DNA of 64,000 nt from Cyanobacteria bacterium P01_A01_bin.123 (GTDB taxonomy: Bacteria > Cyanobacteriota > Cyanobacteriia > Phormidesmidales > Phormidesmidaceae): contig JBCBZT010000032.1 in assembly GCA_039815185.1 (NCBI GenBank), positions 32,290-96,289 on the forward strand, written 5' to 3'. Every line of letters begins with the position of its first letter. Position 1 is the first letter of the stretch. The notes below the pieces were generated by a model. The model searched no databases, was not told the DNA's origin, and worked only from the letters and a program-made list of their open reading frames with translations. Shown piece after piece: positions 1 to 64,000 of this stretch. A program made the position numbers and the translations under genes.

Positions 1-1528
1 GCACCATTACCTGAAAAACCGTCAACGCCAGGGGAAATGCCAGCACTAGCGAATAAACATCAGAGAGTAGGGCAGAGCGCGATCGATAGTTCAGCCATGA
101 AAACACGCTGAGCTGTACCAGATAAAAGGGCACAAAGAAGTACACCAATTCTGATTCTGTTGCCCGCAGGGGAATGATGCCGAGAAACGCATAGGCCAAC
201 GGCATTAGCAGAAAGCCGACCCGGGCAATACTGCTAAACCAGTGAATTAACCCTTCAAAGTACGCCAATCGCTGAATCGGATTGAGACCGCGAATCGTGA
301 TCGGGTTGGATTTAATGAAAAAGGCTTGTAGGGTGCCTTGCTCCCAGCGAATCCGCTGTAAAGCATGGGATGCAATGTTTTCTGCGGCCAGTCCAGCGCT
401 CAATTTCTCATTCAGATAGACCAATCGATTCCCCTTAGCCGCCAACTGAATGCCGGTAAAGAAGTCTTCACTGACCGCTTCAGTCACAAAGCCGCCGACT
501 TCTTCCAAGGCAGTGCGCCGCAGGACGAAGGATGTGCCTGCACAAACAACCGCCCCAGCGCCATCTCTGACGCGCTGAATCTGTCGATAAAAGACCTCTT
601 CTTCAGGGGTCAGCACGTCTTCTAAGCCCAGATTGCGGGCGATGGGGTCGGGGTTGTAAAAGCTCTGGGGGGTTTGCACTAGGGCCACTTTGGGGTCCTG
701 AAAAAAGCCAATCGTGCGGGTGAGAAAATTCTTGGTCGGTACGAAGTCAGCATCGAATAGAACCAGCAATTCGCCGTGGGTTTGGGGAATCGCATGGTTG
801 AGGTTTCCTGCTTTGGCATGGCGGTTGTCGGGGCGGGTGAGGTATTCACAACCCAGTTCTTCTGCTAAGGCTTTGATGGCTGGACGGCGAGTATCATCTA
901 GCAAATAAACGGTTTTGGGTTCGTACTCCATTGCCTGACAGCCAATCACCGTACGCCGCAGGATGAATTCTGGCTCATCGTAGGTGGGAATCAACACATC
1001 AACCGTAGGCCGATAGGCGCCACTACTAACGGTTTGCGCCAGTTGGTCGGCGGCTTTGCGGCGATCGCGAACGCGCAGCAATAAAAATAGCTGGACAATC
1101 CCGCTAAACAGAATCAGCAATTCCAGGGAAAACAAGCCCAAACTAAAAATGCCATCCAAAGGGGTGCTGAGATTTAAGGTTGATGTGGTTCGCCAAACCA
1201 GATATCGAACGGTGAGAACTCCCAGAATGCCGACGACGATTGTGCGGGACCAGGTTTGAGGGGTGGGAGAGATCCGCATGATCACCCATACCAACACCAT
1301 CAGCGAAGCGGCCCAAGCAAGAAAGTAGTGCCCGACCATCATCGGGGTCATGGCCCAACCGGGGGGATGCTGCTGCAGATAATCCAGTTGATCAAAAATA
1401 GTCGTAATCAGACCGTTGCCGGTAAACCAGGCGATCGCGATTAAAGCTGCGATCGCTAACGTGCCAATCATCAATACCGTTGCCAGTTGGGGTCGAAACA
1501 GTCCCCGTTTGAGTTGCGCAGAAGTCAT
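1..1528 (-). CDS. Cellulose-synthase-like GT2 glycosyltransferase; 3' end runs off the window
   Basis: Manual minus-strand translation from ATG 1528 gives N-terminal TM segments, then IPTYDE, HAKAGNLN, FDADF, VQTPQ, SED and QRIRW motifs of processive GT2 enzymes. Absent from the ORF track because the stop lies outside the window. Confidence 0.88.
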   Translation of the reverse strand, partial: MTSAQLKRGLFRPQLATVLMIGTLAIAALIAIAWFTGNGLITTIFDQLDYLQQHPPGWAMTPMMVGHYFLAWAASLMVLVWVIMRISPTPQTWSRTIVVGILGVLTVRYLVWRTTSTLNLSTPLDGIFSLGLFSLELLILFSGIVQLFLLLRVRDRRKAADQLAQTVSSGAYRPTVDVLIPTYDEPEFILRRTVIGCQAMEYEPKTVYLLDDTRRPAIKALAEELGCEYLTRPDNRHAKAGNLNHAIPQTHGELLVLFDADFVPTKNFLTRTIGFFQDPKVALVQTPQSFYNPDPIARNLGLEDVLTPEEEVFYRQIQRVRDGAGAVVCAGTSFVLRRTALEEVGGFVTEAVSEDFFTGIQLAAKGNRLVYLNEKLSAGLAAENIASHALQRIRWEQGTLQAFFIKSNPITIRGLNPIQRLAYFEGLIHWFSSIARVGFLLMPLAYAFLGIIPLRATESELVYFFVPFYLVQLSVFSWLNYRSRSALLSDVYSLVLAFPLALTVFQVMV

Positions 1529-2003
1529 AGGCGGAGATGGGGTTTACGACAGTTCGAAGATCAGCCCCAGGTAGGTGCTGGCTCTAGTTTACTTTCGCAG
1601 TACTCTTTAAATTCTGCTTGAGATATTTCTGATAACTGACTGAGAAATATCCTCCAGGCCATAGAAGCCAGCAATGGGTGTGGGTATTTTGTGCAGAGCC
1701 GATTCCATCCTCTTAGGAAAGGATGAAAATTGGCTGAGAAAGACATGAGAGGCGGGCTTATGGGATGGACTGTATTAGAAAAGCGCGCTGTCACCTATTG
1801 TCTGAATTTGCGGCTAACGGCGGCAGTCAACTTCAAATTGGCGCATAGTAGGGATTGAGATCTGTCTCTGCGATTTAATAGCAGTCGTTAGTTCTATTTA
1901 AGACATGACTGCGAACCAGATTGCTTGTGGACTCAGCATCCCAGCGATACTCGGTGCATTAAGCAAGCTGGCCAGCGTTATATTCCTATTTCAATTAGAC
2001 TTG

Positions 2004-2342
2004 ATGGCTAAATCAATTTCCGTGACATCAGTGCCCGTTGAAGATGGGTTCCATGCCCTAGCCGATCCGCTGCGGGTGCAAGTGATTGAACTCCTGCGGG
2101 ACCATGAACTGTGTGTTTGTGATCTCTGCGATCGCCTTGATGTCCGCCAATCCAAGCTTTCATTCCACCTGAAAACCCTAAAAGCTGCCGACTTAATTCG
2201 CGGACGGCAGCAGGGGCGATGGATTTACTACAGCTTAAATTTGCCGCAGTTTGCGGTGCTAGAGCAGTATTTATCAGAGTTCCGCCGATTGAGCCCCATG
2301 CTGCCTGCCCGAATTTGCCCTGAGGATGAACCTTCTGAATAA
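2004..2342 (+). CDS. arsR: ArsR/SmtB family repressor (arsenic-type, ELCVCDL)
   Basis: FHALADPLR...ELCVCDL...SKLSFHLKTL HTH; likely start ATG 2004 within ORF 1905..2342. Confidence 0.9.
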   Translation: MAKSISVTSVPVEDGFHALADPLRVQVIELLRDHELCVCDLCDRLDVRQSKLSFHLKTLKAADLIRGRQQGRWIYYSLNLPQFAVLEQYLSEFRRLSPMLPARICPEDEPSE

Positions 2343-2366
2343 GAGTTGTGTTCCATAAAACCGCAC

Positions 2367-2386
2367 AAATCAACTTTTTTTGATTT
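2367..2386. promoter_or_regulatory. ArsR operator-like palindrome AAATCAA-N6-TTGATTT
   Basis: Inverted repeat between arsR and gap; resembles the ATCAA-N6-TTGAT cyanobacterial ars operator. Confidence 0.65.
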
Positions 2387-2424
2387 AATGATTGTCATAG
2401 GTACCTATACCCATCGGGCTGACT

Positions 2425-3447
2425 ATGACAGAAATTGGGACAAAAGTTGCAATCAATGGCTTTGGCAGAATTGGCCGGTTAGTCTTGCGAGCCGCTTGGC
2501 ACTGGCCAGAATTAGACTTCGTCCACATCAACGAAATTAAAGGCGGTACCGCTGCAGCAGCGCACCTGCTCAAGTTTGACTCTGTCCACGGTCGCTGGGC
2601 ACCTGAAGTCGAAGCGGCAGGGAGCGATCGCGTGCTGATTGACGGTTCACCCCTTGGCTTTAGCGAGTACGCCACGCCTGGGGATGTGCCCTGGGATGAC
2701 CTGGGTGTGGATCTCGTGCTGGAATGTTCCGGCAAGTTTCGGACGCCAGAATTGCTGGATCCCTACTTCAAGCGGGGGGTACAAAAGGTGATTGTGGCGG
2801 CACCCGTTAAACAAGGTGCTCTGAATATTGTCTATGGCATTAACGATCATCTCTACAATCCAGCTGAACACCGCCTGTTAACTGCAGCCTCCTGCACTAC
2901 TAACTGTCTAGCCCCGGTGGTCAAGGTCATCCACGAAGGGCTGGGGATTAAGCATGGGGTGATCACCACCATTCATGACAACACCAACACCCAAACCATC
3001 GTCGATGCGCCCCATAAAGATTTGCGGCGGGCACGGGCGACCAGCTTGTCTCTCATTCCTACGACGACGGGGTCGGCGACAGCCATTGGTCTGATTTATC
3101 CCGAACTCAATGGCAAGCTCAACGGTCTGGCCGTGCGGGTGCCGTTGTTGAATGCATCGTTGACGGATTGCGTGTTTGAAGTTGAGCGTTCAACGACGGT
3201 TGAAGAAGTCAATCAACTGCTGAAGACAGCGGCTGACGAGGAGTTAAACGGCATTCTGGGTTACGAAGAACGTCCCTTGGTTTCTATTGACTACAAGGAT
3301 GATCCGCGTTCATCCATTATCGACGCCCTGTCCACGATGGTGGTTGACGGCACCCAGGTGAAGGTTTTGGCCTGGTATGACAACGAATGGGGCTATGCCA
3401 ATCGGATGGCAGAACTGGCTAAGAAAGTTGCGATTTCACTGGCGTAA
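2425..3447 (+). CDS. gap: ArsJ-associated glyceraldehyde-3-phosphate dehydrogenase
   Basis: [23 protein letters not shown]; directly upstream of arsJ. Confidence 0.95.
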
Positions 3448-3464
3448 TTCAATCAGGAAAAACA

Positions 3465-4718
3465 ATGACCTCTTCTACCACCTTTGATCAAGCTGGGGTT
3501 CGCAACTATGCCCTGGTTACTGCTGCCTACTGGGGATTTACTGTCACTGATGGTGCCCTGCGAATGTTGGTGCTGCTCTATTTCCATACCTTGGGCTATA
3601 CGCCGTTGGAAGTGGCGATGCTGTTTTTGTTCTACGAAATCTTTGGCATTGTCACGAACCTCTTGGGCGGTTGGATTGGAGCCCGCTTTGGGGTAAAGCT
3701 AACGCTTTATGGCGGTATTGCCCTGCAAATCGGGGCGTTGTTAATGATGACGCCGGTCAATGAAACCTGGGCGATCGCGATTGCAGTCCCCTATGTGATG
3801 CTGGCCCAGGCGATTTCAGGGATTGCCAAAGACCTAACCAAGATGAGTTCTAAAAGCGCCATTCGATTGGTGATTCCCCAAGAGGCGCAGTCATCACTTT
3901 TCAAGTGGGTGGCGATTCTCACGGGGTCCAAAAATGCCCTCAAAGGGGTGGGCTTTTTCCTCGGCAGTTTGCTGTTAGCGGTGTTTGGTTATGTCAATGC
4001 CTTGTTAATTATGGCTGCTGCATTATTCCTCATCCTGCTTTCAAGTCCTTTATTGCCATCAGGCATGGGCAAACTCAAGGCTAAGGTGAAATTTCGCCAG
4101 ATCTTTTCTAAGAGTCAGGCGATCAACATTTTGTCGGCAGCGCGCTTCTTCCTGTTCGGGGCACGGGATGTGTGGTTTGTGGTCGGGTTACCCGTGTTTC
4201 TCTACGGCGGTTTGAACTGGTCGTTTGAACAGGTGGGTGGATTTCTGGCGATTTGGGTGATTGGCTACGGTATTGTTCAGTCCATGGCCCCAACCTTACT
4301 GAGACGATTTGGTTCAGGGCGACCCCCCCAGGCTGGCACCATTCGGTTTTGGACCGGGGTGTTGACGGCGATTCCAGTCGCGATCGCGATCGCGCTCCAA
4401 GCTCAATTCCCCCCCGGACAAACCATTGTGGTGGGTCTGATGATTTTTGGCGTTGTCTTTGCCTTCAATTCAGCCGTGCATTCTTACCTGGTCTTGGCCT
4501 ACACCGAAGACGATCAGGTCTCATTAAATGTCGGCTTCTACTACATGGCTAATTCAGGAGGGAGGTTAGCCGGAACAGTATTGTCGGGGTTAATTTTCCA
4601 GCTTTTTGGATTGGTGGGATGTTTGTGGACGTCAGCGGTGTTTGTGCTGTTAGCCGCGTTGGTGACCTTAAAGTTGCCCAATCCCCGACTGCCTAGGGCT
4701 GAAGTAGGGGGTGTTTAA
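3465..4718 (+). CDS. arsJ: Organoarsenical (1-arseno-3-phosphoglycerate) efflux MFS transporter
   Basis: YWGFTVTDGALRMLVL, KDLTKMSSKSAI, LTGSKNALKG and ARFFLFGARDVW signatures; gap-arsJ pairing. Confidence 0.92.
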   Translation: MTSSTTFDQAGVRNYALVTAAYWGFTVTDGALRMLVLLYFHTLGYTPLEVAMLFLFYEIFGIVTNLLGGWIGARFGVKLTLYGGIALQIGALLMMTPVNETWAIAIAVPYVMLAQAISGIAKDLTKMSSKSAIRLVIPQEAQSSLFKWVAILTGSKNALKGVGFFLGSLLLAVFGYVNALLIMAAALFLILLSSPLLPSGMGKLKAKVKFRQIFSKSQAINILSAARFFLFGARDVWFVVGLPVFLYGGLNWSFEQVGGFLAIWVIGYGIVQSMAPTLLRRFGSGRPPQAGTIRFWTGVLTAIPVAIAIALQAQFPPGQTIVVGLMIFGVVFAFNSAVHSYLVLAYTEDDQVSLNVGFYYMANSGGRLAGTVLSGLIFQLFGLVGCLWTSAVFVLLAALVTLKLPNPRLPRAEVGGV

Positions 4719-4854
4719 CCAGAGGACCGCGATCGCCTGTTCGTAGACTGTCGAGGTGCTTAGCACCAGAACATCATCTTCACCGCCAAGCCCCCACGTT
4801 AGAATGGTTGCTCAACTAGACATTTTTTGGGCATCTTTGGGGCATTTTTGGGCT

Positions 4855-5472
4855 ATGGCGAACCTCAAGCGAACCCGTGAGGACATTTTAGAAGCCGTTA
4901 TTGATACCGTCCATCGCCAAGGCTTGACGGCAACCAAGTTGAGTGAACTTTTTCATCTGAGTGGCGCCTCTGCCGGTAGCTTCTATAACTACTTTGACTC
5001 TAAACAAGAACTCGGCCATGCCCTAATCGACTGGGAGTGGAAACTGCTACAACAGCAAGTTCTAGAACCGTCTGCGGAATTGTCTTCGACCCCCATCGCG
5101 CAAATCTTCTGGATCTTGGATGCCTTAGAAGCAAAACAACGCCGTGATCCCTTTTGTGGCGGTTGTTTGCTCGGTAATTTGGTGGTTGACCTGGTGGAGC
5201 AGGACGCCACCTTTCGTGATCATCTGATGAGAATCTTTAATCGTTGGGAAGGCGCGATCGCCCAAATTCTACGCCAGGGTAAATCCGAGCTATGCCCTGG
5301 AGCCGATCCCGACATCCTGGCTGAACAAATTATGACGGTCGTCGAGGGAGCCATGCTGATGGGTAAACTGCACCGCGACTCAAACCGCCTCAAGCGCAAT
5401 TTCGACATCGCCCGGCAACTCGTCAAACAAGCCCTGAAATCACCCCTAATCCCCCCGTCCCCTGGCATTTAG
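4855..5472 (+). CDS. TetR/AcrR family regulator
   Basis: HTH with GSFYNYFDSKQEL and C-terminal GCLLGNL; likely start ATG 4855. Confidence 0.9.
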   Translation: MANLKRTREDILEAVIDTVHRQGLTATKLSELFHLSGASAGSFYNYFDSKQELGHALIDWEWKLLQQQVLEPSAELSSTPIAQIFWILDALEAKQRRDPFCGGCLLGNLVVDLVEQDATFRDHLMRIFNRWEGAIAQILRQGKSELCPGADPDILAEQIMTVVEGAMLMGKLHRDSNRLKRNFDIARQLVKQALKSPLIPPSPGI

Positions 5473-5552
5473 AGTAAGCATTCTAATAAAAGTCATGAAA
5501 CCTAGATTTCCCAAAGGGGAATCTCCTGATTAAGATAGAGTGAGTATTCTAA
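5469..5552. promoter_or_regulatory. Two copies of an 18-bp TTAGAR-N6-YTCTAA palindrome, candidate TetR operators
   Basis: TTAGAGTAAGCATTCTAA at 5469-5486 and ATAGAGTGAGTATTCTAA at 5535-5552; related copies at 4799-4816 and 7533-7550. Confidence 0.6.
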
Positions 5553-5566
5553 TCAAGGGGATTGTG

Positions 5567-6112
5567 ATGTCTGACGCTACAACAGCCACCGCTCAAGTTA
5601 ATGTGCCTTTAACCCCCATTCCCGCAGAGCAGCTTAAGGAATTGGGCGAGAACAATCGGGCCAATCAAGCAGACAAGACGCTGCGCGTTAAAACGGTGTG
5701 CGATCGCAAGTTCCGCAGCCTCAACTACGCCCGTGATCTTGATCCCTTCGTGATTGACGAGCCCCCGGTTTTACTGGGCGACAACACCGCACCCAACCCG
5801 TCTGAAATTGTCCTAGGGGCGTTTGGCTCTTGCCTGGTCGTGGGCATTCAGGCAAATGCTGCGGCTCGAGGCATTGCCTTGACTAAGCTAGAAATTGCCC
5901 TAGAAGGGGACATCAATATTACCAGCACCTGGGGTACGGGCGAGTTGGCTAAACCGCAAATTGGCTTTACCGATGTGCGGGTCAAAGTTGAGATTGAAGG
6001 GGATGCGCCCCAGGATGTCCTAGAAGAAATGGTGGCCCATGCCAACGAGTGGTCCCCTGTGTCGGCAACCCTACAAAACCCAATGCCTGTCTCCGTTGAG
6101 ATGGTCAAGTGA
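5567..6112 (+). CDS. OsmC/Ohr-like family protein
   Basis: DEPPVLLGDNTAPNPSE..LGAFGSCL and SPVSATLQNP motifs; single-Cys variant. Confidence 0.85.
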   Translation: MSDATTATAQVNVPLTPIPAEQLKELGENNRANQADKTLRVKTVCDRKFRSLNYARDLDPFVIDEPPVLLGDNTAPNPSEIVLGAFGSCLVVGIQANAAARGIALTKLEIALEGDINITSTWGTGELAKPQIGFTDVRVKVEIEGDAPQDVLEEMVAHANEWSPVSATLQNPMPVSVEMVK

Positions 6113-6186
6113 GCCGGTGAGGTAGGGATTTTAACAAACGTGAAGTTGAACGACCGTTAAAGTACCAAGAGAGGAAACTTCGTTAT

Positions 6187-6220
6187 CCCGATTCCCTCTC
6201 CTGCCCGATTCCCCCTCCTG
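6187..6220. repeat. 17-bp tandem direct repeat (CCCGATTCCCYCTCCTG x2)
   Basis: Two adjacent copies with one mismatch in the intergenic region. Confidence 0.7.
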
Positions 6221-6342
6221 TTAAAGGCTTTCCGTCAAATCCAGACCCTTTGTTTTTTGTGGACACGCTCAGGACTCATCCTGGGTTGAGTGGTCATAGA
6301 CATGTCCATCGCAACCGTTTAATTCTTCTAATCCTATTTTGA

Positions 6343-7500
6343 GTGATGCAGACTTTATCAAAAACCATTGCAGCCCCAACCCAGACAGCATCGACCGCTA
6401 ATCGGGCAACTGCGGCCCTCGCGATCGCAGCCATTCGTGGCGTCGCCCAGGAAAAGCTGGCCCCTAAAGTGCAAGATATCGATCTAAAGGGAGAATACCC
6501 TGCTGACATCATGCATGCCTTGGGTGACGTTTGTGCCTTTGCCCACGCGGTTTCTCCTGATTATGCGGGGACAGGGTTGGGTTTAAAGTCTGCCCTGCAA
6601 AGTATTGAGGAAATTTCAAAGGTTTGCATGTCCACCGGGTTTATTGCCTGGTGTCAAATTGCCTGCACTTGGTATTTGCAAAATACTGAGAATCAAGCCT
6701 TGCGAGAATCACTATTGCCCGCGATCGCGACGGGGCGTCAACTGGCGGGGACAGGGTTGTCCAACCCGATGAAACACTTTGCCGACATTGAAAAAATTGC
6801 CCTCACCGCAGAACGGGTTGAGGGGGGCTATCGGGTGAATGGACTGTTGCCCTGGGTGTCTAATTTGGGGCCGGGTCATGCCTTTGGCATTGCCGCCAAG
6901 CAAGCGGATAGCGACGGTTATTTGATGGCGTTAGTTTCCGATGATTTACCGGGGATGACGTTGCGTTGCAACGCCCACTTTATTGCCCTAGAAGGGACTG
7001 GCACCTATAGTTGCGTTTTCCGAGATGTGTTTGTGCCTGATCAGATGGTGCTAGCTGCACCCTGTGATACCTATGTTGACGCCATTCGACCGGGGTTTAT
7101 TCTGACCCAGGTGGGCATGGGGTTAGGGCTTACGGCTAGCTGTATTGAGCTGATGACTCGGTCGAACAAACGACTGGGCCATGTGAATCAGTTTTTGGAG
7201 GATCAAGCCGGCGACATTCAGGCTGATTTAGACATGGCCCGCGATCGCGCTTACGCCTTAGCCGATCAGCTTGATCAACGCCAGGAACCTGTTGATCGCC
7301 AACTGATGCGCGACGTCGTTCAGTCCCGCATTACCGCAGCTGAGCTTTCCCTCAGATCTTCACAGGCTGCCATGCTCCACGCCGGGGCAAGGGCTTACGT
7401 CCACGGCAGCGCCCCAGAACGCAAACTGCGAGAAGCCTATTTTGTGGCCATTGTCACCCCTGCACTGAAGCATCTCAAAAAGATGCTAGCGGCGATGTAA
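6343..7500 (+). CDS. Acyl-CoA dehydrogenase family flavoprotein
   Basis: IEEISKVCMSTGF, GTGLSNPMK, NGLLPWVSN, LHAGARAY...ERKLREAYF. Confidence 0.85.
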   Translation: MMQTLSKTIAAPTQTASTANRATAALAIAAIRGVAQEKLAPKVQDIDLKGEYPADIMHALGDVCAFAHAVSPDYAGTGLGLKSALQSIEEISKVCMSTGFIAWCQIACTWYLQNTENQALRESLLPAIATGRQLAGTGLSNPMKHFADIEKIALTAERVEGGYRVNGLLPWVSNLGPGHAFGIAAKQADSDGYLMALVSDDLPGMTLRCNAHFIALEGTGTYSCVFRDVFVPDQMVLAAPCDTYVDAIRPGFILTQVGMGLGLTASCIELMTRSNKRLGHVNQFLEDQAGDIQADLDMARDRAYALADQLDQRQEPVDRQLMRDVVQSRITAAELSLRSSQAAMLHAGARAYVHGSAPERKLREAYFVAIVTPALKHLKKMLAAM

Positions 7501-7672
7501 CGCTCAGCAGTATCTGGAATCACAAAATTCTTTTAGAAGAACCGTTCTAATAGGCAAAGTTGAGCTAACTTATGATTTTTGATTAACAAGTAGATTGGCA
7601 TTGGTCAAAAACGGCGTAGACTCAGCGATGTCACAATGCAGTCACAGTCAGCTTAGAAGGCGATAGAGACCT

Positions 7673-9298
7673 ATGGTTTTGGTTTCAGGGCAAAATCCAA
7701 ATCGGCAATGGCGCAATCTCTCCTGTCAGCAGGGTGAGCTGGATAGTTTATCCCTACGATGTTCGATTTGCGGTAATTTTCACCCCACCCAAGATCACTG
7801 GCAGTTTATGGCTGAAATGCCTCAAAAACCAGCCGATTTGATCGATGATTTGGTTAAAATGCGGTTCTATCAGCCCCAGGCCCTTGATGTGGCATCGGCT
7901 ATCAGTCAAGCTGAGTTGCGGACAGCCTTATTTGTCAAGATGGCCTCCCAAGGCAACCCTAAGCGCGAGCGCCTGGTTCAGGAATTGATCCGACTGGCCG
8001 GGGGCCTAGATGAAGCCTTTGCTGCCGCATTTGGTCCCCAAGCTGGACGCTTCTTTACCGATGCCCAACGGGTGGGTGAGTTTACCCGACGCAAGTTTTT
8101 GCAAAACGTGGCTATTGGTGCGGCATTGGTGTCGTTGGCGAACTGCGCCCAGCGGCCTGCGTCCGAAGAACCCGCTGCAGAGACTCCACCCCCAGAAACG
8201 CCCCTAGCAGATCTAGAGAAAACTGACCTCAAGATCGCCTTTTTACCTATCACCTGCGCCACGCCGATCATCATGTCCGATCCGTTGGGCTTCTATGACA
8301 AGCATGGATTGAATGTGACGTTAATGAAGTATGCCAGTTGGTCGGTGGTGCGGGACGCCGCGATCGCTGGCGAACTTGATGCCTATCACATGCTGGCCCC
8401 CATGCCGATTGCCATGTCCTTGGGGTTGGGGTCGTCACCATTTCCGGTCAAGCTGGCCAGCATTGAAAACAACAATGGTCAGGGCATTGCCGTGGCCAAA
8501 AAGCACTTGGGCAACGTGAATGGCCCAGCGGACTTCAAGGGCTTTACGATTGGCATTCCCTACGATTATTCCAACCACAACCTACTGTTGCGCTACTACC
8601 TCGCTTCTGGCGGTCTTGACCCCGACAATGACGTCAAGCTATTGATTTTGCCGCCCCCCGATGCGATCGCCAAGATGTCTACCGGGCAAATCGACGCCTT
8701 TATTCTGCCGGACAACTTTACCCAGCGTGTGGTTCACGACGATATTGGGTTTATCCATCTCCTCACGAAGGATCTGTGGGCGGGTCATCCCTGCTGTGCC
8801 TTTGTGGCGGGCCAGCCCTGGATTGACGAAAATCCCAACACCTTCCGGGCCTTAAACAAAGCCATTATTGATGGGGCCACCTACGCTAACGATCCTGCCA
8901 ATCGGAAAGAAATCGCCGCTGCGATCGCGCCCCGTGAGTACCTCAACCAACCCGTTGAAGTCCTCGAAGCCGTCATGACCGGAAACTTCGAAGATGGCCA
9001 GGGCAATTCCTTTGAAATTCCCGATCGGATTTACTTCGATCCTTACCCTTGGAAGAGTTTTGCCAGCTGGATTTCGACCCAACTGGTGCGCTGGGACTAC
9101 ATGCCCACCGATAAGGCCAACTACGATGACATTGGCAATCAAATCTTCCTGACCGACTTGGCCCGCGAATTGGCTGAAGAATTGGGGGCAGATGCGCCTG
9201 ACGATCTATCTCGCGTCGAAGAACTCCAGTTCGGCAGTTTTGACCCCGACAGTCCCGATGACTACCTGAAGGAGCAAATCGATCAATTTGGCGTCTAG
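7673..9298 (+). CDS. CmpA/NrtA-family ABC substrate-binding lipoprotein with long N-terminal extension
   Basis: LKIAFLPITCATPIIM, DAYHMLAPMP, WAGHPCC, FDPYPWKS; internal TRRKFL...LANC signal. Start codon uncertain. Confidence 0.85.
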   Translation: MVLVSGQNPNRQWRNLSCQQGELDSLSLRCSICGNFHPTQDHWQFMAEMPQKPADLIDDLVKMRFYQPQALDVASAISQAELRTALFVKMASQGNPKRERLVQELIRLAGGLDEAFAAAFGPQAGRFFTDAQRVGEFTRRKFLQNVAIGAALVSLANCAQRPASEEPAAETPPPETPLADLEKTDLKIAFLPITCATPIIMSDPLGFYDKHGLNVTLMKYASWSVVRDAAIAGELDAYHMLAPMPIAMSLGLGSSPFPVKLASIENNNGQGIAVAKKHLGNVNGPADFKGFTIGIPYDYSNHNLLLRYYLASGGLDPDNDVKLLILPPPDAIAKMSTGQIDAFILPDNFTQRVVHDDIGFIHLLTKDLWAGHPCCAFVAGQPWIDENPNTFRALNKAIIDGATYANDPANRKEIAAAIAPREYLNQPVEVLEAVMTGNFEDGQGNSFEIPDRIYFDPYPWKSFASWISTQLVRWDYMPTDKANYDDIGNQIFLTDLARELAEELGADAPDDLSRVEELQFGSFDPDSPDDYLKEQIDQFGV

Positions 9299-9415
9299 CG
9301 TGTGGCTTGAGACAACGGCGATCGCAGCTTGCAGCAGCTCCTACTTTTGAGATCAGGCCTGCCGGGTATACAATCAAAAAAATCTGTCACCAGTGCCCTC
9401 TATCCATGAGAGACC

Positions 9416-12400
9416 ATGAAGATTCTCCATGGCACCTGGATCCCCCAAGCCACTGAAGCCTTTATTCAAACGGGTGCATTTTACCTCTGGGTTGAAACTG
9501 AGACGAAAAGCCGTCGTCGTCGTGCTGACCTCTACCATCCCTGCCACTTGTTTGAGCCGGATTTGGTTGCTGTGCTCACTAACGAGTTAGGCATCAAACC
9601 ACCGGGTTACCGAAAACTAGAAGATTCCGTCACCCCGCGTCATTTTCTATTGCCGACGGTGGATGATGCCCCCTTACCGTCTCTAGAGCTCTCACGTTAT
9701 CTAGAAACTGAGCCGCCTGAAACCTTTACTTGGCAGTTTTGGCAGGTTGACTGCTACGCCATGCTTGATCACGCTAGCGTCATCAGTGTGCTCAATGATT
9801 TGCACTTTTTGACCCTCTATAACTTAGCCGAGGTTCAATTAGGGGCCGATCTCCTGTTTTGGTATCACTACACCCAGGCATTTAAACAGGTGATCTTACG
9901 AGATCAGTACATTCCCGCGCTGAAGTATCGGCGCTTGAGTCTAGAAGCGCCTGCTTCAAAACGCAAAACAACGCGATCCAAAACGACATCTAAAAAAACG
10001 GCATCCAACAAGAAACAAGCGGCAACCCAAACCCAAGCCCAAACTCTGGCCCAAACTTTGGGGGGTGATTTTGAAGTTTATTCTGGGTGGGATCTGGTGG
10101 GCGATCGCTACGAGGCCGACCTCAAAACCTACGTGGACTATATGCCCCACCTCTGTGTCGCGGGGTTTGAAGCACCACCAGATGCCCACGCATTCTACGA
10201 TCGCGAAACTCTCCTACGCCATTTTTCAGAATGCTGGGTTACGGATCTCGTCAGGGAGACATCTCTACCCCAAGCCTATCTCAAGAAAATTGAGGACTCC
10301 CTGATTCAAGATTGTCTGAATCAGGAACTGAAGCGTGCTTGGCAGGGAACTGCAGCGGTGCTAGAAAAGTATCAGCAGTGGCAGGGGTGGCGCGATCGCA
10401 TCAGTCGCTCCGAAACTGCCGCGCCGTTTCACATTGGCTTCAAGCTAGAGGAACCGGCTAAACCCGAAGATTCCTGGCAGATCCAGTTTCAGGTCGCACC
10501 CAAACACGACCCATCGCTAAGAATTGCGCTATTGGATTTTTGGCGGCTGCGAGGTAAGGAAAAACAGGAACTGCGAAAACAGTTTGGCGATGACTTCGAG
10601 CAGCATCTGCTGATGAATCTGGGCTATGCCGCCCGCATTTATCCTAAGTTGTGGCAGGGACTAGAAACCGATGAACCCGTCGGCATCTTTGTGGATTTAG
10701 ACACCGCCTTTACCTTCCTCAAAGAATCGGCCTGGGTGCTGGAAGATGCGGGCTACAAAGTCATCATTCCGGCCTGGTGGACCCCTAAAGGGCGACAAAG
10801 AGCCAAGGTTCGGCTTAAAGCCAAAGGCAAATCCCTTGGCGGCAATGACAAATCCAAAAGCTACTTCTCCCTGGAAACCTTGGTGGAGTACAAGTACGAC
10901 CTCTCCATTGGCGATCAGCCCGTTAGCGAACAAGAGTGGCGACAGTTGGTTCAGGCGAAATCACCCCTGGTGAAGTTTCGCGGCCAGTGGATGGAGCTAG
11001 ACCAGGAGAAAATGCAGCAAATGCTGGACTTCTGGAAGCAACAGCAGGCTGACAATCCCGAAATGAGTCTGCTCGATTTCATGCGGCTGACCGCTGGCGA
11101 AGAGGATGCGCTAGAGGTGGACTTCGATCGGGGCGAAACCCTGGCCACGATGATGACCCAGCTCAACGACAAAAACTGCCTAGAACTCACCCCCGACCCC
11201 GACCAGCTCCAGGGCAACCTGCGAGACTATCAGAAACGGGGACTGTCGTGGCTGCATTATTTAGAAAATTTAGGCCTCAACGGTTGCTTAGCCGACGACA
11301 TGGGGCTGGGGAAAACGGTTCAGGTGATTGCCCGCCTGGTGCAAGAGCGAGAGATGGCTACGGCAGCGGGCATCAAGCAGGTTCCTCCAACGCTCCTGAT
11401 TGCCCCCACTTCTGTGGTGGGCAATTGGTACCACGAACTGAAAAAGTTCGCGCCCCATTTGAGCGCAGCGGTGCATCATGGGGGCGATCGCCTCAAAGAC
11501 ACCAAAGCCTTCAAAGCCCTCTGCCGCCAGCATGACGTGCTGATCACTTCATTTACTCTGGCCCGTAAAGATGCCAAATTGCTGGCAGACATCACCTGGC
11601 ACCGCATTGTGCTAGACGAAGCTCAGAACATTAAAAACCCCAAAACCGCCCAGACCAAAGCCATTCTCAAGCTGAACGCCAACCATCGACTGGCCCTCAC
11701 CGGCACCCCCGTCGAAAATCGCCTGCTTGACCTGTGGTCTATCTTCAACTTTCTGAATCCGGGTTACTTGGGCACCCAGGCCCAGTTCCGCAAGCAGTTC
11801 GAGATGCCGATCCAAAAAAACAGCAATCCGACTCGCTCCACGACCTTGAAGAAACTCGTAGAACCGTTCATCCTGCGGCGGGTTAAAACCGACAAATCGA
11901 TCATCAAAGACCTGCCTGATAAGGTCGAGCAAAAACTGTTTTGCAACCTGACTAAAGAACAAGCCTCTCTCTATGAAGCGGTACTCAAAGATGTCACCGA
12001 ACAGCTAGAGCAAGCCGAAGGCATTCAACGCAAGGGATTGATTTTGGCGACGCTAACCAAGCTGAAGCAGATCTGCAATCACCCGCGTCAGTTTCTACAA
12101 GACGATAGCGAATTCACCGCCGAACGTTCCCACAAACTCAGCCGTTTGTTAGAGATGTTGGATGAAGTCATTCAAGCAGGCGAAAGCGCTCTGGTGTTCA
12201 GCCAGTTTCGGGAAATTGGCGATGCCTTGGAATCTCACCTGCGCCACACCTGCCACTACAACACCCACTACATCCACGGCGGCACCAACCGCAAAAAGCG
12301 CGAGCAGATGATCGCCGAATTCCAAGATCCAGAGACAGACCCCACTATCTTCGTGCTATCGCTCAAAGCAGCAGGGGTCGGTATTACCCTCACCAAAGCC

Positions 12401-12670
12401 AACCATGTCTTCCACTTCGATCGCTGGTGGAACCCCGCTGTAGAAGATCAAGCCACCGATCGCGCCTTTCGCATCGGCCAACAGAAAAACGTCTTTGTCC
12501 ACAAGTTCGTCGCCATGGGGACGCTGGAAGAGCGGATTGATCAAATGATTGAAGATAAGAAAAAGCTAGCTGGGGCAATTGTCGGCTCCGATGAATCCTG
12601 GCTGACAGAACTGGATAACGACGCCTTTAAGCAATTGATTGCACTCAACAAAAGCGCCATTTTGGAGTAG
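9416..12670 (+). CDS. SNF2-family (DEAD/DEAH-like) helicase/ATPase
   Basis: LADDMGLGKT, DEAQNIKN, LTGTPVENR, HFDRWWNPAVEDQATDRAFRIGQ. Confidence 0.95.
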   Translation: MKILHGTWIPQATEAFIQTGAFYLWVETETKSRRRRADLYHPCHLFEPDLVAVLTNELGIKPPGYRKLEDSVTPRHFLLPTVDDAPLPSLELSRYLETEPPETFTWQFWQVDCYAMLDHASVISVLNDLHFLTLYNLAEVQLGADLLFWYHYTQAFKQVILRDQYIPALKYRRLSLEAPASKRKTTRSKTTSKKTASNKKQAATQTQAQTLAQTLGGDFEVYSGWDLVGDRYEADLKTYVDYMPHLCVAGFEAPPDAHAFYDRETLLRHFSECWVTDLVRETSLPQAYLKKIEDSLIQDCLNQELKRAWQGTAAVLEKYQQWQGWRDRISRSETAAPFHIGFKLEEPAKPEDSWQIQFQVAPKHDPSLRIALLDFWRLRGKEKQELRKQFGDDFEQHLLMNLGYAARIYPKLWQGLETDEPVGIFVDLDTAFTFLKESAWVLEDAGYKVIIPAWWTPKGRQRAKVRLKAKGKSLGGNDKSKSYFSLETLVEYKYDLSIGDQPVSEQEWRQLVQAKSPLVKFRGQWMELDQEKMQQMLDFWKQQQADNPEMSLLDFMRLTAGEEDALEVDFDRGETLATMMTQLNDKNCLELTPDPDQLQGNLRDYQKRGLSWLHYLENLGLNGCLADDMGLGKTVQVIARLVQEREMATAAGIKQVPPTLLIAPTSVVGNWYHELKKFAPHLSAAVHHGGDRLKDTKAFKALCRQHDVLITSFTLARKDAKLLADITWHRIVLDEAQNIKNPKTAQTKAILKLNANHRLALTGTPVENRLLDLWSIFNFLNPGYLGTQAQFRKQFEMPIQKNSNPTRSTTLKKLVEPFILRRVKTDKSIIKDLPDKVEQKLFCNLTKEQASLYEAVLKDVTEQLEQAEGIQRKGLILATLTKLKQICNHPRQFLQDDSEFTAERSHKLSRLLEMLDEVIQAGESALVFSQFREIGDALESHLRHTCHYNTHYIHGGTNRKKREQMIAEFQDPETDPTIFVLSLKAAGVGITLTKANHVFHFDRWWNPAVEDQATDRAFRIGQQKNVFVHKFVAMGTLEERIDQMIEDKKKLAGAIVGSDESWLTELDNDAFKQLIALNKSAILE

Positions 12671-12674
12671 TTCT

Positions 12675-13514
12675 ATGGCTCAGCAATTTAGCCGCACCTG
12701 GTGGGGACAAAAATTTATCGAAGCCATCGAACGGCTAACCGATTCAGGTCGTTTAAGTCGGGGCAGAACGTATGCTCGTGGTAACAAAGTCAAACACTTT
12801 GACATTGACGGTAGCCTGGTCATTGCCCAAGTGAGGGGCTCAGTTAATCCCTACTTTGGGGTGTACACAGAACCCTTGTACAACACCTCGATTGATTTTG
12901 AGCCAATTAGTAAGGCGAAGTGGGCAGCCGCGATCGCGCTGATGGCCTCTAAAGCGGGCTTAATTTCTCGACTGCTGCTCAACGAAATTCCTGACAACAT
13001 CGAAGACAGTTTCAAAACCTTGGGTTTGCATCTGCTACCAAATAGCAGGGAAGATTTTCACACCCGATGTTCTTGCCCAGACTACAGCAATCCTTGCAAA
13101 CACATCGCTGGCGTATACTACCTAATCGCTGCTGAACTCGATCGCGATCCGTTTTTACTGTTTGAACTGCGGGGGCTCTCTCGGGAAGCCCTCAAGGCAG
13201 AATTAGAAAAGAGCCCTCTAGGTCAAGCCCTGTCAGCAGAACTCTCAGCCCAAAAACAACCCCCTATCCCTGTAGAGCGCTACTACACTCAGCCCCAAAC
13301 CCAGCCAGTTTCCGAACTCAGCCTCAAGGATTTTTGGCAGGGCGAAAAGCGCTTACCCCAAACCATCGAAGTTGCTGCGCCGTCTGTAGTCCCAGCCATT
13401 CTGGTTAAAAAACAAGGCGACTTCCCGGCATTTTGGCACCGCGATAACTCATTTGTTGAAGCCATGGAACAGCTATACGAATATGTCAAACTCAAGAATA
13501 AAAATAAGCTATAA
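12675..13514 (+). CDS. SWIM zinc-finger protein, partner of the SNF2 helicase
   Basis: TWWGQKFIE...GRLSRGRTYAR, CSCPD...PCKH, DPFLLFELRG. Confidence 0.9.
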   Translation: MAQQFSRTWWGQKFIEAIERLTDSGRLSRGRTYARGNKVKHFDIDGSLVIAQVRGSVNPYFGVYTEPLYNTSIDFEPISKAKWAAAIALMASKAGLISRLLLNEIPDNIEDSFKTLGLHLLPNSREDFHTRCSCPDYSNPCKHIAGVYYLIAAELDRDPFLLFELRGLSREALKAELEKSPLGQALSAELSAQKQPPIPVERYYTQPQTQPVSELSLKDFWQGEKRLPQTIEVAAPSVVPAILVKKQGDFPAFWHRDNSFVEAMEQLYEYVKLKNKNKL

Positions 13515-13535
13515 CCCTTAGCCCCACGTCCCTAC

Positions 13536-14288
13536 TCAAGTCTCTGGATTGGATGGGTTGGGTTTATGCGCGATAAAGGCGGCATGGGCCTTTGGCAGTT
13601 CATAGTCACCATAGCTACGCATAACTTGAACTTGGAACCCCACCTGCCGCAGATCCTCTGCGATATCTTGTGCCGCGTATAGCTGCAAGTGGTGTACTTC
13701 ATCAGTCCGCCGATAGTGCGCTCCAACTTGACGGAAGGTGATGATTTGACGCACTAGGGTTGACTGCTCGGGATCTTCTAACTTCTCAACCAATATGATC
13801 CAACCTTGTCCCTCAGTAAAGTGCCGAATCGGCTCGCCTCCCGGAACTTGACCGGGCTCTGCCAAATCAAAAATGAGCATACCGCCTGGTAATAAGGCAG
13901 CGTAAACTCGCTCAAACAGTTGAGCCAGGGTTTCAAGATTGCTATCAGGATCAAATTGATAGTTAAAACACTCCCCCACTGAAATCACGGCATTGCAGGG
14001 TGGGATATTAGTCTTGAACAGCGATTCAACTCGAAACTCAGCATTCGGCACTCTGGTTCGAGCAATGGCAATCAGCGGCTCAGATATATCGACGCCAAGC
14101 ACTTGATACCCTGCATTCGTCAACGCCAATGCAGATAACCCGTTACCGCAGCCTAAATCCACGACTAGACCTGACCGGATATTATTTTGAGCCAGAACAT
14201 TCTGTATGCCAGGAGCAGATTTGAGTGCATAATCGCTGAACCCAACATCATGAATATAGGCTAGGTCTTCCTTGTATCCTGCTTCCAT
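13536..14288 (-). CDS. Class I SAM-dependent methyltransferase
   Basis: VVDLGCGNG, GVDISE; likely start ATG 14288. Confidence 0.85.
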   Translation of the reverse strand: MEAGYKEDLAYIHDVGFSDYALKSAPGIQNVLAQNNIRSGLVVDLGCGNGLSALALTNAGYQVLGVDISEPLIAIARTRVPNAEFRVESLFKTNIPPCNAVISVGECFNYQFDPDSNLETLAQLFERVYAALLPGGMLIFDLAEPGQVPGGEPIRHFTEGQGWIILVEKLEDPEQSTLVRQIITFRQVGAHYRRTDEVHHLQLYAAQDIAEDLRQVGFQVQVMRSYGDYELPKAHAAFIAHKPNPSNPET

Positions 14289-14467
14289 GGTTTTGCCTGC
14301 GTCATGGGTCACCTCGCCTAACCATCGACGGCATATTGCAGTGTCCGGTAGACTGCTTACTTGAGCTGCCTTACCTAAGATTCGGTTGAATTTAATTGAT
14401 TTTAGCAGGCGGCATTGCTGAACGAATGGCTATGGGTACTCTGGGAAAGAAGCGCTGAGGATCGCCT

Positions 14468-15286
14468 GTGGAGTGGTTGGTTCCAGCTGCGTTGGTGTTT
14501 CTACTGGGTTCCGCCATCGGCAGCTTTTTAAATGTGGTAATTTACCGAATTCCGGCGGGGCTTTCACTGCTGCATCCGCCGTCCCGTTGTCCCCATTGCT
14601 TGAAACGGCTCAAAGCCTATGACAACGTGCCTGTATTTGGCTGGTTGTGGTTGCGGGGTCGCTGCCGCTTTTGCCGTCAACCCATTGCCCTGCGCTATCC
14701 CCTCGTGGAGTTTGTGACGGGATTGTTATTTTTGGGCGTTTATTTTCAGTTTGGGGTTTCACTTTACACCCTGGGCTATTGGGCGCTGCTGAGCTGGCTG
14801 CTGTCTCTAGCGCTGATTGATGTCGATACCTTTACCTTGCCCAACGCCCTAACCCAATCGGGACTGATCTTGGGGTTGGGATTTCAGTGTGCCTTGGCGA
14901 TGGCTGATGCCACAGTGTCAACGGCTTGGGTGAATGGCCTCATGAGTGGAGTGGTGGGGGCCGTGTTGGGGCTTTGGATTTTTGATGGTGTGGGTGCCTT
15001 GGGTTCACTCATGCTGGGCCAGACGGCCATGGGGGGGGGTGATGGCAAGTTAGCGGCGATGCTAGGGGCCTGGTTGGGATGGCAAGGGATGCTAGTCACC
15101 GGATTTTTGGCCTGTACGCTGGGTGCATTTGTGGGCGGCGGCGCGATCGCGTTAGGATTCCTCGGTCGTCGTCAACCCATGCCCTTTGGCCCATTTTTAG
15201 CCCTCGCAGGTGGATTGACGCTATTTTGGGGCGATCGCTTGGTAAATGCATACTTATCTGTGTTTTTTCCTTTGGGGGGTTGGTAG
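14468..15286 (+). CDS. pilD: Prepilin peptidase / N-methyltransferase
   Basis: GSFLNVVIYRIP, two CxxC pairs, MGGGDGKL, PFGPFL. Confidence 0.95.
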   Translation: MEWLVPAALVFLLGSAIGSFLNVVIYRIPAGLSLLHPPSRCPHCLKRLKAYDNVPVFGWLWLRGRCRFCRQPIALRYPLVEFVTGLLFLGVYFQFGVSLYTLGYWALLSWLLSLALIDVDTFTLPNALTQSGLILGLGFQCALAMADATVSTAWVNGLMSGVVGAVLGLWIFDGVGALGSLMLGQTAMGGGDGKLAAMLGAWLGWQGMLVTGFLACTLGAFVGGGAIALGFLGRRQPMPFGPFLALAGGLTLFWGDRLVNAYLSVFFPLGGW

Positions 15287-15294
15287 ACAGGGCC

Positions 15295-15360
15295 AACCTG
15301 ATCCAGATCCCCAGTTCTTTTGAGCCCAAAACTCAAGATTTCAAATCGGATGGGGTTTAA
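15295..15360. repeat. Dispersed intergenic repeat, copy 1 (ATCCAGATCCC...TTTCAAATCGGATGGGGTTTAA)
   Basis: Related ends recur at ~38134-38222 and ~44771-44885. Confidence 0.6.
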
Positions 15361-15398
15361 AAATGGCACAATAGGGGTTTGCTGTCCGTTTAAAGCCC

Positions 15399-16757
15399 AT
15401 GCCCCAATCCCCTCGCCGATACCACATCACCACCTTCGGCTGCCAAATGAACAAAGCCGACTCCGAGCGTATGGCAGGTGTTTTGGACACCATGGGGATG
15501 GAAGCAGTAGACGACCCCTATGATGCGGATGTCGTGCTCTACAACACCTGTACTATCCGCGACAACGCAGAGCGAAAGGTGTACTCCTACCTCGGGCGAC
15601 AGGCTAAACGCAAGCATGAGAAGCCAGATTTGACCCTTGTGGTCGCAGGGTGCGTGGCCCAACAAGAAGGGGAAGCCTTGCTCAGACGGGTGCCTGAACT
15701 AGATTTAGTCATGGGGCCACAGCATGCTAATCGCCTAGAAGATTTATTGACCCAGGTGTTCGACGGCAATCAGGTGGTGGCCACCGAGCCCGTTCACATC
15801 ATGGAAGACATTACCAAGCCGCGACGGGATAGCGCGGTCACCGCTTGGGTCAACGTAATTTATGGCTGCAACGAACGCTGCACCTACTGCGTCGTGCCCA
15901 ATGTGCGGGGGGTTGAACAGTCTCGCACCCCTGAAGCGATTCGTGCCGAAATGGAGGCACTGGGGCAGCAAGGCTACACAGAAGTGACCCTCCTGGGGCA
16001 AAACATAGATGCCTACGGCCGCGATTTGGCAGGCAGCACCCCAGAAGGTCGTCACCGCCATACCTTGACCGATTTGCTTTATTTTGTTCACGATGTCCCG
16101 GGCATTGAGCGCATCCGCTTTGCCACCAGCCATCCCCGCTATTTCACAGAACGGTTAATTCTGGCCTGCGCCGAATTGCCCAAGCTTTGCGAACACTTTC
16201 ACATTCCCTTCCAGTCGGGTGACAATGACCTGCTCAAAGCGATGGGGCGAGGCTATACCCATGAAAAATATCGCCGCATTATCCACACCATTCGCAAGTA
16301 CATGCCCGATGCTGCGATCAGTGCTGACGCCATTGTGGGTTTTCCGGGGGAGACCGAAGCCCAGTTTCAAAATACGCTGACACTGGTTGAAGACATTGGT
16401 TTTGATCTGCTGAATACGGCCGCCTATTCTCCCCGACCCGGCACTCCGGCCGCCCTTTGGGACAATCAGCTAGACGAGGAAACTAAAAGCGATCGCTTAC
16501 AGCGCCTCAACCATCTCGTCGGCCTCGTGGCCGCTCAACGCTCCCAGCGCTATGCTGGCCGAACAGAAAAGGTACTCGTAGAAGATCAAAATCCCAAGTA
16601 TCCCCACCAAGTAATGGGACGGACAGACGGCAATCGCCTCACTTTCTTTGAAGGAGACATTGCAACCCTCAGAGGCAAAATTGTGCCCGTCAAAATCACC
16701 GAAGTCCGCGCTTTTAGCCTAACGGGAGAATTACTCTCTGCGGTTGCAACCGCCTAG
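15399..16757 (+). CDS. miaB: tRNA-2-methylthio-N6-dimethylallyladenosine synthase
   Basis: [12 protein letters not shown], radical-[12 protein letters not shown]-terminal TRAM domain. Confidence 0.96.
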
Positions 16758-17134
16758 GCTTTTCGTGAGGCATAGGGGATTAGACAATATCAGGATGACT
16801 CAGGAAAGATAGAATTCTGAACCATTCGGCTGCTTTGATGTAGAGAATGGTTGGGTGATTGATTTTTATGGATGCGGGCCTCAATACCCTGTCTAGCAAA
16901 GCCAACCAGCGCATAATAGCGCCATCTCATGGTTCGTCCTAATTGTAATTTTGAGGTCGCAGGCAAGGGTTGCAAGTCGTACTCATAACGAGTATGATTT
17001 AGAGGTGATGATTCAGGATTGCAATTGCGCTATGCTGCAAACTTGAACCGCTAAATCGCCCATGACCAATTACACCCGTTGGGGGTACGACAGTTCGGCT
17101 CCCATGTGTTTATAGCCTTTCAGGAGGAAAAATT

Positions 17135-17653
17135 ATGGTCGCTGCTCCATCTCGTGCTACCGAAGCCGCTAAGAAATTCTATCCGACGCGCATTGATTTA
17201 CCCGTAGAAGCGCGATCGCAGATTATTGAGCTTCTCAACCAAAGCTTAGCTGCCACCCTCGATCTCAAAACCCAAACCAAGCAAGCCCACTGGAACGTCA
17301 AAGGCATGGACTTTTTCCAGCTCCATGAACTGTTTGACGAGATGGCTGGTGAGCTTGAGGAGTATGTAGATATGGTGGCTGAGCGAGTTACCGCCTTGGG
17401 AGGTACGGCAGTGGGAACGGCTCGGGTCGTCGCCGACAATTCCATTTTGCCGGAGTATCCCTTTGAAGCCGTCACCGGGGCTGAGCATGTCACTGCCCTG
17501 GCCGAACGGTTTGCCACCTACGCCAAGCATGTGCGTGAAGCGATTGACAAAACTGATGGGCTTGGCGATGCCGACACCGCCGATCTTTACACAGAAGTCT
17601 CTCGCACGGTTGACAAGCGTTTGTGGTTCCTAGAGGCTCATTTGGTTGGGTAG
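17135..17653 (+). CDS. dps: DNA-protecting ferritin-like protein Dps
   Basis: KQAHWNVKG..F.QLHELFDE, DMVAERV, DKRLWFLEAH. Confidence 0.95.
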   Translation: MVAAPSRATEAAKKFYPTRIDLPVEARSQIIELLNQSLAATLDLKTQTKQAHWNVKGMDFFQLHELFDEMAGELEEYVDMVAERVTALGGTAVGTARVVADNSILPEYPFEAVTGAEHVTALAERFATYAKHVREAIDKTDGLGDADTADLYTEVSRTVDKRLWFLEAHLVG

Positions 17654-17699
17654 ACGCCGATCGATCCATCGCTTAAGCATCCGGAATGTGAAATCGTAG

Positions 17700-17735
17700 A
17701 ATGTGGAGATGTGATGTGTCGCACCTCCACATTTC
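17700..17735 (+). terminator. Hairpin downstream of dps
   Basis: AATGTGGAG...CTCCACATT inverted repeat. Confidence 0.5.
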
Positions 17736-17820
17736 GCGTTCTTTGGAAGCGTGCTGATAGAATCCTAGCAATGGCCCTCCGGGGGCCATCTTTGACCACT
17801 GCACACTTTACCCGCTGCCC

Positions 17821-18348
17821 ATGTCGTCTGTAAATCTCCCAGATTGGCCAGACTGGATTGCTGTTGATTGTCAGTACAGTGCTTTGACGCTAAAACTCCC
17901 TAAGGGTTGGCAGCGAGACGGGACGCGATCGCAGGCAAATGGCAGTACAGACATTTTTTTTGGCCCGACGGCCCAGCTGGCCGACAACGCCTCGGGATCT
18001 GCTTCAGAACCGCAGTTATTGGTGAAAACTATTCCCACCCCTGAGGGCGTGACAAATTTCCAGACGATCGCGGTAGCCTTAAAACAGCAACAGCTGGAGG
18101 CAGGTGGTGGCGAAGCCGTTCAGTCGTTAGCAGAAGAAACCATCACCATTGATAACCACCCAGCTAGACTCGATGTTTTTACCTATCAAGATGCCGCTTT
18201 GCAAACGACCGTGATGCAATGCCAAGCCTGTATTCAGCAGGCTGAGTCGGTGTGTGTTTTGATGGGCATGGCTCGGGGGCCTGAGCAGATGGACTATTTA
18301 CAGTTGTTCCAGCATGCAGTGGCGGCGGTTCAAGTCAAAGATGATTGA
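17821..18348 (+). CDS. Hypothetical protein, possibly PsbP/DcrB-like fold
   Basis: 175-aa ORF; LKLPKGW and ITIDNHPA patterns reminiscent of Mog1/PsbP/DcrB proteins. Confidence 0.5.
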   Translation: MSSVNLPDWPDWIAVDCQYSALTLKLPKGWQRDGTRSQANGSTDIFFGPTAQLADNASGSASEPQLLVKTIPTPEGVTNFQTIAVALKQQQLEAGGGEAVQSLAEETITIDNHPARLDVFTYQDAALQTTVMQCQACIQQAESVCVLMGMARGPEQMDYLQLFQHAVAAVQVKDD

Positions 18349-18608
18349 ACGGAGAGGGGGCACGATACGCCTACTCTGAATAGCCACAATTTCCGCAAAA
18401 GCGCCACCCACACTGTATCTACTTGGTGATCTCGGCTTTTCTATGGGTTAACTAGCTGTATGTAGCCCTATGCAATTTAGAAAATGCATGGTTAAAAAAG
18501 CCCAATCCCCATTGGGTAGCCAATGTCCACCCAAGACAATGCCCTAATTTGTAGACATTCACGCTGTATCCGCAGTTCTCCCTTGTCTCTACTCCTCCCC
18601 ATCTCCCT

Positions 18609-21263
18609 ATGTCTGCTTTGCGTTTCTTTCCCATTGCCAGCGTTTTTCTCCCCGCAGTGCTGAGTCTACCTCCAGCCCTGGCCCAAGCTTGCCCCCATGC
18701 GATTATCCGGATTGAATCCAGCCAAAGCGTTGATCAAGGGGCAATTTGCGACGCAGCCCAGCCTTGGGCTGCTGAGGGGTATGACGTGTTTGTCTTTTTA
18801 ACAGATGTCCAACCCGCTAGCGAAGACGCTTGGTATAGCCTGTTAGATGGTGTTGAGGCTGAAGCTGGGCTGCGCGATTTGACCGAGGAGGATGGATTTA
18901 ACACCAATGCGATCGCCTTGGAAGCCACAACTGCCCCGGTACCCTTTGGGGTGTCATTGACCTATGGGGAAGACTTTTACGGCACCCCTTTAGACACGAA
19001 TGATCAGGTTTTGAACGAGGTTCGCAACGCCCTTGAAGCTCAGCTAGAGCAAAACAATCCAACCCAGGCATTTGTAGAGGGTCTCAATTTGGCGCAGCAG
19101 GCGACCTTTGCTGGAACTGCCCCTAATGCTGCACCGACCCCTTTGCTTGAGCCAACTCTTGCGCCAGACGTAATTGCTGATGATCAGGGGAGTAATGGCT
19201 GGCGATCGCTGGTGGGTGGCGGCCTGATTTTGGGCGGTGGGACCGCTGGAGCGCTGAGCTATCGACGTAAGCGTCTGCGCAAAAAACTGGCGGATCTCCA
19301 GGGTAAAGCGGCAAACCTGATGATGATTTGCGAAGATCATCTCGCCGGGAATCAAACCGAGTTGATGATTCCTTACCAGCGGTTTGTCACCGTGGGTGGC
19401 GAGGTTTACCCAGATATGACTCGGCAGGTCAAAGCTTGGTTGCAAACCTGTCGCCAAGCTTTAGATGAAACCTTTGCCCTACATCAGCAGCTTAATGACG
19501 ATGACAGTCTATCCCTGACGAAGCAACTGGAAGCCTGGGAAGGGTTGTATATGATATTAGTGGGGAGCCGCGATCGCATTTTGAATCAAAGCGAAGCGCA
19601 ACTGCAAAACCTGCTCAATCCAACGCTGACGGTCGCAGAGACTCAACTTGCCAGCCCTGGTCTGAGTCAAAAACTGACCCAGGTTCAGCAAAAGCTACAA
19701 GGTACGCCGATTAAAGCCACCTTTACCCTGACCAAACCCAGCGATCAGGATTTAGAAGGCATTCTTGGCTACCTGGAACAGATCGAACAGCTGATTAACC
19801 GTCTGCGCAAAGCCCCCGAGCAGGCTGAAGAAAAACTGGCGCAGCTCAATCAGCAAAGACAGCAAATTGTGGCGACCCTCCCGGCCAGTTTGAACTTGTC
19901 TACGACCCAAGTGCTAGACAGCGCCGATCAACAGTTGGTCGAAGCCAAAACTGCCGCTGAAGCAGAGCGATATCTCGACACCCTGGCAATTGGCACACAG
20001 CTGACGGCGTCTTTCAAAACGCTAAGCCGATTGGCCCCTGTGTTTGACACTCACGACCAACAGCAAGCGCAAATTCAGGCTTGGGTGGCCCTGGGTTATC
20101 GTCCCCCGCAACTCCCCCTGACCCAAAGGGTAGTGAATAAAACCCTAGAATCCCTTAAGGAGCGGCTGACCACCGGGAACTATGATGCCGCGGAGAAGAC
20201 ACTGAATCAATTTGAAACCGACAGTGAAAATGCTTTCCAAACGGCTCAGCAGTGGCAGCAGCAGCACCAAGACAACATTGCTCGCCTAGGGGAGCTGCAA
20301 TCCAGTTACGACGATTCAGTCAGCTACCTGAATCAAACAGTTGCCCCAGCTTGGCAGACGCTACAAACCTACCCCGAAGGCAACTGGCAGGATATTGTCA
20401 CCGCCATGCCCCAAGCCACTGAGTTGCTCAACACCGTAGCCCGTCAAGATTTACCCCAACTGGCTGAATTCAACAGTCTGGAGCATCAAGACTTTACTGC
20501 CTTTAAGCGTGAAACCGAAGCCACTGGACAACGGTTACACCAAATTCAGCAGCACTTCACCACGGTGACCAATCGCCTGCGGGCGATTCAAACGGCAGAG
20601 CAAAGACTGTCTCACGATTTTGTAGATACTACAGTCGCGATCGCCCATGTAGAAAATGCCTGCACTAAAAAGCTTTTGGGGCTGATTGCGGTTAGTAAAC
20701 CCGATGGCCGTCTCGAAGTCGCTCAACAACAACTAGCTCAGGCTCAAACCTACCTCGGTCAGCGAGAAATCTGGGCGGCTCTCGAGACCCAAGATGAAGC
20801 CCGGCGATTGCTGCTGGTGGTTTATGGCGACGAACTCAATGCCCGTGGCGTGCAAGTTGCCAGCCTAGTCAATCAGCATAAGGCTAGGGGGGCAGGCCGC
20901 GCTAGTTTGAATCAAGCCATCAACCAAATCAAAAGCGAAGCCGAAATTCGCAGCACCAGCCGACAAGCGTTGTGGCAGATGTACCACAACGCCAGCCAAG
21001 CTGAACAACTCTTAGCTGAGGCCAAACGCGCTGCCAACCAAGCCATCCGTCGATATAACTCGTCGTCGTCGCACTCAAGCTATAGTTACCGCAGCAGCAA
21101 CACAGGATTCAGTCGCTCCACGAGTAGCAGGACGCGCTCGTCGAGTTCGTCGAGCTTTCGCTCATCAAGTTCTCGCTCGTCATCCCGGCGCTCGTCATCG
21201 AGTTCTCGCTCGTCATCCCGGCGCTCGTCATCCAGTTCCCGTGGGTCATCCCGCCGCCGATAA
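18609..21263 (+). CDS. Large membrane-anchored protein: signal peptide, TPM-like domain, TM, long helical/coiled-coil region, Ser/Arg-rich tail
   Basis: 884-aa ORF; hydrophobic N-terminus ending ALA, TM followed by YRRKRLRKK, Q/E/L-rich heptads. Confidence 0.7.
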   Translation: MSALRFFPIASVFLPAVLSLPPALAQACPHAIIRIESSQSVDQGAICDAAQPWAAEGYDVFVFLTDVQPASEDAWYSLLDGVEAEAGLRDLTEEDGFNTNAIALEATTAPVPFGVSLTYGEDFYGTPLDTNDQVLNEVRNALEAQLEQNNPTQAFVEGLNLAQQATFAGTAPNAAPTPLLEPTLAPDVIADDQGSNGWRSLVGGGLILGGGTAGALSYRRKRLRKKLADLQGKAANLMMICEDHLAGNQTELMIPYQRFVTVGGEVYPDMTRQVKAWLQTCRQALDETFALHQQLNDDDSLSLTKQLEAWEGLYMILVGSRDRILNQSEAQLQNLLNPTLTVAETQLASPGLSQKLTQVQQKLQGTPIKATFTLTKPSDQDLEGILGYLEQIEQLINRLRKAPEQAEEKLAQLNQQRQQIVATLPASLNLSTTQVLDSADQQLVEAKTAAEAERYLDTLAIGTQLTASFKTLSRLAPVFDTHDQQQAQIQAWVALGYRPPQLPLTQRVVNKTLESLKERLTTGNYDAAEKTLNQFETDSENAFQTAQQWQQQHQDNIARLGELQSSYDDSVSYLNQTVAPAWQTLQTYPEGNWQDIVTAMPQATELLNTVARQDLPQLAEFNSLEHQDFTAFKRETEATGQRLHQIQQHFTTVTNRLRAIQTAEQRLSHDFVDTTVAIAHVENACTKKLLGLIAVSKPDGRLEVAQQQLAQAQTYLGQREIWAALETQDEARRLLLVVYGDELNARGVQVASLVNQHKARGAGRASLNQAINQIKSEAEIRSTSRQALWQMYHNASQAEQLLAEAKRAANQAIRRYNSSSSHSSYSYRSSNTGFSRSTSSRTRSSSSSSFRSSSSRSSSRRSSSSSRSSSRRSSSSSRGSSRRR
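21165..21263 (+). repeat. 33-bp tandem coding repeat (~3 copies) encoding SSSRSSSRRSS
   Basis: Units start at 21165, 21198 and 21231 (third is degenerate). Confidence 0.85.
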
Positions 21264-21347
21264 GATTGCAACCGGGTCAGAGGGTTTCCCATTGGGTTCA
21301 ATAAGATGAGAGAATATTAAACTAATGTTTACGTAACTTTACTTCCT

Positions 21348-21680
21348 ATGGCTGAAATTCAATTTATTCAGGGCGTTGCGGAAGAAACTGTCCCTGACAT
21401 CCGGCTTACCCGTGCCCGCGACGGCAGCGACGGCACAGCCACCTTCTACTTTGAAAATCCTAAAGCCTTAGAAGGCAATGATGGCGAAATTACCGGTTTG
21501 TACTTGGTAGATGAAGAAGGACGACTGACCAGTCGCAAGGTCAACGCCAAGTTTATTAACGGTGAACCAGCTGGCCTGGAAGCTGTTTATTTAATGAAAA
21601 GTGTGGAAGAGTGGGATCGGTTTATGCGCTTTATGGAACGATATGCCGAGAAAAACGATCTTGGCTTTTCTAAGAGTTAG
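21348..21680 (+). CDS. psb28: Photosystem II reaction centre protein Psb28
   Basis: [22 protein letters not shown]...[12 protein letters not shown]. Confidence 0.96.
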
Positions 21681-22280
21681 GTTTTACATGGCTTCTTCTT
21701 GTGAATGCCTCAATGTCTTAGGTCTGTATACTAAACCTCGTTCACATCGAAAACCATGGGTTTTCCTAAAGCTAAAACCCATGGTTTTAAGCTGCATGTG
21801 GTTTATTCGTCACGGTGAACCGACAGCGGATCGCTGAACCCGATCCTGTCAATAACGGCGAACCCTTGCTGGATAAACGCCGAAGCATTTCCTTTAAGCC
21901 ATCATCGTTGCAATCAAAACCAATAAAAAAGAGGTACTTTGCAGCACCTCTAATGCACAGACCCAATTCCAAGTTCTAGATTCTTAACCCAATGGTCTAT
22001 TGACCATCGACTGAGGCAAGCTGATTGGACTTACTTAAAGCCAACAGCCGCTTGCCACACAAAGGCTAAAAGCAGGAAGAATAAGGGAATCAGAGGTAGA
22101 ACATCGACCAATGGGTCGAACAACGAATAAGCCTCAGGCAACTTTGCTAGTAGCATGGCTGCTTCCATGGAAAACTCCGTCTCTCAAACACAATTTTAAG
22201 AATTGCCAAATATCGTAACATGTTCTGCGGATCATCCCGTGACAGAATTTGCAGTACTTTGGGAATATAAGACATGAGCA

Positions 22281-24050
22281 GTGTGTCCAATGGGGCGGCA
22301 AATGAAACCGATCAATAACCATGGACACAGCAGAGATTTGAGGCGATCGCTGGGGCAAGTTCTAACTGTGGCCGGACTTGGTTTTACAGGGAGCATGCTA
22401 ACTCTCATGCCTGCGATGGCCAACTCTCCGCAAATCGCCCAGGCAACCTTTGAAACACTGGAAGATTTTGGCTATTGGGCCAATCTTTGCCGTCTTTCCG
22501 TCAGCGCAGCCGACTACGAAAATGCCTTAATGGCTTGTGAACAAGCGATCGCCTTGCGGCCCAATGATTCTGGGATGTGGGCTGAGCGCAGTGGCATTTT
22601 GTTACAGACTGAGGCTTATCCCGACGCGATCGCCTCTGCCAATAAAGCCCTCGAACTCGATGACGCTAACTCCCTCGCCCTGACCTACCGCTGCATGGCT
22701 TTCTCTGCCCTGGGTCAAAATGAACAGGCGCTTGATGCCTGTAATCAGGCGCTCCGGGTTGATGGTAACTGGGGTAGCCAATCGCCAGCACTGGCCTGGT
22801 TGCAGCGGGGCGTCATTCTTTTGGCCGATGTAGAGTATGAGCAAGCGATTGTGGCCTTCGATCGGACCCTGCTATTAGAGCCAGAAGACTCCCGTACCCT
22901 GGTGTATCGTTGCCAAACCCTGCTAGCGGTGGGGGATTACCCAGGGGCTGTCAACAGTTGCCAAAATGCCCTTGATGGTAATGGCAACTGGGGTATAGAG
23001 GGCCCTGCGATCGCCCTGGCAACCCAAGGCCAAGCGTTGGTAGAACTGAGGGATTACACTGCTGCCAGTGCAGCCTTTGACGAATCCCTGCGGCTCGACC
23101 CCAGCCAAGCCGATACCTGGATTGCCCAGGGCAACCTGCTGGCCCAATTAGGCCAAGGCGAGCGATCGAGCCAACAAGAACGCTCCCGCGAGGCCTTGAT
23201 TGCCTATACCCGTGCCGTAGAACTGCGCCCTACCGATGCCCAAGCACTGCTGGGGCAATGCACCATGTTCAATCGTGTCGGTGAGTATGACATGGCAGCA
23301 GCGGCTTGTTTAGCTGCCATTCAAGGGGATGGCAACTGGGGACGCGATCGCGAATTTGTTGATGCCCTCAACCAGCAAAGTATCGCTCTCACAGGACAGG
23401 GCAGCTACGAAGAAGCCTTGGCTGCGATTAACCGCGTCGTCGGCTTGCGTCCCGAAGATGCCCAAAGCTGGAACCACCAAGGCGTGATTCTGTGGTATTT
23501 GATGCGCTACGAGGCGGCGTTAAACGCCAATCAAAGGGCCCTCGATCTCAATCCAAATCTCGCCCTAGCCTGGTTCAATCGCGGCATTATCTTCCGCACG
23601 TTGCAACAACACGAGCAAGCACTTGCGATGTACGACCAGGCGATTGACCTCGATCCGTTTTCGGCACCCGTGTGGGCCAATCGCAGCGTGGCCCTCTGGC
23701 ATTTACAGCGCTATCAAGCGGCGTTAGAGTCGGCTGATCGGGCCATAACCATTGATCCAATGTCAGTGCAAGCCTTGTACAACAAAGGCGCGGCGCTGTC
23801 TTCCCTCGAACGCCATGCAGAAGCTCTGGCTGCCTTTGAACAAGCCCTGCGGGTTGATCCCCGCAATGCCGACGCACTTACGGGACGGGGTATTGCCCTG
23901 GTTCGGTTGGGGCGTTTAGAAGAAGGGGGCGCAACTTTACAAGCAGCGTTGAGCATCGATCCAGCGCAACCCCTGGCCCAAGCCGCGCTGGTGTCCTTGC
24001 AACAGCTCATTCAAGAACAACAGCAGCAGCAGCAAATGATGATGCCTTGA
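22281..24050 (+). CDS. Secreted tetratricopeptide-repeat protein
   Basis: Signal-like N-terminus, many TPR units, recurring DGNWG insert; start uncertain. Confidence 0.85.
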   Translation: MCPMGRQMKPINNHGHSRDLRRSLGQVLTVAGLGFTGSMLTLMPAMANSPQIAQATFETLEDFGYWANLCRLSVSAADYENALMACEQAIALRPNDSGMWAERSGILLQTEAYPDAIASANKALELDDANSLALTYRCMAFSALGQNEQALDACNQALRVDGNWGSQSPALAWLQRGVILLADVEYEQAIVAFDRTLLLEPEDSRTLVYRCQTLLAVGDYPGAVNSCQNALDGNGNWGIEGPAIALATQGQALVELRDYTAASAAFDESLRLDPSQADTWIAQGNLLAQLGQGERSSQQERSREALIAYTRAVELRPTDAQALLGQCTMFNRVGEYDMAAAACLAAIQGDGNWGRDREFVDALNQQSIALTGQGSYEEALAAINRVVGLRPEDAQSWNHQGVILWYLMRYEAALNANQRALDLNPNLALAWFNRGIIFRTLQQHEQALAMYDQAIDLDPFSAPVWANRSVALWHLQRYQAALESADRAITIDPMSVQALYNKGAALSSLERHAEALAAFEQALRVDPRNADALTGRGIALVRLGRLEEGGATLQAALSIDPAQPLAQAALVSLQQLIQEQQQQQQMMMP

Positions 24051-24223
24051 AAGATTCGACCTATGGCTAGGTGCTATCGACACCTGGGTTCAGGACAATA
24101 AGCCTGCAGTGAGCAAGCCAACTCCTGTTTTTCTAAGTTTTTCTAAAAAGATGGCGCGATCGCGCCTTTATGTCTGGAAATAAGCGCGATCGCGTAAGAT
24201 TGGATCTACTCAATTTTATCGTC

Positions 24224-24433
24224 TTAAATACCTGGGATTTCAGATAGTTCACACTTTAGCTCTTCAACTGAGAAACGCATTGTTTCTTGCCATTCTTCGA
24301 TAGTAAAATCATAACCGTACTGCTGAGCCAGCAATACGAAATCATTAGGATTCGGCATTGCATTGAGCGCTTCTTTCAGGGAGGGATTGGCCTGAGCTTC
24401 CCGGTATAGGCGAACAATCTGTTCCTTAGCCAT
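24224..24433 (-). CDS. Nif11-like leader-peptide family protein
   Basis: MAKEQIVRLY..AQANPSLKEAL...FVLLAQQYGYDFTIEEW matches the Nif11 pattern. Confidence 0.75.
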   Translation of the reverse strand: MAKEQIVRLYREAQANPSLKEALNAMPNPNDFVLLAQQYGYDFTIEEWQETMRFSVEELKCELSEIPGI

Positions 24434-24744
24434 TGCTACGATTCTCCGATAAGATTCACTATAAGCCTACTGGCTGAACTCAAAGATGTGCTAAATGTTA
24501 AACATTTTATAAGCGCTTGTCACGTTGTTTAATGTATTTGCTGAAAATGGGCTTGAGAAAATATAAACTGGCTGCTGCTTGAGTCATTCAAGGCTTTTAA
24601 GGGAGCGTCTTCCCAACCCAGATTGAATGACGATAATCATCGGTAAAACATTATTTAAACTGAGCAAATGCCGACAAAAAGCAGCGATAATTTTTCTATC
24701 AACCAGGGGCGTCCTGGGTGACTTGACTCAATTGGGGTAAATCG

Positions 24745-27180
24745 GTGGTTTTCCAACAGATTTCTCAAGCCATACTCAGACGTTATCTTTTGCGTTACCC
24801 AGAGCCAGTCCGGGTGGTGCGCTATAACGACTTGACCCAACAAGCCTGGTTGTTACCGTCGCTGAAGGCGATCGCGCCTGAAGTTTTACCGAATTCAACT
24901 GACGCTGAGATTTCAAAGGCAGGGGATGCAAGTCGCTTGGTTGCAGATGCTGGGCTACAACCATCCAGACGGTACTACCACCAATACGCCTGTGAGATTG
25001 CGGATCCGCTCAACTGTGGCTTGGTCTTTGCTGCAGGACAGCAGAATCCGCAATGTACAGCCTGTAGCATCTGTGGATTCCCAGCCTTTTTGCCTGAGGG
25101 GAAGACAATCATAGGGCGCTTGGGCACGTATCGGATTCAAAGCAGTTTAGGACGACGGGGACTAGGAAGACTTTACACTGCACGACAAAGCAAGTCAGAG
25201 CAGCAGGTGACCATCAAGCAATATCTGTTGCCGGGTCAGTACTTTAGCGCCGAAGAACAACGCGAGCGGCAGGCGGCCTTTGTCAGTTTGGCAGGATTGA
25301 ATCTAGCTGATGGTCGGCAGCAAGCACTACGGGTGATTCGCCCCATCGAAGCGATCGCAGATCAAAAGACTGGCCAATGTTATTTGGTCACACCGATTGA
25401 AGATGCCCAACCCACGCTGAATCAACAGTTAAAGCAGGGGCCGTGGACAGCGATTGAAGTGCGTCAATTTCTAGATCAAACCCTGCAGACCCTAGTAGGG
25501 CTGCATGAACAACGATTTTCCTTACCTTTGGGACAGCTGCAAGCGGGCATTACCCACGGCAACGTGCAGCTTGAAAGCTGTTTGATGGTGGTTAAGGGAG
25601 CCCATCGATTCATCTACTTAACAGATGTCACGCTGTGGGAACAGTTGTTTGACCCGACGCGTACCGATCCACCGCCCCCACAACCCCAAGCTGATTTGGA
25701 AGCGTTGGGCTATACGGCGTTTTATCTGTTGCAGGGGGCCGTAGTGGATGGGGACGGCAATGTGCTCTCCCCCAACCTGGATTTACATTGGTTGCCGGTA
25801 CATCCGCCGCTGAAGCAATTTATTTTGCAACTGGTTAACAGCGATCGCGACTTACCCAGCGCGACAGCAGCCCGCAATGCCCTCTTGAAAATTCCCCCAG
25901 AACCCACGCGCAGCCAGTATGCGGCGGCAGCAGAGATAGAACCCCAAAAGTCTCGGCGGTGGCTGGGATGGGTAGGGGTTTTGGTGGCAGCGTTGTTGCT
26001 GGCGACTGTCGGGACATTAATCTGGCTACTGGTGCGATCGCGGTTGGCAACCGTTGCCGCTGAAACCCCACCAGTGTGCTGCTTAGATGCAGTTGGAGCG
26101 GCCCCAGAAGGGACATTTTTGTACACCAGTGTAGTGGGAGATGGCTGGGCCAGATTTTGGATCGCTAATCGCCCCGTTCAAGCTATGGCGTCAGCCAATC
26201 AGTCTGAGAACAGTGGGCCTGAGCTTGAGGACCCCGCCAGTACACCAACGGACTCTACCCAAGCAGAGCGGGTTCAGGCATCGACTGGGCAACTCCCGAC
26301 TTTGGTTACCCAATTACGGCAGGGGCAACCCACCTTTCAGTTGGTCTATCAACCCAGCCAATCTTTTGAAATGGCGATCGCAGCAGTGCAGCAAGGCCAA
26401 GCCGCTTTTGCCGTACTGCCCCTGACCGAATCCATCCCGGAAGACCTACAGGCAGATGTGGTGGCCTACGATGGCCTGGTAGCGTTTGTGGCGTTTAATG
26501 CCCCCACGCGATCGCGCGGCTTACCCAATGCCCTTAGGGGGCAAATCACCCAAGATCAGCTGGTGCAACTCTACACCGGAGAACTCACCGATTGGCAAAA
26601 AACGGCCCAGGTTACTTTGCCCCTGCAACTGTATTTACCAGAGGATCCCAGCGCTATTACCTTATTTGGCCAGCGGATCTTGCAAACCCCGGCTCAAATT
26701 GCAGCCTATGAAGCTTACATTCCCCAAACAGCAGGCGTTTTACCGCCCCTAGACATGCTGCGGACAATTATCAAAGACTTTGAAGTACGCACCGTCGGCA
26801 GTATCGGCTTTGCTCCCCTCAGCACGATTGCCAGCCAATGCTCGATTTATCCCCTGGCCATTCAAATCGATCGGGAGACGTCTATCCAACCGATGCGCCT
26901 CCGGACTGGAGAACCGATCAGCCCAGACACTAACCTCTGTGCTCGCAAAGGCAGCTACGGGCCTGATAGCGAAGCCTTCCGGCAGGAGATCTACCCCTTG
27001 GCCTACCCCATTGCCGTGGTGTACGCCCGTGATAATCGCCGTCCCAAGGTGGGGGCTAAATTCACGGAGTTACTGCGAACGGTGGAAGGGCAGGAATTTT
27101 TACAACAAGCGGGCTTTGTCCCTTGGAAAGCAATACCTGAGCTACCTGCCGATGCCGATGCTCAGAACGAGAGCCGTTGA
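24745..27180 (+). CDS. Ser/Thr-kinase-like domain + TM + PstS-like periplasmic binding domain
   Basis: Cys-rich N-terminus, LGRRGLGRLY, VTIKQY, THGNV, a TM segment, then VAYDGLVAFV...YPLAYPIAVVY. Confidence 0.75.
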   Translation: MVFQQISQAILRRYLLRYPEPVRVVRYNDLTQQAWLLPSLKAIAPEVLPNSTDAEISKAGDASRLVADAGLQPSRRYYHQYACEIADPLNCGLVFAAGQQNPQCTACSICGFPAFLPEGKTIIGRLGTYRIQSSLGRRGLGRLYTARQSKSEQQVTIKQYLLPGQYFSAEEQRERQAAFVSLAGLNLADGRQQALRVIRPIEAIADQKTGQCYLVTPIEDAQPTLNQQLKQGPWTAIEVRQFLDQTLQTLVGLHEQRFSLPLGQLQAGITHGNVQLESCLMVVKGAHRFIYLTDVTLWEQLFDPTRTDPPPPQPQADLEALGYTAFYLLQGAVVDGDGNVLSPNLDLHWLPVHPPLKQFILQLVNSDRDLPSATAARNALLKIPPEPTRSQYAAAAEIEPQKSRRWLGWVGVLVAALLLATVGTLIWLLVRSRLATVAAETPPVCCLDAVGAAPEGTFLYTSVVGDGWARFWIANRPVQAMASANQSENSGPELEDPASTPTDSTQAERVQASTGQLPTLVTQLRQGQPTFQLVYQPSQSFEMAIAAVQQGQAAFAVLPLTESIPEDLQADVVAYDGLVAFVAFNAPTRSRGLPNALRGQITQDQLVQLYTGELTDWQKTAQVTLPLQLYLPEDPSAITLFGQRILQTPAQIAAYEAYIPQTAGVLPPLDMLRTIIKDFEVRTVGSIGFAPLSTIASQCSIYPLAIQIDRETSIQPMRLRTGEPISPDTNLCARKGSYGPDSEAFRQEIYPLAYPIAVVYARDNRRPKVGAKFTELLRTVEGQEFLQQAGFVPWKAIPELPADADAQNESR

Positions 27181-27389
27181 ATCAGATCTATCAGGCTGAT
27201 CTATTACGCCGCAGAGACACCATGCAAAGTATCCAAGGGGTGATCTGTATCAGCCCTATTGACCACTCCCATCACACCTCAACACCAAAATTGTCACTGC
27301 CCAGCAGATACCTCAATCACCCACCGAATCGGGTATTCACGAGATTATTGATCTTGTCAGCACAAACACCCCATCCAGGAGCCCCCACC

Positions 27390-27566
27390 ATGAACTTTAT
27401 TTATCGCGGCGTTGCTTTTAACGCGGGCGTTACCGGAACCCCCGCCCAGGAAACCGAACAAACCGGAACTTTCCTAGGGAAGCGCTACCAAATGAAACAA
27501 GCTCAAGTTGCTCACCGCCGGTCTGCGACTGAACTGAAGTATCGCGGCGTTAGCTACACCCGTTAG
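27390..27566 (+). CDS. DUF4278-type small protein
   Basis: MNFIYRGVAF...GTFLG...LKYRGVSY with the YRGV motif twice; AGGAG RBS upstream. Confidence 0.8.
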   Translation: MNFIYRGVAFNAGVTGTPAQETEQTGTFLGKRYQMKQAQVAHRRSATELKYRGVSYTR

Positions 27567-27619
27567 GCCTCAGACATCAAAAGCTTCAAGCATTTCTCTC
27601 TCTAGTTTCCCAGTGAATC

Positions 27620-27647
27620 CCCCCACCTTTCCGGTGGGGGCTTTTTT
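27620..27647 (+). terminator. Intrinsic terminator
   Basis: CCCCCACC-TTTCC-GGTGGGGG followed by CTTTTTT. Confidence 0.85.
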
Positions 27648-27833
27648 CATGGATACCTTGTTGAGACTTGTTTTGAGGTTTGTTTATTAGTATCGACAAT
27701 TTCACAGATACTTCACAATCAATCTTGATTTCAGTTCGTTTGTAAAGGCATATCTAGTATTAGCAATCACCCCTATCAGGGAATCACTTTTCAATGTATA
27801 AATGGTCTTGATCCCCTTCGTTTGAGGTAATCC

Positions 27834-27917
27834 ATGTTTTTTGCATTTTCACTTGGAGCCATCGTTGGGTGCATTCTCCTAGGAAGTTTGCTTCGTATCG
27901 CTACTACGTGGCATTAG
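27834..27917 (+). CDS. Putative 27-aa single-TM peptide MFFAFSLGAIVGCILLGSLLRIATTWH
   Basis: GAGGT RBS 5 nt upstream of ATG; hydrophobic; below the ORF-track cutoff. Confidence 0.45.
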   Translation: MFFAFSLGAIVGCILLGSLLRIATTWH

Positions 27918-28360
27918 CTTTGATTAAAGACGCATCTGATTGGGAATATTGGTCAGGGGTGCAGGACTCTACTCGCCTACAAAGAAAGCCATAAATCTAT
28001 ATATAGCCAAGGTTCAAAGAATCAGGGCTTATCCGTCTTCATCGTTTTAGGCCAGCCAGATGTCTTTATTAATAATGCTTTTATTGGGGCTTTTAGTACC
28101 GATTTTCTTGTACGTATTGGCAAGTATTTTTCTATGGCCGCTGCTATTTAATTCCGACGATTAATTCAATCATAACTATAGATAAGCTAGTCGTAAAAAA
28201 ACTGTGGCGTTTGCAAAATTTTCTGCCTCACAGCTTCAGTCTGGGCGGCTTTAGAGCAACGCTGTTGACTAGATAGCACGCAAGCCTTGGGAACGGCGTT
28301 ATTTTTCTTCTCTGACCATAGTCTTACTTGATACGGGCTTGATATGGGGTTCCCTGGCAC

Positions 28361-28383
28361 AATATACTACATTGTAGTATATT
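28361..28383. promoter_or_regulatory. Palindromic operator AATATACTACA-T-TGTAGTATATT
   Basis: Perfect 11-bp arms upstream of the vat-kptA-rtcB operon. Confidence 0.8.
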
Positions 28384-28479
28384 GAATCTGTCGCTTGTTA
28401 ATGTAAACCCATTAAGCTCTCACTAGCTTTAATCGTGCGGGGGGTTAGTTACACGGCGATTGATGTGAAATGGGCGTTT

Positions 28480-29127
28480 ATGGTATCTACTCAAGCTCAA
28501 AATGGGCCAAATCCAAATGATCCCTATCCTCTGGCGGAACATCCCAGAGTTTGTTTTCTCAAAAGTGTAATTCGTTCGCCCAATATTCAAGTGGGCAACT
28601 ACACCTATTACGATGACCCCAATGGCCCCACGGGGTTTGAGCACAATAACGTGCTGTATAACTATGGGCCAGAGAAGCTGGTGATTGGTAAATTTTGCGC
28701 GATCGCAACCGGAGTCAAATTCATCATGAACGGGGCCAATCATAAACTAGATGGCATCTCCACCTATCCCTTTCCGATTTTGGGCCATGGTTGGGAAGTC
28801 GCGATGGCTCAAATGTTAAACCTACCCAGTCGCGGCGATACCATCGTCGGCAACGATGTGTGGATCGGTCTTGAGTCGGTGATTATGCCGGGAGTGACCA
28901 TTGGCGACGGGGCCGTAATTGCAGCAAAATCCGTTGTGGTTAAAGACGTTGCTCCATACACCATCGTCGGTGGTAACCCTGCCAAGGTAATTAAACAGCG
29001 CTTTAAAGATCCTGCCATTAAACAGCTCCTACAAATTCAGTGGTGGAATTGGACTATCGACAAAATTACCCGCAATCTGGCTTTGATTATGGCCAACGAT
29101 ATCGATGCGCTAGAACGGGCACGCTAA
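28480..29127 (+). CDS. Vat/CatB-type hexapeptide xenobiotic O-acetyltransferase
   Basis: GNYTYYDD, IGKFCAIA, GANH...STYPF, GNDVWIG, VGGNPAK, QWWNW; likely start ATG 28480. Confidence 0.9.
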   Translation: MVSTQAQNGPNPNDPYPLAEHPRVCFLKSVIRSPNIQVGNYTYYDDPNGPTGFEHNNVLYNYGPEKLVIGKFCAIATGVKFIMNGANHKLDGISTYPFPILGHGWEVAMAQMLNLPSRGDTIVGNDVWIGLESVIMPGVTIGDGAVIAAKSVVVKDVAPYTIVGGNPAKVIKQRFKDPAIKQLLQIQWWNWTIDKITRNLALIMANDIDALERAR

Positions 29128-29146
29128 ATCTGTGAAACCTGCGACC

Positions 29147-29698
29147 ATGAGCGACAAACGTCTGATTAAAATCAGCAAATACCTCAGCTACCATCTGCGG
29201 CACCAGCCCAAAGCATTAGGGCTAACCCTGGGCAAAGGCGGTTGGGTGGATGTCACAACTCTACTCAAAGCCGCTGCTGCTGACGGCTTTCCCATTAGTC
29301 CATTAGAGTTGGAAACCGCAGTCGCCACCAACGACAAGCAGCGCTTTGCTTTTGATGACTCGGGTATGCGAATCCGGGCGAACCAGGGTCACAGCACGCC
29401 CATCGATCTCGATCTTGCCCCGCAAATGCCACCCGACTTGCTTTATCACGGCACTGGCGCACAGTTTGTCCCAGCCATTTTAAACACGGGTTTGAAAAAG
29501 ATGGCGCGTCACCATGTGCATTTGTCCGCCGATCCAGAAACTGCCTATAAAGTCGGCAGTCGCCATGGCAAGCCTGTCATTTTGCAAGTCAATACAGCAG
29601 CTATGGTGGAAAGTGGATTTACCTTTTACTGTTCTGCCAATGGGGTGTGGCTCGTTGAGCATGTCCCGCCGGATTACCTGGAGGCGATTCAGCCATGA
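29147..29698 (+). CDS. kptA: RNA 2'-phosphotransferase (Tpt1/KptA)
   Basis: SKYLSYHLRH, NDKQRF, IRANQGHS, LYHGT, RHHVHLS, NGVWL. Confidence 0.95.
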   Translation: MSDKRLIKISKYLSYHLRHQPKALGLTLGKGGWVDVTTLLKAAAADGFPISPLELETAVATNDKQRFAFDDSGMRIRANQGHSTPIDLDLAPQMPPDLLYHGTGAQFVPAILNTGLKKMARHHVHLSADPETAYKVGSRHGKPVILQVNTAAMVESGFTFYCSANGVWLVEHVPPDYLEAIQP

Positions 29699-30879
29699 CT
29701 TACCAACAACTCAAGCTCTCTACTCCAGCGCCAGTGTTGTCTTGGGCCAACCATGACCTGAGTCACCAGGAAACCCAAATGGCCAAAAATGTTGCCTCTT
29801 TGCCCTTTGTATTCAAGCATGTGGCGCTGATGCCTGACGTTCACTTGGGTAAGGGTGCCCTAGTGGGTTCTGTTGTGGCGACTAAAGATGCCATTATGCC
29901 TGCTGCGGTCGGGGTAGATATCGGTTGTGGCATGTGTGCGGTGCAGACGCCTTTCACCGCCAGCCAACTCGATGACAAAAAGCTGAAAAAAATTCGCAAA
30001 GATGTAGAAGCTGCTATCCCTGTTGGCTTTAACCAAAATAAAAATGCTGACAAAACAGTCTATAACTGGCAAGGCTGGAAAGACTTCAAAGCGCTACATT
30101 CTGGGGTACAACACCTGGAGTCAAAGGCACTGATGCAGTTGGGTTCCCTGGGTGGCGGCAACCACTTTATTGAACTCTGCCTCGATACCGACGATCAAGT
30201 GTGGCTGATGCTGCACTCTGGGTCTCGCAACATCGGCAACATGCTGGCGAAAAACCACATCCAAACGGCTAAGGGATTGGCTAAGCTGGCCCAGGCCAAG
30301 CTGCCCGACCCTGATCTGGCCTATTTTGTCGCGGACACTGATGACTTCCAAAGCTACTGGCGTGATTTGCAGTGGGCCCAAGACTATGCCCGCTATAACC
30401 GAGATGTGATGATGGCTCGGTTCAAACGGATTGTCGAAGGCCATTTGGCTGGGGGCAAACCCACTAAGCCGGTACTTTCAGTCAACTGCCACCATAACTA
30501 TGCTGAAAAAGAAGTCCATTTTGGCGAAGAGGTATATGTCACCCGTAAGGGGGCAGTGCGGGCTCAAACCAATGACTACGGCATCATTCCGGGATCCATG
30601 GGGGCGAAGTCTTTCATTGTTAAAGGTAAAGGGCACCACGATAGCTACTGCTCTTGCAGTCATGGGGCGGGGCGATTGATGTCTCGCAGTAAGGCTAAGC
30701 GGCAGTTCAGCGTGGATGATGTGGTTAAGCAAACTGAAGGGATTGAATGCCGTAAGGATGCTGGGGTGATTGATGAAATTCCGGCAGCTTATAAGCCAAT
30801 TGAGGCAGTGATGGCGAGTCAGTCTGATTTGGTACAGGTTGTTGCCACGCTAAAGCAGGTGCTTTGCGTTAAAGGCTAG
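29695..30879 (+). CDS. rtcB: RNA-splicing/repair ligase RtcB
   Basis: MPDVH, VGVDIGCG, GGGNHFIE, HSGSR, HHNY, PGSMG, SHGAGR; ATGA overlap with kptA. Confidence 0.96.
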   Translation: MTYQQLKLSTPAPVLSWANHDLSHQETQMAKNVASLPFVFKHVALMPDVHLGKGALVGSVVATKDAIMPAAVGVDIGCGMCAVQTPFTASQLDDKKLKKIRKDVEAAIPVGFNQNKNADKTVYNWQGWKDFKALHSGVQHLESKALMQLGSLGGGNHFIELCLDTDDQVWLMLHSGSRNIGNMLAKNHIQTAKGLAKLAQAKLPDPDLAYFVADTDDFQSYWRDLQWAQDYARYNRDVMMARFKRIVEGHLAGGKPTKPVLSVNCHHNYAEKEVHFGEEVYVTRKGAVRAQTNDYGIIPGSMGAKSFIVKGKGHHDSYCSCSHGAGRLMSRSKAKRQFSVDDVVKQTEGIECRKDAGVIDEIPAAYKPIEAVMASQSDLVQVVATLKQVLCVKG

Positions 30880-30944
30880 CAATAATATATCTCTATTGAT
30901 GACTTACCATCCCAGTGAAAGAGTGTGGTTGATGGGCAGCTCAT

Positions 30945-31235
30945 CTAGGCATCTAACTTATTCGAGAACTTGAAATCTTGCGGGCATTGAACATCTACCC
31001 ACACCCGATACAATAATGAACAAGGTGAGATGAGTGTGGTGTAATCTTGGCTCAGTTCACAGGCAAATCGATGAGCCTCTTCTGACTTGTTGATTGGGAA
31101 AACCTTGGCAAGCTTTAGAATTGTCTTCTCATACAAGATACCTTCATAGATCGCCCGATCTTCGTAGAAATTAAAAATATTCAGCCTAGAGGCTGGAACA
31201 ACACGCGGAAGGCTCACTAAATTTTCTCTTTGCAA
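30945..31235 (-). CDS. Hypothetical protein (AT-rich)
   Basis: 96-aa ORF downstream of NADAR on the same strand; TTG start. Confidence 0.45.
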   Translation of the reverse strand: MQRENLVSLPRVVPASRLNIFNFYEDRAIYEGILYEKTILKLAKVFPINKSEEAHRFACELSQDYTTLISPCSLLYRVWVDVQCPQDFKFSNKLDA

Positions 31236-31371
31236 AACTCGATTAACCTCAAGATACCCTGGGAACTATAGAGGTTTGCAAGCCTATTAGCTGATGTTTA
31301 TAGGATAAAAGACGGATGAATGCCGGGGCGATATCCTCTTTTTGCAAAAGCTCATCCCCCCTTAATATTTT

Positions 31372-31827
31372 TTAGGTGACGCCCTCGCTGTGTAGGGTTG
31401 TGCGTACAGCTTCTAAGATCTGACCCAGCTTATTCAAACCGCCGCCATTTTTGCCGCAGCCCCAGTAGTAATCACCGGGCGCATTTTCGACGATCGGCTC
31501 ATCTCCAGTGCCCACCAAGATGGCTTGAATCTCGGCATGGGTCTGAAATTTTGTCAGTACGGCTCGATGCATGATGTCATCTTTGACTTGCTCCCAATCA
31601 GCACGGATAGGATAGCGGCGATCGCGCCCCATAGTCGCTGCAAACTTAGGCGTCCGAGCATCGCCGATTTTGTTTGCCCAGTCAGGTGCTGTTTCGATAA
31701 ATTTCTGAGCTTGAAAATAATGTTCAGTTGTAGGCCACCAACGCTCATCCAAGAAAACACCATGACTCGAAAAGTTAGAAAAGCAACCGTAAGGAACTTC
31801 ACGAGCACTATAAAAATAAATCGTCAT
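31372..31827 (-). CDS. NADAR/YbiA family N-glycosidase
   Basis: YGCFSNF, WPTTEHYFQAQKF, DWEQVKDDIM, D.YWG...G.NKLGQIL. Confidence 0.93.
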   Translation of the reverse strand: MTIYFYSAREVPYGCFSNFSSHGVFLDERWWPTTEHYFQAQKFIETAPDWANKIGDARTPKFAATMGRDRRYPIRADWEQVKDDIMHRAVLTKFQTHAEIQAILVGTGDEPIVENAPGDYYWGCGKNGGGLNKLGQILEAVRTTLHSEGVT

Positions 31828-31850
31828 ATCATTAATCCAAAATTACTGAG

Positions 31851-31923
31851 TGAGTCGCCGGGGAATCGAACCCCGAACCGATCGGTTAAAAGCCGATTGC
31901 TCTGCCAATTGAGCTAGCGACTC
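31851..31923 (-). tRNA. tRNA-Lys(UUU), CCA not encoded
   Basis: GAGTCGC-TA-GCTC..GAGC-A-ATCGG-CTTTTAA-CCGAT...CGGGG-TTCGATT-CCCCG-GCGACTC-A folds as a full cloverleaf. Confidence 0.92.
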
Positions 31924-31927
31924 TTGA

Positions 31928-32032
31928 TACTCTCGTTGGGATTTGTTCGCGGAGCGTTTCTGCTAGGAGTTACCATTACCCATCACCTCTAATTTCTAAG
32001 ATCAATGCCGCTTCCAATTGGGCTAAGAGAGC
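31928..32032 (-). pseudogene. Degenerate tRNA-Leu(UAG) with insertion in the T-loop
   Basis: GCTCTCT/CGAGAGT acceptor, GCC..GGC D-stem, CTTAGAA loop; T-stem TGGG...CCCA split by about 30 extra nt. Confidence 0.7.
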
Positions 32033-32080
32033 GTGTTGATACCCGTTACACCATAGGGGATTGGATGCCGAGGCAGGATT
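32033..32080 (-). pseudogene. Two tRNA gene fragments: a 3' half (AATCCTGCCTCGGCATCCA) and a 5' part (TCCCCTATGGTGTAACGG)
   Basis: T-arm/acceptor/CCA remnant at 32062-32080; acceptor + D-arm remnant at 32033-32060. Confidence 0.55.
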
Positions 32081-32103
32081 TTAAAATGCTCAATATTGAG
32101 CAG

Positions 32104-32177
32104 AGTCCAGAGTGGGAGTCGAACCCACGATTTTCGGTTTTGCAGACCGACGCCTTAACCAACTTGGCTATCTGGAC
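32104..32177 (-). tRNA. tRNA-Cys(GCA), CCA not encoded
   Basis: GTCCAGA/TCTGGAC acceptor, TCGGT-CTGCAAA-ACCGA, GTGGG-TTCGACT-CCCAC, U discriminator. Confidence 0.93.
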
Positions 32178-32194
32178 TTGGGTGGAACATTAAA

Positions 32195-32236
32195 TTTTCA
32201 AGGTTCGCAAAAGGGGCGTGTCGCGCCCCTTTTGCG
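32195..32236 (-). promoter_or_regulatory. boxB-like hairpin + boxA-like GAACCTTGAAAA ahead of the tRNA array
   Basis: CGCAAAAGGGGCG/CGCCCCTTTTGCG 13-bp stem at 32206-32236 runs straight into GAACCTTGAAAA. Confidence 0.6.
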
Positions 32237-32269
32237 TTGGTTTAACGACCTTATCTAAGGCAGTGGGCC

Positions 32270-32482
32270 TCAAAAGAAACAACGCCGTTCTAGAGCATGG
32301 ATTAGTTGGAGTTTGCGATAGCGTTCGGCTTGTTCAAGCTGCCATCGATGGCTGGTGTAGATCGGGAGCTGCGATCGCGGTTTGGAAAATTCCTCTTGGT
32401 CGCCTCGCTTAGGTTGCTTCGTCAAGGGAAAAAGGAATTTGAGCGATCTGAGTTTAAGCGGTCGTAGGGTAAGCGTACTCAT
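32270..32482 (-). CDS. Small basic hypothetical protein (70 aa), first cistron of the tRNA operon
   Basis: GAGGTG RBS and ATG 32482 just downstream of a clear promoter. Confidence 0.55.
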   Translation of the reverse strand: MSTLTLRPLKLRSLKFLFPLTKQPKRGDQEEFSKPRSQLPIYTSHRWQLEQAERYRKLQLIHALERRCFF

Positions 32483-32500
32483 GGGTTGCACCTCATTTTG

Positions 32501-32551
32501 CACTACATTAATGCTACAAAAATACTACAAATATGTCAAGAACGTACTACA
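32501..32551 (-). promoter_or_regulatory. Sigma70-type promoter TTGACA-N17-TAGCAT overlapped by four YRCTACA repeats
   Basis: -35 at 32539-32534, -10 at 32516-32511; repeats start at 32501, 32512, 32523 and 32545. Confidence 0.8.
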
Positions 32552-32719
32552 ACTTTTTTGGCAACATATTGGAACGTGGCAATAGGGGAGATTTGAAGGC
32601 TATAGCCAGATTGCTTGTGTGCTGAGCATCCCAGCGCCACCTGGTGCATTAAGCAATCTGGCCAGCGCTATATTTACTGGGGTTCTCCCCTAACGCTTGA
32701 ATCAAACTTGCCTGGGGCA

Positions 32720-33112
32720 CTACCCGTTCGTCCAGTTGCTTAAGGGAATTTGGGTCTCTTGCCACAGCTTGTGAACCCAATACTCTGCAGAGACTGACAA
32801 CACAGCGAGAAAAGTACCTTCGTGGGCATTAGCACCACAGGCCAACCAGCTTCCATAGAGGCTGATTTCCACATAGTCGTCATCGACAGGGGTAATCGTG
32901 AGCCCCAGATGGGATTCTCGCTGCGCGATCGCGCTGAGTTGGTTGAATGCAGACACAGTGGCAGGCAGTAAGAAAGCCGCTTTACCGGGTTCTAGATGTA
33001 GGGTTTGCCCCAATCGCAGGGCCAAGATCGCCCGCTGGGCAATCAGCACTTCGGGATCGACAAATACCCGTTCGGTGTGCAATCCAACGTCGGTATAGGT
33101 GAGTTTGAGCAT
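32720..33112 (-). CDS. Conserved cyanobacterial protein, alr0857-like family
   Basis: MLKLTYT..GLH.ER....E..IAQR.ILALR.GQ.L..EP..A.FLLP pattern; follows HNH; GAGGT RBS. Confidence 0.7.
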   Translation of the reverse strand: MLKLTYTDVGLHTERVFVDPEVLIAQRAILALRLGQTLHLEPGKAAFLLPATVSAFNQLSAIAQRESHLGLTITPVDDDYVEISLYGSWLACGANAHEGTFLAVLSVSAEYWVHKLWQETQIPLSNWTNG

Positions 33113-33123
33113 GGCAGTACCTC

Positions 33124-33193
33124 GTGGAAAGGGGAAAAGGAGGGAGAGGGAGGAGGGAGAGGGAGGAGGGGAGGAAGGCGGAAGAGAGAGGGA
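33124..33193. repeat. Polypurine low-complexity tract (GGGAGA/GGAGG units)
   Basis: Nearly all G/A on the + strand between the HNH and alr0857-like genes. Confidence 0.7.
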
Positions 33194-33279
33194 TTGAGGC
33201 TTCGTCAGGTGTTGGGTGTAAGGCGAAAAGCCCTGCGCTCAGTTCAATGTGTATTACGCGGCCTTTAACCCTCATACCC

Positions 33280-33804
33280 TCAAACCTTTCCCCTGGCGTT
33301 GTTTTGCCAAAACTGTTCTGCAAAGGCAACGGCCGGATGCATGGGAGTTTTGGGTTTTTGTTTGAGGGTGAAGGGGGTATTGTGCAGTAGGCGATCGCTT
33401 TTGAGAGAGTTACACCGTTCACAGGCGGCGACGACGTTGTCCCAGGTATGGGTGCCGCCTTTAGAACGCGGCAGGATGTGATCAATCGTGAGACGTTTCT
33501 TGCTGCCGCAGTATTGGCAGGTATGGTTGTCTCGGCGCAACACTTCCCGACGATTGACCGGGGGAATCTTCCAATGGCGTTTGGGATCCCTGGCTTTGAG
33601 TCGGATGTGCTCTGGCACTTGCAAAATCAAGTTGGGAGATCGCACTTCCCATTGGCGAGTTGCCCCAAAGTCGAGGCCTTCGGCTTGCCCAGTGACGAGC
33701 AAGATAACGGCTCGCTTCAGGGATATATTGGCTAGGGGCAGATAGTTTTTTGAAAAAACAATGACGGTGTTGTGCAGAATGGATGACGTTTGCTGGCGCT
33801 GCAT
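33280..33804 (-). CDS. HNH endonuclease (McrA-like)
   Basis: VLRRDNHTCQYCG...TIDHILPRSKGG.HTWDNVVAACERCN. Confidence 0.93.
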   Translation of the reverse strand: MQRQQTSSILHNTVIVFSKNYLPLANISLKRAVILLVTGQAEGLDFGATRQWEVRSPNLILQVPEHIRLKARDPKRHWKIPPVNRREVLRRDNHTCQYCGSKKRLTIDHILPRSKGGTHTWDNVVAACERCNSLKSDRLLHNTPFTLKQKPKTPMHPAVAFAEQFWQNNARGKV

Positions 33805-33818
33805 AGTGGGTTTCTCCC

Positions 33819-33856
33819 AAAAAAAATCCCCTGCTTCTGAAACTCAGGAGCAGGGG
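33819..33856 (-). terminator. Intrinsic terminator just upstream of HNH (candidate attenuator)
   Basis: CCCCTGCTCCTGA-GTT-TCAGAAGCAGGGG-A-T8, 12/13 bp stem. Confidence 0.85.
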
Positions 33857-33894
33857 CAACATTAGGGGTATGGTTTTCCCTATGTGGGTGCAAG

Positions 33895-34149
33895 TTAGTC
33901 ACTGCAACCCCTGCTCAAAATCGTGGGTTCTAGATTGATCCAGCCTGCGACGCTGGCGATAATATCGGCACTAATCAGCTGTGTGGGTTCCGGTTTAATC
34001 GAGCCGTGGGAAGGCTTGGGAGATAAGGTATTACCTAGATCGCGGCTACCATAGCCAAACCGCATTATCGCATTGCCGAAACCAAAGGCGTTGGCACAAT
34101 GGCTAGGGCAATACATCATACGGATGGTGGTGGAAGATCTGCGAATCAT
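33895..34149 (-). CDS. Putative leader ORF (84 aa) of the HNH operon
   Basis: Lies between a promoter and the terminator; its last codons contain the anti-terminator strand. Confidence 0.5.
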   Translation of the reverse strand: MIRRSSTTIRMMYCPSHCANAFGFGNAIMRFGYGSRDLGNTLSPKPSHGSIKPEPTQLISADIIASVAGWINLEPTILSRGCSD

Positions 34150-34165
34150 GGCGGGGTGTAATTTT

Positions 34166-34217
34166 TGTAGTATTAAGTCAGTGTCTCTATGCTACATGCG
34201 TAGTATGGAGTTGTCTA
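34166..34217 (-). promoter_or_regulatory. Promoter TAGACA-N17-TAGCAT with TGTAGTA/TGCTACA/CGTAGTA operator sites
   Basis: -35 at 34217-34212, -10 at 34194-34189; motifs at 34166, 34190 and 34199. Confidence 0.7.
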
Positions 34218-34338
34218 CCTTTGATGTCGACTCAACCACATCTGAGTTGAAACCTTAATAGGGATACATCAAACCGCGATCGCATTCCAGAAAAAACAAC
34301 TAACTGGCAAAATTCTGTGAAACGACCGGAGGGAGATA

Positions 34339-34743
34339 TTGATTACGTTTTCTGAGCAGCGAGACATTGCCATCGAACAAATCCTTCTTTTATATGAGTC
34401 TAATGGTTGGTCTTCAGCTCAAAAGCCCCAAGTTTTACATCAGGCATTACTCAACTCCCATGGGCTTGTCTCGGCATGGGATGGCGAAAAACTAGTTGGA
34501 ATTGGCAATGCTATTTCGGATGGGTTTCTGGTGGTTTATTATCCCCATCTCTTGATCCATCCAGATTATCAAGGTCAAGGCATTGGCAAACGCATTATGG
34601 AAATCTTGAAGCAGCGATATGCAGGCAGGCATATGCACATGCTGGTTGCCGATCATGACGCGATCGCTTTCTATGAAAAATGCGGGTTCACAAGGGCTGG
34701 CAAAACAGAACCTATGTGGATATATGATGGCGACGATCACTAA
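34339..34743 (+). CDS. GNAT family N-acetyltransferase
   Basis: IHPDYQGQGIGK, AIAFYEKCGF; TTG start with GGAGGGAG RBS. Confidence 0.9.
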   Translation: MITFSEQRDIAIEQILLLYESNGWSSAQKPQVLHQALLNSHGLVSAWDGEKLVGIGNAISDGFLVVYYPHLLIHPDYQGQGIGKRIMEILKQRYAGRHMHMLVADHDAIAFYEKCGFTRAGKTEPMWIYDGDDH

Positions 34744-34760
34744 CTCAGTTCAAATTCAGC

Positions 34761-34796
34761 TTGACAGATTTAGTTGTTTCGATGATTATCGAAACA
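34761..34796 (+). promoter_or_regulatory. Promoter TTGACA-N17-GATTAT overlapped by palindrome TGTTTCGAT-N4-ATCGAAACA
   Basis: -35 at 34761-34766, -10 at 34784-34789; the palindrome (34775-34796) ends on the A of the ATG. Confidence 0.7.
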
Positions 34797-35182
34797 TGGA
34801 AACGAACCCTGCCTCTCAAAAATCCATTGATGACATTGCCGCTGCTTTTGCGGCGTTAGGGCAACCTTCGCGCTTAAAGATTGTGCGACTGCTGTTGTCA
34901 GCCTACCCAAAGGGCCTACCTGCAGGGGAGATTCAAAAGGAGTTGGGCATTGCTGCCCCGACCCTATCTCATCATCTTGACAAGCTGCGCCAAGTTGGCA
35001 TTGTTGTTGCTGAGAAAGACCGGCAGTGGATCTGGTACAACGTCCGCTCAGAAGCGCTGAAGCACCTGATCGACTTTCTGTTTGAGGAATGCTGTACTCG
35101 TAACCGCGTGATTGATATTGAAGACATGGAATTCGCTGATACGCCTGACACAAAGGATAATAATTCTCCATGCTGTGACTAA
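34796..35182 (+). CDS. ArsR family regulator (C-terminal ECC / CC type)
   Basis: FAALGQPSRL.IVRLL...GLPAGEI...TLSHHL, FLFEECC. Confidence 0.9.
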   Translation: METNPASQKSIDDIAAAFAALGQPSRLKIVRLLLSAYPKGLPAGEIQKELGIAAPTLSHHLDKLRQVGIVVAEKDRQWIWYNVRSEALKHLIDFLFEECCTRNRVIDIEDMEFADTPDTKDNNSPCCD

Positions 35183-35204
35183 CTAGCTCTGATTTTGCTT
35201 TTTA

Positions 35205-35230
35205 TTTTGATGTTTATATAAATATCAAAA
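35205..35230. promoter_or_regulatory. AT-rich palindrome TTTTGATGTTTA-TA-TAAATATCAAAA (operator or terminator)
   Basis: Near-perfect inverted repeat between the two ArsR genes. Confidence 0.5.
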
Positions 35231-35309
35231 GACTGGTTCATGGCTACCTTCAATCCCTATGCCATCTTGCGAGTAAACCCTGCTGTGCCTAAACCCAAAG
35301 GGAGGCAAT

Positions 35310-35564
35310 ATGCTGACTGAGTTTTTCAATGTCTTATCTCATCCGGTTCGGATTCAATTGCTCAAAATCCTCTCCACTCAGCAGTCTTGCGTTTGTGGTG
35401 AAGTTCTCGATGTCGGCACCTTCTCGCAGGCCACAATTTTGGGGCATTTGCGAGAACTGAAGCGGGTTGGACTGGTACAGGGAGAGTTGGAAGGAGCGCA
35501 AAGATGTTATCAACTCAATCTTGAGGCCCTTCAGCAGTTCAAGCGCATGGTTAACACGCTTTAA
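35310..35564 (+). CDS. Short ArsR family regulator (SCVCGE)
   Basis: LSHPVRIQLL...CVCGE...SQAT..GHLRELK..GLVQG; GGGAGG RBS. Confidence 0.8.
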   Translation: MLTEFFNVLSHPVRIQLLKILSTQQSCVCGEVLDVGTFSQATILGHLRELKRVGLVQGELEGAQRCYQLNLEALQQFKRMVNTL

Positions 35565-35609
35565 CCCAGTGCAATTTTCAGTCAACGATTTGTCTTCAAA
35601 GGAGCGTCT

Positions 35610-36650
35610 ATGACCGCTAATGTTGTAACCCGGCTTAACCGCAGCGTGCGGCAACTGGATGGGGTATTTCTGACCATTGCCCTCATTCTCATTGCCCTTG
35701 CCCTTCTCATTCCATCTCAGCTTTCAGAGAGTGTACGCTTTACTCTGGTCAGCCTGTGGCGAGTGTCGCCCTTTCTGCTGTTGTCGATTGGGATTGCTGC
35801 CTACGCCCAGGCCAGTGGTGCTGATAACCTGATTGCCAGGGCGTTTCAAGGTCGCATTTCGGTGATGATTCCCGTGGCGGCACTCATTGGCGCATTCTCT
35901 CCCTTTTGCTCTTGCGGGGTGATTCCGTTGATTGCGGCATTGTTGTCGATGGGGGTTCCCGTCGCGGCGGTAATGGCGTTCTGGTTATCTTCGCCGTTGA
36001 TGGATCCTTCTATGTTTGTATTGACTGTAGGGACTTTAGGGTTCCAGTTCGCGATCGCTAAAACCATAGCCACTGTGGGTATTGGGCTGCTGGGTGGCTT
36101 CGGGACTCTAATGCTGATGAATGTGGGTGTTTCAACCCAATCGTTTACTCAGCCACTTAAAGATAATGTAGGCAATGGGGGGTGTGCAGGCAGCAAGATC
36201 CGCAAGCCCAAGACCATTGCCTGGCAATTTTGGTCTGACTCAGAGCGGCGACAAAAGTTTTGGCAAGGGGCCAGGAAAAATGCCTGGTTTCTGGGCAAGT
36301 GGCTCGCGCTGGCCTTTGTCTTAGAGAGTTTGATGTTGGTTTATGTCCCTGATGGTTGGATTGGAGCGATCGCAGGTGATGATAGCCTGCTGGCTATTGT
36401 GGGTTCTGCCCTAGTCGGCATTCCCGCCTACCTCAATGGCTATGCTGCCCTTCCCTTAGTCGGAGGTTTGATTCAACAAGGGATGAATCCCGGTGCAGGC
36501 ATGGCATTTCTTTTGGCCGGGGGCGCGACCAGTATTCCCGCCATGATTGCAGTGTTTGCCTTGGCCCGTCGTCCGATCTTCTTGGCATACCTTGGTTTTG
36601 CGTTTATTGGGTCAGTGCTGGCTGGCTTTATCTTTAGTGCATTGGCATAA
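35610..36650 (+). CDS. ArsP/DUF318-type permease
   Basis: SPFCSCGVIP, FWLSSPLMDP, VGIPAYLNG, GAGMAFLLAG. Confidence 0.85.
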   Translation: MTANVVTRLNRSVRQLDGVFLTIALILIALALLIPSQLSESVRFTLVSLWRVSPFLLLSIGIAAYAQASGADNLIARAFQGRISVMIPVAALIGAFSPFCSCGVIPLIAALLSMGVPVAAVMAFWLSSPLMDPSMFVLTVGTLGFQFAIAKTIATVGIGLLGGFGTLMLMNVGVSTQSFTQPLKDNVGNGGCAGSKIRKPKTIAWQFWSDSERRQKFWQGARKNAWFLGKWLALAFVLESLMLVYVPDGWIGAIAGDDSLLAIVGSALVGIPAYLNGYAALPLVGGLIQQGMNPGAGMAFLLAGGATSIPAMIAVFALARRPIFLAYLGFAFIGSVLAGFIFSALA

Positions 36651-36777
36651 CAGCGCATTGGCACAACACCGAGCCATTGCTGTTCAAAACCAGGGAAGCT
36701 GATTTAATGTCGAGAACGGGCAGATCGTTGATCGTTGATGGCACAGCGTCTTTGAAACACCGAAACACCTTTAGGCA

Positions 36778-38112
36778 TTAACCCACCAACAAATCTTCTT
36801 CGGGATAATGAATCACGCTGGGATTAGGATCCCCTAGAATCGCCCCCATAAACAGCAATACGCCGACCCGCCCGACATACATCGTGACGATGATTAACAA
36901 TTTGCCCAACTCCGACAGATCCGCGGTAATGCCTGTGGACAAACCAACTGTGGCAAAGGCCGACACCACCTCAAACAAAATAGTCAAAAAGCTAAAGTCA
37001 GAATCAGTTAGGGAAATGAGCGTTGTGACGCCAATAACTGTGAGGCCAGACCCGACGACAACCCCCACTGCTTTCAATACCCGGGCAGTCGGAATCTCTC
37101 GTTGATAAGTCAACACTTCTTCTTTGCCTTGGAGCACCATCCGAGTACACACCATCAAGATACGAAAGGTGGTGGTTTTGATGCCACCTCCCGTACTACC
37201 AGGGCTCGCGCCGATAAACATCAACGCAATCACAATAAACAGGGTGACATTTTCCATGCTGCCAATATCGATGCTATTAAATCCGGCAGTACGGGTAATG
37301 ACAGATTGAAACGACGCTGCTAACACCTTGTTGCCGAAACTGAGCGTGCCGAGGGTCATCGGGTTGTCAAATTCGGTGGCAAAAATAGCAAATAGGCCTA
37401 CAGTCAACAACAGCAGTGTCGTGCTGGTAACGATTTTGAAGTGGAGGGAAAATACTGCCCTTTCCCGTCGGCCTCGTAGGCGATCGCGCAGCCAATGGTA
37501 CCCACTCATAATTACCTGGTAGCCAATGCCGCCCAAAATCACTAAGGCCGAGATCACACCCATGATCCAGGGAGAATCGACATAACCCACTAAGCTATCT
37601 TCAAACAGGCTAAAGCCGGCATTGTTGAAGGCGCTGATGCTGTGAAAAACGGCTAGCCATAAGCCGTACAACGAACCAAAGTCTTCGGTAAACCGAGGCA
37701 ACATCGCGATAATGCCTGTGAGTTCTAACAGTAAGGTAGTCGCAATAATAGACACGACCAGTGACCTGGCTCCAGAGAGTTCACTTTTGTCCATCGATTG
37801 CTGAATTGCCATGCGATCGCGTAGGCTCAGGCGTCGCCCCAACAGCAGCAATAAAAAGGTGGTGGCGGTCATATAGCCCAGCCCCCCCAGCTGAATCAGC
37901 AGCAGAATGATGAAATCCCCAAGGGGCGAAAAGTAGCTGCCAGTATCGACCACAATCAACCCGGTGACACACACCGCTGAAGTCGCAGTAAATAGGGCCA
38001 CTAGCGGCTGGTTCCAAGTGCCTTCGGCGGTGGAAAAGGGCAGCATCAACAGCACCGTGCCGATGGCAATTAACGTCAAGAATCCAAAGCAAATGGAACG
38101 TGAAACCGTCAT
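36778..38112 (-). CDS. ktrB: Ktr/Trk potassium uptake membrane subunit
   Basis: SAVCVTGL, SAFNNAGF, TRTAGF, GSTGGGIK, SAFATVGLS pore loops. Confidence 0.9.
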   Translation of the reverse strand: MTVSRSICFGFLTLIAIGTVLLMLPFSTAEGTWNQPLVALFTATSAVCVTGLIVVDTGSYFSPLGDFIILLLIQLGGLGYMTATTFLLLLLGRRLSLRDRMAIQQSMDKSELSGARSLVVSIIATTLLLELTGIIAMLPRFTEDFGSLYGLWLAVFHSISAFNNAGFSLFEDSLVGYVDSPWIMGVISALVILGGIGYQVIMSGYHWLRDRLRGRRERAVFSLHFKIVTSTTLLLLTVGLFAIFATEFDNPMTLGTLSFGNKVLAASFQSVITRTAGFNSIDIGSMENVTLFIVIALMFIGASPGSTGGGIKTTTFRILMVCTRMVLQGKEEVLTYQREIPTARVLKAVGVVVGSGLTVIGVTTLISLTDSDFSFLTILFEVVSAFATVGLSTGITADLSELGKLLIIVTMYVGRVGVLLFMGAILGDPNPSVIHYPEEDLLVG

Positions 38113-38133
38113 TGAGCTAATTCCTGCAAATCA

Positions 38134-38222
38134 ACCTGGTTCAAATCCAGATCCCTAATTTTCCCGTTGTAGGGCGCAAGCTCTGCACGCCTACCCAAGG
38201 TTTCAAATCGGATGTGGTTTAA
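38134..38222. repeat. Dispersed repeat copy 2 with internal REP-like GTAGGGCG...CGCCTAC
   Basis: ATCCAGATCCC and TTTCAAATCGGATGTGGTTTAA shared with 15295-15360. Confidence 0.6.
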
Positions 38223-38366
38223 ACAGCCCTATCTTTTCATGCCTAATGGCGTTGTGGTGGGTTTAAGGAAGAAACCCTAATGCGGATTCCCCCCGTTATG
38301 GAACAATCCACATTAGGATCAGGGCTAGCATTAGCCTCTACTGTTGTGCCTCGATTGTTGCTACCG

Positions 38367-39248
38367 ATGACTTCCACCGCTAATTTATATCAGCAAATTC
38401 AGCAGTTTTACGACGCCACTTCGGGCCTCTGGGAGCAGGTCTGGGGGGAGCATATGCACCACGGCTATTATGGCTCCACAGGAACCCACCAGAAGAATCG
38501 TCGCCAAGCCCAAATCGATCTCAATGAAGAAGTCCTCGCCTGGGGAAAGGTAACTCAAGCCAACTCGATTTTAGATGTGGGCTGCGGCATTGGCGGCAGC
38601 ACCCTCTATCTAGCTGAAAAATATAATGCCCGGGCGATTGGCATTACCCTCAGCCCAGTCCAGGCAGAAAGGGCTAAGGCGCGATCGCAGGCGGCTGGAC
38701 TAGACCCAGATCCTAACCATCCAGACAAGATTCCCCTAGCCACATTTCAGATTGCCAATGCCCTTGAAATGCCTTTTGAAGACAACCAATTTGACTTGAT
38801 TTGGTCGATGGAGAGCGGCGAACACATGCCCGACAAACAGAAATTTTTGCAGGAGTGCTATCAGCTTTTGAAACCGGGGGGTACGTTTTTGATGGCTACC
38901 TGGTGTCACCGACCCACAAATACGCTGGCTGGCACCCTGACTCCAGACGAACAGAACCACCTACAGCAAATTTACGACATCTATTGCTTGCCCTATGTGA
39001 TTTCGCTGCTGGATTATGACGCGATCGCCCGTCAAGTGGGCTTCCAATCCATTCGTACCGCAGACTGGTCAACAGCGGTTGCTCCTTTTTGGAACCTGGT
39101 CATCGATTCGGCGATTAATCTGGACGCGATCGCCGGGATTGTCAAAGTCGGGTGGCCTGCCATTCAAGGTACATTCGCCCTACAGCTCATGGGCCAAGGA
39201 TTCAATCGTGGGCTAATCCGCTATGGTTTGCTGTGCGGCACTAAGTAG
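38367..39248 (+). CDS. Gamma-tocopherol methyltransferase (VTE4-like)
   Basis: FYDATSGLWEQVWGEHMHHGYY, LDVGCGIGGS, WSMESGEHMPDK. Confidence 0.88.
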   Translation: MTSTANLYQQIQQFYDATSGLWEQVWGEHMHHGYYGSTGTHQKNRRQAQIDLNEEVLAWGKVTQANSILDVGCGIGGSTLYLAEKYNARAIGITLSPVQAERAKARSQAAGLDPDPNHPDKIPLATFQIANALEMPFEDNQFDLIWSMESGEHMPDKQKFLQECYQLLKPGGTFLMATWCHRPTNTLAGTLTPDEQNHLQQIYDIYCLPYVISLLDYDAIARQVGFQSIRTADWSTAVAPFWNLVIDSAINLDAIAGIVKVGWPAIQGTFALQLMGQGFNRGLIRYGLLCGTK

Positions 39249-39258
39249 GGAGCACCTA

Positions 39259-39870
39259 CTAGGCGAGAATAGCAACTGGGCTCGATAACGCCACTAGGAA
39301 GTTTCTAAGCAGTTGCTTACCGGATGACGTCAAAACACTCTCTGGGTGAAACTGCACCCCTTGAACCCAGGGATAATCGCGATGGCGCAGTCCCATGATT
39401 GTGCCATCTGCCACCCAAGCCGTGATTTCCAAGCAGGCAGGACAACTCGTGCGATCGACTACCAGACTGTGATAACGTGTCGCCACAAAAGGTTGGTCTA
39501 ACCCTTCAAACACGCCAATACCCGTATGATGAACCTCTGAAGTTTTGCCATGCATCAATTCAGGAGCTGACGTGATCGTGCCGCCAAATACTTGGCCAAT
39601 GCTTTGGTGACCCAGACAGACCCCCAAAATGGGCAGCGTCTTGTGAAATCGCTCAATCAAAGCTAGCGAAATGCCAGCTTCGTTGGGGGTTCCAGGGCCA
39701 GGGGAAATGACAATGCCATCGGGGGTTAGGCGTTCAATTTCATCTAGGGAAATTTGGTCGTTACGATAGACCTGAATTTCGTTGGCAACGGGGAGGTTCT
39801 GACCTAGTTCACCCAGATATTGCACCAAGTTGTAGGTGAAGCTGTCATAGTTATCGATGACTAAAATCAT
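39259..39870 (-). CDS. trpG: Anthranilate/aminodeoxychorismate synthase glutamine amidotransferase
   Basis: [29 protein letters not shown]. Confidence 0.92.
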
Positions 39871-39929
39871 AGACTTGATAGGTGGGATATGTAGGGTTAA
39901 TAGGGCGGGGCGAATGGGAACTCACAGGG

Positions 39930-40421
39930 CTAATGGGGCAGGGTTAACGAGGGCATGCCATAGGTTTGGCCTAAATCTAGCAAGGGCGGCAGCAACAGGC
40001 AGGCCGCTACCATAATCGATGCAAAGGCCGCGATTAAAACAGCAGCAGCGGCACAGTCTTTAGCAATTTTGGCCAGTTCGTGATAAGTCTGCTGAACGGT
40101 CAAATCAACCACCGATTCTAAGGCTGTGTTGATCAGCTCTAAGGCCAGTACAGCGCTAATCGTTAGGCTGAAAATGGCCACTTCAATACGGCTGAGATGC
40201 AGGAGGATACATAGGCTCAGCACGATAACTGCAATCACACTATGGACACGAAAGTTTCGCTGGGTGCGGAGGGCGTAGAGGATGCCTGCCCCTGCATATT
40301 TAAAGCTAACTAATAGATTAGAGGCAACCTGCCAAGCCATATCTCGATCCGCCGGGACGTTCGATGGAGAAGCTCCTTGAACTGAGAGGGGCGCTTTTTC
40401 TGAGGTTGGCATCGGCTTCAA
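39930..40421 (-). CDS. dgkA: Diacylglycerol/undecaprenol kinase
   Basis: SFKYA..GI.YA...QRNFR.H, ELINTALESVVD, AKDCAAAAV. Confidence 0.9.
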   Translation of the reverse strand: MKPMPTSEKAPLSVQGASPSNVPADRDMAWQVASNLLVSFKYAGAGILYALRTQRNFRVHSVIAVIVLSLCILLHLSRIEVAIFSLTISAVLALELINTALESVVDLTVQQTYHELAKIAKDCAAAAVLIAAFASIMVAACLLLPPLLDLGQTYGMPSLTLPH

Positions 40422-40539
40422 ATCCAGAAAAGGTTTACCAATTGTCGATCCGCTGCGGCTAGGCTACCTCATAGTAGCCCTGATTTTAAGGAATCTGTTG
40501 CAGTAAATCAGTGTTGAGGGCCAGATCAGCAATCAGGGA

Positions 40540-41082
40540 TCACTCAGACACCCCCAGCAGTACAGTCTGCTTGATCAATTGCGCTTGCTGCTCCAGCATC
40601 TGGGCTAAGTCATGATCATCGAGATGGTCCCAACCCAGTAAGTGCAATAGGCCGTGGGTCGCCAACCACATTAACTCTTGGGTTAGGTCATGACCTTGGC
40701 TTTCAGCTTGGCGCTGGGCAGTTTCCAAGGAAATGACCAAATCTCCCAAGTAAAGCGGTTCAGCTTCTAACAGTTCTGGAAACTGGTGCCCTGTGGTTTC
40801 GAGAGCGGCAAAGGCGAGTACATCGGTGGGCTGATCGCGATCGCGATATTGGGCATTCCACTGTTGAATCTGGCGGTCGGTCGTGAGCTGTAGGCTGAGG
40901 GCGTACTGGTTGATTGGTGACAGGGTGACTGCCATGGCATTGACCCAGCTTTCAAACCAAAACTGCCAGGTAGATTTTGTCGGTACGCGATCGCGCCAAT
41001 TTTTTATTCCAGCAAACTGTACCAGCACCTCCACTTGACATTGAGAGCTGGTCTTAATCCTAGCCCTGGTTGAATGCTCCAC
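40540..41082 (-). CDS. ybeY: rRNA maturation endoribonuclease YbeY
   Basis: PTDVLAF, LGDLVIS, HGLLHLLGWDH; start uncertain. Confidence 0.93.
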   Translation of the reverse strand: MEHSTRARIKTSSQCQVEVLVQFAGIKNWRDRVPTKSTWQFWFESWVNAMAVTLSPINQYALSLQLTTDRQIQQWNAQYRDRDQPTDVLAFAALETTGHQFPELLEAEPLYLGDLVISLETAQRQAESQGHDLTQELMWLATHGLLHLLGWDHLDDHDLAQMLEQQAQLIKQTVLLGVSE

Positions 41083-41092
41083 TAAGTTAGTC

Positions 41093-41311
41093 CTACCGTG
41101 TTAAATAAGCTAAACCCACCAGCAACCCCAGTAACCCCGCTGCTGTCAAACTAAAGTGAAACAGAGACTTTGCGCCTTTTTTTACCATATTGCGCATGGC
41201 CAGCTTGACATAACTCGGGGGAGCTTCCTGGGTGCTAGAAGGTGCCGAGGCTAAATTTTCAGGGGCGAGGTTGTCTGTCGTCGTTGAAGAATCTGTCATA
41301 GCGCAATCCAA
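41093..41311 (-). CDS. DUF3285-type small membrane protein
   Basis: PSYVKLAMRNMVKKG.KSL.HF.L; typical prfB-ybeY neighbourhood. Confidence 0.8.
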   Translation of the reverse strand: MDCAMTDSSTTTDNLAPENLASAPSSTQEAPPSYVKLAMRNMVKKGAKSLFHFSLTAAGLLGLLVGLAYLTR

Positions 41312-41378
41312 TTGATGGCGTGAAAATCTCTCCCTATTGTCACCTGGTTTGAATCACGGTGACAAATTGAACGATCGG

Positions 41379-42504
41379 CTACGCTGACGTTCCTTCTATT
41401 CCTAGGTTTTCCTGGCGCAGATAGGCTTGGATAAAGGCGTCTAAATCTCCGGCCATGACGTCATCAACGGCAGTGGTTTCAACCCCAGTGCGCAAATCTT
41501 TAACCATTTGGTAAGGGTGAAATACATAGTTACGAATTTGGTTTCCCCAGGCCGCTTCAACCATATCGCCGCGAATGTCGGCAATTTCTCGAGCCCGCTG
41601 CTCTTGGGCCACAATCAGCAGCTTGGCTTTCAAGAGTGCCATGGCCTTTTCTCGGTTTTGCAGCTGCGATCGCTCTTGGGTACAGCGCACTGAGATCCCC
41701 GTGGGTAAGTGCGTAATCCGCACGGCAGTTTCTACCTTATTGACGTTTTGACCCCCAGCGCCTCCAGAACGAGACGTTTTAATTTCGAGATCCTTTTCTG
41801 GCAGATCGACCTCAACGTCTTCACTTAACACCGGCATGATCTCAATTCCGGCAAAACTGGTTTGGCGCTTGCCGTTGGCATTAAAGGGGGAAATTCTCAC
41901 CAAGCGATGAGTCCCTTTCTCTGATCTGAGATAGCCATAGGCATAGCGCCCGTCAACCTCTAGGGTGGCAGATTTCAACCCCGCCTCATCCCCCTCAGAA
42001 ATCTCGACCAGGTTGACCTTAAAGCCGTTTTGTTCACCCCAGCGTTTGTACATCCGTAGCAGCATCTCAGCCCAGTCTTGGGCATCAGTCCCCCCTGCCC
42101 CCGCCGTAATTGTGAGTACGGCTCCCGTTTTGTCATAGGGGCCAGAGAGTAGCTGCTGGAGTTCCCACTGTTCTAATTCGCGGCTCAGCTTGACAACGTT
42201 TCCCTGAGCTTCTTCAAACAGCAGTGCATCAGAATCATCTTCTAGCAATTCTAAAATTGCCTGGGTATCTTCTACGCTGGTTTGCCACTGGTGAAGCTGA
42301 TCGAGATGGGATTTGTGCTCGTTGAGCTCTTGCAGCACTTGTTGGGCCTGGGTTTGATTTTCCCAAAACTCAGGTTGTGCTGCGGTTGCTTCTAAATCTG
42401 TAATCTTTGCTTGCAGCGCTGGGACGTCAAAGATACTCCTGAGTTTTACCCAGGCGGTTAGTGAGTAGGTCAAGCTCTCGCTTAATGTCGGAAGTTTCTA
42501 TCAT
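41379..42504 (-). CDS. prfB: Peptide chain release factor 2 with programmed +1 frameshift
   Basis: ATG 42504, 25 codons, then AGGAG-TAT-CTT-TGA-C; second frame has SPF and GGQ motifs. Confidence 0.96.
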
Positions 42505-42642
42505 GGTTGCCTGTCGGTTCAAGTCGTGAAAAGTATAGATTCGTAAGGTGTAAGGGTGAGGAGCTAAATCACCCCCCTTAGCCCTTGCCGCTTAAGCGAA
42601 TCGGTGTTCTCAAGCACCTATCATCGTAAGTATCGCCGACAA

Positions 42643-43368
42643 CTAGTCACGATTAATGGCAATTAACAATCGCAAAATAAAGACAAACAGGTTGATGTAA
42701 GTCAAATACATCGACAAGGAAGCTGAGAGATACTGCTCGTCTTTATAAGTACGCGGCAAAATGAAGAAATCGACTACGGCTGCGCCGACGAATAGCAATA
42801 CCCCAATAGCAGAGATGGCAACTTCCATGAACTGCGGGGTTTGCACTCCAAACAGCGCTAGCCCCAGTTGAATCATCAGCACCACAAATAGAGCAATGAT
42901 GCCGAGGCCAATGGTTTTGGTTAGGGCAAAGCCATCTTCCTCAGAGAGATTAGACCCAATTGAGCGGGCTGCAACAAAGGTCACGCCACAACCCAAGGCA
43001 GAAATACCGACCCCAGTCATGCCCACACCAGAAGAGCTGAGCGCTACGTAAACGAGGCCACTCAGGGTGTATCCAGATAACAGACTGTAGGTTGCTAGTA
43101 GCGGTAAAGCTGTGGTGTTATTGCCCTTTTCAGCAATCCCTCGAGCGACAAAGAAAAGCACCAGTTCAGCAACAAGGGCGGCAAAAAAGGTGGGCATAAA
43201 CAACCCAGGATTGGTGCCCAATACGCGAATACCGGCAAAGGTTCCTAGGGCGGTGAGCACTAACCCACCACCCACGTAGGGCAGTGCATTGGCGATCACA
43301 TTAGGGCCAACGATCGCCTGTCCGTTGGCGTTGCGAAACGCTTCGCGAAGATTGCTCGTATTGCTCAT
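42643..43368 (-). CDS. Bax inhibitor-1/YccA family membrane protein
   Basis: About 7 TM segments; C-terminal SMYLTYINLFVFILRLL. Confidence 0.88.
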   Translation of the reverse strand: MSNTSNLREAFRNANGQAIVGPNVIANALPYVGGGLVLTALGTFAGIRVLGTNPGLFMPTFFAALVAELVLFFVARGIAEKGNNTTALPLLATYSLLSGYTLSGLVYVALSSSGVGMTGVGISALGCGVTFVAARSIGSNLSEEDGFALTKTIGLGIIALFVVLMIQLGLALFGVQTPQFMEVAISAIGVLLFVGAAVVDFFILPRTYKDEQYLSASLSMYLTYINLFVFILRLLIAINRD

Positions 43369-43768
43369 GGAGCTTCCCCTTAGAGATTTCAAAAGAAAAG
43401 TGGTTATCCAACTATATTACCGAAACCCTAAGGAAAAGCAGATAGGAGGCCCTACTTGGCCAGGAGCCGTTAGAGGCGGCCTAGAACCCTTGGGGGTCAG
43501 CGTGAGAAATTGCCTCAATGTTCAGATTTTTGCAAGTGTGAGGTTGCGATCTCACACGGATTACCTTGGGGCACACAATTTGTGAGAGATATTTTCCCAG
43601 AATTAACCCTCGAATTTTCAAGGGTTTTCAGGTTTTTTCCCGTATTTACTCGTAGACCTATTTAGGTGGCCTCCGAGAGTACCGTAGATCAACGATGGTG
43701 TCGGAGTGTTCCAATTTGGAAAATGTATTCAATCGATGATTTCGCTCGACACAAGGTACTCCGCAGAT

Positions 43769-44554
43769 ATGACTAATCAATCCTCGACTCTCCGCTCTCG
43801 TGGCATGGAACTGCTGATGTCCTACAAGCAGAATCCTTCCGTTGGTCTCCGCAACAAGCTCGTCAAGCTCAATGCTGGTTTGGTTCGCAAAATTGCTCAC
43901 CGTGTCAGTCATCAGTGTTCTGAACCCTACGAAGATCTCGAGCAAATTGGCTATCTAGGCCTAATTCGCGCCATTGAGCGGTTCAACCCCAGCCAGGGGT
44001 GCGCATTCAGTTCATTTGCAGTCCCTTATATTCGGGGTGAGATGCTGCACTTCCTGCGCGATCGCGGCACTACTATTAAGATTCCCCGTCGTTGGCAAGA
44101 TCTACAAAAAGAAGGTCAAAAAAAGCAAGCTGAGCTGTTACGTCAGTTGGGTCGCCAGCCCAACGACATTGAAATGGCTGCTGCAATGTCAATCTCTGTC
44201 GAAGAGTGGCGTGAAGTTAAGCTGGCCGGGAAGAATCGGATGCCCCTCAGCTTGGATGCAACGGTTTGTCAGCAAATGGATTCTTCCATCACTCTGGGCG
44301 ATACGCTGCCCGATGCTCATTATCAATTGTTGCAGGCCTTAGAAGAAGACCGCCAGCAACTCCAACGTGCCCTTAGCCAGTTAGAAGACAAGACTCGTTC
44401 TGCTATTGAGTTTGTCTTCTTCAAAGGACTCTCTCGCAAGGAAGTGGCCGAAAAGATTGGCGTTAGCCCCATGACCGTCACCCGTCGGATTCAACGGGGC
44501 GTCGACCAGATGATTGCTTTCTTGCAGCCCCAAGTGCTGCAAACTGATCCTTAA
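43769..44554 (+). CDS. sigF: RNA polymerase sigma factor SigF
   Basis: LRNKLVKLNAGLVRK.AHR, DLEQIGYLGLIRAIERF, FAVPYIRGE.LHFLRD, GVSPMTVTRR. Confidence 0.92.
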   Translation: MTNQSSTLRSRGMELLMSYKQNPSVGLRNKLVKLNAGLVRKIAHRVSHQCSEPYEDLEQIGYLGLIRAIERFNPSQGCAFSSFAVPYIRGEMLHFLRDRGTTIKIPRRWQDLQKEGQKKQAELLRQLGRQPNDIEMAAAMSISVEEWREVKLAGKNRMPLSLDATVCQQMDSSITLGDTLPDAHYQLLQALEEDRQQLQRALSQLEDKTRSAIEFVFFKGLSRKEVAEKIGVSPMTVTRRIQRGVDQMIAFLQPQVLQTDP

Positions 44555-44724
44555 GTTTGCGAAAGCTGATTTTCTAAAAAGTTTAGTTGACTCGGCTGTT
44601 CCCTCGTTTGAAGTAGTAGGATTTCCTGAAATCGCACCGATTCATTAGGGCTAGTTAGCCGATTGGCACTAACCTTAACCCTAAGTTGTGTCGAGTATAT
44701 CAATACCACCTGATATCGATTAAT

Positions 44725-44760
44725 GCGAGAGCAGTCTTTAGATTGCTCTCGCTTTATTGT
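44725..44760 (+). terminator. Hairpin with T-rich tail downstream of sigF
   Basis: GCGAGAGCAGTC-TTTA-GATTGCTCTCGC followed by TTTATTGT. Confidence 0.5.
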
Positions 44761-44983
44761 TTAAATCTTGGCCACATCCAAATAAACAGCTCTTCTGAAC
44801 TAAAAGCTTAAGCGTTCTCCCTCAGCTAAAATTTCTTCTTCGGAGACGCTGCCCGAACAAGGTTTTCAAATCGGATATGGGTTAGACCGTCTCCTTTAAG
44901 GACTGTCTACTATTGACCCGATGATCAGGATATTTTTGATAGCCTGAGGGCTATAGGTTCTTTATTCTTGTCGGTTGAACGGT

Positions 44984-46537
44984 ATGCAATCCCTAGAGAC
45001 AGTCCAGCCCATCGCAGCGTCGCACAGCAAATTTGATCGGCTGCAGTGCAAACTACGCGATCGCTGGTTGCATATCAATCAGTTCGATACAGAGGAGCGA
45101 CATCTCTTAGTGATTCCGTCCCTCAGTCTCGATCAGCAGGAACTGCAAAAGATCTCTGGGGTTCACCACTACGAAGAAAGGTTACTGTTTTCTCTGATTC
45201 GCCTACGAAACCCAGAGACCCACCTGATCTATGTCACCTCCCAACCGCTTCACCCCAGCGTGGTGGACTATTACCTAGAACTGCTGCCAGGGATTCCCAG
45301 TTCTCACGCCCGTGATCGCCTGCATTTGTTCTCAACCTATGATTCGTCGATTAAACCCCTGACCCAGAAAATTCTGGAGCGGCCCCGGTTGATCGAACGA
45401 CTGCGACGGCATCTAAGGCCCGAAATCGCTTACATGACCTGCTACAACTCGACGGTTTTAGAGCGAGAACTGGCGTTGAAGCTAGATATTCCGCTACTGG
45501 CTGTTAACCCCGATTTATTGCACTGGGGGACTAAGAGCGGTAGCCGCACCATTTTTGCGGAATGTGGCTTACCCCATCCTGATGGCAGTGACTTAGTTTG
45601 GAACAGTAAGGATTTAGCGACTGTAGCGGCAGAACTTTGGGAGCGCCAACCCGCTCTTAAACGCATGGTGATCAAGTTGAATGAGGGCTTTTCGGGAGAA
45701 GGGAATGCCCTGTTGGATTTGCGTCCGATTGCGGACTATGGCCCTGACTTGGCCTCCCACCGGGAGCGGGTGAGCATGATTCGCGATCGCTTTGTGAGTT
45801 TACGCTTCCAGTGCCCGACGGAAGTTTGGGAACAGTTTCGTTTGCGGATTGGCGAACTGGGCGCGATCGCTGAGGCGTTTGTCGAGGGAGACGAAAAGCG
45901 ATCGCCTAGTGTACAAGGGCGGATTACACCGAGGGGTAATGTGGAGGTGGTCTCCACCCATGATCAACTCTTAGGTGGCCCCGATGGACAAATTTTCTTA
46001 GGCTGTTCGTTTCCCTGCGATGCGGAGTACCGCATGGCGATGCAGGAGATGGGTCATCAGGTGGGACAAAATCTTGCGGCTAAAGGGGCTTTGGAACGCT
46101 ACAGTGTCGATTTTATTGCCGTTCGGCAACCCCCTGATGCTCCTCAAAAGTGGAGCCTGCATGCTATTGAAATTAACTTGCGTAAAGGCGGCACTACCCA
46201 CCCTTTTATGGCGATGAAGCTGTTAACGGATGGGAATTACAACCCTGACGACGGCCAGTTTTACACGCCTCAAGGACAGGTGAAATGTTATCGTGCGTCT
46301 GACAACCTGCAAAACGCTGCTTACCGGGGGCTATTGCCCAGTGATCTAATCGATATCATCGTTAGCAAACGCCTGCACTTCAATACGGTGAATGCAACGG
46401 GAGCTGCGTTTCATCTGATGGGTTGTTTGTCTGAACATGGGAAACTTGGGCTCACCAGTATTGGTGACTCGCCAGAGGAAGCGAATGAGATTTATGACCA
46501 AGTGGTTTCAGCGTTGGATGAAGCAGTAGAGGGTTAG
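44984..46537 (+). CDS. PGM1-related ATP-grasp peptide ligase
   Basis: HYEERLLF.LIRL, WGTKSGSR, KLNEGFSGEGNA, SPSVQ, STHDQ.LGG, EINLRKGGTTHP. Confidence 0.8.
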   Translation: MQSLETVQPIAASHSKFDRLQCKLRDRWLHINQFDTEERHLLVIPSLSLDQQELQKISGVHHYEERLLFSLIRLRNPETHLIYVTSQPLHPSVVDYYLELLPGIPSSHARDRLHLFSTYDSSIKPLTQKILERPRLIERLRRHLRPEIAYMTCYNSTVLERELALKLDIPLLAVNPDLLHWGTKSGSRTIFAECGLPHPDGSDLVWNSKDLATVAAELWERQPALKRMVIKLNEGFSGEGNALLDLRPIADYGPDLASHRERVSMIRDRFVSLRFQCPTEVWEQFRLRIGELGAIAEAFVEGDEKRSPSVQGRITPRGNVEVVSTHDQLLGGPDGQIFLGCSFPCDAEYRMAMQEMGHQVGQNLAAKGALERYSVDFIAVRQPPDAPQKWSLHAIEINLRKGGTTHPFMAMKLLTDGNYNPDDGQFYTPQGQVKCYRASDNLQNAAYRGLLPSDLIDIIVSKRLHFNTVNATGAAFHLMGCLSEHGKLGLTSIGDSPEEANEIYDQVVSALDEAVEG

Positions 46538-46540
46538 GGG

Positions 46541-46568
46541 ATTTTGGATTTTAGATTTTGGATTTTAG
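46541..46568. repeat. STRR-like heptamer tandem (ATTTTRG x4)
   Basis: ATTTTGG ATTTTAG ATTTTGG ATTTTAG. Confidence 0.8.
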
Positions 46569-46620
46569 AGTAGCTTTTTGTGTGGTGCGGGGTTTTGATG
46601 GATGTAACAGCGCTTGGCCA

Positions 46621-46880
46621 AGATCCCCGGTTTTTTCAAAAAACCGGGGATCTGTCGTCACGGATCCCAAACTTCAAACTGGTAACTTTAGGATCAAAGC
46701 AGTTGGCCAACACCAATTTTTCTGCAACGTCTCGGAGCTCTGCTGTCGGGGCGTTCCAGTCTTCCCATAAAGATTTCTGCCCTGGGCTGCCCTTTTTCTT
46801 CAGTTGGGGGGTGAGAAACCGGGTTTCTTCTATCAAATAGCTCCATAGCTAAGGAGACTAGGATAAGAAACCCGGTTTCT
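46621..46880. repeat. Cluster of palindromic cyanobacterial elements
   Basis: AGATCCCCGGTTTTTT-C-AAAAAACCGGGGATCT at 46621-46653; inverted AGAAACCGGGTTTCTT / AAGAAACCCGGTTTCT pair at 46814-46880. Confidence 0.75.
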
Positions 46881-46896
46881 GGGAAGGGCTAATCCC

Positions 46897-47853
46897 CTAC
46901 TTAAGCGCTGCGATCACCTGGTCATGGATATCGCCGTTACTGGCAACCACGCCCTGGTTGTCCACCAGTCGATGACTCTTAGAAAAATCCAGCGGCTTGC
47001 CAAACATATCGGTGACTTTGCCCCCGGATTCTTCCACAATCAGCACGCCAGCCGCATGATCCCAAATTTTCTCGCGATAGTCTGGGGTTTTAGGCGAGGG
47101 AAGCCGCAAATAAAGCACCGCCTTGCCCGCAGCCACTGCACCGTATTTGGCTTGACTATCCATGCGCACAGAGTCAGCGGTAATGCCAATGGTTTGGGCG
47201 ATCGCACCCTGTTGGCTTTGGTTACCGTGGCCTGATTCCACACTTTCTACTAACCGTAAGGTTTCGGCATTATCGGTAGCCGCAACGCGGATTGGCTGGA
47301 GTGTTTCGCTGTCAATCGCCATTTGGAATGCGCCTTCACCACGCACCGCGACAAACAGCGTGCCTGCTTCACCCGCGAAGTCTAGCGCTGGGCAAGCCAA
47401 AACCCCAACTTTAATGTCTCCCTGTTCTACCAGCGCTAGGGCGACTGCATACTGATCCTGGCGTAAAAATCCCTTAGTGCCGTCGATCGGGTCGAGAGTC
47501 CAGTAGCGATCGCTAACTTGCCCATTGCCATGATCAATCCAACCCAAAACCTGATCGGCAGTGGCCCCTGGGGCAATGGCGCTGACACAGCTACTGACCT
47601 GGTTAAGCTTATCGGCCATCTCGGGATCACGCAGCATGGCGGCATCTTCTTCACCGACCACCGGATCATTGGGAAACGCCGCCGCTAAAGCTCGACAAAT
47701 CAGCGCTTGAGACCCCAAATCGGCAATCGTCACTGGACTTTTATCTTTTTTCTCAATCGCCTCGGGTGTGATCGTTTGGCGAACCTGCTGACAAAGCTTA
47801 GCAGCCGCGATCGCGGCCTCAACGGCAACCTTTTTTTCCTGTTCGTAAGCCAT
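46897..47853 (-). CDS. 3'(2'),5'-bisphosphate nucleotidase (HAL2-like, inositol monophosphatase family)
   Basis: DKSPVTIAD, VGEED, WTLDPIDGTKGFLR, DSQAKY, EKIWDHAAG. Confidence 0.9.
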   Translation of the reverse strand: MAYEQEKKVAVEAAIAAAKLCQQVRQTITPEAIEKKDKSPVTIADLGSQALICRALAAAFPNDPVVGEEDAAMLRDPEMADKLNQVSSCVSAIAPGATADQVLGWIDHGNGQVSDRYWTLDPIDGTKGFLRQDQYAVALALVEQGDIKVGVLACPALDFAGEAGTLFVAVRGEGAFQMAIDSETLQPIRVAATDNAETLRLVESVESGHGNQSQQGAIAQTIGITADSVRMDSQAKYGAVAAGKAVLYLRLPSPKTPDYREKIWDHAAGVLIVEESGGKVTDMFGKPLDFSKSHRLVDNQGVVASNGDIHDQVIAALK

Positions 47854-48110
47854 AACTCTCTGTAGTGAACTGCGTCTCAATTAAAATTTGGCTAAACTTT
47901 GGCCCGGTGAAACCCGGTATCCATGCTGGGCAGGGAACAACTGATTGGGCCTAGTTTAATGGACAGAAGCCACCCCCATAGGTAATCGATGCAACGCCTT
48001 TATCCAAACTTCAATGGGGGGATGCCGCAACGGGAAATTTCATTGCCGACTCTTAGGCGGCGCTTGCCCAGTATGCTATGGAAACCTACTGTTTGCTGAG
48101 CCTATGTGCC

Positions 48111-48977
48111 ATGAGCCTTGAACCCAATCCAGGCACCCTCTATTTAGTCGGCACTCCGATTGGCAATTTAGAAGATATTACTTACCGCGCCGTGCGCCTG
48201 CTGCAAACGGTAGATGTGATTGCAGCTGAGGACACCCGCCATACCGCTAAACTGCTGCAACATTTCCAAATCACCACACCCCAAATCAGTTACCACGAAC
48301 ACAACCAAAAGCAGCGGATTCCTGAGTTACTCAACCGTTTAGTAGACGGACAAAGCCTAGCGCTGGTCACCGATGCCGGGATGCCAGGGATTTCTGATCC
48401 GGGCTATGAGTTGGTCAGTGCCTGCTGGCGGGCCAATCATCCCGTTGTTCCGATTCCTGGCCCAACGGCGGTGATCACTGCCCTGACCGCCTCGGGCTTA
48501 CCCACCGATCGTTTTGTCTTTGAAGGTTTTTTGCCTGCTAAAGGCAAACCTAGGCAGCAACGATTGGAGGCAATCCAAACTGAATCACGTACAGTAGTGC
48601 TGTATGAATCGCCCCATCGACTCTCCCAAACTTTGGCAGATTTAGCAGCGACTTTGGGGGGCGATCGCGCCATTACCACAGCCCGCGAACTGACCAAGCG
48701 GCATGAGGAATTTTGGCAGGGGACTTTAGACTCCGCCTGCGATCGCTACCAAAAAATTTCCCCTAAAGGGGAGTTCACGCTAGTGATTGCCGGGGTCCAG
48801 CGTGCACCCCTACAACTGTCTGAAACGGCTTTAAAGGCTGAATTAAAAGTGTTGTTAAATCAGGGATTGTCGCGATCGCAAGCTAGCCGCCAACTGGCCC
48901 AACATACCCAACTGGCCCGTCGCGATATTTATCAACTGGCCCTGACCTTGGAAGATGACCTTGTTTCTAATGAATAA
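48111..48977 (+). CDS. rsmI: 16S rRNA C1402 2'-O-methyltransferase
   Basis: LYLVGTPIGNLEDIT, AAEDTR, DAGMPGISDPG, YESPHR, RELTK.HEE. Confidence 0.95.
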   Translation: MSLEPNPGTLYLVGTPIGNLEDITYRAVRLLQTVDVIAAEDTRHTAKLLQHFQITTPQISYHEHNQKQRIPELLNRLVDGQSLALVTDAGMPGISDPGYELVSACWRANHPVVPIPGPTAVITALTASGLPTDRFVFEGFLPAKGKPRQQRLEAIQTESRTVVLYESPHRLSQTLADLAATLGGDRAITTARELTKRHEEFWQGTLDSACDRYQKISPKGEFTLVIAGVQRAPLQLSETALKAELKVLLNQGLSRSQASRQLAQHTQLARRDIYQLALTLEDDLVSNE

Positions 48978-49099
48978 AATTTGATATAGCCAATAGTTGG
49001 ATATTATCCGACTACTTAAAGACGTGAAGTATCCTGCTCGAGACGATATTATTTGGATATTCCTGCTTGAAATTTAAGTTTAGGCAAGCGTTCTTAACC

Positions 49100-50182
49100 A
49101 TGCCTCTATTTAATCAACTTCTAAGACTCTATGCATCTCCAAAACCAACTGAGGATTTTTTTACTGAGATCTTCGCATATTTGCTTCAGGAAGAATCTGA
49201 AATCTTGACGTCATGGCTGAAGAGGATCAGAGTGATTCCCTCCAACCTGAGTTCTTTTCAAGCTCATGTCTTTACTCAAGGTACATATGAACCATTAGAA
49301 TCGCATGATCTTGCGAGTAGGCCCGATATCCAGATAGAAGTTTTGGCTGATCAGCAAAGAACAATCATATTTTTAGAATCCAAGATAACTGCCGTTGAGG
49401 GGGATAAGCAGCTAAGACGCTACGCTGAAATCCTAGAATCGTTGTCTCACTTTGACGTAAGGTTTTTGATTTATATCACGCGGGATTACGTTTCTAAAGC
49501 GGATCTTTCAATAAAAGATATAGATCTTAAACGTGTGATTTTTGTTCAATTAAGATGGCAAGATTTCTACAGGTTTTTAGAGCAACAAAAGAATACTCAA
49601 CTTGTCCGAGAGGTAAAGCTATTTATGGAGCAGCAGAGAATGAATGTAGGAAATCAATTCTTAGCGACTGATCTGATTGCTCTCATGCATTTTCATAGAA
49701 GTATAAAATTGATGGAGGCTTGTTTGCGTGAAGGGGTAGAAGAAAAATTTAATGAAGCATTTGGAAAAATGAGCAACCTCGCAGCGGCTAGCACTCAATT
49801 TCAAAATCATGGTCGATTTATTCGATATGTGTCACTAAATAAACGTAGCTTCTGGCCTGGAATAGGCTTTTTTGGTATGACAAGCAATGCTCAGCTTGAG
49901 TATCCGAATTTGGGGGTATTTTTACAGATTGATCCGGGTTGCCAATTTAGAGATTCAATTCTGAAAGGGATGATTGATATTGCTAATGACAAATCAAACG
50001 CTTGGAAAGGCTTTGGGCTCAATAATGCTAGTTCATGGCCAAATATTTCTTATACTAAAAACTTGCAAGAATTCCTGTCTGAAGACGATCAAGTTTTTAG
50101 CATTCAACGCTTTTTTCTTGAATGCATTGGTGAATGTCAGAAGCTTAAGGACAGTTACTCAGACGATTTACACTGGAGTTGA
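49100..50182 (+). CDS. PD-(D/E)XK nuclease-family protein (AT-rich)
   Basis: EDFFTEIFAYLL, RPDI.I, IFLESKI...EG.KQL.RY. Confidence 0.7.
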   Translation: MPLFNQLLRLYASPKPTEDFFTEIFAYLLQEESEILTSWLKRIRVIPSNLSSFQAHVFTQGTYEPLESHDLASRPDIQIEVLADQQRTIIFLESKITAVEGDKQLRRYAEILESLSHFDVRFLIYITRDYVSKADLSIKDIDLKRVIFVQLRWQDFYRFLEQQKNTQLVREVKLFMEQQRMNVGNQFLATDLIALMHFHRSIKLMEACLREGVEEKFNEAFGKMSNLAAASTQFQNHGRFIRYVSLNKRSFWPGIGFFGMTSNAQLEYPNLGVFLQIDPGCQFRDSILKGMIDIANDKSNAWKGFGLNNASSWPNISYTKNLQEFLSEDDQVFSIQRFFLECIGECQKLKDSYSDDLHWS

Positions 50183-50205
50183 ATCGCCTTGGATGACACC
50201 TAGGC

Positions 50206-51120
50206 CTAGGATTCACGTTGTCCATCGGCAATTAACTTATCCATGGAATATACATGCACATCCCGTTGCGGAAACGGAATCGTGATGCCCTCGGCGTCGA
50301 GGCGCTTTTTCACATTTTCGTAGGTGTTGAAGTAAACGGGCCAATAATGTTCGGTTTTAACCCAGGGGCGCACAGCAAAGTCAACGCTGCTGCTGCCCAA
50401 ATTAATGACACCCACAGTAGGCAGCGGATCTTGCAGAATCCGATCGTCTTTTTGTAGTTCGTCTTGGATCACGACCTTAACCCGATCGATGTCTTCCTCA
50501 TAGGCTACTCCGACGATTAAATCTACCCGCAGTACTCCTAGCGTTGAGTAGTTCGTGATGTTACCCCCCATCAAATTACCGTTGGGCACAATCACGGTGC
50601 GGTTGTCCAGAGTACGAATCACGGTGGTGAGCAGCTGAATATCTTCCACATACCCAGAAACATCGCAACTCTCAATCCAGTCCCCCACCTTAAATGGGCG
50701 AAAAATAATCACTAAGGCTCCAGAGGCAAGATTAGACAACGAACCCTGCAGTGCTAAGCCAACAGCTAGGCCCGCTGCGGCCACGGTCGCAACTAGAGAC
50801 GTGGTTTCGATACCCAACTGTCCTAGGGCAATCAACACGGCAAAGCCCACAATGCCGTAGTAGATCAAACTGCCAGCAAACGCGATCAAGGTGGCGTCAA
50901 TCCGCGCTTGACGCATCAGCCGCTTGACTAGTCGTTGGACAAAGCCTGCTACCCAGCGTCCCACTAGAAACACCAGCAATGCTGCGACCAGCTTCAACAC
51001 AAAAGCCAGTGACAGCGTCTGAACTTGACGAATTAGTTCTTCCAACTGGGAGAAATTTTCTATCGCAATATCATTGATGGCTTGAGCAGAGAGAACACAT
51101 CGCGTCTGGAACAGCAGCAT
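50206..51120 (-). CDS. mscS: Small-conductance mechanosensitive channel
   Basis: GLAVGLALQGSLSN.ASG...FRPFKVGD, VPNG, GITIPFPQRDVH. Confidence 0.92.
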   Translation of the reverse strand: MLLFQTRCVLSAQAINDIAIENFSQLEELIRQVQTLSLAFVLKLVAALLVFLVGRWVAGFVQRLVKRLMRQARIDATLIAFAGSLIYYGIVGFAVLIALGQLGIETTSLVATVAAAGLAVGLALQGSLSNLASGALVIIFRPFKVGDWIESCDVSGYVEDIQLLTTVIRTLDNRTVIVPNGNLMGGNITNYSTLGVLRVDLIVGVAYEEDIDRVKVVIQDELQKDDRILQDPLPTVGVINLGSSSVDFAVRPWVKTEHYWPVYFNTYENVKKRLDAEGITIPFPQRDVHVYSMDKLIADGQRES

Positions 51121-51244
51121 AATTGAATGGTTGGATTGGCTTGATGAAATAACCCCTAAATCAGTTTCAAGATACCAGTTTCAGTATTCTGGAGAAGCAA
51201 GCATATTTTAGAAATAAGGAGCTGAGGTCAAGTTGACAGCACCC

Positions 51245-52522
51245 ATGCCCCATTGGCGAATCTGGATTTTGGCATTGATGAGCAGCCTGTTGATTTTTTT
51301 GAGTGGCTGTCAACCGGTAGGATTTTCCGATCATGACGGGGATGGTGTCGTTCACCTGACCCTCTGGCAGGGCATTAGCCCACCCCCCAATCGGGATGTA
51401 TTTCAGGCGCTGGTGCAGCGTTTCAATGACACCCATGCGACCATTGAAGTCGAGTCGCTCTATGTGGGGCAGCCCGATCAGCAAATCCCCAAAATTTTGA
51501 CCGCAGTGGTGGGGAATGCGGCCCCAGATTTACTGTGGTACGTGCCAACGTTAACCGGGCAACTGGTCGAACTCGAAGCAATTCAGCCCCTTGACGATTG
51601 GCTTAATCAATCTGTCCTTAAAGATCAAATTGACCCAGCTCTATTTGACACGATGACAATGGAAGGGCAGATTTGGTCGATTCCGTTTGCCACGAATAAC
51701 GCCGCTATCTTTTATCGGCCTAGCTTGTTTGAAGCAGCAGGCGTCACCATTCCTGAAACCTGGGAAGAGTTACGCAGCGCTGCCCAGCAGCTGACCCAAG
51801 ATACAGATGGTGACGGTCGCACCGATCAGCACGGTATTTTCCTCTCGTTGGGCAAAGGGGAATGGACGGTGTTTGTATGGTTGCCGTTTGTGTACAGCGC
51901 CGAAGGGCATTTGAACCAGGGTAATCAAGCGGACTTGGTTAACTCGGGCACGGTAGCAGCTTTAGACCTGGGGGCACAACTGGTGCAGGATGGTTCGGTT
52001 GTGCTGTCTGCCCCAGAGCGGGGCTACGAAACCGACAGTTTTATGGCGGGTAAGGTGGCGATGCAGGTGACCGGGCCATGGACATTGCCGCAGATGAATG
52101 ATGCGGGCATTGATTTTGGGGTATTTCCCTTCCCAGTCAAAGCGCAGCCTGCGGCGGTTGTTGGCGGTGAAAACTTTTTTCTGATGCAGACAACGCCAGA
52201 GAAAACCCAGGCGGCCTATGCCTTTTTAGACTTTATCTTGAGTGAAGAATTTCAGCGGGAATGGGCCTTGGGAACGGGGTATCTGCCGGTCAATGTGCAG
52301 GTGCGCAACAGCCCGGAATACCAGCAGTTTGTGGCGGAGAATCCGGCCCTGGAAGTGTTTTTGCAGCAAATGGACTGGGCCAGGTCCCGTCCCGTGATCC
52401 CAGGCTATAGCCACTTATCGGAGAACTTTGGCCGCGCCATTGAGGCGACACTGCTGGGAACCCCGCCCCGTGAAGCCCTAGAAGACGCACAGCAACGTCT
52501 TCAGTTAATCTTAAGAGACTAA
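51245..52522 (+). CDS. Carbohydrate ABC transporter substrate-binding lipoprotein
   Basis: Lipobox LSGC, IFYRPSLFEAAG...PETWEEL, GKVAM..TGPW. Confidence 0.88.
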   Translation: MPHWRIWILALMSSLLIFLSGCQPVGFSDHDGDGVVHLTLWQGISPPPNRDVFQALVQRFNDTHATIEVESLYVGQPDQQIPKILTAVVGNAAPDLLWYVPTLTGQLVELEAIQPLDDWLNQSVLKDQIDPALFDTMTMEGQIWSIPFATNNAAIFYRPSLFEAAGVTIPETWEELRSAAQQLTQDTDGDGRTDQHGIFLSLGKGEWTVFVWLPFVYSAEGHLNQGNQADLVNSGTVAALDLGAQLVQDGSVVLSAPERGYETDSFMAGKVAMQVTGPWTLPQMNDAGIDFGVFPFPVKAQPAAVVGGENFFLMQTTPEKTQAAYAFLDFILSEEFQREWALGTGYLPVNVQVRNSPEYQQFVAENPALEVFLQQMDWARSRPVIPGYSHLSENFGRAIEATLLGTPPREALEDAQQRLQLILRD

Positions 52523-52552
52523 ATTCCTTTCTCTTTAGGACACAGGTGGCCT

Positions 52553-52924
52553 ATGACCCCTCCCAAACGGTTTCCTCAGCCCCCCAGTGATATCGACAGG
52601 CTAAAGCTGTTCATTTACTTGGTACCTGTGTTTGGCTTTGTGCCTGCGGTCTGGTCCCTTTATCGCAAGCAGGGCGGTCGAGAGGAACAATCGGTCAGCC
52701 GCTTGGTGGTCACCCTGGCTTTGGGTTGGTTGATCGCCTATATTTCCCTTGGCTTGGGGGCAGAAGCCTCTGAGTCTACGGCGATTTCAGTACGTCTGTT
52801 GGTAACAGGAAGCTTGATCAGCACGGGCTATTTTTTGACAAATCTATGGTTGATGATTCGGTTGTGGCGGGGCAAATCTCTACGATTGCCAGGGGTGAGT
52901 CAACTCAGCGATCGCTTGCCTTAA
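52553..52924 (+). CDS. Small conserved membrane protein
   Basis: Three hydrophobic segments; YLVPVFG..PA.W.LY pattern; upstream of the LCP gene. Confidence 0.65.
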   Translation: MTPPKRFPQPPSDIDRLKLFIYLVPVFGFVPAVWSLYRKQGGREEQSVSRLVVTLALGWLIAYISLGLGAEASESTAISVRLLVTGSLISTGYFLTNLWLMIRLWRGKSLRLPGVSQLSDRLP

Positions 52925-53150
52925 AGATTAACTTAAGTAACAGATTGGAATTCACTACAAAAATCAGAAAAAGTTGCTACCATCTGCTAAGCCGTAAGGG
53001 GTAGTCTGCCACGTCTTCGCCCTTTGGGCTCTGACATCAGCAGTTGTGGGTCAAGAACATATCATCAGCACGAATTGCGATTCCCCATCAGGGAATGTTC
53101 TGTAGACTCACTGCTCCATAGACTGAAATACTTGGCTAATGAGGTAGATT

Positions 53151-54539
53151 GTGTCCACTCAAAAAACGACCCGCCCCAGCGGCGCCCATCGGGCGCAACG
53201 CCCCCAACCGCCCCGCGCTAGGGTACCCCGCTGGATTGGTGTCAGCATTGCCTTAGCCATCGTCGCGTCCCTGTCTGCAACGGCGGGAGCTTTGCTGGCA
53301 GTCTCTCTTTCTAGTACACCACTCCTGCAAAGTGAACTCAGTGAAGACGAGGCAAGCGTTTTTACCCAAGACGATCCGATCGCAACAGGCAATACGCTGC
53401 GATTGCCTAAACTGACTCGCCCAGTCAACATTTTGATTTTGGGGGTCAAAGTACTCACGACCGATGTCACTTCGCCCCCACCAGAACTACAAGATGCGGG
53501 CTACCATGCCCTGGTTAACTCCTTTGAAGGGCTATCTGACACGATGTTGCTGGTGCGGTTCAATCCAGAAACCGAACAGTTAGTTGTGCTATCTCTGCCT
53601 CGGGATACGCGAACCCTCGTAGATGGACAGTTGACTAAGCTGAACGAAGCGAATCGCCAAGGTGGCCCAGCCCTTAGTGCTCAGTCGGTGAGTGATTTGC
53701 TGGGAGGCGTCGCCATCGATCGCTACATTCGGATCAATGTGCAAGGGGTTGAAAAGCTGGTTGATGCCTTGGGTGGTGTCACTGTGAATGTCCCCAAGGA
53801 CATGAAATATCAGGATGATAGCCAGCACCTCTACATCAACTTAAAAGCGGGGGAGCAAGCTCTCAACGGCGATCAGGCACTGCAGTTCTTGCGGTTCCGC
53901 TATGACGAAAATGGCGATATTGGTCGCATTCAGCGACAGCAAATGCTAATGCGGGCATTAATGGAACAAACCTTAACCCCTGCAACGGTTGCCCGTATGC
54001 CCAAAATTTTGTCAGTGGTTCAGTCCAATGTGGATACCAACCTCAGCGTTGAAGAATTGCTGGCTCTGACCGGATTTGCCGCCCAATCTAATCGTTCCAA
54101 TGTCCAAATGTTGATGCTGCCTGGTGGCTTTAGCTCTCCGTCTGAGTTCAATCTCAGCTACTGGCTACCGAACCGATCGGAAATTGCTACGATGTCCAAT
54201 CGCTACTTTGGTCACGGGGGCAGCTATCAAAGTGCCCTGGATCCGGCTTATGTAAAAATTGCGATTCAAGACAGTACCGGCAGTGATTTTGCAGTACAGT
54301 CTCTACTGGACACGCTGTATGACAGTGGCTTTAACAATGTGTTCCAAAATGGGACTTGGGCTGAACCGTTAGAGGTAACGCGCATCATTGCTCAACAGGG
54401 AGATCTAGAGAGTGCTGAGATGATTCAGCGCTTTTTGGGGGTGGGTGAAGTTCGGGTTGAAAGCACAGGGGATTTGGATTCTGACATTACGATTCAACTG
54501 GGCCAGGATTGGTTGAATGCTAATGGAAATGCGCTGTAA
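53151..54539 (+). CDS. LytR-CpsA-Psr (LCP) family protein with LytR_C domain
   Basis: NILILG, SDTMLL, LSLPRDT, FLRFRYD..GDIGRIQRQQ. Confidence 0.92.
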   Translation: MSTQKTTRPSGAHRAQRPQPPRARVPRWIGVSIALAIVASLSATAGALLAVSLSSTPLLQSELSEDEASVFTQDDPIATGNTLRLPKLTRPVNILILGVKVLTTDVTSPPPELQDAGYHALVNSFEGLSDTMLLVRFNPETEQLVVLSLPRDTRTLVDGQLTKLNEANRQGGPALSAQSVSDLLGGVAIDRYIRINVQGVEKLVDALGGVTVNVPKDMKYQDDSQHLYINLKAGEQALNGDQALQFLRFRYDENGDIGRIQRQQMLMRALMEQTLTPATVARMPKILSVVQSNVDTNLSVEELLALTGFAAQSNRSNVQMLMLPGGFSSPSEFNLSYWLPNRSEIATMSNRYFGHGGSYQSALDPAYVKIAIQDSTGSDFAVQSLLDTLYDSGFNNVFQNGTWAEPLEVTRIIAQQGDLESAEMIQRFLGVGEVRVESTGDLDSDITIQLGQDWLNANGNAL

Positions 54540-54570
54540 GCGTTAGTTTCGTTGGAGCTGTAGATCTGTC

Positions 54571-55143
54571 ATGGGTGTTGCGATCGCGCAGGTTTATCAA
54601 CTCAAAGTCACCCTAGTTGATAGTCAACCGCCGATTTGGCGGCGGTTTTGGGTACCTGACTGCTTTACTCTGAGCGAACTGCACCAGACTTTGCAGCTTG
54701 TGATGGGGTGGCAAAATGCTCATCTACACGAGTTTGAGATCGGGGGCGATCGCTTTGGTATTCCCGATCCCAATGGCTTTGACAACGATATCCGCGATCA
54801 ATCCACAGTCACACTCAAAGATCTAGCCCTGGCTGCATCTGCAACCTTTCGCTATACCTATGATTTTGGTGATGGCTGGTTACATCAGGTCTTAGTCGAA
54901 AAGGTACTGTCTCCGAGTGAAGCCCAAGGGCCTTATCCCCAATGTTTGAAAGGTAAACGGGCTTGTCCGCCCGAAGACTGTGGCGGCATATGGGGCTATG
55001 AAGATATTTTGTCGCGATGGGACGATGCTGGTGATCCGGACATTGAGGAACTGATTGACTGGCTGGGGGGAGATTTTGACCCAGAAGCTTTTGATTTGGC
55101 CGCGATTAATCAACGACTCAAACCATTGCAAAATCTTGCTTGA
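54571..55143 (+). CDS. pRiA4b ORF-3-like protein
   Basis: QLKVTL....PPIWRR, LH..LQ.VMGW...HLHEF, YTYDFGDGW.H, ACPPEDCGG. Confidence 0.88.
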   Translation: MGVAIAQVYQLKVTLVDSQPPIWRRFWVPDCFTLSELHQTLQLVMGWQNAHLHEFEIGGDRFGIPDPNGFDNDIRDQSTVTLKDLALAASATFRYTYDFGDGWLHQVLVEKVLSPSEAQGPYPQCLKGKRACPPEDCGGIWGYEDILSRWDDAGDPDIEELIDWLGGDFDPEAFDLAAINQRLKPLQNLA

Positions 55144-55354
55144 AGAAAAGTCGTCGTACAGTATTTTGCGTCCCTCCTTAAAGGAAAAACAAACTCTACA
55201 GCCGTCATCCCTTGCTGGTTTCAGGCTTAAGATATCTGGGATTTGACTGTCTGCGTTAGGCTAGCCATGGATGCATCATTGGCAAATCCAGTAACTCAAC
55301 CGCTCGAAAGATATCAACACGCGATTTTGTACGGCATGTTGAACAACTGCTCTA

Positions 55355-56596
55355 ATGTTTCATCGTCTAATTGAAGCACTAAAAATTAGCTTAATAGCTT
55401 TGCTGCTAACACTCTGCTTAGGTACAAATTTCGCCTATGCGCGTGGTGGCTGTTTTAGTGGCGATACGAATATTTTGACGCCGACAGGTTATAAACCTAT
55501 TGAGCAATTGCATAAAGGCGATCGCATCATTGGCTTTAATCTAGCTACTCATCAACCTGAAGAAGAAGAAATCGGTGATATTCAAGTTGTCAACGCGCCT
55601 GATTACTTTTTAATTAATAACAGCATTAAAGTAACGGGCACCCATCCCTTCTATATAAAGAAAGGAAAAGAGTTAACCCTTTTGCAAGTACAAGCATTGA
55701 GTTCTGGCGATCAATTGTTGAAAGCCGATAATACTCCAACGACTATTTCTAGTGTGATTCATGTCAATCACCCCCTTAAGGTTTATAACCTTTTATCAAT
55801 CACGCCAGATCACAATTTCTACGCCGAGGGCATTTTGGTGCACAACAAAGGCGGTGGTGGCGGTGGTGGGGGTGGCGGGAGTACTGGTGCAGGGGGTTAT
55901 GGTGGGGGAGGGGTAACAATCATTAGCAAAAAGACGCTACCCGGACTGATACTATCTTTGGCAATACTGGTTATTTTGCTCACACCCTTCTCATTTCTCC
56001 GCGAGATTTATAATTTAATTCGGTTTCGAAACAAGGAATTCACGAGCGATTCAGAATTGCTTAAATTCACCAAAACGATAAATCCAAAATTTACTAATCA
56101 ATATTCTGCTCGGTACTTTAATGATGAAGAGTTTTGGGTATTGACTCCCACTGCATCAGAGCTAGACACCTGCGAATATGAGGAGATTGTTAGTCGGTCT
56201 GATCTGGTTGATCAGATCTCTTGTCTGTTTGTTCGTTATCAAGAAGACTGGAGCCGAAAGGATTTTGATAGCGTGAAAGCATACGTTACTAAATCCTTTT
56301 ATAAGATACAGTATGACAGATCCTTAAAAGATTTTGGTGATAACTTTGATATCACGTACGAGCCAGAGCTATTCGAGATTGTCCCATTGAGCTATACGCA
56401 ATTGCAGGATAACTGTTTATTTAAAGTCCAAATCAATGCAAAGATGGTGAACTTTGAGATTTCGTCTAAGGGATTTGTGCTGAGTGGCGAACCCTATCCC
56501 CGATCGTTTACAGAATATTGGGATATAGCCGTAGACAATACTAAAAAGTGCCTGCTAGCAGGGATTGAGCAAGTGAGTATCGCTTTAGTTCAGTAG
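55355..56596 (+). CDS. Signal peptide + Hint (intein-like) domain + poly-Gly + TM + Tim44-like domain
   Basis: AYA|RGG-CFSGDT (block A), VTGTHPF (block B), VYNL..NFYAEGILVHN (blocks F/G), then KGGGG, TM and QEDWS..D...FTEYW. Confidence 0.8.
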   Translation: MFHRLIEALKISLIALLLTLCLGTNFAYARGGCFSGDTNILTPTGYKPIEQLHKGDRIIGFNLATHQPEEEEIGDIQVVNAPDYFLINNSIKVTGTHPFYIKKGKELTLLQVQALSSGDQLLKADNTPTTISSVIHVNHPLKVYNLLSITPDHNFYAEGILVHNKGGGGGGGGGGSTGAGGYGGGGVTIISKKTLPGLILSLAILVILLTPFSFLREIYNLIRFRNKEFTSDSELLKFTKTINPKFTNQYSARYFNDEEFWVLTPTASELDTCEYEEIVSRSDLVDQISCLFVRYQEDWSRKDFDSVKAYVTKSFYKIQYDRSLKDFGDNFDITYEPELFEIVPLSYTQLQDNCLFKVQINAKMVNFEISSKGFVLSGEPYPRSFTEYWDIAVDNTKKCLLAGIEQVSIALVQ

Positions 56597-56765
56597 ATAG
56601 ATTCCATTCAGTGTGAATGTAGAAATGCAGGAAACTGTCCCGATGTACTGTATGAATGGAGTGTCTGAGCAGATGGCAAGATTCACAGAATGAGATCGCG
56701 CTTGGGCAAGTTCCGCAACTTTTCTTTACAATACGGGTGTTGGCGTTCATTTCTAACTTCTATTC

Positions 56766-57425
56766 ATGTTGAAACCTGCCCAGCGTCAAAAACTGGACGA
56801 TACCAGTGACACCCTGTTTTACAGCGCGCCTCGGTTTGTTACCCATGTGGATCAAGGGTTCATTGATCATTTGAGCGATCTCTATCGCGATCGCTTGAGG
56901 CCCCAAACTCACATTTTTGACATGATGAGCAGTTGGGTGTCACACCTGCCTGAAGAGGTTGAGTTTGCTTTGGTTCAGGGACACGGTATGAATGCTGAGG
57001 AGTTGGCGAAAAACCCCCGTCTAGATCGTTACTTTGTGCAAAGTTTCAACGACAATCAAACCTTTCCCTTAGCGGATGACAGTTTTGACGCCGTGCTGAA
57101 TACGGTTTCGGTTCAGTACCTACAATATCCAGAAGCTATTTTTGCTGAAATTTATCGGGTGCTCAAACCGGGCGGTATTGCCATTATTAGCTTTTCAAAC
57201 CGGATGTTTTATCAAAAAGCGATCGCGGCCTGGCGTGATAATTCAGAAGCGGGTCGGGTTGAACTGGTGAAGCGCTACTTTCAATCTGTCTCTGGATTTT
57301 CTACCCCTGAAGTGGTCACCCACCCCGCACCAATCCCCAGCTTTTTGCAGATGCTAGGCATGCCTGGTGGCGACCCATTTTATGCGGCCATTGCAGAGAA
57401 AGTGCTGCCCCTTTGTGGCGAATAG
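56766..57425 (+). CDS. Class I SAM-dependent methyltransferase (type 11-like)
   Basis: FY..PRFVTHVD, DMMSSWVSHLP, GMNAEEL..NPRL, SFSNRMF. Confidence 0.88.
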   Translation: MLKPAQRQKLDDTSDTLFYSAPRFVTHVDQGFIDHLSDLYRDRLRPQTHIFDMMSSWVSHLPEEVEFALVQGHGMNAEELAKNPRLDRYFVQSFNDNQTFPLADDSFDAVLNTVSVQYLQYPEAIFAEIYRVLKPGGIAIISFSNRMFYQKAIAAWRDNSEAGRVELVKRYFQSVSGFSTPEVVTHPAPIPSFLQMLGMPGGDPFYAAIAEKVLPLCGE

Positions 57426-57432
57426 ACCGTAT

Positions 57433-58503
57433 CTAGTCGTGGATAGATCCATCTGGCATCTTTGCCCCACGCAGGTATGCCCCATCGAGTTGGGCTTCTT
57501 CTAAGTTGGTTTTGGTGAGATCTGCATGGCTCAAATTGGCCCCGGTCAGATTGGCTTCCCGGAGATTCGCCATCGCCAGGTTGGCCCGACTCAAATCTGC
57601 TCCGGCGAGGTTGGCCTGGTTGAGCATGGCTTCTCGCAAATCTGCCTCTTTCAATCTGGCCTTAGTCAAGTTGGCTTGGTAAAAGTTGGTGCCAATCAAG
57701 TTGGCTCCAATCAGGATCGCGTGAGATAGATTAGCTGCTGTCAAGTTAGCCATGCACAGGTTGGCAATACTCAGGTTCGCCATCGAAAGGTTGGCCGAGT
57801 GGAGTGTGGCCCCAACGAGGTTAGCCAAGCAGAGCACCGCCATACTGAAATTCGCTTTTCGGGCAGTGGCTTCTTGAAAGTTGGCCTGACTAAAGTTGGC
57901 CTCTCGCAGATCGGCCTGAAACAAATCGGTTTGCTTAAAGTTGGCCTTTTGGCATTGGGCAGTGTACAGCGTAATGCTGGCAAGATTGGCTTGGGCTAAG
58001 TTGCTGCGCCCAAAGTTAGCTAAACAGCAGTCAGCCCCACTCAAATTAGCATGGCTCAGATTCGTATCTCGCAGGCTCGCTTCGCGTAAATTGGCTAGAC
58101 TCAGATCTGCTATGGACAAGGTCGCCACATCTAAATTCGCCCGATAGAGATTGGCGCCTTCTAAGGTCGCTTCTCGCAGGTCTGAGCCCAGCAAGTTAGC
58201 TTCACTCAGGTTCACCTGACTTAGATCAGCCGTGTAGAAAATGGCTTCCCTGAGGTCTGCTCCGCTCAGGTCTGATCCTTTTAGCGTGACCATGCAGCAG
58301 TCAGCATGGCTGAGGTTGATTTTACGTAGGTCTACTTGGGCTAATAGCGCTTCGCGCAAGTCAAGATCACGAGACTGATGGGCTGATTCAGACTTTGACC
58401 AGACGGCAGGAGAATTAAAGACAGCAGCTTGGGCTTGTTCTCGCCATCGATTCCAAACCGGAACGCCCTGGGCTAGTAGGGTGAGATGTTGCTGTTTTGA
58501 CAT
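57433..58503 (-). CDS. Pentapeptide-repeat protein
   Basis: QGV.VWNRWR N-terminus and extensive A(N/D)LxX repeats. Confidence 0.93.
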   Translation of the reverse strand: MSKQQHLTLLAQGVPVWNRWREQAQAAVFNSPAVWSKSESAHQSRDLDLREALLAQVDLRKINLSHADCCMVTLKGSDLSGADLREAIFYTADLSQVNLSEANLLGSDLREATLEGANLYRANLDVATLSIADLSLANLREASLRDTNLSHANLSGADCCLANFGRSNLAQANLASITLYTAQCQKANFKQTDLFQADLREANFSQANFQEATARKANFSMAVLCLANLVGATLHSANLSMANLSIANLCMANLTAANLSHAILIGANLIGTNFYQANLTKARLKEADLREAMLNQANLAGADLSRANLAMANLREANLTGANLSHADLTKTNLEEAQLDGAYLRGAKMPDGSIHD

Positions 58504-58748
58504 GGGTAAACTCCCTGGGATGTCTGGAAAACATCGAGACTGAATTTTATAGTCCTAGCATACCCAGGGTAAGGGGAATTGCGGTGCTCATTGATGTGAA
58601 GCTTCGGAGAAAGATTTTTGTGCGCTAAGTATTGATACTGAGCTGATAAAGTTCGATTTATATCCCAGCATTGGCTTAGGGATTGATACTGAGGGGGCCA
58701 CCGTTAGATAATCCGTAATCTTCCTGAGATGGGGGCAGCCTATCCCCG

Positions 58749-59777
58749 TCATAAATTTTCAAGTTCTAGATGATCAAAGGTGCGATCGCGAAGAATATCC
58801 CAAGCCGACTTTTGTTGCGCTTTGGCCGCTTCTTGAAATTTGTACCAATGGCTGGTGAGGTAATTATCCTTCCAGGTGTACTCATCTTTACGGGGATCAA
58901 GCTTGGAGAGGATTGTGTGGTCGTCTGAAATCCCTCGAACGGTGTGGGTTATGGCTTGGTCAAACCAATAATCGGCATTAAATAAAGCCAGGGAAATTCC
59001 CCCATAGGTGGCCTGTTGACCCAGGGCAAGATAGCGCTGGAGGCGATCGCTCCGATATTGATTCTTGGGATCTTCAATCCCAATGGCCTGATCTAGATCA
59101 CGTCTTAAGTTTTGGACATCTTGGCTGACTTGGGGCTGGGGGCAATTGGCATCTACACAACGGCGAAGTTTGCGAAAGAGATGTTCTGCGGCGTCTAAAA
59201 AACGGACTCGGTTGTTGACACGGGCATTGGAGGCGACCAAACGACAATCTGTCCACACAAGGGCAGGCTGGTCAGGTTTATGTTTAGCATCAGCGTGACC
59301 AATGTTGGGTAGGGCTGAACTGAGGACGCCCTTCATGGCGTTGAAAGTATCGTAATACCCGACAAAATTTTGGTGGGCCCAGGTATCGACGTAGCTGTGG
59401 GCGGCGATACCAATGCGATAGAGATTGCCGCTTGATAGGGCAGCATCAAAGATCAGATTGGCATTTTCGCTATTGGGGGTCGTGTTGAGGCGGTGCAGTT
59501 TGCCGTCTTTGCGACGGGCTGTAGTAGAGAGTGGATCGCCAGGGATAAAGTGAAAGGTGGGGTAAATCCGCATCAACTCACTTTTGGGTTTAAGGATATT
59601 TAGGGTTTGAGTGATGTAGTTGTCGTAAGCCGTGGGTTGGCCTTTGTCGATTTGAAAAATACGATTATTTTCATCCACATATTGGGATGAGTAGGCAAGG
59701 GTTTCAGCTTCTTGGGGTGAAAATCCAGCGCGAGTGGATATTAGATAAGTGATGTAGTAGTGGAACTCAATTTCCAT
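58749..59777 (-). CDS. DUF6765-like hypothetical protein
   Basis: FHYYITY.I..RAGF...EA...AYSSQYVD, FHFIPG, GIAAHSYVDTWAHQNF, IGHAD. Confidence 0.7.
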   Translation of the reverse strand: MEIEFHYYITYLISTRAGFSPQEAETLAYSSQYVDENNRIFQIDKGQPTAYDNYITQTLNILKPKSELMRIYPTFHFIPGDPLSTTARRKDGKLHRLNTTPNSENANLIFDAALSSGNLYRIGIAAHSYVDTWAHQNFVGYYDTFNAMKGVLSSALPNIGHADAKHKPDQPALVWTDCRLVASNARVNNRVRFLDAAEHLFRKLRRCVDANCPQPQVSQDVQNLRRDLDQAIGIEDPKNQYRSDRLQRYLALGQQATYGGISLALFNADYWFDQAITHTVRGISDDHTILSKLDPRKDEYTWKDNYLTSHWYKFQEAAKAQQKSAWDILRDRTFDHLELENL

Positions 59778-60021
59778 CGGTCAGCAATGGCGCATAGGGA
59801 CTGGCGATCGCGAGGCATCCGGAGGGGGGCAATTTTGGGTCAGGCTTAACATTCCCGGTATCTTCGCCGCGATCGCGCCAAGCCCAGCATACAAAACTCG
59901 GCACAAAAATCTGAATTAGCGCGGATAACTTTACAGCGCTAGCGCAGTGTCCGTAGAACGAGGCTGGCCCCTTGCGCAGCAAGGGGCCAGGAGTCAGGTA
60001 ACCTCAAGTCAGACTGTCTGC

Positions 60022-61017
60022 CTACGCCTTCTTTAACCAGCTAAACATTGCCCGCAGATCCTTACCTACTTCTTCAATCGGGTGCTCTGCTTCCCGGCGA
60101 CGGGTAGCGTTGAATCCAGCCTTACCCGACATGTTCTCTAGCACAAATTCCTTAGCGAACTGCCCGGTTTGGATTTCCTCTAGGATTTTCTTCATCTCTT
60201 TGCGGGTGTCATCGGTGATGATCCGATAGCCGCGGGAGTAGTCGCCATATTCGGCAGTGTTAGAGATGCTGTCGCGCATCTTAGCCAAGCCCCCTTCCAC
60301 GATCAGATCCACAATCAGCTTCACTTCGTGGAGACATTCAAAGTAGGCTAGTTCGGGTTGATACCCAGCATCTACTAGGGTCTCAAACCCGGCTTTGATC
60401 AAGGCGCTGAGACCACCGCACAAAACAACCTGTTCGCCAAACAAATCGGTTTCGGTTTCTTCGCGGAACGTGGTTTCGAGGATGCCAGCACGGGTACCGC
60501 CAATGCCCTTTGCGTAAGCCATGGCGCGATCGCGGGCTTGCCCCGTCGCATCTTGCTGGATGGCAAATAGACAGGGAACGCCCTCACCCTGTTCGTAGGT
60601 GCGACGCACCAAATGCCCTGGCCCTTTAGGAGCAACCATCACCACGTCTACATCGGCGGGAGGAACGATTTGGGCAAAGTTAATGTTGAAGCCGTGGGCG
60701 AAGGACAGCACATTGCCCGCTTCTAGGTTGGGGGCGATGTCTTCGGCGTAGACCGTGCGCTGCACTTCATCGGGCAGCAAAATCATGATCCAATCGGCAA
60801 CTTTGGCCGCATCGGCTACGGGTTTAACCGTCAACCCTTCTGCCTCAGCCTTAGCAGTGGATCGGCTCCCGTCGTAGAGCCCCACCACCACATTAACCCC
60901 ACTGTCTTTGAGGTTGAGGGCGTGGGCATGCCCCTGGGAACCATAACCAATAATTGCTACGGTTTTACCCGATAACAAGTCTAAATTTGCGTCGTTGTCA
61001 TAATACATCCGAGCCAT
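60022..61017 (-). CDS. ilvC: Ketol-acid reductoisomerase
   Basis: [42 protein letters not shown]. Confidence 0.97.
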
Positions 61018-61237
61018 AGCGCCTCTCCTTCCAGCAAGCCTGCTCTCAAGTCACAAGTTTCTGATCATATCAAACTACAGTATCGACCCAGACACTATTA
61101 AGGTCGTCTATAGCGTTTTAGCGTTTGATCCATAGCTGGTCTGTCCTTGTAGGAACGGACAGTGATAAATCTGGGTGCGTCTTCTCCAGTATCTATGATC
61201 CAGACGGTCAAGATCTGAGTCTACTAACTTTCAGGGC

Positions 61238-61267
61238 TTGACATTTTTAGACGACTGGTCATATATT
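61238..61267 (+). promoter_or_regulatory. Promoter (TTGACA...TATATT) with operator-like ACGACTGGTCATAT
   Basis: A second copy ACGACCAGTCATAT at 62101-62114 precedes the downstream operon. Confidence 0.6.
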
Positions 61268-61273
61268 GTATTT

Positions 61274-61882
61274 ATGGCTAGACCTAGACGTAGTGAACAC
61301 ATCCGAGAAGCGCTCCTAAATCAAGGGCTCGAAATGTTTATTGATCAGGGCTACCACGGCACTGGCATCAAAGAAATTGTCGATCGGGTTAAAGTCCCAA
61401 AAGGCTCTTTCTACAACTACTTTGAAAGCAAGGAACAGTTCGGCGCTGAAGTTATTCGGCGTTATGCCAAGTGGGTCGTTGACAATATGGCGACTTGGTT
61501 GAATGGTTCTGAAGACAATGCCCTTGATGCACTCAAACAATTTTTTGAACAAGAGATGCAACGACATCAGGAGGTAAAAGCGGGTTGTCTGATTGGCAAT
61601 TTGGGTGCAGAACTCGGGGGCAGTAGTGAACTGTGTCAACAGGCCATGCTTGACGGGTTTCAAGGGATGAAACAGCAGTTTCTCCGTACCCTCAAACGGG
61701 GTCAAACCCAAGGCACCATTCCTAGCAATGTCTCCGCTGAGGCACTTGCTGATTTTCTAATCAGTGCTTACGAGGGTGCATTGCTGAGGATGCAAATTGA
61801 GGCGTCAGTAGAGCCAATACGACAGTTGAGTCAATTCTTGAATGGCTATCTATGCAGCTTGAGTGATAACGGCGCGAAATAA
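61274..61882 (+). CDS. TetR family regulator (NemR-like)
   Basis: QGYHGTGIKEI...VPKGSFYNYFESKE, GCLIGNLGAE. Confidence 0.9.
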   Translation: MARPRRSEHIREALLNQGLEMFIDQGYHGTGIKEIVDRVKVPKGSFYNYFESKEQFGAEVIRRYAKWVVDNMATWLNGSEDNALDALKQFFEQEMQRHQEVKAGCLIGNLGAELGGSSELCQQAMLDGFQGMKQQFLRTLKRGQTQGTIPSNVSAEALADFLISAYEGALLRMQIEASVEPIRQLSQFLNGYLCSLSDNGAK

Positions 61883-62136
61883 AATAGGCGTCAGAATGAT
61901 AGCGTTGGTCAGATTGCTTAATGCAACGAGTATCGCCAGGGTGCTGAGTCTATAAGCAATCTGGCACGCGGTAGCGCATAAAGCTTTGTGGCTACTGCGA
62001 TGTCTGATTTCAGATGTTGAGCTCATGAGCGCATTCCCTTGGAGTCCAAGCGGGTAGCACTATTTTCCTGACTCCCAAGTTGCAGCTAGCAAATTAAAAT
62101 ACGACCAGTCATATTTACTTAATCAAGGCACGAATC

Positions 62137-62541
62137 ATGAAAAATACCCTGTCATGGAAAATCCCCAATCATGTGTTTGAAGACGGTAGTCCCATTACCG
62201 ATTGGCAAAAAGTTGAAAGTAGTGCTTGGCAACTCCAATTTGAAAGTGGTTATGAGATGACCTTCGATATCTACAAGCATGAGGGTCAATTCTGGAAGTT
62301 GTACCAAGCCCGATGGGTGATTGAAGGCACGACTGAATACCTGTATCGCTATGGCGGCCAGGCTTGCCGCATGACGCAGGTGGCCTACAAAACAAAAGCG
62401 CGATCGCCCCATTCCGGGCTGCTCAAACAACGTGGGGATTTGGAGTGGGTCAGAGTCTACGAAGTTGACAAGCGGCTCCACACCATTATTCAAGCAGGGC
62501 AACCCGATTCAAAATACGACGGCAAAGCAATTGCGGCCTAA
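62137..62541 (+). CDS. Hypothetical protein
   Basis: 134-aa ORF with ATG start behind the operator copy. Confidence 0.6.
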   Translation: MKNTLSWKIPNHVFEDGSPITDWQKVESSAWQLQFESGYEMTFDIYKHEGQFWKLYQARWVIEGTTEYLYRYGGQACRMTQVAYKTKARSPHSGLLKQRGDLEWVRVYEVDKRLHTIIQAGQPDSKYDGKAIAA

Positions 62542-62606
62542 CGCTAAACCCCGTTCATATTCAAATTCAACGACTGTATGATGCCAAACCTTAAAGGAGC
62601 TGCGCC

Positions 62607-63218
62607 ATGACTTTATCACTCCAAAACTTCGACACCTACGCATTCTCAAAGCAACCGGACTACCACGAACCCACCGTACGCCAGGAATTTGCTAAGGCGA
62701 TTCCGCTGAGAACGATCGTGATTTATTGCTATGACTCACGGGCTGTTGGCATTCCGGCGGCGGTTGCCAGGGAATTTGGCGAAGTCTATCCCGGCGACAT
62801 CATTACGGATTCACAGGGAAACAAAGTTGCCTCAACCACAACGCTTTTTGAGGTCGTGGTTGCAGGTGGCCGTGCGATAGACGCGCTCCGGTCGATTACA
62901 GTAGCCCAACACCTCTTCGGCATTGAGAATATCGTGATTGTGCATCACACCTATTGCGGGGCGACCTCGTTCACGGCTGACGGCATTATCGATGCCTATC
63001 AGCACGAGCATGGCGCAGACATAGCTGCCCTTTATGAGCGTGCCAGCCTCTCTATCAGCGACTTTACGACGTCATTAAAGCACGACACCTACCTGGTGAG
63101 AGCGTCAAAAGGTACGCCACACCATGTCAACATCTACGGCTACGTTTACAACATCGACACAGATGAGTTGTCGCGGGTGATCGAGGACAAAGGAGCCCTT
63201 GCCAACATGGCGTCTTAA
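62607..63218 (+). CDS. Beta-class carbonic anhydrase-like protein
   Basis: CYDSR, AGGR, HHTYCG zinc ligands, GYVYNIDT; AAGGAG RBS. Confidence 0.82.
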   Translation: MTLSLQNFDTYAFSKQPDYHEPTVRQEFAKAIPLRTIVIYCYDSRAVGIPAAVAREFGEVYPGDIITDSQGNKVASTTTLFEVVVAGGRAIDALRSITVAQHLFGIENIVIVHHTYCGATSFTADGIIDAYQHEHGADIAALYERASLSISDFTTSLKHDTYLVRASKGTPHHVNIYGYVYNIDTDELSRVIEDKGALANMAS

Positions 63219-63407
63219 ACCAATGTCACAAACCGATCAAGAAATTGTTGTGATCACCGCGATCGCATTGGTGTTGACGACCCTGGTTCAATTGTCTTTC
63301 GTATTTTAAGAAGGATTAGCCGTCGGCCAACTTTCTGGATAAACCTGTCACATCCGCGATCGCTTGCCCGTCTTCTTTGATGAAGACCTTTGATAGGAAG
63401 ACTAATC

Positions 63408-63869
63408 ATGACGACAAGATTTGAATTTGGCAAAGCTGAACCCGCTGCATTGCAGGCCATGATGGGTCTGGAGCGCTACGTTCGTAAAAGCGGACTAGAC
63501 AAAACCCTCCTGGAACTGGTTAAAACCCGAGCTTCCCAAATCAACCGCTGCGCTTTCTGCATTGACATGCACACCAAAGATGCTCGATATGCAGGTGAAA
63601 CGGAACAACGCCTCTATGCCTTGAGTGCCTGGAAAGAGACACCCTTTTTTACGCCTCAGGAGCGCGCTGTGCTAGCGCTAACTGAAGCTGTCACACTGAT
63701 TAGTGAACATGACGTGCCTGATGCGGTTTACGAAAAAGTGGGTCGCTATTTCACGGTCGATCAAATCACGCAGTTGCTAATGGCGATCGTCACAATTAAT
63801 GCGTGGAATCGAATTGCGATCACAACCCGGACAGTACCCGGCAGCTACCAGGTTGAAGCAGCAGCATGA
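63408..63869 (+). CDS. Carboxymuconolactone decarboxylase / AhpD-like protein
   Basis: ELVKTRASQINRCAFCIDMH, INAWNR. Confidence 0.92.
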   Translation: MTTRFEFGKAEPAALQAMMGLERYVRKSGLDKTLLELVKTRASQINRCAFCIDMHTKDARYAGETEQRLYALSAWKETPFFTPQERAVLALTEAVTLISEHDVPDAVYEKVGRYFTVDQITQLLMAIVTINAWNRIAITTRTVPGSYQVEAAA

Positions 63870-64000
63870 GTTTCAGACAATAGCCATTTATTAAAGAAGG
63901 GTTAGGCGTTGACGTTAGCCTATGGATACTCAAGGATATATCGCGGCAAGAAACGATCTGATGAATCGGCTTGAGGCGTTTAACCAATACCGTTCACTCC

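Follow-up and report, generated by a model that had tools for sequence, protein, structure and literature searches.

The locus analysed here, about 6 kb of a 64-kb stretch of cyanobacterial DNA (hereafter the window), is probably a site at which, in one lineage, three transcription units of the translational-stress regulon that TrcR governs in cyanobacteria have come to lie side by side. The first unit would be vat-kptA-rtcB. The second would be a paralogous copy of the operon normally found divergent to trcR, with an asr0855-like leader ORF, a structured element with an intrinsic terminator at its end, an HNH gene and alr0857. The third would consist of a promoter and the worn residue of a long tRNA array (L-array) of a kind that has spread horizontally; tRNA-Cys, a piece of a tRNA-Gln, a pseudo-tRNA-Leu and tRNA-Lys are left of it, and readthrough from them would reach a NADAR gene and a small ORF behind the tRNAs. 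The system itself has been described before, in other arrangements; new here, besides the arrangement, are vat, kptA and NADAR as candidate regulon members, and the leader/terminator region as a conserved structured element with a candidate attenuator role.

In the proposed mechanism, TrcR produced from another contig would, judging from Anabaena, bind the TGTAGTAT-type boxes and hold the three units off. Impaired translation would lower the amount of TrcR, as reported for Anabaena, and the units would turn on. The induced cell would then be equipped to heal and ligate the ends of cleaved tRNA or rRNA, and would also have an acetyltransferase of the streptogramin/chloramphenicol type, two additional tRNAs and a hydrolase for base-linked ADP-ribose. 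It is likely that the leader terminator adds a second control, coupled to translation.

Gene content of the two convergent arms

The genes, the tRNAs and the motif in three control regions described in the first-pass annotation were all confirmed, and they form two convergent arms that include two intact tRNAs and a broken tRNA-Leu. The plus-strand operon is preceded by a promoter/operator (28339..28383, +) for which the promoter scan gave a -35 TTGATA and a -10 TATACT, with two exact boxes in inverted orientation (ATACTACA T TGTAGTAT, 28364-28371 and 28373-28380). The first gene (28495..29127, +) encodes a Vat-like xenobiotic (hexapeptide) O-acetyltransferase of 210 aa from its ATG, which scores 288.9 bits with the Vat family model NF000311, below the cut-off of 300; among solved chains, streptogramin A acetyltransferases come closest to it (E 2e-69), with CatB chains at ~1e-48. 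It is followed by the KptA/Tpt1 RNA 2'-phosphotransferase gene (29132..29698, +; PF01885 175 bits; NF002014 equivalog 264.4 bits, cut-off 239), the start of which is likely the ATG at 29147. The ATG of the RtcB RNA ligase gene (29695..30879, +; PF01139 418.6 bits) overlaps the kptA stop, and this rtcB is the single match across the whole genome, with no second copy found.

On the minus strand, an HNH endonuclease gene of the alr0856/all8564 type (33280..33804, -; PF01844 59.7 bits) lies directly upstream of an alr0857-family gene (32720..33112, -; NF045647 134.5 bits, cut-off 75), an order also seen in 23 of 48 related loci. The predicted structure of the alr0857-family protein (pLDDT 88.5) gave no structural match (Foldseek E of at least 0.06; best VIA Z 3.9). 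Further along, the NADAR-domain gene (31372..31827, -; PF08719 128.4 bits; TIGR02464 139.4 bits, cut-off 73.7) begins after a gap of 22 nt behind tRNA-Lys, which suggests that it is probably co-transcribed with the tRNAs. The arm ends with an open reading frame of 96 aa (30945..31235, -) that has no family in Pfam, NCBIfam or PADLOC and just three unnamed relatives in a search of 5.8 billion proteins, together with a 30%-identical paralogue on contig C3. A second small frame, of 77 aa (32270..32503, -), lies in the ~330-nt leader of the tRNA unit and had been listed as part of the minus arm; it matched itself alone among the 5.8 billion proteins and had no family match, and is therefore probably not a gene.

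This gene content could also be read as an anti-phage defence or counter-defence locus, in which anticodon-nuclease damage would be repaired by spare tRNAs and RtcB, DarT-type ADP-ribosylation would be undone by NADAR, and an effector role would fall to HNH. NADARs are described as DarT antitoxins in the accessible text of PMC11125620, and the NADAR protein has weak matches to DS32_2, an anti-phage model of NCBIfam (62.3 bits, cut-off 240), and to a PADLOC candidate (32.8 bits), while the HNH motif matches PtuB-type models (35 bits). However, no island protein reached a curated defence-family threshold in NCBIfam or PADLOC, and no integrase or phage genes were present among the ORFs scanned. 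Moreover, NADAR has no DarT-like neighbour, lying between tRNA-Lys and the family-less 96-aa ORF, and the operator links the locus to the translational-stress regulon. We consider a defence role very improbable.

Operator boxes and the TrcR orthologue

The translational-stress regulon of Anabaena is controlled by the ribbon-helix-helix repressor TrcR, which keeps the trn operon, rtcB, two HNH genes and alr0857 silent until translation inhibitors lift the repression (PMC10272220, PMC8421152). The precedent named in the first-pass annotation, a silent tRNA operon and rtcB under TrcR control and induced by inhibitors, is real, and the motif it saw in all three upstream control regions corresponds to the TGTAGTAT-type operator of TrcR. 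The boxes lie at 28364-28380, 32511-32551 and 34166-34206, and each group overlaps a predicted -10 hexamer. The window holds five exact boxes, compared to 0.61 expected from shuffles, and none of 100 shuffles reached five. Only 12 box clusters with an exact site occur in the 8.09-Mb genome, three of them within these 6 kb. The remaining clusters precede genes for an RsgA GTPase, an ABC ATPase, two GNATs, the HNH and L-array on contig C96, and a spare tRNA-Asp; these are the same classes as the Anabaena TrcR targets (PMC10272220 Table 1), which supports the TrcR reading. From the position of the motif, vat, kptA and NADAR are candidate members of the regulon.

The operator/promoter of the leader-HNH-alr0857 unit (34166..34206; boxes 34166-34173, exact, 34189-34196 and 34199-34206) is shared with a divergent GNAT acetyltransferase gene (34339..34743, +; PF00583 56.9 bits), which occupies the place held by trcR in most relatives. 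The promoter scan at the locus found no convincing promoter for this gene. Box clusters also stand ahead of GNAT genes on contigs C55 and C109, and GNATs are among the TrcR targets in Anabaena (PMC10272220 Table 1); the divergent GNAT is a possible further regulon member.

The ribbon-helix-helix repressor that the first-pass annotation proposed to look for is present in the genome: a TrcR orthologue (72% identical) is encoded at C43:104856-105182. Synteny identifies it as TrcR: the same protein is encoded divergently from leader-HNH-alr0857 in 24 of 48 loci, and again in 25 of 29 additional ones. Upstream of it stands the published trcR promoter motif with 15 of 18 bases matching; in Nostoc loci the motif is exact. 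With its repressor encoded on another contig, the locus is not the self-contained island it had been called.

The leader element and the tRNA remains

The asr0855-like leader ORF (33895..34149, -; 84 codons, an open reading frame) ends with a TAA that falls in the P1 loop, four codons ahead of the stop position in most relatives, and the frame runs on to a TAG at that conserved position (33880-33882). An alignment of 32 loci defined the conserved 3' part of the leader (33816..33928, -), in which element 1 (GAGCAGGGG, 33908-33916), hairpin P1, stop codon, spacer, terminator (33828-33856) and T-run follow one another. Both-side changes affect seven of seven P1 pairs and four of ten terminator pairs in this alignment, and the window copy scores 68.9 bits with the covariance model R1. 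Overall, the leader and terminator form a conserved structured element present in 34 of 151 sampled genomes; wherever element 1 was located, the frame that reads it as codons is open for 50-182 codons. The element also has an anti-terminator alternative, an upstream pairing mutually exclusive with the terminator, which suggests that leader ORF and terminator may be a translation-sensing attenuator. Matched substitutions in the terminator and element 1 of the window preserve both pairings, which argues for continued selection. Leader, terminator, HNH and alr0857 are a paralogue of the conserved trcR-divergent operon.

The tRNA unit starts from an L-array-type (trn) promoter (32511..32559, -; -35 TTGACA, -10 TAGCAT) with tandem boxes TGTAGTAT / TGTAGCAT over the -10 and one more box immediately ahead of the -35. 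Over 47 nt, this promoter shares 83% identity with the sequence preceding the L-array at locus L030, and its layout is that of a promoter on contig C121. Between this promoter and tRNA-Cys, the terminator-like scan detected a perfect 14-bp GC-rich palindromic hairpin (32206..32236) that occurs once in the genome. The tRNA-Cys(GCA) gene (32103..32177, -; Rfam 72.8 bits) is a second genomic copy of the L-array type, sharing 60 of 75 bases with the array tRNA-Cys of locus L010, versus 44 of 75 with the housekeeping copy of its own genome. Next comes a tRNA-Gln 3'-end fragment (32060..32077, -) identical to the 3' end of the array tRNA-Gln(CUG) of another cyanobacterium (18/18 by blastn, L030 9752-9769), a short match that is weak evidence. 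The tRNA-Leu(UAG)-like sequence (31928..32032, -) carries a 37-nt T-loop insertion and scores 17.6 bits with the Rfam tRNA model, below the 29-bit cut-off; with a fold no better than that of shuffled sequences (z 0.87), it has the look of a pseudogene. Its 5' bases match a short array-type tRNA-Leu(UAG) at 43 of 55 positions, versus 33 of 55 for the housekeeping copy. The last, tRNA-Lys(UUU) (31850..31923, -; ARAGORN, Rfam 69.1 bits), is again a second genomic copy, the housekeeping one being on C43.

The minus arm is homologous to L-array modules. The same genome has a second HNH-alr0857 pair with a 16-tRNA array on C96, where the HNH is 68% identical to that of the window, and among 48 loci there are 4 in which a long array follows HNH-alr0857, with its tRNAs ordered Asp-Glu-Cys...Gln...Leu...Lys. 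The minus-arm tRNAs are a decayed copy of such a module: what had been described as a private tRNA array amounts to two intact tRNAs, one pseudogene and a fragment.

Such decay raises the question of whether the locus is largely a dead relic, with a decaying, horizontally acquired minus arm, defunct promoters and leader, and leftover boxes of no present regulatory use. The pseudo-tRNA and tRNA fragments, a 70-nt dispersed repeat inserted between alr0857 and the tRNA promoter, the early leader TAA and an in-frame stop in the C96 sister copy of alr0857 all point this way. We nevertheless regard it as improbable, given that HNH, alr0857, NADAR, tRNA-Cys and tRNA-Lys are intact with good scores, the -35, -10 and box sequences are preserved, and the leader substitutions keep both pairings.

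Conservation and comparison with known systems

In its stronger form, the reading of the first-pass annotation would make the 6 kb a self-sufficient island, selected as a whole, whose parts act as one pathway against ribotoxins and antibiotics: the nuclease and spare tRNAs together with the ligase, the 2'-phosphotransferase, the ADP-ribose hydrolase and the drug acetylase. The presence of three units with a single operator type inside 6 kb is in line with this, as are a kptA gene at a distance of 5-6 kb from the trcR/leader locus in each of three other genomes (G011, G020, G050) and an operon shared by kptA and NADAR in L051. However, the island is not conserved, and the genes are unlinked in relatives. 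A DNA search of 30 relatives did not find the arrangement, pieces of the locus lie on different contigs in G407, G411 and G422, and neither vat nor rtcB occurs within 1.5 kb of kptA in any of 29 loci; in the one same-genus genome, only vat and then a KptA-like start were seen, with no upstream box. On this distribution, the clustering of the three units is lineage-specific. RtcB ligation leaves no 2'-phosphate for KptA, the repressor lies outside and the array is mostly decayed. The ADP-ribose cleanup envisaged beside KptA also fails to fit, since NADARs are reported, in the accessible part of PMC11833690, to be inactive on Tpt1/KptA-like phosphate-end ADP-ribosylation, and the Anabaena NADAR all5029 is unchanged in a trcR mutant (log2 fold change -0.25). 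L-array neighbourhoods are reported to be enriched in RNA-processing and translation genes including rtcB (PMC8421152), which speaks for this reading; a selected single-pathway island is unlikely all the same.

The regulon reading draws on the boxes in relatives, where sharing of the motif held for some genes and not for others (counts are from related genomes, not independent samples). A box pair lies within 1.4 kb upstream of kptA in 13 of 29 loci, versus 0 of 29 downstream, and paired boxes precede rtcB in three of eight loci. One other genome has a boxed operon of kptA, GNAT and NADAR. NADAR has boxes in one of three loci, and vat homologues have a box pair in none of 12 other loci.

Compared to the TrcR regulon and trn operon of Anabaena sp. 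PCC 7120, the locus shares the operator type (TGTAGTAT, single, tandem or inverted, over the -10), the targets (rtcB, HNH, alr0857, asr0855-like ORF, tRNA array promoter, GNATs and RsgA) and a TrcR orthologue preceded by the published promoter motif. The Anabaena targets are dispersed across the chromosome and a megaplasmid, whereas here three units abut. Here rtcB is the third gene of an operon, after the Vat-like acetyltransferase and kptA (K07559), which has no entry in the Anabaena table; the array is down to two intact tRNAs versus 26 genes, and a NADAR is attached to it, whereas that of Anabaena is not TrcR-responsive. L-array neighbourhoods with an upstream HNH (PMC8421152) similarly have HNH (with alr0857) directly upstream of the tRNA promoter, rtcB nearby, and promoter repeats over the -10 and further upstream; here, in contrast, the array is decayed and the arms are convergent. 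The main text of that paper has no occurrence of vat, kptA or NADAR.

As outlined in the Discussion of PMC10272220, the RtcR/RtcBA operon of E. coli and Salmonella also induces an RtcB ligase upon translation or tRNA damage, an induction that would apply here by analogy. Here, however, RtcA and the sigma-54 activator RtcR are absent, the proposed control is a ribbon-helix-helix repressor, and the partner genes of rtcB are kptA and an acetyltransferase. Finally, the candidate attenuator resembles bmrB-bmrCD of B. subtilis (PMC4191407) and mef(E)/mel (PMC4335068), as far as the accessible parts of these papers describe them, in its translated leader ORF followed by an intrinsic terminator, its mutually exclusive upstream pairing and its translation-inhibitor-induced gene context. 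It differs from both, as described there, in its long leader ORF (50-182 codons in the element 1 frame) and its place behind a repressor-controlled promoter, and the element described here is known from sequence.

The vat-kptA-rtcB arm, its boxes and the TrcR repressor

The gene anatomy of the island (28361..34217) was established from an ORF list, ARAGORN, Rfam, Pfam and NCBIfam, and bears out the first-pass annotation almost item by item. On the plus strand, a Vat-like hexapeptide acetyltransferase gene (28495-29127) precedes kptA (KptA/Tpt1, 29132/29147-29698) and rtcB (29695-30879), whose ATG overlaps the kptA stop, and the three genes form a tight operon. The closest solved structures to the acetyltransferase are streptogramin A acetyltransferases (VatD chains, E 2e-69); we call it Vat-like because its score of 288.9 bits lies under the 300-bit cut-off of the curated Vat equivalog NF000311. 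KptA is a full-length match over the curated cut-off (NF002014, 264.4 bits, cut-off 239; positions 1-176 of 177 of PF01885), and RtcB matches PF01139 at full length (418.6 bits, positions 2-426 of 426). No second rtcB was found in the genome (8.09 Mb, 133 contigs). To our knowledge, no physiological substrate of bacterial KptA has been named.

In Anabaena, passages of PMC10272220 and PMC8421152 describe TrcR (all0854) as a ribbon-helix-helix repressor with an 8-bp consensus like TGTAGTAT overlapping -10 boxes. As reported there, it silences the 26-gene trn operon (a tRNA gene array), rtcB, the HNH gene all8564, asr0855-alr0856(HNH)-alr0857, GNATs, rsgA and others, and repression is lifted by translation inhibitors. 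Boxes of the TGTAGTAT type overlap or adjoin the predicted promoter -10 in all three control regions of the island, in agreement with the common motif of the first-pass annotation. The vat promoter carries an inverted pair, ATACTACA-T-TGTAGTAT, over its -10; the tRNA promoter of the minus arm has tandem boxes with an 11-bp period over the -10 and one more copy just upstream of the -35, and the region before the leader ORF contains three copies.

The window holds five exact copies of TGTAGTAT, compared to 0.61 expected from shuffles, and the whole genome holds 85. Clusters of at least two sites, each with at most one mismatch, number 33 genome-wide; 12 include an exact site, and three of these 12 lie in the island. 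The other nine precede an RsgA GTPase, an ABC ATPase, two GNATs, a subtilase, an unnamed protein, the HNH gene and the L-array (a long, horizontally spread tRNA gene array) of contig C96, and a spare tRNA-Asp on contig C121. Since these nine mostly mirror the Anabaena regulon, they validate the motif, and on sequence grounds the motif of the island is the TrcR operator. The fifth exact copy in the window lies outside the island, at 20626-20633.

A search of the genome for a TrcR-like ribbon-helix-helix repressor, as envisaged in the first-pass annotation, found a single TrcR orthologue at C43:104856-105182, which is divergent to a third alr0857 paralogue and shows 72% identity over 109 aa to the Nostoc protein divergent to leader-HNH-alr0857. 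No Pfam family matched this orthologue. Upstream of it stands its own operator motif, ATGCTACACGTGTATTAC, with 15 of 18 bases matching the published ATACTACACTTGTATTAC. In Nostocales alr0857 loci, a 111-aa protein whose N-terminus is typical of ribbon-helix-helix proteins is encoded divergently to the leader, with the published trcR promoter motif precisely in the gap between the two genes; this TrcR-type protein was found in 24 of the 48 alr0857 loci. In the window, the usual trcR position is occupied by a GNAT gene. With trcR on another contig, the island would be regulated in trans and is not the self-contained unit that had been proposed.

A decayed tRNA array in the minus arm

The minus arm runs from an 84-codon leader ORF through a strong terminator hairpin and T-run directly before the HNH start to HNH, alr0857 and a promoter. 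The tRNA unit that follows comprises a leader of ~330 nt, tRNA-Cys(GCA), a tRNA-Gln piece, a broken tRNA-Leu(UAG), tRNA-Lys(UUU), the NADAR gene and a 96-codon ORF. The ~330-nt leader contains a perfect 14-bp hairpin and an orphan 77-codon ORF; the latter was rejected as TrcR or any other gene, as its product had no match but itself in a search of 5.8 billion proteins and the trcR gene lies on another contig.

L-arrays contain up to 43 densely packed tRNA genes, according to passages of PMC8421152. The window holds two intact tRNAs, one pseudogene and one fragment within about 330 nt, which falls short of a long run; with so few tRNAs, we consider it a remnant rather than an array. The private tRNA array of the first-pass annotation is thus reduced to this remnant, and both intact tRNAs are second copies in a genome with 60 tRNA genes (ARAGORN). 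The other hallmarks of an L-array are present, namely HNH-alr0857 upstream, a promoter with repeats and a tRNA-Cys unlike the housekeeping copy: this tRNA shares 60/75 bases with the array copy versus 44/75 with the housekeeping gene. The tRNA-Lys is non-discriminating (57/75 for the array versus 62/74 for the housekeeping copy).

The tRNA promoter shares 83% identity over 47 nt with the promoter before the array of locus L030 and has the same layout as a promoter on C121. HNH lies directly upstream in 23 of the 48 loci with alr0857 relatives, and four of the 48 (L010, L024, L026 and L030) run into long arrays with the order Asp-Glu-Cys-Met-Trp ... Gln-Gln-Leu ... Leu-Lys-Lys. The order in the window (Cys, Gln fragment, Leu pseudogene, Lys) corresponds to this array order with internal deletions, and the 18-nt Gln piece is identical to the 3' end of an array tRNA-Gln. 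The genome also harbours, on C96, a run of 16 tRNAs up to the contig end, with an HNH gene (68% identical) and an alr0857 copy with an in-frame stop upstream. Gene order and similarities mark the minus arm as a copy of the operon that lies divergent to trcR, with a decayed L-array joined to it.

The interrupted tRNA-Leu(UAG) could also be read as a spliced tRNA on which RtcB and KptA would act. We rejected this reading, given that the 37-nt insertion sits in the T-loop, the fold is no better than that of shuffles (z 0.87) and the score of 17.6 bits is under the tRNA threshold. The sequence is treated here as a pseudogene.

Several features of these regions may be recorded. The in-frame stop of the C96 alr0857 copy (C96:89387-89770; L090 7388-7771) falls at a family-invariant Trp (GS*IA versus GSWLA) and reflects either a pseudogene or an assembly error. 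The array genes labelled tRNA-Leu in L010, L030 and C96 are 74-78 nt long, without the long variable arm of the 83-nt housekeeping tRNA-Leu. Between alr0857 and the tRNA promoter (window 32604-32676) lies a dispersed, miniature-element-like repeat of ~70 nt; a short-word BLAST of 32590-32700 gave 188 genome matches, many of them 85-96% identical over ~70 nt. The HNH/alr0857 spacer (window 33113-33279) contains a C/T-rich low-complexity run with ctccctcc repeats, where the gap of most relatives is 20-60 nt.

For HNH, a homing function that spreads the array is suggested in a passage of PMC8421152. The alr0857 model (pLDDT 88.5) had no Foldseek PDB match at E <= 0.001, and the best Z in a wide VIA search was 3.9; the HNH-alr0857 complex prediction (score 0.00) came without a verdict and carries no weight either way. 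The NADAR gene, which starts 22 nt after tRNA-Lys, encodes a NADAR domain (128.4 bits). No DarT gene adjoins it to make a DarT-NADAR pair, its neighbours being tRNA-Lys and the 96-codon ORF, whose product has no family and only three relatives, all unnamed. A role of NADAR as eraser of KptA products was discarded, as passages in PMC11833690 speak against it. PADLOC 2.0 gave no specific defence-system match for the proteins of the locus: seven of nine had no match, and the remainder gave generic HNH-motif matches of at most 35 bits and a NADAR match of 32.8 bits.

A conserved structured leader before HNH-alr0857

In nearly all loci, a TrcR box lies 340-450 nt before HNH or alr0857, and a GC-rich terminator stands just before the gene start. 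In an alignment of 32 leaders, the motif AAGCGGGAGG (element 1) comes first and is followed by a hairpin, P1, and by a stop codon whose position is fixed; next come a spacer, in many cases folding into a second hairpin, and then the terminator (CCCCCGCTyy...rrAGCGGGGG) with its T-run. With RNAalifold, the first alignment yielded the terminator alone, and P1 was specified by hand. Two-sided changes were found at 7 of 7 P1 pairs and 4 of 10 terminator pairs, and 89.5% of the cells are paired, compared to 41-52% when the partners are slid.

Wherever element 1 was located, the frame that reads it as codons stays open over 50-182 codons and, in most of these loci, stops 21-32 nt ahead of the terminator; the other two frames tend to be short. 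This kept frame and stop position argue for a translated asr0855-like ORF with an RNA-level constraint on its 3' end. As a conserved protein, the 84-aa leader ORF was rejected: tblastn found no match in the 48 loci, and conservation is seen instead in the frame, in where the stop falls and in the RNA structure.

Element 1 is a near copy of the 3' arm of the terminator and can therefore pair with the 5' arm. In folds of the full transcript, the terminator was formed in 32/32 leaders; when the transcript was truncated before the 3' arm, element 1 was paired to the 5' arm (at least 5 pairs) in 29/32. Covariation of this anti-terminator is thin, with changes in 3 cells and 92% of cells paired. In the window itself, each of the three strands carries a corresponding change, GAGCAGGGG / CCCCTGCTC / AAGCAGGGG versus G / C / G at those positions in most others. 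By sequence and folding, the architecture of an attenuator is present, with a leader ORF, an intrinsic terminator before a structural gene and a mutually exclusive anti-terminator, and the leader is a candidate translation-coupled attenuator. Element 1 sits within the final dozen leader codons. In the mechanism proposed, normally moving ribosomes would keep it unavailable, letting the terminator form; if ribosomes are slow, stalled or absent, element 1 would be released, with read-through into HNH-alr0857 and, in L-array copies, towards the tRNAs.

A covariance model of the leader (R1), built on 30 leaders, found four copies in this genome (in the window, on C96, on C43 and a new one on C121); of the 151 genomes sampled, 34 have copies, every one of them in the window's own class. 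At the 29 further R1 loci, the next genes are HNH and/or alr0857 in 28 and array tRNAs directly in one, with a divergent trcR in 25. The fourth copy, at C121:178467-178789 (L092 2300-3100, minus strand; 49.2 bits), leads directly into a trn-type promoter, which has four boxes, and a third tRNA-Asp(GTC). HNH and alr0857 appear to be deleted there, which points to another L-array remnant.

Rfam has no family for the leader; its sole match was NsiR1, to the terminator, at 18.5 bits for a cut-off of 39. A literature search by locus tag found no other study of asr0855-alr0857-type genes. The trcR-divergent transcript carries a conserved, structured leader that can adopt a terminator or an anti-terminator pairing, and the main texts of PMC10272220 and PMC8421152 mention no attenuation, terminator or leader.

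Boxed genes in relatives and a model of the locus

Searched at the DNA level, 30 relatives yielded rtcB at 70-76% identity, with the other pieces on other contigs in three genomes (G407, G411, G422). In the one genome of the same genus (85% complete, 650 contigs), a KptA-like start comes after vat where a contig ends, and the 4 kb around its other kptA piece contain no rtcB. Of 401 genomes sampled across the phylum, 72 have KptA, and neither vat nor rtcB lies within 1.5 kb of kptA in any of the 29 best kptA loci. A TrcR-type box pair stands at most 1.4 kb upstream of kptA in 13 of these 29 loci versus 0/29 downstream, related genomes not being independent samples. Box pairs were also found directly upstream of rtcB in 3 of 8 relatives' loci, at NADAR in 1 of 3 and at vat in 0 of 12 other loci. 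These frequencies suggest an operator that is old for rtcB, HNH-alr0857 and the array, frequent for kptA and occasional for NADAR; that of vat is apparently new. In the parts of the PMC10272220 data covering the Anabaena trcR mutant, NADAR all5029 is unchanged and there is no kptA orthology entry.

Other arrangements of kptA were observed. At L051 1223-3356 (G080 C19), a kptA-GNAT-NADAR operon with overlapping stops and starts lies behind two exact TGTAGTAT boxes, and L065 is a second locus with NADAR adjoining kptA. In G050 C27, G020 C1 and G011 C16, kptA is only 5-6 kb from trcR / leader-HNH-alr0857. At L072 363-3325 (similarly L069, L076 and L079, all of one genus), the box pair precedes a SAM-dependent methyltransferase gene, ~1.1 kb upstream of kptA, and an AAA ATPase gene comes after kptA; this is a different TrcR-boxed kptA operon.

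In the model that we propose, TrcR would repress all three units of the island, and impaired translation would lower TrcR, as in Anabaena, and so induce them. RtcB may then reseal cleaved tRNA or rRNA, KptA may remove 2'-phosphates or modify 5'-phosphate ends, and the Vat-like enzyme may acetylate a ribosome-targeting compound. An antibiotic-modifying type of enzyme might be induced by the same stress that its substrates cause. The two tRNAs would enlarge the pool or serve as decoys, both roles being discussed for array tRNAs in a passage of PMC8421152, and NADAR could strip base-linked ADP-ribose from nucleic acid. The combined proposal, in which the asr0855-type leader and terminator form a translation-sensing attenuator and kptA, vat and NADAR are bona fide members of the stress regulon, is tentative, and we think it somewhat doubtful as a whole. 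If true, the TrcR regulon would gain a second, direct translation sensor at the very locus that encodes the repressor, and bacterial Tpt1/KptA, whose gene often has TrcR-type boxes across cyanobacteria, would be given a defined physiological setting.

Overall, what was first observed is borne out, and the earlier interpretation of a translation-stress island is supported in part: the TrcR-type precedent and operators stand, whereas self-containment and the private array do not. The locus represents the TrcR / L-array system, already known, in an arrangement that is new, compact and partly decayed, and it adds three candidate regulon genes (vat, kptA and NADAR) and a conserved leader not described before; Figure 6B of PMC8421152, on neighbour genes, may already show kptA, NADAR or vat beside L-arrays. 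The TrcR / L-array system is among the few known bacterial cases in which a silent second tRNA set and RNA-repair genes are kept for translational stress. Here the regulon is rebuilt in another lineage, with a mobile HNH-alr0857-tRNA module decaying beside the host's only rtcB, itself fused with kptA and a Vat-like acetyltransferase gene into one operon under a single operator.
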